Origin: Candidatus Nanopusillus sp.
Lineage (GTDB): Archaea > Nanobdellota > Nanobdellia > Nanobdellales > Nanobdellaceae
Length of the DNA: 21,944 nucleotides
NCBI GenBank assembly: GCA_046536775.1
Contig: JAWDMD010000006.1
Location: 1-21,944 of the forward strand
Reading direction: 5' to 3'
In this document: positions 1-21,944 of the stretch, one piece after another
Position numbering within the stretch: the stretch's first letter is position 1
How the letters are laid out: every line of letters begins with the position of its first letter
Translations under genes and position numbers: made by a program
Notes under the pieces: generated by a model
What the model was told of the DNA's origin: nothing
What the model saw: only the letters and a program-made list of their open reading frames with translations
Database searches by the model: none

Positions 1-280
1 TATCTACTAATTTTTTCCATAATTCCAAAATTTCTGGATGATATAATTCTAATTGCTCAATTAATGTTCCAGAAATTGAAAATGATACTTTTATATCATA
101 TTTTGTAATATTATCATATATTATTTCTAATGCTGGTTTATAACATTTATATACAACCCTATCTAATATCCTTTTATTTAGATCATCGTTGAAATAATTT
201 TTTGATCCAATATCGAAAAAGGAATAATATTTTATTCTTCTTGGCTGATGTGCATGGAAATAAAATACAATGCCTGTCAT
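1..280 (-). CDS. Glycoside hydrolase family 57 (alpha-amylase / alpha-glucan-acting enzyme), N-terminal fragment; gene continues past the left window edge
   Basis: Absent from the supplied ORF track because there is no stop in the window. My reverse-complement translation from the ATG at 280..278 reads MTGIVFYFHAHQPRRIKYYSFFDIGSKNYFNDDLNKRILDRVVYKCYKPALEIIYDNITKYDIKVSFSISGTLIEQLELYHPEILELWKKLVD, open to position 1. The N-terminal FHxHQPxR motif and SGTLxEQL are GH57 hallmarks. It lies divergently next to a glycogen synthase cluster. Confidence 0.75.
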   Translation of the reverse strand, partial: MTGIVFYFHAHQPRRIKYYSFFDIGSKNYFNDDLNKRILDRVVYKCYKPALEIIYDNITKYDIKVSFSISGTLIEQLELYHPEILELWKKLVD

Positions 281-317
281 AAATATTTTTTAAAGATATA
301 ATAATATAAAATTTAAT

Positions 318-632
318 ATGATTGAAGTTGATGATGAAAAACAAGCTTTTATCACTATTGATGGACAAAAATTATATGGTCTTCAAGACCTATTAATTTG
401 GTTATACAATACAGATCAAGATAAATTCAATTATCATAAAGATCATTTTCCAGAATGGATAAAAAATTCATTAAAAGAGGAAAGTTTATATGAAAAGATA
501 AAAGAAGCAAAAGATAAGGATGAATATATAAAAATTATAGGAAATTTCTTAAAAGCTCATGAAATATATGTAAAGAAAAAAATTTCAAAAGAAGAGGCTG
601 AAGTAAAATTTTCAAAATTATTGGGATTATGA
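318..632 (+). CDS. Small helical hypothetical protein, first gene of the glycogen-synthase operon
   Basis: 104-aa ORF with an ATG start. Its stop overlaps the next start (ATGA at 629..632). The pattern F-x-T-x-DG-x5-L-x-D-L...F-x-YH...HF-x-EWI resembles small proteins I recall next to archaeal glucan-metabolism genes (possibly the DUF5752 family); this is unverified from memory. Confidence 0.55.
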   Translation: MIEVDDEKQAFITIDGQKLYGLQDLLIWLYNTDQDKFNYHKDHFPEWIKNSLKEESLYEKIKEAKDKDEYIKIIGNFLKAHEIYVKKKISKEEAEVKFSKLLGL

Positions 633-1291
633 TAGTATCTTTTATATCATTAAAGGGAGGAGTTGGAAAAACTACATTAGCAAATAACCTCGCAGCATAT
701 TTAAAGAAAGAATATAATTATAAAGTATTGATAATAGATACAAATGGAACCTATTCTTCAAATTTAATATTTCTAAATAATGAAAAATTCTTTGGAAATA
801 AAATATATCAGGGAATAAAGGTATTACCATACTTTCATTTAAAAATTATAGATAATTTAGATTTTAGTGTTAATGATTTAAATTATTTGAAAAGATATTA
901 TGATGTAATTGTTTTTGATGTCCTTCCAAATATAAACTACATATTAAATATTGAAAAAATATCAGATATAAATTTTCTAGTAATAAATCCAGATTTTTAT
1001 TCTTTATATGTAAACAAAAAACTATATGAGCTTTTAGATAAAAATAAGGTTAAAATTGTATTAAATAAATATGATAAAAGTATTGAGATAGATTTTATAG
1101 AAGATGTATTTAACAAAGAGGTATATACAATTATTCCAATAATTAAAGATTTTAGTAATTATCAATTTCAATATCAACCAATTTCATTTTATAATGAGAA
1201 ATCAAAAGCATTGAAATATATAGATGAACTAGCATATTGTATAACTGGTAATAAAAGGAAAAGAAGCATATTTGATATTATATTTAGATGA
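629..1291 (+). CDS. ParA/MinD-family (SIMIBI) P-loop ATPase
   Basis: Deviant Walker A with signature lysine, SLKGGVGKTTLANNLA, at the N-terminus. VLIIDTNG (MinD-like switch I region) and a hydrophobic-strand-Asp Walker B, VIVFDVLP, are present. There is no CxxC motif, so it is not an Mrp/NBP35-type protein. Both ends are ATGA-overlapped with neighbours (629..632 and 1288..1291). Confidence 0.8.
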   Translation: MIVSFISLKGGVGKTTLANNLAAYLKKEYNYKVLIIDTNGTYSSNLIFLNNEKFFGNKIYQGIKVLPYFHLKIIDNLDFSVNDLNYLKRYYDVIVFDVLPNINYILNIEKISDINFLVINPDFYSLYVNKKLYELLDKNKVKIVLNKYDKSIEIDFIEDVFNKEVYTIIPIIKDFSNYQFQYQPISFYNEKSKALKYIDELAYCITGNKRKRSIFDIIFR

Positions 1292-2907
1292 TACTATTTG
1301 AACAATCTTGGGAAGTATGCAATAAGGTAGGAGGAATATACACTGTAATATATACTAAGGCAAAGCATATAAAGGAAAAATATAAGGATAAATACTTTTT
1401 GATTGGTCCATATAAAAATAATTCAGAATTTATAGAGTTAGATCCTCCAAATTATATAAAAGAGATAAATTATCAATTAGATGGAATTAAAGTACATTAT
1501 GGATATTGGAATATTGAATCAAAGCCAGATGTATTTCTAATAGAATTTGATGAATTTTTTAATAAAGAAAGAAATTTATGGAAATATAAATATTGGGAAT
1601 GGTATAAAATAGATTCTCTAAATTCAGACTTTACTTTTGATGAACCATTATTATGGTCTGTTGCTGTTGGTATATTTTTAGAAAAATTAGATAAATATTT
1701 TAATGAGAGAAAAATACTGCATGCACATGAATGGTTGTCTGGTGGTACAATATTATATATAAAGAAAAATAATCTAAATTATAAAACGATATTAACGATT
1801 CATGGGACAGTTATTGGGAGAACATTATCTGAAAAAAATGCAAATGTAGAAAATGCATTGAATATAATAGATCCCGATAAAGATTCATATAGATTGGGAA
1901 TAAATTCAAAACATCAACTGGAAAAGCAAGCAATATTAAATTCAGATATATTTACAGTGGTATCTGACAATTTAGGAGAGGAAGCATATAAAATATATAA
2001 GAGAAAACCAGATTATACAACATATAATTATATAAATGTAAAAGAAAAAGAATTATTTAATTATTATAAAATTTCAAAGAGGTGGATAGATGAATTTTTA
2101 ACCTGGTATTTTTATCCATATTATGATCTACCAGAAAAATATTTACTAATATATACTATTGGTAGATATGAGCCATATAATAAAGGTTTAGATCTATTTA
2201 TTGATCTATTAAAATATTTAGATGAAAATAGATTAAATACTATTGCATTTATTTTTGTTCCTTATAGTATTAAAGGACAAAATAATGATATAATTGGATC
2301 TTATAAAGAATATATTAAATTGAAGGAAAATATAGAAGAAAACATACATTTAATTATCAGATCTTTATATAATGGAAAAAATATATTAGATAAGTTAGAT
2401 AGAATAAAGAATAAAAATCCACCAATCTGTACTCATGATGTAGAAAATAATATTATAGTTGAAAGATTAAGAAAAAATAATTTAGATAATAATAAAAATA
2501 ATTATGTAAAAGTAATATATGTTCCAGTTTATCTAGGAAATGATGTATTATTTAGTTTGGATCCAGAATATATATTACCAGCATTTGATTTTGGGATATT
2601 TTTATCAAGATATGAGCCTTATGGATATACGCCCCTAGAAGCATTAAATAATTTTGTTCCAATTGTTTTATCCAATAAAATGGGATTTTATAGAAACTTA
2701 ATAAATAAAAATATAGGTCATGAATATATAATTAATGTAGATCCAAACAATTTAGATAAAGAATTTATATATAATAAGTTTTTACAATATTATAATTTGG
2801 ATTTATATGATAAAATGGAAATAAAAAAACAAATGTATGAAATATCTAAGAAATTTGATTGGAAAAATAATATAAACGAATATATAAGTATTTATGAGTC
2901 CATGTAA
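1288..2907 (+). CDS. Glycogen(starch) synthase, glycosyltransferase family 3 (eukaryote-type)
   Basis: The N-terminus ILFEQSWEVCNKVGGIYTVIYTKAKHIKEKYKDKYFLIGPY closely parallels the animal/yeast glycogen synthase signature (LFEVAWEVxNKVGGIYTVxxxKA...YxLxGPY). Also present are AHEWLSGG...TIHGTVIGR and the C-terminal E-x7-E motif SRYEPYGYTPLEA. At 539 aa it lacks the eukaryotic regulatory tails. Confidence 0.9.
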   Translation: MILFEQSWEVCNKVGGIYTVIYTKAKHIKEKYKDKYFLIGPYKNNSEFIELDPPNYIKEINYQLDGIKVHYGYWNIESKPDVFLIEFDEFFNKERNLWKYKYWEWYKIDSLNSDFTFDEPLLWSVAVGIFLEKLDKYFNERKILHAHEWLSGGTILYIKKNNLNYKTILTIHGTVIGRTLSEKNANVENALNIIDPDKDSYRLGINSKHQLEKQAILNSDIFTVVSDNLGEEAYKIYKRKPDYTTYNYINVKEKELFNYYKISKRWIDEFLTWYFYPYYDLPEKYLLIYTIGRYEPYNKGLDLFIDLLKYLDENRLNTIAFIFVPYSIKGQNNDIIGSYKEYIKLKENIEENIHLIIRSLYNGKNILDKLDRIKNKNPPICTHDVENNIIVERLRKNNLDNNKNNYVKVIYVPVYLGNDVLFSLDPEYILPAFDFGIFLSRYEPYGYTPLEALNNFVPIVLSNKMGFYRNLINKNIGHEYIINVDPNNLDKEFIYNKFLQYYNLDLYDKMEIKKQMYEISKKFDWKNNINEYISIYESM

Positions 2908-2940
2908 TAATTTAAAAGTAATAAAAATTAATTTTGATAT

Positions 2941-3597
2941 ATGGCATCATTTGCAGATTTTATAATAAACCTGGTAAATTTATTAGGAATAAATATAATA
3001 TTTGTTTTTCTATTTTATTTTGGAATATTATATTTTCTAATAAAATTCTTAATGGATAGTATTACAAAAAAAGATGAAAAGGGAGAAAAGAAAGATATAA
3101 ATAGTATATTAGCATTTATTATATCAATTTCTGCATCATTATTATTAACAACATTTACTGGTTTTGTATTATATACTCAATATTTTGTAGCTTTTATAGT
3201 TTCAATGATTTTAGTATTCTTTTTCTTTATACTTTTAGGATCTCTCTTAACAAATGGTAAAATGTTTGAATTAATAGAAAAAAGAATGATTTCAAGTGAA
3301 GGAAGGTCAGGTAGTGCTAGATATATACCAGCAATAATAGTACTATTTATTGTTTTATTTGCTTTATTAGCTATGTATTATGCATATCAAAAGTATTTTT
3401 TATCAATAACGCTTGGTACATCTCCACAGGCACAGATTTATATGATAACTTTTAATCCTTATATATTATTTGCAATAATATTTTTTGTTATAATAGGAGT
3501 ATTTTTGATATTCTCTGGTACTAGTGTTAGTTCTGAAGGTGGAAAAGGATCTGAAAAACAAGAAGCAAAAGGTGGAGATAAGGGAAAATCTGGATAA
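2941..3597 (+). CDS. Hypothetical polytopic membrane protein with a Gly/Lys/Ser-rich C-terminal tail
   Basis: 218-aa ORF with about 5-6 hydrophobic segments and the tail SSEGGKGSEKQEAKGGDKGKSG. It fills the gap between flanking genes. No family motif recognised. Confidence 0.55.
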   Translation: MASFADFIINLVNLLGINIIFVFLFYFGILYFLIKFLMDSITKKDEKGEKKDINSILAFIISISASLLLTTFTGFVLYTQYFVAFIVSMILVFFFFILLGSLLTNGKMFELIEKRMISSEGRSGSARYIPAIIVLFIVLFALLAMYYAYQKYFLSITLGTSPQAQIYMITFNPYILFAIIFFVIIGVFLIFSGTSVSSEGGKGSEKQEAKGGDKGKSG

Positions 3598-4287
3598 TTA
3601 TTTTTTTATTTCCTCAACCATACAATCGTCCCCGCACAATTTTCCTATATCTGAATAAAATTCCGATAATAACCCAATCGGGATTTCTAATATTGCTTCA
3701 TAATTTTCACCCCAATTTTCCTTTATAATTTTATATTTGCTCTTTATTATTCCAATTATTTTTAATTTATTTGGATATACTGTAAGTTTTATATTTTTAT
3801 ATTCGATCTTTAATGGATATTTTTTTCTTATTTCCTTTAAAACCTCCTCAGCTTGTTTTTCTACAGGTCTATTTATATCTACATTATATTTTATCATTTC
3901 AAATAATTCTTTTGCTCTTTCATATGTTAATGGCATATTATTTTTGCTATCATATGCTATTCTTCTTATATATTCAATAATTTGTTTTTTCCTCTCTTCG
4001 ATTAATTCTCTCTTATATTCTGTTGGTAATGGAATTTCAGAATTCTTTAATATTTCTTTAGCAACTTCAAGAACATCTGTGGTTCCAAAAACTTTCTTTA
4101 GAGATTCTCCTGATGCTCTTTCATTCTTTCTAGAGTCTTTAAAAATTTCTTCTGCAGCCAATACTTCCCTTATATCTTGTATCTTTCCTTCCTTATATTC
4201 AAAAGCCTTTCTTAAATATACAATTATCTCAAAATTATAACCTTCTTTCTTATATTTTATACTTATTTCTGTATCTTTATTCTTCAT
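3598..4287 (-). CDS. SBDS-family ribosome maturation protein (Shwachman-Bodian-Diamond homolog)
   Basis: Shows the typical SBDS N-terminal FYSH-domain pattern (KKEGYNFEIIVYLRKAFEYKEG...VLAAEEIFKDSRKNERASGESLKKVFGTTD...AKEIL) and a central helical domain. It sits immediately downstream of psmA, as in the conserved archaeal superoperon. Its start overlaps the psmA stop by 11 nt. Confidence 0.88.
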   Translation of the reverse strand: MKNKDTEISIKYKKEGYNFEIIVYLRKAFEYKEGKIQDIREVLAAEEIFKDSRKNERASGESLKKVFGTTDVLEVAKEILKNSEIPLPTEYKRELIEERKKQIIEYIRRIAYDSKNNMPLTYERAKELFEMIKYNVDINRPVEKQAEEVLKEIRKKYPLKIEYKNIKLTVYPNKLKIIGIIKSKYKIIKENWGENYEAILEIPIGLLSEFYSDIGKLCGDDCMVEEIKK

Positions 4288-4993
4288 ATAATTCTTTTAC
4301 TTCATGATTTTCAAGTGTTTTAATTTTATAACCTTTCTTTACATATGATAATATTAATCTCTCATATGCAAAATTATTTCCTAAATACTCTTTTAATACA
4401 TCTATTCCAAATTTAATTGCCTCATTTAAATCCATTTCTTTATATTTTTCTTCCAGTATTGGTGTAATCTTGTCTTCGCCCTCTCCAATTACAACAGCCT
4501 TATATCTATAGAATATTCCAGAAGGATCTAATGAGAATAACTTTGGTTCACCATCTTTATCTATTCCTCCAACTATTAATGATACAGCAAAAGGTCTTAC
4601 CCCACCAAATCTTGTATAAGATTGCATTATATCACTTATTTCTCTTACTAATAGTTCTATATCTATTTGTTTTCCGTATTGTAATTTATGCTGTTGAGCA
4701 ATTTCTCTTGCACTATCTATAAGTACTCTACCATCTGGTATAAATCCAGAGAATGTTCCAATTATGTTATCATCAATTTCCATAATTTTTTCAATAGAGT
4801 CTGTTATAATTAATTTGCTTGGAATTTTCTTATCTGCAATTATTAATATACCATCTTTTGTACATATTCCAATTGCTGTTGATCCAGCTTTTGCAGCCTG
4901 TTTTGCATATTCTACTAATATTAATTTTCCTTCTGGTGAGAATATTGCCCATCCTCTATCCATTGGTCCAAATTGTCCAACATCAGTTTCCAT
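4277..4993 (-). CDS. psmA: Proteasome subunit alpha
   Basis: The N-terminus ...MDRGWAIFSPEGKLILVEYAKQAAKAGSTAIGI matches the alpha-subunit signature (YDRxxxxFSPxGRLxQVEYA...GST). Length is 238 aa. It lies between the Pop5-like and SBDS genes. Confidence 0.92.
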   Translation of the reverse strand: METDVGQFGPMDRGWAIFSPEGKLILVEYAKQAAKAGSTAIGICTKDGILIIADKKIPSKLIITDSIEKIMEIDDNIIGTFSGFIPDGRVLIDSAREIAQQHKLQYGKQIDIELLVREISDIMQSYTRFGGVRPFAVSLIVGGIDKDGEPKLFSLDPSGIFYRYKAVVIGEGEDKITPILEEKYKEMDLNEAIKFGIDVLKEYLGNNFAYERLILSYVKKGYKIKTLENHEVKELYEE

Positions 4994-5004
4994 AAGGATA
5001 AAAT

Positions 5005-5283
5005 TTAAGATATATTTAAAAAGGATTTTGCACCTTTTAATATTTTAAATATTTTAAATTTTTTTATATTTTGTAGATATAATAAAAAAATTATCTTATA
5101 CAGATGTTTTTTGTTTATAGACAAAATAATTCTTTTATTTATTTCTATTTTATTCAAATGTAAATCATAATAATATATATATCCAAAATATTTAATAAAA
5201 TCTTTTTTTAATTTTTCTTCATCGAAAAAATCTATTAAAATATATCTATTTTTAATTTTTAGAGCCTTTGGTAATATTACCAT
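5005..5283 (-). CDS. Probable RNase P protein component 2 (Pop5/Rpp14-like), short and divergent
   Basis: The N-terminal LPKALKIKNRYILIDF resembles archaeal Pop5 LPPTLRxKxRYIxFxI. The later ILSINKKHLYKIIFLLYL and KILKGAKSF segments align loosely with the Pop5 'vrCdrxxxxxxxxAL' and 'SGTIk' regions. Its position directly upstream of psmA is the conserved Pop5 slot. Sequence support alone is weak because of the low-complexity AT-biased composition. Confidence 0.5.
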   Translation of the reverse strand: MVILPKALKIKNRYILIDFFDEEKLKKDFIKYFGYIYYYDLHLNKIEINKRIILSINKKHLYKIIFLLYLQNIKKFKIFKILKGAKSFLNIS

Positions 5284-6203
5284 TCCTCAACATTATTCAT
5301 CTTTGCTTCAATATCTTTAAGATTTAATTTTTCTAACATTTCCTTATATCTGTTTCTTATTGTAACTTCAGTTATTCCAGCAACTTCTGCTATATCTTTT
5401 TGAGTCTTTTGTATTCCATGCTTTACACATGCTAAATATATTGCAGCTGCCGCAACTCCTGCTGGACCTCTGCCTGCAGTTATATCAGATTCCTTTGCTT
5501 TACTAACGATATCTATTGCAGTAGATATTACTTCTGGTGGTAAGTTTAATAATGAAGAGAATCTATGTACATATTCTGTAACATCTATTGGTTGTATTTT
5601 TATCTTTAATGCTTGTAATAAGTGCTTATATGTTCTTCCCAATTCTTTTTTATGTATATTTGATGCTTTAACTATTTCATCTATTGTCCTTGCAACATCA
5701 TGTATTCTACATGCTATATATGTACATGCAGCAATAACTGTTTCTACAGATCTTCCCCTAATTAACCCCTTTTCGACAGCATCTAAATATAACTTCAATG
5801 CTGTTTCTTCTACTTGTTTTGGTAATTGTAAGAATGAAGAAATCCTTTTTAACTCTTGCTGTGCTAATTTTAGATTTCTTTCATAAGAACTTGTAGATCT
5901 TTGCTGCCATTTTTTTAATTTTCTAGTTAGTGTAATATCTTCATCCTTTGATTCTGCTCTTCCAATTTCTGTTGATATCATACTTGGTATATTGGTATAT
6001 CTCATTGCACTACCAGTTCTTGATAATTTTTCTGCATCTTCTGAATTTATTGTCCTATTTTCCTTTCCTAAATATTGAACTTCTTCAATTACATATCCAC
6101 ATTTTGCACATACTAGTTCTGCTGTCTTCTCATTGTATATAAATTCTGTACCTCCACATACTGGACATTTCAATTCAGGATTTTTTATAAGCTTTTGGAC
6201 CAT
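5277..6203 (-). CDS. tfb: Transcription initiation factor IIB (TFB)
   Basis: Has the N-terminal zinc ribbon CPVCGGTEFIYNEKTAELVCAKCGYVIEE, a B-finger/linker, and two cyclin-fold repeats (RGRSVETVIAACTYIACR...; GRGPAGVAAAAIYLAC...QKDIAEVAGITEVTIRNRYKE). Confidence 0.95.
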   Translation of the reverse strand: MVQKLIKNPELKCPVCGGTEFIYNEKTAELVCAKCGYVIEEVQYLGKENRTINSEDAEKLSRTGSAMRYTNIPSMISTEIGRAESKDEDITLTRKLKKWQQRSTSSYERNLKLAQQELKRISSFLQLPKQVEETALKLYLDAVEKGLIRGRSVETVIAACTYIACRIHDVARTIDEIVKASNIHKKELGRTYKHLLQALKIKIQPIDVTEYVHRFSSLLNLPPEVISTAIDIVSKAKESDITAGRGPAGVAAAAIYLACVKHGIQKTQKDIAEVAGITEVTIRNRYKEMLEKLNLKDIEAKMNNVEEW

Positions 6204-6224
6204 AATAAATTTTTAAATATTATG

Positions 6225-6232
6225 TTTATAAA
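6225..6232 (-). promoter_or_regulatory. Candidate TATA box (TTTATAAA) for tfb, spaced as expected for a leaderless transcript
   Basis: On the minus strand the sequence reads aaaaGGTTACC-TTTATAAA-(21 nt)-ATG. The box centre lies about 25-26 nt upstream of the tfb ATG (6203), the canonical archaeal TATA-to-TSS distance. Specificity is low in a genome this AT-rich. Confidence 0.3.
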
Positions 6233-6300
6233 GGTAACCTTTTAAGCATTATCAATTTTTTACTATTAATCAATGAATATCATCTCTAATAATTTTTATA

Positions 6301-7266
6301 TCATTTTGTTAGAACGTCAAATTGCCTTCTTATCCATATTATAGAAAATACTGCTAGAGAAAATATTATTACTTCTATTGGACTAAATATTATTGAGAAT
6401 ATTGGTAACAAAGCAATAGTTACAATAGATGCAATATAAAATGGGGTATTTGATAATATTAATATATCTCCAATAAATTTATTGGAATATACATATCCTC
6501 TTCTAATTGATAGATATGGAGATAATAATATTCCTACCGGTATTATTGATGAATATGTAAAGAAAAATAAGAAATTAAAGAAATAATAAACAAAACCATA
6601 TAATAATGTTGAATAGTATGATATATATTTTATTGATGAATATATTATCCACAATATTATTGTAGAAAACAAGAATATCCTTAATAATTCATCATTTCTT
6701 ACTTCTATATTTTTATTCCTTCCAAGCCTTTTATATTCTATTACTATTGGTTTCATGGAAAATATTACTGGAACAAATAACCCAAGAGTAATTATTGATA
6801 TTATAATTGTAATTATGTAACTTAGATTATACCTCCTTATATATGCAAAATTTAGTTCAGTTTTCTTTGAACTCTTTATTTTTAGTTGTTTTATATAATT
6901 ATAAAAGAACAATATCACAAAAATAGATATAATAACATATACGAACAAGTTATATCTAAATATGAAGAATAATATTACTTCCAAAATGATTAATAAATAA
7001 TAAAAGAATGAATATGATTCTCTTTTATAAAATAATATTTTTAATTCTGCAATAACATTATCTAAATAAATATATAAACCATAAAATGATGAAACTAAAT
7101 TAAATATAAATAAAAATATAAAGTATGAAATTATTGTATAAATTATTGAGAAAAATAAATTAGCTAGTCCAATAAATAAATTATCCCAATGATTAAAGGA
7201 TAAGAAAAATCCTATAATTATTAAATAATATACTATTCTTCTATCTATTTTTATATATTCAAACAT
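6301..7266 (-). CDS. Hypothetical polytopic membrane protein
   Basis: 321-aa ORF with an ATG start and about 8-9 hydrophobic segments rich in Phe/Ile/Tyr. No recognisable catalytic motif. Its FLFFFT segment is weakly similar to the membrane proteins at 16538..17608 and 19543..20754, but this may only reflect composition. Confidence 0.55.
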
Positions 7267-7303
7267 ATTTCATCTTTTTATTTTTAACTTTATAAAATAT
7301 ATT

Positions 7304-9166
7304 ATGCCTGAAAATAACATAATCTCAATAAAAGATCTATATAATATATTCAAATTTAAGACTACGGAAGAAATAGATGTATCTGAAAAAATATCAGAGC
7401 AGATTATTGGACAAGATAGGGCATTAGATATAATTAAAAAAGCTGCTAAGCAGAGAAGACATGTTTTGTTGATAGGAGATCCAGGTACTGGTAAATCTAT
7501 GTTAGCTCAGGCATTAGCAGAGATATTATCAGAAGATAAGGATCAAGTTAGAAATTTAGAGGATATGTTGGTATTTCCAAATCCAAATGATGAGTACCAA
7601 CCAATAATAAGGACAGTTCCAATGGGAACTGGTAAAAAAATTGTAGAAGAAATTAGAAAAAAGATATTGGAGCAAACAAAAATGTTCCAATATTTTTATA
7701 TTATATTATTATTTATATCTGCATTTACTCCAATGTACTTTTACTATGCAGGAAATTATATAATGGCTGGTGCAACATTTATTGGATTCATGATTTTAAT
7801 GGCAAGTTTATCTTTTTCTTTCCAAGTAATGCAAAAACAAATAATGAAAAATGTACCAAAACTATTAGTAGATAATTCAAATAGAACTTCTGTACCTTTT
7901 GTAGATGCTACAGGCGCATTTGAAGGTATGTTATTTGGGGATGTATTACATGATCCATTTCAGTCTGGAGGTCTTGAAACTCCAGCTCATCAGAGAGTAA
8001 TTGCGGGTGCAATACATAAGGCAAATAAGGGTGTATTATTTATAGATGAAATTGCGACATTAAGACCGGAGGTTCAGATAGAACTATTATCTGTTTTACA
8101 AGAAAAGAAATATCCAATATTTGGAAGATCTGAGCGATCTGCTGGTGCAATGGTAAGAACTACTCCAGCCCCTACCGATTTTGTACTTGTGGCGGCGGGA
8201 AATTTGGAAACATTACAAAAATTACATCCAGCATTTAGATCAAGAATAAGAGGATATGGATATGAAGTATTTATGAATTCTGAAATATTATTTACTGAAG
8301 AAATTGCAAATAAATTCGCCCAATTTGTTGCACAAGAAATTAAAAAAGCTGGTAATATACCATCTTTTACAAAAGAGGCAGTAATAGAAGTTATTAAAGA
8401 AGCTCAAAGAAGATCTGGAAGGAAAAATTATCTAACATTAAGATTAAGAGATTTGGGTGGATTGGTAAGATTGGCAGGAGACATTGCGAAATCAAAAGGA
8501 AAAGAGTATGTTGAACCAGAAGATGTTATGGAAGCAAAAGAAAAAGCATTAACAATTGAAGAACAATTATCCAAATATTATATTGAAAGAAGGAAAGAAT
8601 ATCAAATAATAAAAACTGAAGGATATGAAATTGGAAGAGTAAATGGATTGGCAGTAATTGGATCAAGATTATATTATTCTGGATTGGTATTACCAGTTGA
8701 GGCAGAAGTTGTTCCTGGAAAAGGTAGTAGAGAAATTATTGCTACAGGAAATTTAGGAAAAATTGCAAAAGAAGCAATAGTAAATGTATCTGCAGTAGTA
8801 AAAAAGAAATTTGGAGAAGATTTAAAGAAATATAAAGTTCATGTTCAATTTTTGCAAACATATGAAGGTGTAGAAGGAGATTCAGCTTCAATAACTGTTG
8901 CAACTGCAATAATATCTGCATTAAAGAATTGGCCAGTAAGACAGGATTTAGCAATGACAGGATCTTTATCAATAAGGGGAGAAGTATTGCCGATTGGTGG
9001 TGTAATAGCAAAAATAGAAGCTGCAATAGAATCTAAATTAAAAGAAGTTATAGTACCAGAAGGTAATTATAATGATATACCGGAAGACTTATTTGATAAG
9101 ATAAAAATAACACCTGTAAAAACAATAGATGAAGTTATAGAGATTGCAATTGCTAATAAGATTTAA
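7304..9166 (+). CDS. lon: Archaeal membrane-bound ATP-dependent Lon protease (LonB type)
   Basis: Has Walker [16 protein letters not shown] and two TM helices inserted in the AAA+ module ([42 protein letters not shown]). Also present are Walker B GVLFIDEI, the protease-domain catalytic Ser in [17 protein letters not shown], and Lys in [12 protein letters not shown]. Confidence 0.95.
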
Positions 9167-9190
9167 AGGTTTTTTTATGAATGAATTTTT

Positions 9191-12100
9191 ATGAGAAAAA
9201 TATATTTATTATCTTTTCTTTTATTTTCTTTATATTCAGTTTTTTCTCAAGGATATAATATATGGCATTCAGAATCTTTATATAAACCAGTAACATTTTT
9301 GGGTATAAATTTATTGGATAATAATCTATCTGTAGGTCAAACATTATATTATAATGTTTATATAAATTATAGAGATATTTATTATATACCTAATACATCA
9401 TTAGTAATACAAATAATACAAAAAAATGATAATAATAATATTTATCCATTCCAATTTACATCTGATAATGAAGTATATGAATATGTAATAAAAAATATAT
9501 ATTTACAACCGGGAGAATATTTAAACATACCATTAAATTATACAATTCCATATAATTTACCTTCTGGATATTATTATATTGTTGCATATTTATATACACC
9601 TCTAAGTGAAATAAATGGTTTGCCATTTATATATTATCCAGGATCATATCAAGAATTTTATATAAATAACCCAAATAATGTTCCAGAAATTTATATTATA
9701 AAAAATGATACATATTTAAGTTCCCCTGATTTATATACATGGGGTAGTTTATTATCATCATCAGGATATTATTATTCTTCATTAAGTGGACCTTCCGGTT
9801 ATGGTGTTTCAAACTATATTAATTTAACAGTTGGTGTATATTCGAGTATAAATACAAATGCTACATTGAATATTCTAATATCTCCATGGGATGATATTTT
9901 ATATAATCCAGTATATAATTATACTGAAAATGTACAATTAAATGAAGGATATAATACAATAAATATTCCATATATAAATGTTGCAACATTGAATCCAAAT
10001 GCATATTCATTAATAATAAACCTATTATATAATAATCAAACAGAATCAATATATAGATTAAGATTTATTGTTTTAGGTCCAACAACAAGATTAGATGGTG
10101 TTTATTTACAAGGTAATGGAAATTTAACATTTATAGTAGCACCATCTCCAGATCACTATACATATCCAGTTACCCAAAATGTAGTAGCAGAAGTTTATTC
10201 AAACACATTAGGATTTAAAGAAAATATATACTTAGGAAATATAAGTTGGAATAGTACACAATTTACTTATGTAAATCTACAATTACCATTAAATTCTACT
10301 AGCTTTGATTTATGTATAAACTTATATTCAAATAACAATTTAGATTATGGATATTGTACATATTATATTTTAAATCAATCAAATCAATATGGAATTCCAA
10401 TAAGTAATCTACTTTATGTAAATTATACAAACAATTACTTCTATATATGTTCAAATATTTCTGGAATATTAAATATAGGATATAATTCTGAATCAAACAT
10501 AATATATACTACAAATATAAATAATAATTGTTTAAATTATACATTGGGTAATGGGGTTTATTATATTTCCTTCTATTCATCCCAATATTCAAATCTATGG
10601 ATAATAAATAATACAGTAATACAAAACAATATAAGTAAAAATCAAACACAGCCAATAAATAATGTGCAAAATAATTATAATTATCCAAACTATTATTTGG
10701 TAATATTAATAATATTTATTGCAATAATATTATTTATGATACTAAAAAAGAAAAGATTATTTATCTTTGCATTAGTTTTATTACCTATATTATTTAATGT
10801 ACATTCTCAAGAACTATATCTAAGCTCAAATCAAATATGTACACCTTCAGATTCATTAAATATAACAACACAGGGATTTAACGGATCGGTAACAGTTTCT
10901 TATGAATTTTATAATTCATCGAATCCCTCAAATGTCTATGCAAGTAATACATATCAATACAATGGAAATATATACTATACATATAATTATACAGTATACT
11001 TCAATAATTTGCCATTAAATTTGTCAAATAATATAAATTCTACAATAATAGATTATAATATAACTGTTCAGAATTGTACAGGAGGTATTAAAAATTTCCA
11101 ATTGTCATCTTGTGATCAATATAATTATAATGGATCAATATATTTAAATTATCCATATTATTTTGAATATTATACAAATCCAATATATCAAGGATCAGAC
11201 GATGCAGGACAAATAATTCTAGGTTGTCCATCTTCAAATAATTTGTTAAATAATACATACTTTAATTTTACATTAATTTTACCAAATGGAACAAGTGTAG
11301 TTACTAGAACAAATTGTTCAGGATCTGGAGATCCAGATTGGGGTCAGAATCTATGTGATTTATATGTAAGTAATTATGATAACAATATTGGAAATTATAC
11401 ATATTATGGAGAATATTATTATAATAATATTTTATTTAATCAATCATTTATTAACAATCCATTACAGGTATTAGTAGCTAGTTCTGGAGAATTTACTACA
11501 GAATCATGTAAGCATGCAAGAACAATAACAAATACTAATTCAAATCCTTTATCTATAAGTTTCGCATATTATGGACCATATTCAGGATCATATTATACAT
11601 ACTATAATGGAATATATGTTATAGCACAAAATACTTCTGTAGGATTTAATGTAGGTTATGGATATAACTGGTTGTGTAGTGATGGCGTTACGCGTACTGT
11701 TACACCATCAGTTGCTGCTTGGTTATATAGTTCAAATCAATATTATAACCAAAATTCATTCCAGTATATACAAGGTATATCAAATCTACCATTTAACTTT
11801 ACACAATATAATATAGATAGAAATACTGTTTATAATACATATTCAAATGAAGGATTATTATTAATTCCACCAGAACATTTACCTTCAGGAAGTTCTTACT
11901 TTACTTTATATAATTTTAGTAATAATGCGGGTTATTATGCAATATATCAAGATTATGTAAAAACAGTATGTGATAATCCGACAGATTATATATGTGATGC
12001 AGATGGAAATTTATGTAATATTGGTCATATAGTAGGAGAGGCAGAAGGATGGTTACCAATATCCTCAGAACCAGGATATTATTTATTAGTAATAAATCCA

Positions 12101-13456
12101 AATGCTACTGTATATTTGCAAAATTTAACTTACTATCCATACAATTATAGTACAAACCCTGGTGATGCAATTTATATTGGTAATATAACAAATGTTGGAA
12201 TTGGAAATCTTACAGTAATTACAAATTGGGATCTCCCAAACAATTCAACTAGTTTCTTATTACAGCAACAGCAATATTCCCCATTATATATTTATTTCCC
12301 AACAAATCTATGTCCACATCAAAATTGTACAATAAATTATAGTGTAGCATATCAAAATGCATATGGATTAACAGTATATAATCCTGTAACATATTATGGA
12401 TATGTAAATATTAGCTGGGATACATTAAATATATATACTAATCCATCATTAACACAAATAACATATGGACAACCTTCAAATATAACCTTAGCGGTACAAA
12501 ATACAGGACCAGTACCTGCTGAAAATATATCTGTACAAAATGTATATTATGATCCAAATTGTATACAGGTATTAAATACTGGTAGTCAAATAGGTTCATT
12601 AAATACAAATCAAGTAGGTGACTTAAATGTAGAAATTAATATAACAAATCTATATTGTTCTCCACAAGATTATTATATAACATTTACAATTTATGGATGG
12701 AATACTTATATATATAATTATTCAATAATATTGCCAATAAGTTATATAATTTCTCCACCAAATGGAGCACAATTGCAATCAATAACAACATTTAATATAA
12801 CAGATGACAATGCACAAACATGTTATATAATATTTAATGGAGCACAATTCTCTAGAAATTGTAATTCAGATTTTGCATATCAACAATATATGTGTGCAGG
12901 ATCATTATGTAATACACAAATTCAATCAATAGATAATTATGCAGAGTTCTATGAAAATTATACATATTATAACTATTTAACAAATCAGTCATCAATAATG
13001 GGAATAGCCGTTGCAACAAATGTAATAAGTTTATATGTTGGACAAGAATATAAATATACAGTCTTAATAAAGAATTTAGTACCAACAAATATTCAATGTT
13101 CTCTAATACCAATTCCATCAACCACAAATGATAATGCTATTGTTACTAGTTATAGTATAAATGGAATAAATAGTAATGAATCTACTATAAGTCCTTATGG
13201 ATCTGCAGAATTAGATATAAATATTTTAGGAGCTTCTAGCGGTGTAAGTAAATTACTTTATGGTATAATATGTAAGTCTACATATGGTTCTTCATCATTT
13301 AGTACTCAAATTCCAGTATATGTATTTGGACCAAATAATATAATAGCAAACTATACGCAATCTCAAATAATAGTATCTGAGGAAGTATCTCCAACAAATT
13401 TAATTGGAATTGGAGGTTTAATATTGGGATTATTTGCTTTGCTTAATATAATCTAA
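9191..13456 (+). CDS. Giant secreted/anchored surface protein (S-layer-like or adhesin-like), possibly two fused precursors (aa 1-~521 and Met516-1421)
   Basis: 1421-codon ORF. It has an N-terminal Sec-type signal peptide MRKIYLLSFLLFSLYSVFS|QG, and the body is extremely rich in Asn/Tyr/Ser/Thr with dozens of N-x-S/T sequons. An internal TM anchor-KKKR-second signal peptide lies at 10691..10807, and a C-terminal TM anchor NLIGIGGLILGLFALLNII follows. The second half carries many Cys. No enzyme motifs found. Confidence 0.8.
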   Translation: MRKIYLLSFLLFSLYSVFSQGYNIWHSESLYKPVTFLGINLLDNNLSVGQTLYYNVYINYRDIYYIPNTSLVIQIIQKNDNNNIYPFQFTSDNEVYEYVIKNIYLQPGEYLNIPLNYTIPYNLPSGYYYIVAYLYTPLSEINGLPFIYYPGSYQEFYINNPNNVPEIYIIKNDTYLSSPDLYTWGSLLSSSGYYYSSLSGPSGYGVSNYINLTVGVYSSINTNATLNILISPWDDILYNPVYNYTENVQLNEGYNTINIPYINVATLNPNAYSLIINLLYNNQTESIYRLRFIVLGPTTRLDGVYLQGNGNLTFIVAPSPDHYTYPVTQNVVAEVYSNTLGFKENIYLGNISWNSTQFTYVNLQLPLNSTSFDLCINLYSNNNLDYGYCTYYILNQSNQYGIPISNLLYVNYTNNYFYICSNISGILNIGYNSESNIIYTTNINNNCLNYTLGNGVYYISFYSSQYSNLWIINNTVIQNNISKNQTQPINNVQNNYNYPNYYLVILIIFIAIILFMILKKKRLFIFALVLLPILFNVHSQELYLSSNQICTPSDSLNITTQGFNGSVTVSYEFYNSSNPSNVYASNTYQYNGNIYYTYNYTVYFNNLPLNLSNNINSTIIDYNITVQNCTGGIKNFQLSSCDQYNYNGSIYLNYPYYFEYYTNPIYQGSDDAGQIILGCPSSNNLLNNTYFNFTLILPNGTSVVTRTNCSGSGDPDWGQNLCDLYVSNYDNNIGNYTYYGEYYYNNILFNQSFINNPLQVLVASSGEFTTESCKHARTITNTNSNPLSISFAYYGPYSGSYYTYYNGIYVIAQNTSVGFNVGYGYNWLCSDGVTRTVTPSVAAWLYSSNQYYNQNSFQYIQGISNLPFNFTQYNIDRNTVYNTYSNEGLLLIPPEHLPSGSSYFTLYNFSNNAGYYAIYQDYVKTVCDNPTDYICDADGNLCNIGHIVGEAEGWLPISSEPGYYLLVINPNATVYLQNLTYYPYNYSTNPGDAIYIGNITNVGIGNLTVITNWDLPNNSTSFLLQQQQYSPLYIYFPTNLCPHQNCTINYSVAYQNAYGLTVYNPVTYYGYVNISWDTLNIYTNPSLTQITYGQPSNITLAVQNTGPVPAENISVQNVYYDPNCIQVLNTGSQIGSLNTNQVGDLNVEINITNLYCSPQDYYITFTIYGWNTYIYNYSIILPISYIISPPNGAQLQSITTFNITDDNAQTCYIIFNGAQFSRNCNSDFAYQQYMCAGSLCNTQIQSIDNYAEFYENYTYYNYLTNQSSIMGIAVATNVISLYVGQEYKYTVLIKNLVPTNIQCSLIPIPSTTNDNAIVTSYSINGINSNESTISPYGSAELDINILGASSGVSKLLYGIICKSTYGSSSFSTQIPVYVFGPNNIIANYTQSQIIVSEEVSPTNLIGIGGLILGLFALLNII

Positions 13457-13741
13457 TTTTTTTAATCTTTTTCTTATTTCCAATATTGCATCATGAATTG
13501 CAGCACCTAAAAATAGCGTTGTTAATATATATAATTCATATAAGTATGTAATCATTCCAATTATTACTGGTATTATACCAAATACTGATAGATATGCATG
13601 ATGTATTTTTGCCCTATATTTTTTTGTATTTGTTTTAATTTCAATAAAGAATTCTGGTGAAAATTTTCTAATTATATAATCTGCTGAGAAATATCCTACT
13701 AAGAATGATAAACTATAGGTCATTATAGTAATATCGATCAT
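13430..13741 (-). CDS. Small hypothetical membrane protein (about 3 TM)
   Basis: 103-aa ORF with an ATG start that occupies the otherwise empty gap before rps24e. It has hydrophobic segments with two conserved-looking His (KIHHAYLSVFG, GAAIHDAILE). Its 3' end overlaps the convergent giant ORF by 27 nt. Confidence 0.45.
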   Translation of the reverse strand: MIDITIMTYSLSFLVGYFSADYIIRKFSPEFFIEIKTNTKKYRAKIHHAYLSVFGIIPVIIGMITYLYELYILTTLFLGAAIHDAILEIRKRLKKLDYIKQSK

Positions 13742-13795
13742 TTTATAATAATGTCATTCATTATTTTAAAAAATTATATCATATAAATTAATTAC

Positions 13796-14080
13796 ATGGA
13801 TCTAAAAATAATAAGTAGGGAAAATAATCAATTATTAAATAGAGAAGAAATTATTGTTTTGATAGATCATAAAAATGAAGTAACGCCAAAGAGAGATGAT
13901 ATAAGGGAAAAAATTTCTGCAATGATTGGAAAAGACAAAAATTTAATTGTAGTAGAAAAAATATTGACAGAATTTGGGAAACAAAGATCAAAAGCATTTG
14001 TAAATGTATATCAGAATGAAGAAGATATGAAAAAATTAGAGCTAAAACATATATTAAAAAGGAATAAAATCATAGAATGA
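13796..14080 (+). CDS. rps24e: 30S ribosomal protein S24e (eS24)
   Basis: The sequence [68 protein letters not shown] matches the eS24 pattern (eNpLLxRkE..f.v.H.g..TPsr.evrekla...). It is followed by S27ae with an ATGA overlap, the conserved archaeal gene pair. Confidence 0.92.
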
Positions 14081-14280
14081 GCGAAAAGAAAGATTTGAGA
14101 ATATTAAAATTATATAAGGTTGAGGATAATAAAGTAGTTAGATTAAAAAAGATATGTCCAAAATGTGGAAGATTTATGGCAGAGCATGAGGATAGGTATC
14201 ATTGTGGATATTGTGGATATACAGAATTTAAGCAAAATATAGAAAAAGGATATATAAAAGAAATTGGAATACAAGTATAA
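14077..14280 (+). CDS. rps27ae: 30S ribosomal protein S27ae (eS31)
   Basis: Has the zinc ribbon [24 protein letters not shown] preceded by [13 protein letters not shown]. Size and its position after S24e are typical. Confidence 0.9.
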
Positions 14281-14584
14281 TATAAAATATTTTGGTCCTA
14301 TTAGATCTTTTATTGGTTTAATGTTTCAATTACCAAAACAAGATACAATATACATTTTAGATCTAAAAAAAGATGTTGAAGATGGGTTTGTTCATACATT
14401 TTTCTGTTTAAAACCATTAGATATTTATCTATATGATTCAAATTTTGAATTGGTTCAATATTCTAAAAAATTAAAACCATTTAAAATTTTGGTTCCAAAG
14501 AAAAAATTTAGATATATAATTGAAGGTTTGGATATAAATGATGATATGTTAAGATATTCAATAAAATATTTAAAATCTTTGTAA
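14264..14584 (+). CDS. DUF192 (COG1430)-like protein; start codon uncertain
   Basis: FIGLMFQ...(16 aa)...[24 protein letters not shown]...LKPF...FRYIIEG parallels the DUF192 pattern (GLMxR...fxMxxxxxPLDiiFxDxxgxVv...xxP...yvlE). The track start at 14264 is TTG, overlapping rps27ae. The first ATG (codon 20) would cut into the conserved GLM motif, so TTG or another non-ATG start is plausible. Confidence 0.55.
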
Positions 14585-14956
14585 ATTATTGGTTAATATT
14601 TCTATCTCCACAAATAATTTATCAATCAAGCCCTTTACTTCTTTTATTCCATTATTTATTTGTCCAATAATTTCTATTTTTATATTTGGTGTTATATATG
14701 GATTTCCATTTATTTCTTTATAATATAGTGTTATATAATCTTTTATGCTCTCTAAAATACTTATTAATAATTTCATTGAATTTATTAAACTATTAATTTC
14801 TTGCATTTGATAATTATATAAATAGTAGGGGTTTTCATTAATATGTTTTTCATATTCATTTAAACTTTCTAATTGCAAAATATTATTATTTATTTGTGAT
14901 AATAAATTTCTGATTTGAGTTAATAATTGATTTTCTAAATCCTGAATATTATCCAT
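14570..14956 (-). CDS. Hypothetical coiled-coil protein
   Basis: 128-aa ORF with an ATG start and heptad-like Leu/Ile/Asn/Gln-rich N- and C-terminal helices. No family recognised. Its 3' end overlaps the convergent DUF192-like ORF by 15 nt. Confidence 0.5.
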   Translation of the reverse strand: MDNIQDLENQLLTQIRNLLSQINNNILQLESLNEYEKHINENPYYLYNYQMQEINSLINSMKLLISILESIKDYITLYYKEINGNPYITPNIKIEIIGQINNGIKEVKGLIDKLFVEIEILTNNLQRF

Positions 14957-14989
14957 AATTAATTAATATTTTAACTATTTTATATTTTT

Positions 14990-15040
14990 TCAGGGAGGAG
15001 GTGTATTCATCATTTATTCAGGCGCGCGCAACATCATCAT
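14990..15040 (-). ncRNA. C/D-box sRNA (2'-O-methylation guide), box-to-box core
   Basis: The minus-strand RNA reads AUGAUGA(C)-UGUUGCGCGCGC(12 nt)-CUGA(D')-AUAA-AUGAUGA(C')-AUACACCUCCUCC(13 nt)-CUGA(D). All four boxes match consensus exactly, and the guide spacers have the canonical archaeal 12-13 nt length. Both guides are GC-rich in an otherwise very AT-rich intergenic region. Confidence 0.85.
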
Positions 15041-15651
15041 ATAAATTTTAATATTCCTTCCTTTTTATCTCTATTTAATATTTCTTTTATTGTTTTAAAA
15101 TCTTGGTCGAAATATTCTCTCCATTCTTTATGATATAATGTAGATGCCGGATGTAATGTTGGGATTATTGTAATATTTTTTCCCCATTTATTTACTTTAA
15201 ATATTTTTCCTCTTAATTTTGTTATTGAAGAAAATTTTAATTTAAAATAATCAAAAATCCATTTTGTTGAATAATGACCTAAAGTTACTATTATATCTGG
15301 TTGAATTATTTCTAATTGTTTTTCTAACCAAAAAGAACACGATTTTATTTCTTCTTCTTCCGGTTCTCTATTTTCTGGAGGCCTGCATTTGACAACATTA
15401 GTAATATATACATTATTTCTATCCATATTTAATATATTTTTTATATTTTCAGTCAGTACTTGTCCGGCTTTTCCGACAAAAGGTTTTCCTTGTTTATCCT
15501 CTTCTCTACCTGGTGCTTCCCCTATAAATAATATATTTGAATTTGGATTACCATCTCCAGGAACATAATTTGTTTTAAATTTATATAAAGGACATCTTGT
15601 ACATTTCAATATTTGATTATTTACCTCTTCAATCATTTTTTCCTTATCCAT
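15037..15651 (-). CDS. udg: Uracil-DNA glycosylase, family 4 (4Fe-4S, thermostable type)
   Basis: Has the motif [22 protein letters not shown] and four cluster cysteines: CTRCPL, plus [22 protein letters not shown] with the family-4 spacing. Motif B HPAS is present in [11 protein letters not shown]. Confidence 0.9.
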
Positions 15652-15684
15652 TAAAAATATAAGTATGATAATTATTTTAGTTTA

Positions 15685-16521
15685 ATGTTTGCACATGCTC
15701 AGGGTGAATATAATAAATCAAAATGGATAATAACTGGAATTCCATCTGAAATTGGTAGTTTATCTCATATAAAAAATTATATTGAAGGACCAGAATCTAT
15801 TAGGGATGCATCATATAGAATATTTTCGCCAATATTTGGGGAAATAAATATGGAAGATATATATGATTATGGTGATATAGATTTAGAAGATATAAAAGAT
15901 CTAGATAAATTGTATGAAAAAATATATAATGAAATTAAAAAGATATATAGAAAAGATAAAAAATATATATTTTTAGGAGGAGATCATTCAATAACATATC
16001 CAATATTAAAAATTGTTAAAGAAAATTGGGAAGATTTTCATTTATTATATTTTGATGCACATCCAGATATTCATCCAGACCCATACCCAAATTATCAAAG
16101 TTTTATTTATCATCTAATAAAGGAAAATTATATTGAACCTGAAAAAATTATCTTTGTCGGAATATCTAATTTATCATTTGAAGAAAAGAATATAATAAAG
16201 GAATGGGGAATAAAGTATTATAATCCTCTAGATGTTTGGGATAATATAAAAGAGATTTCAAAAGAGATATCAAATACATTAGAAAATAAAAATTTATATA
16301 TTTCAATTGATGTAGATGTATTCGATACTGGATGTGGACATTGGTTGGAAGGTATTGGAATTAGGCCATATCATTATTTTAAGATTATAAGAGAATTAAG
16401 AAATATTAATTTAATTGGTTTTGATTTAGTAGAATTATTTTCAAACGAAGTATGTGATAATTTAGCATCAAAAATAGTAGTAGAAACTATTGCAATGTTC
16501 AACAATAAAGATAAATTATAA
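15685..16521 (+). CDS. speB: Ureohydrolase family protein (agmatinase-like)
   Basis: Carries the arginase/agmatinase Mn-binding motifs LGGDHSITYP, YFDAHPDIH and SIDVDVFD, plus N-terminal ITGIPSE...GPESIRDAS (compare GvPfD...GP.aiR.as). The region after DxDxxD (DTGCGHWLEGIGI) departs from the usual DPxxAPGTGTP loop, so substrate assignment is tentative. Confidence 0.75.
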   Translation: MFAHAQGEYNKSKWIITGIPSEIGSLSHIKNYIEGPESIRDASYRIFSPIFGEINMEDIYDYGDIDLEDIKDLDKLYEKIYNEIKKIYRKDKKYIFLGGDHSITYPILKIVKENWEDFHLLYFDAHPDIHPDPYPNYQSFIYHLIKENYIEPEKIIFVGISNLSFEEKNIIKEWGIKYYNPLDVWDNIKEISKEISNTLENKNLYISIDVDVFDTGCGHWLEGIGIRPYHYFKIIRELRNINLIGFDLVELFSNEVCDNLASKIVVETIAMFNNKDKL

Positions 16522-16537
16522 TTAATCTTTGAAAAAT

Positions 16538-17608
16538 TTAAATATGCTTTTTATATATGGAATGTATATAAATTATTACTAATCCTATAATTGCTAATAT
16601 TAGTAAGTTTATTGAAAATAAAATTATGAATAAAGGAAAATTAATTAAAGTTCCTTGATAAGTATAGTAGAAATAATTTACTAAATTCATTAATATAAAT
16701 GGTATTCCTGAAACAATTCCCAAAATTATTTTTTTACTGTCTGGAAACCTATGATATAAATACGCGTGAATTGCGGTAAAGAAAAATAAAAACATAATTA
16801 TAATATTTTGAATAATGTAAATTATATTGATTTTTGTTAAGAAAAATAGAATTGTAAAGAAAATAAATAGAAATATTATTAATATTAAAATATACATTGT
16901 GAATCCCTCCGGCTTATTATCAAATATTCTTTTAATCATTAGCATTAAAATAAATTCTAATATTGAGAATAAGGATATAGTAAATAATATTAAAATATTT
17001 TGAACAATTAAAGAAAGTATTAACTGTACAGATAAAAAAAGAAAAATTATGGAGAAGATAATTTGTTTATATTTGTTTAAAAGATTTAATAAACTTAAAT
17101 GATATATTTTTTTATCATCCAAATTGAATAAAAATCCTAGAAGGGATATAAAAAATAGAGAATAAATATTTATAATATTATATAATGTTATAAATAAAAC
17201 ATATATTAGAGAAATTATTAATATTATTATTTGTTTTCTATTTATAGATAATTTATTCTCTGCGACAAAATTTCCAAAGAAATAAAATAAAATAAATGAA
17301 AAAAATACATAAACAAAATATTTAAGTAAAATATTATTAAAAATATTTAATATAGGCAATAAAAAAATTAATAAATATAAAATTTTTATCATATTGAATT
17401 TCGTGTTTTTCAAGAAATAATATAAAACAAAGGAGTAAAATATTCCAAATAAAATATAATATAAATTTGTAAAAAATATTATAGATATTGGGAATATTAT
17501 TAAATATAATATAAATATATGTTTATTGATATTTTTGTTTTCGTCAATTAATCTATCTATGATAGTTTCACCCATTATATATAGAGATTCATTAAAACTT
17601 TTATGCAA
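16538..17608 (-). CDS. Hypothetical polytopic membrane protein, paralog B of the surface operon
   Basis: About 10 hydrophobic segments and no Cys. The C-proximal block FFFTAIHAYLYHRFPDSKKIILGIVSGIPFILMN aligns with the gene at 19543..20754. The track start (17608) is TTG, overlapping the upstream stop by 8 nt. An alternative ATG lies at 17575..17573. Confidence 0.6.
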   Translation of the reverse strand: MHKSFNESLYIMGETIIDRLIDENKNINKHIFILYLIIFPISIIFFTNLYYILFGIFYSFVLYYFLKNTKFNMIKILYLLIFLLPILNIFNNILLKYFVYVFFSFILFYFFGNFVAENKLSINRKQIIILIISLIYVLFITLYNIINIYSLFFISLLGFLFNLDDKKIYHLSLLNLLNKYKQIIFSIIFLFLSVQLILSLIVQNILILFTISLFSILEFILMLMIKRIFDNKPEGFTMYILILIIFLFIFFTILFFLTKINIIYIIQNIIIMFLFFFTAIHAYLYHRFPDSKKIILGIVSGIPFILMNLVNYFYYTYQGTLINFPLFIILFSINLLILAIIGLVIIYIHSIYKKHI

Positions 17609-18248
17609 TTCTAAAATATGTTTGATTAATTCTCTCTAAATATACTGTTACAAATTGATAAAATGTAATATTATTTATCGAATAACATGGTATATAATTA
17701 CATATAATATTTCCATTTGTATTTTCTGTACATGTTATATTTCCAGATATATTTGTTGGGAATAGAAATACAAAAGTTTGATTAGAACTATTTTCATTAC
17801 TTAGACAGAAACTATATAAAAAATAATAGAAATCTGAATAATAATTTTTACATATAGTTAGTTTAATATAATCTAAAGAATAAGCTATGGAAATTGGATA
17901 TGTATATGTATTACAATTTCCATTAAAATTTATGATTCCAAAACTATAATTATCTATTTCTGCTCTAAATGTATAAGGAAATATTGTACAATTTGGAAGT
18001 TCATTATAATATGTTTGATTAAATTGTTCTATATTATTTACTGTTGTAAAATATATTGGATAGTTTGGATATCCTATACAATTTGGAGAAAATAGATCAT
18101 ATATTATTTCTTGTTCATATGAAAAAGAAGTTTGTTCTTTATAATTTGTTAAATTTATATTAGAAAATATAGCTAACAAAAGTATCATTCCAACCAAAAA
18201 TAATACTGTTAATATTGTTATAAATATAATAGATAGTTGTTCTTTCAT
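17601..18248 (-). CDS. Cys-rich, sequon-rich extracellular protein with an N-terminal signal/anchor
   Basis: MKEQLSIIFITILTVLFLVGMILLLAIFS is followed by an Asn/Tyr-rich ectodomain with 8 Cys and many N-x-S/T sites (NLT, NQT, NCT, NYS, NIS, NIT...). ATG start. Confidence 0.65.
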   Translation of the reverse strand: MKEQLSIIFITILTVLFLVGMILLLAIFSNINLTNYKEQTSFSYEQEIIYDLFSPNCIGYPNYPIYFTTVNNIEQFNQTYYNELPNCTIFPYTFRAEIDNYSFGIINFNGNCNTYTYPISIAYSLDYIKLTICKNYYSDFYYFLYSFCLSNENSSNQTFVFLFPTNISGNITCTENTNGNIICNYIPCYSINNITFYQFVTVYLERINQTYFRIA

Positions 18249-18310
18249 TTTATATGAATATATCTAATAAAAATATTCTTTCCATATCTTCTCTTTCATT
18301 ATCAAATTGA

Positions 18311-19546
18311 TTAGATATACTGTTGTATGCATTCATCTGGGAATGATATTGTTTCTGGGCATGTTGGATTTGGGCATTGTCCAGGTAAACAGGCAGGGCA
18401 TTGCTGTCCACCAATTATACAACTATAGCATTCAACCTGGGTTGAAGTATAATATGGAAATGTAAATATTTCTTCTGAACCTTGTTGATTTATATTCACA
18501 TTACCGCAACCATTCTGAGAAGAACACGAATATTGCTGATTTTCTAATGTACAACTTTTAGATATTACTTGATTGTTTGTTGTATTATATGTTTCAGTAC
18601 AACTATATATGCAATTTAAATAATAATAATATGTTATATTTTCATAAAAAACTATAGAAGTAATTGCTATTGTTTGAGGATAAGTGTTTCCATTATAATA
18701 TACATTATATTGATTATCAGAACATTTTAATATTACTCTACATGCAATTTCTTGTGGATATAAACATATCTGACATGATTGAATATTTGTACATTGATAT
18801 GGAATTATCGTTTCATTACATTGAATGTTTGGATCATTTGAAAATTGCTCGAAATCTTGTGCACAATTATTAGTTGTAACTTTATTATATATTTCATTAT
18901 AGCAATCCTGATAAGAACATCCCGAAAAAGCTCCATCTTGAGAGAATTGAAATGCTAAATTATATAAATAAAATGCAGGATTATTTGTTATATTTGATGT
19001 ACTTGCATAAGGAATTATCGAACCAGAAGAAGGACCTGTAATATTTATATATATACCTTGAACATAAACAGGAAAATTATAATTGTATTCTCCAGAAGTT
19101 ATATTATTACAATCTCCGATAATTCCTGCTTGATAGCTATTTGAAAAATTAAAAGATATATTATATGGATAATAATATTGATACGCAGATAAATATTGTT
19201 CTCCATAGCTTATTAAGCTTCCAATTCCAGAAGTTAGCAAATTATTATAGTATTGAATTGCATTCTCGCATGATTGTGGTAATATACATCTATAGGGGAA
19301 AGAAGCCCAATTTTCATTTCCCCATCCATTTGTTCCAGCTACATATGATTCTGAATAACCCTCTTGTGTTAATACTGTTTGTAAATATCCTAAAAAATAA
19401 TTTGATAATGTAGATAAAGAGGTAAATCTGTTAAAAACAATGTTTTGATTATAATTGTATGTTAATGCATAAAAAGATAAAAGGATTATTAATATAGCAA
19501 CTGTTAAAAATAAAACCACATAGACACTTTCTATTTGATTTCTCAT
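18311..19546 (-). CDS. Cys-rich, sequon-rich extracellular protein with an N-terminal signal/anchor and a C-terminal Cys-Pro knot
   Basis: MRNQIESVYVVLFLTVAILIILLSFYA is followed by about 380 aa rich in Asn/Tyr/Ser/Gln, with about 24 Cys by my count. It ends in ECYSCIIGGQQCPACLPGQCPNPTCPETISFPDEC. Its ATG overlaps the upstream stop (ATGA, 19543..19546). Confidence 0.7.
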   Translation of the reverse strand: MRNQIESVYVVLFLTVAILIILLSFYALTYNYNQNIVFNRFTSLSTLSNYFLGYLQTVLTQEGYSESYVAGTNGWGNENWASFPYRCILPQSCENAIQYYNNLLTSGIGSLISYGEQYLSAYQYYYPYNISFNFSNSYQAGIIGDCNNITSGEYNYNFPVYVQGIYINITGPSSGSIIPYASTSNITNNPAFYLYNLAFQFSQDGAFSGCSYQDCYNEIYNKVTTNNCAQDFEQFSNDPNIQCNETIIPYQCTNIQSCQICLYPQEIACRVILKCSDNQYNVYYNGNTYPQTIAITSIVFYENITYYYYLNCIYSCTETYNTTNNQVISKSCTLENQQYSCSSQNGCGNVNINQQGSEEIFTFPYYTSTQVECYSCIIGGQQCPACLPGQCPNPTCPETISFPDECIQQYI

Positions 19547-20754
19547 ATTTTTAATTTAACATGTAGGTATATAAATGTTAATATAAGGATTGGTGTTACT
19601 AATCCATGTATAATACCGAGTGCCATTAATATATTTGGTACAGATATTAGATGTATACTGCTTGGGCCTCCAAATAATACTGATTCAAGGAATTCTCCAG
19701 TTATATTTTGTAACAAAACTAAAATACCAATAGACATACCCAATGCTTTTGTAATTGCTTTTTTACTATTCCTATATAATTTATAATGTATACCTACAAA
19801 GAAAAATAATAAGGCAATTAGGTATCTAGTATGTAATGCTGTAGGAGTAAAATCTGTATATAACAAATATAATTCTCCAAAAAATATTATTAAGACCATC
19901 GTTATAAGTAAAAAATAGTTTGTTGGTACATTATATTTTAAATTTCTATAAACTAAAAAGTAAATGATAAGTTCATATATAGATAAAAATATTAAGGATT
20001 CATATTCATATAAATAATATTCTCCGCTTAAGCTATTTATAACTAAATTTTTATATATTAATAATTGATTTAATGAAAGAAAGATTTGAATTATAATAAT
20101 AAAAAATATTAATAAAAATATGTATTTTTTATATTTATAGATTTCAAAGATTCTTTTAAATATTTTTGTTCTTGATAATAATATTTCATTTCCATTAAAA
20201 TACATAACTAAGAATAAGAAAATTGTAAGTATAATAAATAATAAGGTATAAATTATCTCAAAAGCATAAAGATGTAAACCCACATAATTAAGGAACATCG
20301 ATAGTATATAGTTTATTTTTACATCAAGATCTGTAGTTACAGAATTATAAATAAGTTCAAGGAAAAATTGTATTATGAATAATATTATTGAGATTATATA
20401 AAATATTAATGATTTCTTTGAAATATATAAATTGTTTTCAAATAAATAATATCCCATAGAAAATGCTATAAAATAAAATATCCAATAATTTACTATATAA
20501 GTAAATATTGATGGAAATGGGAAAGGTAGAGGTAAATTAGTATAAATTCCAAAAATTCCAATTGGTATATATAATGGAAATATTAATTTATATATTAAAG
20601 ATGTATTTTTTGAATTTTTTAATATAAAAGATAATAAGAATAAATATATTGCACCATAAATAATTATATTAATATTAAAGTTGCTAATATAAATAAAAAG
20701 TAAAAACAATATTAAATATGTAATAAATAAAATTTTATCTTCTTTTTTTACCAT
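19543..20754 (-). CDS. Hypothetical polytopic membrane protein, paralog A of the surface operon
   Basis: 403 aa with about 11-12 hydrophobic segments and no Cys. The C-proximal block FFFVGIHYKLYRNSKKAITKALGMSIGILVLLQN is shared with the gene at 16538..17608. Its ATG overlaps the upstream stop in the string ATGGTAA (20748..20754). Confidence 0.65.
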   Translation of the reverse strand: MVKKEDKILFITYLILFLLFIYISNFNINIIIYGAIYLFLLSFILKNSKNTSLIYKLIFPLYIPIGIFGIYTNLPLPFPFPSIFTYIVNYWIFYFIAFSMGYYLFENNLYISKKSLIFYIISIILFIIQFFLELIYNSVTTDLDVKINYILSMFLNYVGLHLYAFEIIYTLLFIILTIFLFLVMYFNGNEILLSRTKIFKRIFEIYKYKKYIFLLIFFIIIIQIFLSLNQLLIYKNLVINSLSGEYYLYEYESLIFLSIYELIIYFLVYRNLKYNVPTNYFLLITMVLIIFFGELYLLYTDFTPTALHTRYLIALLFFFVGIHYKLYRNSKKAITKALGMSIGILVLLQNITGEFLESVLFGGPSSIHLISVPNILMALGIIHGLVTPILILTFIYLHVKLKI

Positions 20755-21944
20755 ACTGTTAATTCAGAAACAAGATATCCGCCTAGGAATGGTGTATCTA
20801 CTGGTAAATATATATAATAAACATATGTATTTGTATTTGGTGGTATTGAATATCCCAAACTTATACTATTTTGGCTACCTTGATATATATATGCATTTAG
20901 TTCTTCAGTATTTCCTGTATTTGTAATACAATATGCTCTTGCCATTGCAACACCATTTCCTCCAGGATGAGGATCATAATATACAGCAGAAATTATAAAT
21001 TGATTCGTGTTTGGATCTCTATCGTCTATTACCCATTTAGTAATATTAAATCTATAAAATCCTTCACTGTTTATATTAATATTTCCTAAGTAAACCAAAG
21101 GACATTCTTTTCCAACAATAACTCCAGTTACATTTTGTGTATCATTAAATACACCAGTTGGACAATCTATTATCCCTCCGCTTAGATTGTATTCACATAA
21201 AGGATCTGCTGCTAAAAATACATAATCTGGTTCTCCACTTTCATTTAAAAATGAAATATATAATCTTATTACCTCATGCCATGGATAATCTATAAATACT
21301 TGCTGACAATTTGGTAATATATTTACTATACCTCTATAAAATGATCCAACAATTAATTCTTGATTGCCCTGACTACTTTCGCAATCAGAATTGCCTATAT
21401 AATATGTACCAAATTCTTCTTGGCATATATCATTTAAATATTGTTGTGGAATTATAAATTCTGCTAGTCTATTTATATCAGTAGCTGTTTTATAAGTAGG
21501 GGGACCTTGATAATAATATGGTATAGATGTTAGATTGGGATTATCAGTCACGGGACATGAGCCCTCCTTATAATGGCATAAATATCCAGAAAAGAAATTA
21601 GGCAAACTAGAGGTAGGCTGAGCTATTACGCTAGGTCCTTCATAATTTGGAAATAAATTCCATTCACCCTGAGGACAATATACAGAGGCTTCTGTAAAAT
21701 TATAATTTGGAAATATTTCTGTTAATGGCATACAGTATCCATTTTGTACAGCTTGAGATTGAGAAAGGGCATTATATAATGTTGGTAATCCCCACAAACC
21801 TATTGATCGAGATTGATGAAAAGGTGCTGTTGCATTTACCCATCCTGCTCCATATAAAGTTCGAGTTACTGGCATACTAATATTTTCTTTATAATTATTC
21901 ACAAAGAAATATGTATAATTCCATTCATACCATTGTGTACCATC
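20748..21944 (-). CDS. Cys-rich extracellular protein, C-terminal portion; gene continues past the right window edge
   Basis: The track start at 21902 is a GTG. The frame stays open upstream to the edge (…DGTQWYEWNYTYFF-V-NNYKEN…), so the true start lies outside the window. The visible part has 11 Cys and many sequons (NAT, NFT, NLT, NES, NLS, NDT, NVT, NIT) and is poor in Lys. No enzyme motif found. Confidence 0.7.
   Translation of the reverse strand, partial: DGTQWYEWNYTYFFVNNYKENISMPVTRTLYGAGWVNATAPFHQSRSIGLWGLPTLYNALSQSQAVQNGYCMPLTEIFPNYNFTEASVYCPQGEWNLFPNYEGPSVIAQPTSSLPNFFSGYLCHYKEGSCPVTDNPNLTSIPYYYQGPPTYKTATDINRLAEFIIPQQYLNDICQEEFGTYYIGNSDCESSQGNQELIVGSFYRGIVNILPNCQQVFIDYPWHEVIRLYISFLNESGEPDYVFLAADPLCEYNLSGGIIDCPTGVFNDTQNVTGVIVGKECPLVYLGNININSEGFYRFNITKWVIDDRDPNTNQFIISAVYYDPHPGGNGVAMARAYCITNTGNTEELNAYIYQGSQNSISLGYSIPPNTNTYVYYIYLPVDTPFLGGYLVSELTVW

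Follow-up and report, generated by a model that had tools for sequence, protein, structure and literature searches.

In Clostridioides difficile, two surface subunits arise from one precursor, SlpA. FbcH of Bradyrhizobium japonicum is reportedly a cytochrome b/c1 precursor that is split at an internal signal-peptide-like segment. In viral envelope precursors, host signal peptidase makes its cuts at internal signal peptides, as in the bunyavirus Gn/Gc precursors, e.g., that of SFTSV (PMC5113920), and HCV core-E1 falls into the same class (PMC5402940; reviewed for the Flaviviridae in PMC7601889). Here, we analysed a window of 21,944 nucleotides from Candidatus Nanopusillus sp. (assembly GCA_046536775.1, contig JAWDMD010000006.1, positions 1 to 21,944 of the forward strand), in which one long surface-protein ORF bears comparison with these precursors. 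With moderate confidence, we favour the reading that this ORF is an ancient fusion of a coupled two-gene cassette and that its product is cut by signal peptidase into two anchored proteins. In the source MAG, the ORF corresponds to MFP3317021.1 / RXN79_01275; its orthologs are Nps_00425 of N. acidilobi and MJ1_0095 of Nanobdella. Its layout is as follows (a slash within a motif marks a cut).

9191..13456, + strand: fused surface-protein ORF, 1421 aa plus stop, no interruption.
9191..9247, + strand: N-terminal Sec-type signal peptide MRKIYLLSFLLFSLYSVFS, predicted cut between S19 and Q20; [IV][FY]S/Q kept across orthologs.
9248..10690, + strand: ectodomain 1 (aa 20-500), a beta-sandwich (Ig/MG-like) array with 19 N-glycosylation sequons.
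10691..10744, + strand: TM1 YYLVILIIFIAIILFMIL (aa 501-518), a stop-transfer anchor that aligns with the C-terminal TM of stand-alone N-type proteins.
10736..10738, + strand: Met516 codon (ATG) within TM1, conserved; its use as a start codon is unsupported.
10745..10756, + strand: KKKR (aa 519-522), predicted cytoplasmic loop.
10757..10807, + strand: internal signal peptide, with the h-region LFIFALVLLPILF (aa 523-535, nt 10757-10795) and the c-region NVHS (aa 536-539).
10808..13399, + strand: ectodomain 2 (aa 540-1403), Cys-containing and beta-rich, with 37 sequons.
13400..13453, + strand: C-terminal TM anchor LIGIGGLILGLFALLNII (aa 1404-1421).

Read through in frame, the junction is ...YYLVILIIFIAIILFMIL-KKKR-LFIFALVLLPILF-NVHS/QELY, so the succession of membrane anchor, KKKR and signal peptide that the first-pass annotation had noticed is indeed present, without a stop codon, in the 1421-codon ORF. 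The internal S/Q cut that it had proposed was retained, its numbering was shifted by one residue (predicted signal peptidase I cut after S539, between S539 and Q540, nt 10807 and 10808), and the second part of about 880 aa with a TM of its own corresponded to a C-part of 882 aa with the TM at 1404-1421. Only four segments of the protein are strongly hydrophobic (the signal at the N-terminus, TM1, the core at the junction and the TM at the C-terminus), and a weaker 11-residue stretch at aa 1269-1279 also exceeds the threshold set for 11-residue windows. Basic residues cluster at KKKR alone, which accounts for 4 of the 28 K/R residues, while Met makes up 4 of 1421 residues (positions 1, 516, 1234, and 1270). 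Since hydrophobic segments and Met are this few and the basic cluster is single, the arrangement of TM1, KKKR and internal core is not due to chance. Nor is the protein a plain C-terminally anchored protein, which corrects its annotation. Sequons were enriched in both ectodomains: 19 vs. 11.5 +/- 2.8 in ectodomain 1 and 37 vs. 21 +/- 3.9 in ectodomain 2.

The junction was found in all homologs examined, i.e., 12 database proteins, the distant fused orthologs P0012, P0034, P0036, and P0186, and 11/11 Nanopusillaceae genome loci (3 of them complete genomes), each of these loci having a single ORF. Orthologs lacking it, which had been named beforehand as evidence against the proposed junction, did not appear. 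An assembly or frameshift artefact was rejected, as the same ORF is present in the 3 complete genomes of cultivated strains. P0012, P0034, and P0036 can be aligned over their whole length at ~30% identity and share the TFB-LonB-[gene]-S24e-S27ae-UDG-arginase neighbourhood, i.e., they are syntenic. Because the fusion is common to syntenic orthologs down to ~30% identity, it is old rather than recent. In P0112 and P0174, by contrast, the halves look as if they had been joined independently.

The origin of the two halves became apparent from a profile of aa 1-1190 (a 4-row truncated alignment) used in an index-free search of 1.84 billion protein representatives. Among the 183 matches, approximately 100 were stand-alone proteins of 510-600 aa covering profile positions 1 to ~520 only; other matches covered positions ~520-1177 only and started with a normal signal peptide, one of them (P0146) having its own residue 13 aligned to profile position 519. 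The split relatives were reached by this index-free profile search alone: word-indexed protein searches with alignments brought no gain over the initial one, as their prefilter of 8000 candidates was saturated by the N/Y/I-rich composition. Stand-alone N-type proteins have an N-terminal signal peptide and a C-terminal TM with a K/R tail, ending for example in ...IIIIKAVKKRKYE or ...MMLLLRRKKEEKYYD, each directly followed by the stop. This bears out the proposal that TM1-KKKR is the C-terminal anchor and stop-transfer of a complete surface protein of ~520 aa. Ectodomain 1 is homologous to these stand-alone 510-600-aa type-I surface proteins, and the core of ectodomain 2 is homologous to stand-alone secreted or anchored proteins of 800-1200 aa whose genes, in other DPANN archaea, immediately follow those of the N-type.

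A metagenome scan seeded with an 11-sequence subset of the N-family alignment yielded 16 loci with an N-type gene, and in all informative ones this gene was followed by a large signal-peptide gene starting -14 to +10 nt from its stop. The downstream gene matched the HMM of the C-half significantly in 7 loci (E 1e-11 to 1e-27) and had no detectable similarity to the C-half in 4 split loci (5 contigs, two of which, L025 and L026, carry the same genes). In L014, the downstream gene aligned to the right place in the C-half, but weakly (score -1.8), as the contig breaks off 234 codons into it, and it was excluded from the C-type count. On L017/L018, the N-type gene (HMM E 3e-39) ends in ...IIIRKRK and stop and overlaps by ATGA with a C-type gene (E 2e-28) that opens with a canonical signal peptide. 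Some members of this cassette come from Ca. Aenigmarchaeota MAGs; besides L017/L018, example contigs are L020, L022, L029, and L032, and both genes encode unnamed hypothetical proteins. Gene A encodes a signal peptide, a beta-sandwich ectodomain, a TM and a K/R tail; gene B, whose start often overlaps the stop of gene A as ATGA, encodes a signal peptide and a large ectodomain containing Cys, in many cases with a C-terminal TM behind it, and is recognisably a homolog of the C-half in most loci.

The split cassette and the Nanopusillus ORF agree in their homologous halves, in gene order and in their topogenic elements (signal peptide, TM with K/R tail, second signal peptide and, often, C-terminal TM). 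They differ in that the cassette has two distinct ORFs, whose stop and start overlap or are separated by 1-10 nt, whereas the Nanopusillus locus is a single frame in which the second signal peptide has become internal. The locus is hence a fused variant, homologous to the cassette in both its N-half and its C-half but lacking the two separate ORFs. Because each half is encoded elsewhere in DPANN archaea by a gene of its own, the two lying side by side with their stop and start codons overlapping, the ORF is very probably an ancient in-frame fusion of two adjacent surface-protein genes. The first-pass annotation had advised searching orthologous loci for a stop codon or separate genes and had considered a recent fusion of adjacent genes: close relatives had a single ORF in 11/11 cases, the split pairs were located in other DPANN archaea, and the fusion was upheld while its recency was not. 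KKKR has a double role, closing the product of the former upstream gene as its basic tail and opening the internal signal peptide as its n-region.

With the Met516 codon lying three residues ahead of KKKR in a protein so poor in Met (4/1421), we also weighed initiation at Met516, which would yield the C-half, additionally or exclusively, as a pre-protein in its own right (MILKKKR-h-c) that carries a signal peptide. The Met516 column is invariant in a 10-sequence alignment of 32-86% identity, and in L013, a single metagenome contig of low coverage, a TAA lies in frame ~50 codons before TM1, leaving its C-half expressible solely from MMKKKK. However, P0004 has Ile at this position, and the TMs of stand-alone N-type proteins also end in M-[KR] (P0049, P0051, and P0046), so Met516 can be ancestral to gene A. 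The genes of this genome look leaderless, with YTTAWA at about -29 in 10/20 genes, and upstream of Met516 such a TATA box was found in 0/12 sequences (the window and 11 orthologous loci; background 0.11), nor was there an SD-like motif. A scan of synonymous rates gave no constraint upstream of Met516, where synonymous diversity (0.32-0.35) instead exceeded the gene mean of 0.19. Termination-reinitiation coupling does not apply, as there is no upstream stop codon. Taken together, the internal start raised in the first-pass annotation is improbable. The scan also gave a mild synonymous dip over the junction itself (0.10-0.14 vs. 0.19 +/- 0.08), which is within noise, and an overlapping element at the junction was not accepted on this evidence.

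The segment that follows KKKR was compared with the properties of class 1 signal peptides (aa 519-539). Its n-region is KKKR, and a basic cluster occupies this position in all fused homologs. Its h-region has 13 residues, within the range of about 7-15 that is shorter than a membrane-spanning helix; across the clade, the internal h-region measured 12-15 residues, that of signal peptide 1 measured 11-17, and TM1 measured 18-22. On a rough Hessa-type scale, TM1 scored -2.4 to -8.3 kcal/mol. The c-region has small or neutral residues at -3/-1, being V-H-S/Q here and [IV]-[HY]-[SG]/Q across the clade. In its location, the segment departs from the class, as it is preceded by 518 residues of the ORF rather than placed at the N-terminus. 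Its ortholog in the split relatives is a true signal peptide at the N-terminus, as in P0146, whose own N-terminus aligns here.

The resemblance of the N-terminal cleavage context SVFS/QG to the internal NVHS/QE, pointed out in the first-pass annotation, extends through the clade: -3 [IV], -1 [S/G] and +1 Q are invariant at both sites, while the h-regions vary. In distant lineages, the pattern of the sites shifts in parallel, giving VYG/L and VYS/Y in P0011 and VHG/E and VFS/S in P0034. Small residues at -3/-1 are common, and the site pattern alone is therefore weak evidence.

The same segment could instead be retained, in which case the product would stay whole, with TM1 and the former signal peptide forming a helical hairpin around a cytoplasmic KKKR, two tethered ectodomains and a third span at the C-terminus. 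Such a protein is consistent with the continuity of the ORF in every genome, with the 4 TM segments counted by the annotators of N. acidilobi, and with AlphaFold helices at 499-518 and 524-537, albeit in an N-half model of low confidence (pLDDT 58.6). The hairpin is physically plausible in the distant orthologs P0011, P0034, and P0112, because their second apolar stretch is longer (17-23 residues) and marginally insertable by its TM score (+0.9 to +2.0). In the Nanopusillus/Nanobdella clade, however, the second core has merely 12-15 residues, contains Pro or Gly, and offers no 19-residue window below +2 kcal/mol on the rough Hessa-type scale. Moreover, the c-region and the +1 Gln copy the N-terminal site and are conserved more than the core, and the ancestor of the segment was a signal peptide at an N-terminus, where it could be cleaved. 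We therefore regard an uncleaved three-TM protein as unlikely, though clearly less so than an internal start.

Because the export signal of the second gene survives in the middle of the protein, the cell probably still cuts the product, and cleavage of the internal signal by signal peptidase is likely its fate. The ancestor would have been a translationally coupled cassette for two type-I, heavily N-glycosylated surface proteins, from which the Nanopusillaceae lineage would have lost the stop codon and the frame offset between genes A and B, turning the pair into a single Sec substrate. In the proposed sequence of events, signal peptide 1 would be cut at S19/Q20 and ectodomain 1 exported until TM1 (aa 501-518) halts transfer and leaves KKKR in the cytoplasm. 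The former signal peptide of gene B (aa 523-539) would then re-open the translocon for export of ectodomain 2, which would be anchored by the C-terminal TM. Signal peptidase I would most likely cut after V-H-S539, so that both ancestral proteins would be regained, always in 1:1 proportion. The anchor of product 1 would be a hairpin of TM1, loop and h-region, and product 2 would start at Gln540. We infer both the topology (KKKR inside, ectodomains outside) and the cleavage from sequence features. Nanobdella has been reported to possess a gene for signal peptidase and to rely on Sec alone for export. Nps_00425 of N. acidilobi was not detected in the published shotgun proteome. The proposed cleavage predicts a neo-N-terminus at Gln540, or at QTITV... 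in the cultivable Nanobdella aerobiophila.

The sizes of the two halves, their heavy glycosylation, Ig-like folds and membrane anchors resemble those of S-layer components, and the N. acidilobi ortholog has been labelled 'S-layer domain, arCOG02079'. The halves could thus represent the anchor and canopy subunits of a Nanopusillus S-layer, similar to SlaB/SlaA, as suggested by the analogy with two-component S-layers drawn in the first-pass annotation. Against this, MJ1_0095 was reported below 100th in expression in Nanobdella and grouped with 'other cell surface proteins'; as S-layer and anchor of that organism, MJ1_0160 (NEQ300-like; the top transcript) and MJ1_0707 have been proposed, and the S-layer protein predicted by Wurch et al. 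is Nps760. A cryo-ET paper on ARM-1 deals with a different organism. No Pfam or NCBIfam family, including S-layer families, scored above threshold for either half or for the split relatives, and no similarity to SlaA/SlaB or any curated family was detected. By Foldseek, the N-half model matched generic macroglobulin/Ig-like beta-sandwich arrays with TM-scores of ~0.2, while the C-half model (pLDDT 47.2) was too poor for a fold search; both models are of low confidence and carry no information on processing. SlaA/SlaB of the Sulfolobales are likewise two glycosylated surface proteins with Ig-like domains, coded adjacently, one of them membrane-anchored. Their genes, however, are separate and arranged the other way round (canopy first), SlaA lacks a TM, and expression of these genes is the highest in the cell, unlike that of the weakly expressed ortholog of the present protein. 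Because of this weak expression, the analogy is unsupported; the fused protein is probably not the S-layer, and we hold the anchor-and-canopy assignment to be very improbable.

DPANN/Nanoarchaeota symbionts need surface proteins for attachment to their hosts, and almost none of these have been characterised. The homologs described here define a conserved two-gene surface module across several DPANN lineages, one of which joined both genes yet kept every topogenic signal. If the cleavage takes place, it would be a rare instance of polyprotein processing by signal peptidase in prokaryotes, and the first archaeal case as far as found, and it would offer a natural system for stop-transfer and re-initiation at the archaeal Sec translocon. 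We see about an even chance that this fusion of a gene pair widespread in DPANN is the first natural archaeal cellular polyprotein in which an internal signal peptide serves as the site of separation by type I signal peptidase; it would then parallel, within a cell, the viral precursors of Gn/Gc type, and its products would presumably form a 1:1 surface complex, possibly involved in host contact.

FbcH reportedly resembles the Nanopusillus ORF in being a prokaryotic fusion of what are elsewhere two distinct genes, with processing at an internal signal sequence giving two membrane proteins; it is said to differ in belonging to a bacterial respiratory complex, with a polytopic upstream part and unrelated proteins. 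SlpA shares the formation of two surface subunits from one precursor, but it is cut after export by the cysteine protease Cwp84 and contains no internal TM or signal peptide. The 'internal signal peptide' mentioned in a Tat review refers to the Streptomyces Rieske protein and provides no parallel. From the viral precursors, the Nanopusillus gene differs in being cellular and archaeal, in that its product would be cut at the cytoplasmic membrane by the type I signal peptidase of an archaeon, and in having no sequence relationship to them. In its predicted architecture, it matches polyproteins of the viral Gn/Gc and FbcH type processed by signal peptidase, with an upstream anchor, a basic loop, an internal signal peptide and an anchor for each product. 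As in the viral precursors, one ORF encodes an upstream anchor and, beyond a short cytoplasmic segment, an internal signal peptide, and the viral cut at the c-region, which gives two anchored glycoproteins and leaves the signal on the upstream product, is the one predicted here.

The 1421-aa protein encoded at 9191..13456 (+) exactly matched MFP3317021.1 (RXN79_01275) from a 'Candidatus Nanopusillus sp.' MAG, with orthologs Nps_00425 in N. acidilobi, DDW05_00570 in Nanobsidianus stetteri, MJ1_0095 in Nanobdella aerobiophila, and YN1_4260. The window has a G+C content of ~23% and carries archaeal-type housekeeping genes (TFB, proteasome alpha, LonB). All 1421 codons were uninterrupted and the junction read ...NYPN-YYLVILIIFIAIILFMIL-KKKR-LFIFALVLLPILF-NVHS-QELY..., confirming the first-pass annotation of an anchor, KKKR, and a second signal peptide in one frame. 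Its S|Q cleavage context also held, but the putative cut falls one residue earlier than it implied.

Features of the junction in the window protein, plus strand
aa 501-518, first transmembrane segment (TM1)
Met516, ATG at 10736-10738
aa 519-522, KKKR
aa 523-535, second hydrophobic core (internal core)
aa 536-539, c-region NVHS, putative cut S539|Q540

A hydropathy scan detected four strongly hydrophobic segments (the N-terminal signal, TM1, the internal core, and a C-terminal TM at 1404-1421); a weaker 11-residue stretch at aa 1269-1279 also exceeded the threshold of the 11-residue window. KKKR, with 4 of the 28 K/R residues, was the only basic cluster. When each large domain was compared separately with composition-matched shuffles, N-glycosylation sequons were enriched in the first (19 vs. 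11.5 ± 2.8) and in the second (37 vs. 21.0 ± 3.9), which is consistent with both domains being extracellular. A convergent ORF for a 103-aa membrane protein, 13430-13741 (-), the positional counterpart of Nps_00430 ('uncharacterized membrane protein'), shares 27 nt with the 3' end of the large ORF (13430-13456), covering the C-terminal TM codons and stop.

Both halves of the protein, i.e., the part up to TM1-KKKR (N-half) and the remainder (C-half), were also found separately. A profile of aa 1-1190 based on four diverse members had 183 matches among 1.84 billion representative proteins, comprising two classes besides the fused proteins. The first included ~100 proteins of 510–600 aa whose match was confined to profile positions 1 to about 520, such as P0038 (516 aa, positions 5-520) and P0046 (527 aa, positions 3-521). 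These stand-alone N-type proteins have an N-terminal signal peptide and end in a TM helix with a short K/R tail; the helix lines up with TM1-KKKR column by column, and the proteins stop 0–10 residues past the basic cluster. The initial reading of TM1-KKKR as anchor plus stop-transfer for a complete ~520-aa protein was thus correct. The second class, proteins of 500–1200 aa, matched the C-half alone; in P0146, residue 13 aligned to profile position 519. In two further proteins, P0112 (804 aa) and P0174 (2178 aa), an N-type domain leads into TM, basic cluster, and second hydrophobic segment (for example ...IIFMRKTKLLKNKLFLFLGLISSFLAILSINSNVTMA|YP), and the parts downstream differ; separate fusions of a cassette of this type may account for them.

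At loci L017/L018, the two types are adjacent genes: a 541-aa N-type gene (HMM E 3e-39) ending ...IIIRKRK-TGA and, in ATGA overlap with it, a 1101-aa C-type gene (HMM E 2e-28). The C-type protein starts MKYICKLKKKLKRRTHLLVAVLFLIFICKLAYS|A, shares CSVSGDPEWG and YEDYINAVCDSPDYIC, among other motifs, with the C-half, and has its own TM at the end. Scanning metagenomes for N-type motifs recovered 16 loci; wherever enough downstream sequence was available, a large signal-peptide-bearing gene began within -14 to +10 nt of the N-type stop. This downstream gene matched the C-half HMM in seven loci (L020, L022, L023, L029, L030, L032, L033; E 1e-11 to 1e-27) and had no similarity detectable with that HMM in L019, L021, L025/L026, and L031. 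Named split members came from Ca. Aenigmarchaeota MAGs and fused members from Nanopusillaceae/Nanoarchaeales MAGs; the arrangement is a surface-protein cassette not described before, with members in several DPANN lineages.

The TM-basic-hydrophobic junction lay within a single protein in 12/12 database homologs, and within one uninterrupted ORF in all 11 loci from species-representative genomes. Three of these genomes are complete (N. acidilobi CP010514, Nanobdella AP019769, YN1 AP031373), which rules out an artefact. The distant fused proteins P0012, P0034, and P0036 could be aligned to the window protein over the full length, junction included, at ~30% identity and shared its gene neighbourhood (SBDS/proteasome/TFB - membrane protein - LonB - [gene] - ThrRS - S24e - S27ae - UDG - arginase). 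Together, the conserved junction, full-length alignment, and common neighbourhood identify the fused state, at sequence level, as a single old orthologous locus, and a recent fusion is ruled out. The proposed joining of two adjacent genes is demonstrated, its supposed recency being replaced by an ancient origin, and the window protein reads as a fusion protein retaining an internal signal peptide. From an ATGA-type overlap, a one- or two-base change would suffice to bring both frames together, giving TM - K/R - signal peptide in a single ORF, as observed. In P0011/P0012 and P0034, the basic cluster is immediately followed by another Met (...RRGAKGV-M-YLFIL, ...KKRG-M-FVIL), which may be a relic of the downstream gene's start codon.

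Some orthologous loci differed away from the junction. The ortholog of Ca. Nanopusillus sp. CTOTU25739 (L011:1-3951) keeps it (KKRK-IFVILLLLLVTILMQNNIYG|Q), lacks roughly the first 230 residues of the C-half, beginning near the SCSHA motif, and has a divergent ~200-aa insert further along. The YN1 protein (P0009, L009) carries a lineage-specific Ser-rich insertion, TVNSSSSSSFTINGQPVNSSGTVCLPSLNGNSTCGVPV, at aa ~640-680 in the first C-half domain; among close relatives, non-synonymous diversity peaked in the region around it (window aa 577-601). LonB upstream of P0036 (L035:1764-4976) is 1070 aa long vs. 612–620 aa in the window, L012, and L036, and could contain an intein or other large insertion.

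Separate production of the C-half from an internal start at Met516, also suggested initially, appears unlikely. Met516 is striking in a protein with four Met in all, and its column was invariant in a 10-sequence alignment; however, P0004 has Ile there, and M-[KR] also occurs at the TM end of stand-alone N-type proteins (e.g., P0049, P0051, P0046). A TATA-like YTTAWA box, present about -27 to -31 from the ATG in 10 of 20 window genes (first-in-operon examples: 318, 2941, 5277-6203 (-), 9191, 13796), was absent upstream of the Met516 codon in 12/12 orthologous sequences (background 0.11), and synonymous diversity there exceeded the gene average. No Shine-Dalgarno-like motif was found upstream of window genes, which together with YTTAWA near -29 suggests mostly leaderless transcripts in this genome. 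Several window gene pairs have 4-nt ATGA overlaps (e.g., 629/632, 1288/1291, 14077/14080). In the YN1-like contig L013 (ENA NODE_692, 6x coverage; 1100-1400), an in-frame TAA (GTYYI*FYSSQYS) lies ~50 codons before TM1; the frame is otherwise open across the junction, and MMKKKKLFVV... is where the gene caller begins the C-half. Natural nonsense variation or a split, a pseudogene, and sequencing error are all conceivable sources of this TAA, which is a lead and not evidence.

Among three possible fates of the fusion product, cleavage by signal peptidase I at the internal signal seems the likeliest and, on balance, probable, given the segment's descent from a bona fide cleavable N-terminal signal. 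In the Nanopusillus/Nanobdella clade, its apolar core spans 12–15 residues, which fits the N-terminal signal (11–17) and not TM1 (18–22). On a rough, position-independent Hessa-type scale, indicative only, TM1 summed to -2.4 to -8.3 kcal/mol, and no 19-residue window of the internal segment in this clade fell below +2 kcal/mol. The site [IV]-[HY]-[SG]|Q was invariant while the core varied freely, and repeats the N-terminal [IV]-[FY]-S|Q down to the +1 Gln; the two sites also changed in step in distant lineages (P0011, VYG|L with VYS|Y; P0034, VHG|E with VFS|S). In further support, Nanobdella reportedly exports proteins by Sec alone and encodes a signal peptidase. The precursor initially proposed is the best-supported mechanism, as we infer from the signal-like core and copied site. 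Alternatively, the product may stay uncleaved as a three-TM protein; the longer second segment of P0011, P0034, and P0112 makes this physically more plausible there. Cleavage would restore both ancestral type-I proteins at a fixed 1:1 ratio.

Neither half matched a curated family. The N-half model was a string of beta-sandwich domains (pLDDT 58.6) with only generic likeness to macroglobulin/Ig arrays; the C-half model was too poor for use. The suggested analogy with two-component S-layers was not supported by the published treatment of orthologs and is unlikely to describe the two halves: the N. acidilobi paper (Wurch et al.) predicts Nps760 as the S-layer protein, and the Nanobdella paper proposes MJ1_0160 and MJ1_0707 as S-layer and anchor candidates. 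In the latter, MJ1_0095 ranks below 100th in expression and belongs to a group of five 'other cell surface proteins', described as Ig-like in fold, with numerous glycosylation sites and 'a C-terminal TM helix'; neither paper mentions an internal anchor-signal junction or fusion. Elsewhere in the window, a cluster at 16538-21902 (-) may be a pilus or surface-filament locus.

Genes of the cluster
16538..17608 (-), large polytopic membrane protein
17601..18248 (-), N/Y/Cys-rich protein, MKEQLS-IIFITILTVLFLV, N-terminus resembling a class III (type IV pilin/archaellin-like) signal
18311..19546 (-), N/Y/Cys-rich protein, MRNQIES-VYVVLFLTVAILIIL, N-terminus resembling the same signal class
19543..20754 (-), large polytopic membrane protein
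20748..21902 (-), third protein, similar to the N/Y/Cys-rich pair

A text search of the literature on archaeal internal signal peptides returned no comparable archaeal case. For the proposed mode of action, the bacterial cytochrome b/c1 precursor FbcH is among the closest parallels. Others are viral glycoprotein precursors processed by signal peptidase (PMC5113920, PMC5402940, PMC7601889), and, as in these, the upstream product would retain a TM1-loop-h-region hairpin after cleavage.

Follow-up and report, generated by a model that had tools for sequence, protein, structure and literature searches.

A predicted dual-guide box C/D sRNA gene that shares the stop codon of a uracil-DNA glycosylase gene in Candidatus Nanopusillus

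The minus strand at 15040-14990 of the 21,944-nucleotide Candidatus Nanopusillus stretch analysed here (the window) reads as a canonical archaeal dual-guide box C/D sRNA gene of about 51-60 nt whose guides are predicted to act on helices 30 and 34 of 16S rRNA, and we put the probability of this reading at roughly 0.85. That the element is a bona fide C/D sRNA gene of some kind appears close to certain from the sequence comparisons below. The first-pass annotation had proposed a canonical archaeal dual-guide C/D sRNA at this site, and the box geometry, the conservation at 15 related loci and the rRNA complementarity in the N+5 register all support that proposal. In small RNAs of this family the boxes recruit L7Ae, Nop5 and fibrillarin, the last of which 2'-O-methylates the nucleotide opposite the fifth guide position. 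The element would add a functional RNA gene overlooked by threshold-based Rfam annotation and conserved in the Nanopusillaceae examined and in Nanobdella aerobiophila, together with two specific predicted 2'-O-methylations in the 16S head domain, at G1048 (helix 34) and G1231 (helix 30). It also offers an example of genome compaction in symbionts with genomes of about 0.6 Mb, in which a stop codon lies within box C and the TATA element of the next gene begins 5 nt past box D. Knowledge of how C/D sRNAs work is left unchanged by it.

Architecture and conservation of the element

The element reads AUGAUGA UGUUGCGCGCGC CUGA AUAA AUGAUGA AUACACCUCCUCC CUGA, in exact agreement with the box string AUGAUGA-N12-CUGA-AUAA-AUGAUGA-N13-CUGA previously assigned to the minus strand. 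Its parts and neighbours are the following.

15037..15651, minus strand: family-4 uracil-DNA glycosylase gene (udg), 204 aa, PF03167, source name 'type-4 uracil-DNA glycosylase'
15034..15040, minus strand: box C, AUGAUGA, which holds the udg stop UGA (15039-15037)
15022..15033, minus strand: D' guide, UGUUGCGCGCGC, 12 nt, pairing with 16S
15018..15021, minus strand: box D', CUGA, invariant in the alignment of relatives
15014..15017, minus strand: D'-C' linker, AUAA, variable, 2-4 nt among relatives
15007..15013, minus strand: box C', AUGAUGA, invariant among the Nanopusillaceae and Nanobdella copies
14994..15006, minus strand: D guide, AUACACCUCCUCC, 13 nt, pairing with 16S
14990..14993, minus strand: box D, CUGA; among the copies only that of L177 departs, with CAGA
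14979..14984, minus strand: TATAAA, centred 25.5 nt before the ATG at 14956 of the leaderless gene downstream, for which it is the likely box A (TATA)
14570..14956, minus strand: downstream ORF, 128 aa, without Pfam family, its promoter region abutting box D

Spacers of 12 and 13 nt with a 4-nt linker fit the archaeal C/D geometry, which is also seen in 26 N. equitans sRNAs. A strict double C/D regular expression matches the window at this one site, and 2000 random first-order Markov windows of matching composition yielded no instance of the full double pattern, compared with 0.59 expected occurrences per window for a lone C...D pair. The window has a GC content of 24.2%, and the earlier description of the element as its only GC-rich intergenic spot is accurate, the three richer 40-nt windows (at 5443, 8160 and 18373) all being coding sequence for Ala/Gly/Pro/Cys-rich motifs. 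The RNA is nearly unstructured, with a minimum free energy of -0.4 kcal/mol that 199 of 200 shuffled sequences equal or better, as is expected if its guides are open.

At gathering thresholds, Rfam reports no family in the whole window and none in seven related loci. To that extent the label 'unannotated' given by the first-pass annotation is borne out. Under a relaxed search its archaeal C/D models do align to the element from end to end at sub-threshold scores, the best match being snoPyro_CD with 24.2 bits (gathering score 45, E = 0.0034, 221 nt searched). This shortfall is no argument against its C/D kind, since the models are built on single genera (Pyrococcus, Sulfolobus) and the guides carry most of the score. 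A relaxed regular-expression scan of the Nanopusillus-type DNA examined found no C/D sRNA beyond this family; the same scan also recovered five known N. equitans sRNAs in L011.

The last codons and the stop of udg run into box C. The first-pass annotation had placed the stop codon of a family-4 UDG gene there, and both parts of that statement stand: the ORF 15651..15037 ends in TGA at 15039-15037, and the Pfam match and source names agree on the identity of its product. An exact-sequence look-up returned no identical record for the window UDG, which is 92-96% identical to the UDGs of eight Candidatus Nanopusillus / Nanobsidianus genomes, including N. acidilobi CP010514.1 and Nst1. All eight of these genomes carry the element at the udg stop codon. 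When the set of relatives was widened by searching for UDG homologs at the protein level and retrieving their contigs, the element was found at the udg stop in 13 related genomes reaching as far as Nanobdella aerobiophila, as the expectation that the boxes are conserved at the udg 3' end had implied. Two deeper lineages have rearranged versions, overlapping udg in L178 and relocated in L177, and the element is absent from the udg 3' end in N. equitans and more distant archaea. The more divergent copies, with the identity of their UDG to that of the window, are these.

L172 and L173 (78-80%): guides identical to the window, linker AAA
L174, AP031373.1 (76%): GUGAUGA AGUUGCGCGCAU CUGA AUA AUGAUGA AUACACCUCCUCC CUGA
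L176 (69%): D' guide GGUUGCGCGCGA, D guide CUCACCUCCUCC
L175, Nanobdella aerobiophila AP019769.1 (67%): D' guide GGCUGCGCGCGU, D guide as in the window
L177 (65%): none after udg; a copy 2.6 kb away beside an S27ae cluster, AUGAAGA AGUUGCGCGCGU CUGA AU AUGAUGA AUGCAUCUCCUCU CAGA
L178 (61%): box C AUGAAGA and an unrelated D' spacer within the udg ORF; second half CUGA UUA AUGAUGA ACGCACCUCCUCC CUGA intact

Across an alignment of 11 lineages, boxes and guide cores show little or no variation, and the variable positions are the D'-adjacent guide nucleotide (C, A, U or G), the linker, the guide 5' ends and the flanks. The UGAUGA of box C is invariant in the udg-linked copies, where the first base is A or G, apart from the AUGAAGA of L178. 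Among the nine closest genomes, 4 of 52 columns vary in the sRNA, as against 35 of 100 udg third codon positions and 6 of 33 columns of the downstream spacer, a difference that indicates purifying selection on the boxes and guide cores. What variation there is falls at guide position 1, in the linker and at the guide 5' ends, where the mechanism tolerates change. The order of udg, element and downstream gene is kept in L172-L176, in which the counterpart of the downstream ORF is a syntenic 127/128-aa gene with no Pfam match.

Pairing of the two guides with 16S rRNA

Rfam found no rRNA genes in the window or at the udg loci, and near-matches to both predicted targets were present in conserved 16S segments of the supplementary alignments of Dennis et al. 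2015 (PMC4644070). A metagenome scan for both target strings at 16S-like spacing gave 90 stretches, nearly all of them 16S genes, and those with flanks of 21-25% GC share GCUGAGAGGAGGUGCAUGGCUGC and CUACACGCGCGCAACAAUGG and are full-length archaeal SSU rRNAs. The proteins flanking the 16S gene of L095 cluster at identities of at least 90% with N. stetteri and N. acidilobi proteins, which identifies this 16S as that of the lineage. As this first retrieval required both target strings, their presence in its products is partly by construction; complete 16S and 23S genes were then fetched independently through a neighbouring ATPase gene, from the Nanopusillus-type contig L179 and from AP031373.1 (L180). 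The guide-target scan covered these complete 16S and 23S rRNAs, and sites were given E. coli 16S numbers through an alignment anchored at C1054.

Counted from box D', positions 2-12 of the D' guide pair with 16S CGCGCGCAACA in the 3' strand of helix 30 through 11 contiguous and perfect base pairs. This is the unique best match in complete 16S and 23S, and only 1-2 of 1000 shuffled guides equal it. The N+5 nucleotide is the G at nt 1198/1199 of the lineage 16S, approximately G1231 in E. coli numbering, and the D' guide very probably directs Gm at that position. The string that the first-pass annotation labelled the D' guide is really the target string, and as a target it is present in 16S as ACGCGCGCAACA, with A in place of G as its first nucleotide, an unpaired position. 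Guide position 1 lies opposite an rRNA A and varies freely, which explains why the window has C where its closest relatives have A. The D' guide of AP031373.1 has changed at position 2, which brings the pairing down to 9 bp; covariation of guide and rRNA is ruled out there by the unchanged 16S, and this guide is simply short of one pair. For Nanobdella aerobiophila, the D' guide GGCUGCGCGCGU predicts a G at N in a 16S that reads CACGCGCGCA-N-CAAUGG (..GCAGCA..).

The D guide pairs through positions 2-10 with 16S GAGGAGGUG in the 5' strand of helix 34, giving 9 contiguous base pairs, followed by a mismatch of position 11 (A) opposite C1054 and renewed pairing at positions 12-13. Its N+5 nucleotide is the G at nt 1009/1010 of the lineage 16S, which is G1048 in E. 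coli numbering. Here too the string first presented as the guide is the target, found in the lineage 16S as AGAGGAGGUGCAU with 11 of the 13 predicted nucleotides matching, 9 of them contiguous. A search of rRNA for complements of the two guides had been suggested, and it succeeds fully for D', with 11 perfect base pairs in 16S, and in part for D, with only 9 contiguous ones in 16S; both duplexes lie within or above the range of at least 8-10 bp and in the N+5 register. Helix 34 is the best D guide site in 16S and 23S, although about 5% of shuffled guides equal it and a second site of 8 bp exists at 16S nt 229.

The behaviour of this guide in relatives is informative. All udg-linked copies share the invariant core CACCUCCUCC, preceded by a 5' end that differs among them (AUA, CU or ACG). 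The D guide ACGCACCUCCUCC of L178 has a G at position 11 that pairs with C1054 and extends the duplex to 10 contiguous base pairs. In L177 every one of the 13 positions of the D guide AUGCAUCUCCUCU is paired to AGAGGAGGUGCAU, 12 of them by Watson-Crick pairs and one by G.U, and helix 34 is the top site of this guide in 16S and 23S, with 2 of 500 shuffles reaching an equal score; the guides of both lineages were scored against Nanopusillus-type rRNA rather than that of their own lineages. Since both variants gain pairing, the guide changes move toward helix 34, and in L177 also away from the anti-SD sequence. We consider it probable that the D guide directs Gm1048. A candidate site in helix 89 of 23S, which we take to be E. 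coli 2481-2493, was rejected because GGCGGGGGUGUCC is mismatched at position 3 and no 23S site is better than helix 34. Helix 45, which came into question through the G1508 prediction of Seistrup et al., was rejected as well, the nanoarchaeal helix 45 being the standard GGUAGCCGUAGGGGAACCUGCGGCUGG, without GGAGGAGGUG.

If the D guide does not act at helix 34, then the element could be a real C/D sRNA in which only the D' guide works, the D guide being an orphan or acting on a tRNA, on 5S rRNA, on an mRNA or at 16S nt 229-241. The short contiguous duplex with its mismatch at C1054, the shuffled guides that match it, the second 8-bp site, and the lack of a helix 34 guide among the 26 sRNAs of N. 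equitans would all fit such a case. We nevertheless regard it as unlikely, because the guide core stays invariant from Nanopusillus to Nanobdella while its surroundings vary, and because L178 and L177 gain helix 34 pairing precisely where the window is mismatched (position 11 in both, and position 1 in L177). Complete 16S and 23S hold no better site, the 9 bp exceed the 8-bp pairing threshold used by Lui et al. (PMC6009581), and other archaea target the same strand of helix 34.

If the gene is expressed and works as the family mechanism would have it, boxes C and D would form a k-turn and C' and D' a k-loop, both binding L7Ae, Nop5 and fibrillarin, proteins that are reported as expressed in N. 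equitans and whose genes lie outside the window and the other loci retrieved. Each 12-13-nt spacer would then pair with 16S, and fibrillarin would methylate whichever nucleotide faces the fifth position of the guide, counted upstream from box D' or box D. Since both targets lie in the 3'-major (head) domain of 16S, the RNP may also hold the helix 30 and helix 34 strands while the head folds, a chaperone role that has already been proposed for dual guides.

Biogenesis and the anti-SD resemblance

Box D is directly followed by AAAAA and then by TATAAA, and the first-pass annotation had suggested that this A/T stretch could act as the TATA region of the downstream gene with its ATG at 14956, 33 nt past box D. 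The ORF list agrees on the ATG, and TATAAA sits where a TATA element is typical for the lineage, in which TTTAWA boxes peak at -26/-27 from the ATG (67 ORFs). In nanoarchaea, box A is placed about 26 nt ahead of transcription starts, and the position of the TTTAWA peak indicates leaderless mRNAs. No TTTAWA box is present at the expected distance of about -26 upstream of box C, where the sequence GAUAAAAAGG is coding and unconserved, and an oligo-T terminator is missing after box D in this genome. Most C/D sRNAs of N. equitans overlap mRNAs and have no promoter of their own. Given the lack of an upstream TTTAWA box and the precedents in N. equitans and Pyrobaculum, co-transcription with udg is the best inference, one we hold at somewhat better than even odds by analogy: the sRNA would be made as the 3' end of the udg mRNA and then trimmed to its protein-protected core. 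The L177 copy and sR15 of N. equitans have TATA-like elements of their own, so the element family is not obligatorily tied to udg.

This arrangement also bears on whether the element could function in cis, as a k-turn or L7Ae-binding structure in the udg 3'-UTR that serves mRNA stability, definition of the 3' end or insulation from the next promoter, without any guide acting in trans. Fusion to the udg stop across many genomes and the missing oligo-T terminator would suit such a role, and L7Ae is described as binding k-turns in archaeal mRNAs (PMC5539422). A cis element, however, would have no need for two GC-rich spacers of 12-13 nt complementary to 16S in the N+5 register, the intergenic L177 copy retains both guides although detached from udg, and the N. 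equitans sRNA that shares the helix 30 target, sR15, has a promoter of its own and stands as an independent gene. We find this explanation very improbable.

The D spacer contains CACCUCCU, identical to the canonical 3' tail of 16S rRNA. The first-pass annotation had pointed out that its target is accordingly an SD-like GGAGGUG string, which is correct, and had judged this an unusual property, which it is not. The 5' strand of helix 34 contains GGAGGUG. It reads GAGAGGAGGUGCAUGG in the 16S genes recovered here and in the seven archaea of the Dennis et al. alignment, among which M. maripaludis alone deviates, by one substitution, so any guide directed to that strand must resemble CACCUCCU. Ignicoccus sR310 and Methanopyrus sR120 have near-identical guides. 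A tempting over-interpretation is thereby removed, since helix 34 explains the look-alike.

The lineage does differ in its own anti-SD sequence. Every 16S gene of the lineage that we examined runs from GGAUC-UAGUU... straight into the trailer of the processing stem, without CCUCC, whereas the 16S genes of N. equitans and of other DPANN archaea from that scan terminate in GGAUCACCUCCU; N. acidilobi has been listed as 'SD-scarce, lacking a conserved CCUCC' (PMC10783764). An SD-like motif (GGAG, GAGG or GGTG) was found within 20 nt upstream of none of 119 lineage ORFs, and mRNA SD sequences were rejected as D guide targets for this reason. It is conceivable, if very doubtful, that the conserved CACCUCCUCC spacer does more than guide one methylation, for example as a trans-acting relic of or replacement for the anti-SD tail, or by pairing with rare SD-like mRNA sequences. 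In the first case the spacer would occupy the helix 34 strand that could otherwise pair with the tail during assembly of the 30S head, and in either case the sRNA would become part of an RNA-based substitute for lost ribosome-maturation or initiation functions. The Nanopusillaceae and Nanobdella have lost RsmA/Dim1 and, where examined, the 16S anti-SD tail.

A functional anti-SD look-alike, whether a stand-in in trans for the lost 16S tail or a regulator pairing with SD-like mRNA, could appeal to the identity of CACCUCCU with the canonical tail, to the absence of CCUCC from the lineage 16S and to the invariance of the spacer core. With no SD motif upstream of the 119 ORFs, and with TATA elements at -26 that point to leaderless mRNAs, a mimic would have nothing to pair with. 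The L177 variant CAUCUCCUCU departs from the anti-SD sequence and yet matches helix 34 better, and Ignicoccus and Methanopyrus keep such guides beside a normal anti-SD sequence. A look-alike of this kind is hardly credible, and methylation guidance at helix 34 is the reading we retain. The weakest explanation, that box-like words arose by chance in AT-rich DNA and are functionless, could cite only the count of RUGAUGA by itself, 9 in the window where about 10 are expected, and it is vanishingly improbable given the empty set of random windows, conservation at 15 loci where neighbouring protein identity falls to 61-67%, and a perfect 11-bp rRNA complement.

Comparison with known systems

A C/D sRNA targeting 16S has been predicted before in the same organism group, in N. 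acidilobi by Seistrup et al. 2017 (PMC5389701, Supplementary Fig. S4). Its predicted sites are A1408 in helix 44 and G1508 in helix 45, as opposed to G1231 and G1048 here. The different targets make it a different gene, set apart by its described targets rather than by its sequence.

The closest counterpart by target is sR15 of N. equitans, an sRNA verified by RNA-seq with 25,200 reads (sRNA15; Randau 2012, PMC3491384; Dennis et al. 2015, PMC4644070), whose D guide, GAGAUGCGCGCGG before CUGA, is predicted to methylate Neq 16S-1197 in ACGCGmCGCAUCA (PMC3491384; PMC4644070). Like the element, sR15 is a nanoarchaeote dual guide. Its ..AUGCGCGCGG before CUGA has the N+5 register of the D' guide described here and addresses the homologous G on the helix 30 3' strand, the two sites sharing one column of the published alignment, and the gene sits on the udg strand at a distance of 1.1 kb from udg. 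At guide position 10 the two differ in a compensatory manner, N. equitans having A in the guide and U in the rRNA where this lineage has U in the guide and A in the rRNA. The helix 30 site is thus kept from N. equitans to Nanopusillus, with a guide that swaps box position and co-varies with the rRNA. In N. equitans, however, the helix 30 guide is the D guide, rather than the D' guide as here, and its partner addresses the 5' strand of helix 30 instead of the 5' strand of helix 34. The gene also has its own TATA-like element, is unfused to udg and has different neighbours. We considered the element as an orthologue of sR15, but a single shared target, placed at D' in one and D in the other, and differing neighbours leave orthology, and positional orthology in particular, unsupported. 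Guide shuffling or convergence may each account for the shared site.

For the helix 34 guide, the relevant comparison is with sR310 of Ignicoccus hospitalis (GAAUGCACCUCCU before CCGA) and sR120 of Methanopyrus kandleri (GAUGCACCUCCG before CCGA), both complementary to the 5' strand of helix 34, GGAGGUGCAU (Dennis et al. 2015, Additional file 1). Their guides carry ...GCACCUCC... and are equally anti-SD-like. They differ from the D guide described here in a register shifted by 2 nt, which, read from the sequences, places N+5 at G1050 instead of G1048, in being D' guides that pair with C1054, and in belonging to unrelated lineages that keep the canonical 16S anti-SD.

The overlap with a stop codon has its parallel in Pyrobaculum, where 23 sRNA genes have a box C whose UGA (in RUGAUGA) supplies the stop of the upstream ORF (Lui et al. 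2018, PMC6009581). For such same-strand sRNAs, the authors infer co-transcription followed by RNP-protected excision from the mRNA (PMC6009581). The element resembles these as a same-strand sRNA gene that slightly overlaps the 3' end of a protein gene, but the phylum, the protein gene and the guides are other ones, and the overlap here is kept across at least two families (Nanopusillaceae and Nanobdella), with the next TATA element 5 nt past box D. Both of the features that set the element apart at first sight, the stop codon in box C and the anti-SD-like guide, are thus accounted for by published observations.

16S rRNA 3' ends and RNA processing

The CACCUCCU anti-Shine-Dalgarno (anti-SD) sequence is absent from all of the Nanopusillus-type 16S genes listed below, while N. 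equitans and other DPANN 16S genes from the same scan possess it. In every Nanopusillus-type gene, the 3' end (...CUGCGGCUGGAUC-UAGUU...) passes directly into a trailer able to pair with the 5' leader. N. acidilobi had already been listed as lacking this anti-SD (PMC10783764), and the absence is widened here to AP031373.1 as well as to a deeper lineage whose TGT is 71% identical.

Loci with a 16S 3' end lacking the anti-SD
L095, 9444-9500: Nanopusillus-type locus
L179, 5540-5640: Nanopusillus-type locus
L180, about 5530-5590: 16S/23S locus of AP031373.1
L181, 872-950: Nanopusillus-type 16S gene
L081, L087, L107, L109, L110, L122, L127, L132, L147: further Nanopusillus-type 16S genes

One of these loci, L081 (1-1884), is a contig of 1884 nt (Ga0040875_100003) in which the 16S 3' trailer (..AAUUCCGCUGCAAUCCCCAAAA) is fused directly to the 5' leader (CUGCAGCGGAAUCUGCGG..). 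The 16S 3' end occurs a second time 1571 nt away, with the repeated ends only 85% identical. This contig looks like either an assembled circular pre-16S rRNA intermediate, produced by bulge-helix-bulge excision and subsequent ligation, or a tandem artefact.

The AP031373.1 locus also contains an archaeal RNase P RNA match downstream of the prolyl-tRNA synthetase gene (L180 16259-16493, minus strand), which barely reaches threshold at 85.5 bits versus a gathering score of 84. No RNase P RNA scored above threshold in the syntenic Nanopusillus-type locus L179. N. equitans is noted for having no RNase P.

Gene starts and a large protein in the window

In the window (1-21944) together with a set of 67 ORFs from Nanopusillus-type loci, the motif TTTAWA has its main peak at -26/-27 from ATGs and a further one between -9 and -12. 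The latter suggests that some genes start 15-18 nt downstream of the first ATG at which they were called; udg, for instance, has a second Met at codon 6 of its ORF. Elsewhere in the window, 9191-13456 (plus strand) encodes an Asn/Tyr/Ser-rich protein of 1421 aa with hydrophobic N- and C-termini. No Pfam family was found for it in syntenic loci, and it is presumably a symbiont surface or S-layer-type protein.

Small RNAs around udg and in related lineages

Five of the 26 known C/D sRNAs of N. equitans, sR12-sR16, are grouped within 13 kb around udg (L011 2342-15297; 316-329 kb of the genome). One of them, sR13, has a D guide (GAGGAGGUGAUA) complementary to the anti-SD tail and hence close to the reverse complement of the window's D guide.

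In L177, directly upstream of the relocated C/D sRNA, a GC-rich segment of ~65 nt (6107-6175) stands within an AT-rich intergenic region. Its minus strand weakly matches a Pyrobaculum H/ACA-type sRNA (RF02801, E = 0.056, 23 bits where the gathering score is 49), and ARAGORN found no tRNA in it. The segment could be a further small RNA gene.

In L178 (3622-3670), a lineage whose UDG is 61% identical, the udg coding sequence with its TAG stop takes in box C (AUGAAGA) and the entire D' spacer (AAAAUUAGGAU). Every likeness of this spacer to the 16S helix 30 guide is gone, with the D guide intact. L178 is a natural case of guide loss through ORF overlap, like that described in Pyrobaculum.

Follow-up and report, generated by a model that had tools for sequence, protein, structure and literature searches.

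What do five tightly packed genes, which match no described family, encode together, and do they form a unit of their own? The genes lie on the minus strand at one end of the window (the whole 21,944-nucleotide stretch of Candidatus Nanopusillus sp. DNA that was analysed), which also encodes archaeal housekeeping genes. An earlier note on this DNA took them for a five-gene operon and a candidate novel surface or host-contact system, in which exported Cys-rich proteins alternate with polytopic membrane proteins. Our analysis indicates that they are probably genes 9-13 of a T4P/TFF-like operon specific to Nanopusillaceae/Nanobdellaceae, where they would contribute accessory components to a type IV filament.

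Gene layout and the conserved array

All five head-to-tail minus-strand ORFs are present: g09 (20748..21944), open at the window edge and encoding the C-terminal 398 aa of an ectoprotein; g10 (19543..20754), a 403-aa polytopic membrane protein; g11 (18311..19546) and g12 (17601..18248), Cys-rich ectoproteins of 411 and 215 aa; and g13 (16538..17575), a second polytopic membrane protein. The ATGGTAA overlap of the g09 stop with the g10 start (minus strand, 20748..20754), the ATGA overlap of the g10 stop with the g11 start (minus strand, 19543..19546) and the 62-nt gap between g11 and g12 (18249..18310) were each found in the sequence. A third overlap had been claimed, of 8 nt at 17601..17608, but it needs the TTG at 17608 as the start of g13, giving a 356-aa protein (16538..17608). 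The g13 orthologs, including a 46%-identical Nanobdella protein, start at the ATG equivalent to 17575 (MGETIID / MPNETFID) and, judged from these sequences, g13 therefore most likely spans 16538..17575, with 345 aa and a 25-nt gap ahead of its start.

In related genomes the five genes are numbers 9-13, the last third, of a same-strand, collinear and tightly packed array of 12-13 genes, and the window ends inside this array, so that the unit is incomplete there; the genes are packed head to tail, as the earlier note had it, but the unit is not one of five genes. The order of the array is kept in 10 other lineages (L001, L004, L006 [N. acidilobi], L008, L009, L011, L012 [YN1], L014, L016 [N. aerobiophila, Nanobdella aerobiophila] and L017), even at a g10 identity of just 27-30%, and the 7-nt g09/g10 overlap recurs in L001, L004, L007-L009, L011, L012, L014 and L016. 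An order of all five genes is not constant, however, with g13 present in the window, L001, L006, L012 and L016 but missing from L004, L008, L009, L011, L014 and L017 (6 of 11 lineages). Purifying selection acts on each of the five genes (dN/dS 0.12-0.41 versus orthologs). No protein of the cluster was among those identified in the proteome of N. acidilobi, which covered only about one third of all its proteins.

At the head of the array stand g01, a protein with a canonical class III (pilin-type) signal peptide, and a 656-aa TadC/FlaJ (T2SSF) platform protein; its further members are four small single-pass, pilin-like proteins upstream of g09, a papain-family protease on a pilin-like N-terminal anchor, and g08, a Cys-rich protein with a C-terminal anchor. 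Homologs of the 656-aa protein at E=2e-60 and 5e-51 bear PF00482, T2SSF was matched by 5 of the 13 members of its family (best 5e-9), and the family profile matched 2vma, the cytoplasmic domain of EpsF, at E=0.028. The same arCOG01814 is assigned to N. acidilobi Nps_00520 and to the annotated T2SS protein F of that genome, and P0083, a distant homolog of the 656-aa protein, lies directly after a T2SSE ATPase and ahead of 11 single-pass proteins that resemble class III substrates, several of them Cys-rich. The presence of a TadC/FlaJ-type platform and a canonical class III signal peptide in the same array assigns the five genes to a type IV filament (pilus-like) locus. The lack of an ATPase remarked on earlier is true of the locus, no lineage having a secretion ATPase within 10 kb of it, but N. 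acidilobi encodes one elsewhere in its genome, adjoining a second TadC. The N. acidilobi annotation contains no A24 prepilin peptidase, and none has been found in nanoarchaea (PMC4858521).

Pilin-like N-termini and Cys-rich ectoproteins

The class III site of g01 reads [KR]-R-[G/A/S] followed by [IV]-D-[MI]-A-V and a hydrophobic helix, and the residue ahead of the predicted cleavage point is G, A or S only. The ectoproteins g09, g11 and g12 have in common M-[KR]-x-Q followed by a hydrophobic helix; the Gln never varies in g11 and g12 and hardly varies in g07 and g09, and a similar, less constant motif is found in g03 and g05, the design recurring in at least seven proteins of the TadC-headed array. 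The N-terminal modules of array proteins align in register from residue 1 (hhalign), while no alignment was obtained with the C-terminal anchor of g08. In g09, g11 and g12 the residue preceding the conserved Gln is N, S, A, E, G, L, V or Y, whereas a class III cleavage site would call for G/A/S; the three could therefore be surface proteins that keep an uncleaved signal anchor.

The description of the ectoproteins as Cys-rich, sequon-rich and N-terminally anchored was borne out, the N-terminus being predicted inside, and the proteins are conserved, with sequon counts of 8, 10 and 10, even Cys counts of 24 (g11) and 8 (g12), Cys conserved across orthologs, and one N-terminal hydrophobic segment each in g11 and g12. 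The g11 N-terminus is M-R-N-Q-x-E followed by the hydrophobic helix; M1, Q4 and E6, together with 14 of the Cys, are invariant across 11 lineages, and 6 more Cys are nearly invariant (dN/dS 0.20-0.24), and we propose that g11 is a pilin-like subunit or adhesin. The N-terminal ~150 aa of g09, with the M-[KR]-x-Q anchor, fall outside the window, and its full-length orthologs (484-552 aa) have the anchor at the N-terminus; the g09 alignment (A8) contains invariant Cys and Trp, its N-terminal 93 residues are weakly similar to g11 (hhalign 74%) and its dN/dS is 0.32-0.37. The N-terminus of g12 is M-K-x-Q-x-S followed by the hydrophobic helix, with all 8 Cys, Q4 and S6 invariant (n=13 sequences), and its conservation (dN/dS 0.12-0.15) is the highest among the ectoproteins and second only to TadC within the cluster. 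The best of five AF2 models of g12 (pLDDT 81.6, in a wide spread of 46.7-81.6) has helices at 2-40 and 44-52 (~50 residues) followed by an alpha/beta head; searched against PDB and BFVD, it yielded no significant fold match, to solved pilins or otherwise. We propose g12 as a minor pilin-like subunit.

As the earlier note had supposed, none of the five proteins belongs to a described family: no match was obtained in Pfam, NCBIfam, PHROGs or PDB sequences. No pilin family was matched above threshold either, the nearest being UpsA (E=0.18), GspG (E=0.097) and Flp1_like (E=0.073). With the genes forming the last third of a conserved type IV pilus-like operon of hot-spring Nanoarchaeota, the Cys-rich proteins are nevertheless most likely pilin-like surface subunits. 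In the mechanism that we infer, g09, g11 and g12 would insert with the N-terminus inside, be glycosylated and disulfide-bonded outside, and then be extracted from the membrane by the TadC platform, with a secretion ATPase encoded elsewhere supplying the energy. They would finish as minor subunits, structural or adhesin-type, within a short pilus or pseudopilus or at the tip of it, the papain-family protease perhaps being displayed in like manner. That they act at the cell surface or in contact with the host, as first suggested, is thus plausible, but the five genes are not a self-contained system, sitting as they do in the TadC/FlaJ and class III array; the cluster is a candidate for the filament that nanoarchaeal symbionts push into their hosts.

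Membrane proteins g10 and g13 and the competing explanations

The polytopic g10 protein has ~12 TM helices and zero Cys and was found in every version of the cluster. Its 73 close homologs are all of Nanopusillus/Nanobsidianus type, and it is an orphan family with just 7 representative clusters among 1.84 billion (1.84e9) proteins. The AF2 model (pTM 0.82, pLDDT 77) matched no PDB fold in Foldseek (best E=0.9, TM 0.2). A 20-sequence alignment reaching down to 27% identity showed H308-T309-R310, H323, K336, E354, E357, H383 and H398 to be invariant, and neither an invariant Asp nor a GxGD motif. The C-terminal module (residues 302-401; minus strand, 19552..19851), delimited by alignment invariance and model helix boundaries, has two H-x14-H helices with a G-E-x-x-E helix in between, and the C-terminal four helices resemble a duplicated hairpin. 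Residues H308, R310, E354, E357, H383, D142 and D301 are predicted to face outward (positive-inside rule applied to the K/R distribution, with the model helices).

The view that the two polytopic proteins are paralogs was upheld by BLASTP (E=3e-5) and hhalign (99.1% probability, E=1.7e-18, 283 columns), whereas an AT-rich membrane protein that is encoded in the window but unrelated to the pair scored 0.2% in the profile-profile comparison. The g13 protein, also with zero Cys, has no equivalents of g10 H308/T309/R310, E354/E357 or H383 but keeps those of H323 and H398; it is a degenerate, dispensable paralog of g10. Lacking most of the invariant residues and absent from 6 of 11 lineages, g13 shows that a Cys-rich cargo with a dedicated membrane partner, twice over, is not a conserved design. 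In the filament operon proposed here, g10 would be an integral-membrane accessory subunit peculiar to the cluster, with its translation coupled to that of g09 and g11, and g13 a degenerate duplicate that can be lost. Since the conserved His, Arg, Glu and Asp of g10 are predicted outside, a role at the outer membrane face is favoured: from position and conservation alone, g10 may act there on the pilin-like proteins or their glycans, or bind metal.

Several other explanations were weighed against this one. The ectoproteins might be ordinary type II signal-anchored surface glycoproteins, for instance adhesins or components of the envelope or of the attachment cone, co-regulated with pilus-like genes but not assembled by TadC into a filament, with M-[KR]-x-Q a topology or sorting motif instead of a pilin signal. 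The range of residues before the Gln, the lack of a pilin family or fold match, the lack of a known prepilin peptidase in these genomes and lengths that are large for pilins (411 and 484-552 aa) all speak for this; we nevertheless consider it rather unlikely, with the same N-terminal design repeated through the TadC-headed array beside a canonical class III site, a long helix plus head of pilin-like appearance in the g12 model, and large class III-signal proteins included in archaeal T4P loci and bindosomes. That g10 and g13 are instead dedicated exporters or insertases of the neighbouring Cys-rich cargo, in a self-contained system as the earlier note had entertained, would suit the alternating order, the overlapping g09-g10-g11 junctions and the paralogy, but the membrane proteins offered no supporting evidence: no energy-coupling component and no likeness to a transporter or insertase fold were found, the genes belong to a larger TadC-containing array, and g13, already short of most g10 invariant residues, is lost from lineages in which its supposed cargo g12 is the best-conserved ectoprotein, losses that imply surface display without g13. 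This reading is improbable. Orphan, Cys-rich, glycoprotein-like content is common in archaeal viruses, yet an integrated virus or mobile element encoding these glycoproteins and membrane proteins is effectively refuted by fixed synteny: the block sits between RimK/DUF371 and arginase/UDG in 11 of 11 lineages and equals its surroundings in GC content, integrase and capsid genes are absent, the BFVD fold search was empty, and neither the five window genes nor g08 had a PHROG match, with g01 giving sub-threshold ones only (E=0.014, 0.095).

Two further proposals concern the activity of g10. As the sole conserved polytopic protein of the cluster without an assigned role, and with invariant His and Glu, g10 (with g13) could be the missing non-A24 class III signal peptidase, removing the short M-[KR]-x leader before Gln; nanoarchaea have archaellins and the canonical class III site of g01 and no recognisable A24 peptidase, and the Methanococcus 9-TM peptidase EppA is often encoded near its pilin loci (PMC4858521). 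We do not favour g10 as a leader-peptide cleaver and give it little chance, as it has no invariant Asp or GxGD, most of its invariant polar residues are predicted outside although leader cleavage is cytoplasmic, and Foldseek showed no likeness to FlaK or other solved intramembrane proteases. The four invariant His might alternatively bind two haems or metal ions in a transmembrane electron or metal carrier, supporting, for example, the oxidative folding of Cys-rich proteins outside the cell. In g10 one His of each pair lies near each membrane face, as in di-haem cytochrome b-type bundles, and the two H-x14-H helices with one helix between them, the duplicated hairpin and the many disulfides needed by the neighbouring proteins are in keeping with this; but g10 has no Cys for thiol exchange, no cytochrome b family was matched by sequence or fold, g13 retains the inner His pair only, and N. 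acidilobi is reportedly without any respiratory-chain component (PMC4935971), all of which makes a haem or metal carrier very improbable.

Likeness to known systems

Among the closest known systems are archaeal T4P/TFF loci, especially those of Thermoproteales subclade 4E type, which include Cys-rich components as well as additional membrane proteins (Makarova, Koonin & Albers 2016, PMC4858521), and TFF 'subsystem 4A' of some Nanoarchaeota, in which accessory genes come after the platform gene (Sivabalasarma & Albers 2026 preprint, 10.64898/2026.04.22.720090). As in archaeal T4P/TFF loci, many single-pass proteins with pilin-type N-termini are encoded after a TadC/FlaJ platform gene, multiple conserved Cys occur in almost every secreted component, a C-terminally anchored Cys-rich protein resembles an S-layer-like component, further uncharacterised membrane proteins are encoded, and the ATPase, as sometimes there, lies elsewhere. 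The nanoarchaeal cluster differs from them in that most of its N-termini consist of a 2-4-residue leader and the invariant Gln rather than a [KR]-[G/A] site, in the papain-family protease on a pilin-like anchor, in a 12-TM g10/g13 family with no detectable relative outside the clade, and in having no locus ATPase, no known genomic A24 peptidase and no arCOG pilin match.

The g10 protein can be likened to the bacterial pilin-modifying polytopic enzymes TfpO/PilO, PglL and TfpW, which have ~12 TM helices, are encoded beside pilin genes and have conserved His/Arg facing outside; unlike these, g10 and g13 showed neither a Wzy_C nor a GT-C signature in Pfam and NCBIfam, and the fold search matched no solved membrane enzyme of these kinds. 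The Methanococcus Epd cluster (TFF system 1) is likewise similar, with ~11 genes in one transcription unit, many pilins and accessory membrane proteins, and a polytopic membrane protein (the 9-TM peptidase EppA/EpdA) encoded among the pilin genes. Gln is also the first residue of Epd pilins, the EppA substrates, after cleavage, and the Epd DUF361 motif QxSxExxxL is echoed only in part (QxS in g12, QxE in g11). EppA is, however, an A24 aspartyl peptidase, unlike g10, and the TFF system 1 locus has two platform genes and an ATPase, unlike the nanoarchaeal cluster. The passages of Makarova, Wolf & Koonin (2019, PMC6393860) on DPANN 'dark matter' T4P islands give a general reading and do not describe the nanoarchaeal cluster, the g10/g13 family or the protease fusion; the logic is the same as here, in that the islands they treat have known T4P components (ATPase, TadC, specific surface proteins) beside unannotated signal-peptide proteins, which are read as diverse, fast-evolving pilins.

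Extent and conservation of the gene array

All five minus-strand open reading frames described in the earlier note were found in the window sequence (g09, 20748..21944, with its N-terminal part beyond the window edge; g10, 19543..20754; g11, 18311..19546; g12, 17601..18248; g13, 16538..17575; numbering follows the related locus L001), and the ATGGTAA overlap at 20748..20754, the ATGA overlap at 19543..19546 and the 62-nt gap could be read straight off it. The third overlap, of 8 nt at 17601..17608, needs a TTG start for the last gene, whereas orthologs use an ATG equivalent to 17575 (MGETIID or MPNETFID, in a comparison that includes a Nanobdella protein at 46% identity), so that g13 more likely encodes 345 aa after a 25-nt gap. 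The description of the ectoproteins (g09, g11 and g12) was borne out: they are rich in sequons (8, 10 and 10), g11 (411 aa) and g12 (215 aa) contain 24 and 8 cysteines, respectively, and each of the latter two has one hydrophobic segment, which is N-terminal. The 403-aa and 356-aa proteins (g10 and g13, the latter in its longer reading) are polytopic and contain no cysteine at all, in keeping with the reported absence of an archaeosortase Cys, and none of the five proteins, which had not been recognised as members of known families, had a match in Pfam, NCBIfam or PHROGs. The dN/dS values against orthologs (0.12-0.41 for all five) indicate that all are genuine genes. The window has a G+C content of ~23% and carries a housekeeping set comprising TFIIB, proteasome alpha, SBDS, LonB, S24e, a UDG-family glycosylase, an arginase-family enzyme and glycogen synthase.

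The earlier observation is largely correct, yet incomplete. In all contigs fetched, which were carriers of close homologs of g10 together with those of more distant homologs, the genes lie in an array of same-strand, tightly packed genes between a RimK/DUF371 pair and an arginase/UDG pair. On L001 this array opens, outside the window, with g01 (253 aa, with a canonical class III signal peptide) and g02 (a polytopic TadC/FlaJ-family protein of 656 aa, encoded 5.6 kb upstream of g10), and continues with the small single-pass proteins g03-g06 (94, 159, 137 and 146 aa), the papain-family protein g07 (509 aa) and g08 (274 aa, with a Sec-type signal and a C-terminal anchor). It closes with g09 (552 aa, the full-length form of the first, incomplete gene in the window), the polytopic g10 (403 aa), the Cys-rich ectoproteins g11 (412 aa) and g12 (215 aa), and g13 (345 aa), a polytopic paralog of g10. 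The gene order is kept in seven Nanopusillus-type genomes (including the complete N. acidilobi), in YN1 (L012), in Nanobdella aerobiophila MJ1 (L016) and in two further lineages, L014 and L017, where g10 has only ~30-37% identity to the L001 protein. Synteny in related genomes, proposed in the earlier note as a check, is thus present but belongs to a larger array: g09-g13 are the last third of a conserved unit cut by the window edge, and not a self-contained five-gene operon. A prophage or mobile element was rejected as the source of the cluster, its synteny being fixed in all lineages.

Some local variation was seen. In Nanobsidianus stetteri Nst1_C7 (L007:11206-11796) g11 is shortened to 196 aa and the downstream order is unusual, with g12 and g13 missing there and an arginase-family gene further on, which suggests misassembly or rearrangement of a draft contig. 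The g11 ortholog at L004:11209-12528 has a C-terminal extension with a poly-Gly run at its end (439 aa vs 411). Elsewhere in the window, a 1421-aa protein without a Pfam match is encoded 3 kb from the cluster (9191..13456, plus strand), a 321-aa polytopic orphan without a family match adjoins LonB (6301..7266, minus strand), and a ParA/MinD-type P-loop ATPase (AAA_31/CbiA; 629..1291, plus strand) lies 15 kb away. FleN/MinD-family ATPases have been reported as regulators of archaeal T4P.

A filament platform and the pilin-like proteins encoded beside it

The link of g02 to the T2SSF family is solid. Five of the 13 members of the g02 family match PF00482 (T2SSF; best 5e-9); the 656-aa protein on its own had no Pfam match, and PF00482 is found in full-length homologs of it with E=2e-60 and 5e-51. 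The family profile matched the EpsF/GspF cytoplasmic domain 2vma in the PDB (E=0.028), and g02 was assigned to arCOG01814. On a distant DPANN contig (L013), a g02 homolog directly follows a T2SSE secretion ATPase and is itself followed by 11 single-pass proteins, several of which have textbook class III sites (KKG|MSG..., SKG|LET...) and several of which are Cys-rich. Just upstream of this ATPase (L013:4821-6527, minus strand) are three tandem paralogs of 174-198 aa with ~5 TM helices and no Pfam match, possibly accessory or peptidase-like components.

The g01 N-terminus reads M-K-[KR]-R-[G/A/S]-[IV]-D-[MI]-A-V-[QE]-L-[IV]-F, and across 10 lineages its -1 residue is only G, A or S, as would be expected for a class III (prepilin) site. 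Together, the T2SSF-family g02 and the class III site in g01 identify the locus as one for a type IV filament (T4P/TFF-like), and we consider it very probable that the cluster genes form part of a type IV filament-like operon headed by a TadC. This would assign the five 'uncharacterized' N. acidilobi genes Nps_00465-00485 to a known kind of machine, even if that machine were just another adhesive pilus.

The N-termini of the ectoproteins g09, g11 and g12 share the motif M-[KR]-x-Q with a hydrophobic helix behind it; M1, Q4 and E6 are invariant in g11, as are M1, Q4 and S6 in g12. The Gln is near-invariant in g07 and g09 (one of 10 g09 orthologs has Asp instead), and g03 and g05 show a similar, less constant motif. 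Pairwise BLASTP among the Cys-rich proteins found no similarity, and profile comparison was weak and confined to the N-terminal regions, where the modules align in register from residue 1 (g09-g11, 74% over ~90 residues; g04-g05, 86%) and none matches the C-terminal anchor of g08. These alignments lend modest support to a putative common N-terminal module. Cysteines are strongly conserved, with 8 of 8 invariant among 13 g12 sequences and, in g11, 14 invariant and 6 more nearly so.

The AlphaFold (AF2) model of g12, with a pLDDT of 81.6 for the best model and 46.7 to 69.3 for the other four, is helical over residues 2-40 and 44-52 and then forms an alpha/beta head, a shape predicted to correspond to the overall build of a type IV pilin. 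Foldseek searches with it retrieved no pilin from the PDB (best E=0.22) and nothing significant from the viral models of BFVD (best E 0.1-0.2 across both); PDB profile searches with g09, g11 and g12 returned nothing, and every g11 ortholog scanned singly gave only noise. The residue preceding the Gln in g09, g11 and g12 may be N, S, A, G, E, L, V or Y and is thus not restricted to small residues, and all pilin-family matches were sub-threshold (UpsA 0.18, GspG 0.097, Flp1_like 0.073), for which reasons these proteins are termed pilin-like. The same two features would fit plain signal-anchored proteins, an explanation that we nevertheless regard as improbable, as the g12 model combines a pilin-like helix with a head and the N-terminal motif recurs across the array. 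That the ectoproteins are instead assembled by the TadC-headed machine is proposed with moderate confidence.

The motif also extends to the protease. The g07 protein (L001:6018-7547), encoded outside the window, matches the papain (C1) family PF00112 (E=3.7e-18; 66.8 bits vs a cutoff of 20.7), and its catalytic Cys (GDCWAF), His (GHA) and Asn (NEWG) motifs are visible by eye and apparently intact. It begins with M-K-[RK]-x-Q and a hydrophobic N-terminus, the same as in the pilin-like proteins, and in YN1 (L012:13201-14940) it is fused to the preceding small pilin-like g06, giving a protein of 579 aa. The adjoining g08 (L001:7528-8352) retains 14 cysteines in all lineages and matches DUF333 only faintly (E=0.0095).

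The absence of an ATPase, remarked on in the earlier note, holds for the surroundings of the cluster, where no secretion ATPase (T2SSE/VirB11 family) was found within 10 kb in 10 lineages, but not for the N. acidilobi genome, in which one adjoins a second TadC elsewhere (Nps_02245/02250) and was detected in the proteome. Supply of the ATPase in trans is therefore possible, and archaeal cases are described in which ATPase/TadC pairs are separate from pilin loci (Makarova et al., PMC4858521). LC-MS/MS of N. acidilobi, which captured about one third of the proteome, revealed no protein of the cluster (Nps_00465-00525). The A24 prepilin peptidase is reported missing in two nanoarchaea (PMC4858521), nor does the annotation table of N. 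acidilobi contain one, in contrast to the host table. Yet these organisms have archaellins and make archaella, so that an unrecognised peptidase presumably exists somewhere. The cluster sharpens this puzzle, as it adds to the archaellins at least one canonical class III signal peptide without a recognisable prepilin peptidase.

The polytopic membrane proteins g10 and g13

The proposed paralogy of the two membrane proteins was confirmed with hhalign (99.1%, E=1.7e-18, 283 columns, nearly the whole length); a control comparison of g10 with the 9-TM protein encoded at 6301..7266 gave 0.2%, indicating that composition does not explain the match. The g10 gene is present in every version of the cluster seen, with the same 7-nt overlap with g09 in L001, L004, L007-L009, L011, L012, L014 and L016. 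Its 73 close homologs, where named, are all from Candidatus Nanopusillus, Nanobsidianus or an unclassified Nanoarchaeota MAG, and HMMER, run exhaustively against 1.84 billion representative proteins, returned only 7 clusters, of which the five with traced contigs (P0056, P0090, P0091, P0093 and P0095) all come from the syntenic position. No record with a sequence identical to the window's own g10 was found. At the g10 start, the window (20734..20754) and six other genomes have 7 A, whereas the corresponding stretch in the complete genome of N. acidilobi 7A (CP010514; L006:9996-10016), ATGGTAAAAAAGAAG, has a run of 6 A, so that the reading frame changes immediately behind the start codon and an ATG open reading frame of 317 aa is left. 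Possible causes are an error in sequencing the homopolymer, inactivation during culture and phase variation.

A PDB profile search with g10 and scans of single g10 orthologs gave noise only. The AlphaFold model, of good confidence by the standards of membrane proteins (pTM 0.82), has ~12 helices, and, as with g12, Foldseek found no significant fold match in the PDB, the top entries being rhodopsins and GPCRs (E>=0.9, TM ~0.2). Among 20 sequences, down to 27% identity, the invariant residues are H308-T309-R310, H323, K336, E354, E357, H383 and H398, with D142 and D301 only nearly invariant; two H-x14-H helices flank a G-E-x-x-E helix in an arrangement that resembles a duplicated hairpin. From the distribution of K and R we infer that H308, R310, E354, E357, H383, D142 and D301 would lie outside, and H323, H398 and K336 on the cytoplasmic side.

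Several known families were considered for these proteins. A24 enzymes are expected to have two Asp at the cytoplasmic face, one of them in GxGD; with no invariant Asp in the 20 sequences, no GxGD and no Pfam match, an A24 peptidase (PibD/FlaK/EppA) was rejected for g10 and g13, and the predicted outward-facing polar residues likewise argue against an A24-type leader peptidase for g10. The Wzy and flippase relationships that the earlier note had named as refuting its proposal, together with O-antigen ligase and GT-C glycosyltransferase, found no match among either family profiles or solved folds. Having no cysteine, both proteins lack the conserved catalytic Cys that an archaeosortase/exosortase would use with Arg and His, and DsbB and VKOR were dismissed on the same ground. 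A CPBP/Rce1-type protease (FxxxH is present, but motif order and spacing are wrong) and a divergent second TadC (no cytoplasmic domain) were set aside. The invariant H308/H323 and H383/H398 spacing recalls that of a di-haem cytochrome b bundle, in which two transmembrane helices would each carry two His 13-14 residues apart, with one pair close to either face; no cytochrome family matched in sequence or fold, and N. acidilobi is described as being without a respiratory chain (PMC4935971). Our preferred guess is that g10 may be an accessory subunit that acts on the pilin-like proteins or their glycans through a site, metal-binding or catalytic, on the outer side of the membrane.

The paralog g13 keeps only the inner His pair. 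Besides the window and L001, it occurs in N. acidilobi, YN1 and N. aerobiophila, but L004, L008, L009, L011, L014 and L017 lack it, and these losses, with the lost residues, mark it as a dispensable, degenerate copy. The twofold pairing of an exported cargo with a dedicated membrane protein, as first proposed, is consequently not a conserved design. A host-contact surface system is plausible, but a standalone five-gene system of cargoes and partners is not.

Host attachment and relation to known filament systems

Members of this nanoarchaeal clade live attached to other archaea. Imaged by cryo-tomography, the attachment organelle of N. aerobiophila, YN1 and YN4 comprises a cone and a portal, plus a thin tube or filament that passes through the S-layer into the host cell; its reported widths are 7 +/- 1 nm, 6.6 nm and 8.2 nm, and the authors state that the organelle proteins are unidentified (PMC11104419, PMC11420986). 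N. aerobiophila (L016) and YN1 (L012), the two organelle-bearing organisms whose genomes were examined, both carry the cluster, as does Nanopusillus. That it builds the filament, and maybe the gate, of this organelle is a speculative and rather doubtful proposal, under which Cys-rich pilin-like proteins would form or tip the filament, the protease would open the host S-layer and g10 would be a new kind of membrane component of a type IV filament machine; if true, g10 might serve in processing or gating, or carry out metal-dependent chemistry on the outer side of the membrane. [quoted passage not shown] With its pilus-type platform, some ten pilin-like proteins, its surface protease and its orphan membrane protein, the cluster offers a concrete candidate gene set for host contact. 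Other filament systems also occur in these genomes.

The general idea is already published, DPANN 'dark matter' islands of TadC and signal-peptide proteins having been read as encoding diverse pilins (PMC6393860). Term searches of the consulted N. acidilobi, N. aerobiophila and YN1 papers found nothing on this cluster, on the g10/g13 family or on the fusion of the protease. Type IV pilus-related genes listed in the YN4 preprint (YN4_047, YN4_417 and YN4_710) could not be assigned to the cluster. Four FlaJ/TadC homologs were reported in Yellowstone Nanoarchaeota, with T4P linked to host interaction (Jarett et al., PMC6142677). A TFF 'subsystem 4A' in some Nanoarchaeota has accessory genes downstream of the platform gene (2026 preprint, 10.64898/2026.04.22.720090). 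The T4P loci of Thermoproteales have Cys-rich components, extra membrane proteins and a C-anchored, Cys-rich S-layer-like protein (PMC4858521), and it is this C-terminally anchored component that g08 resembles.
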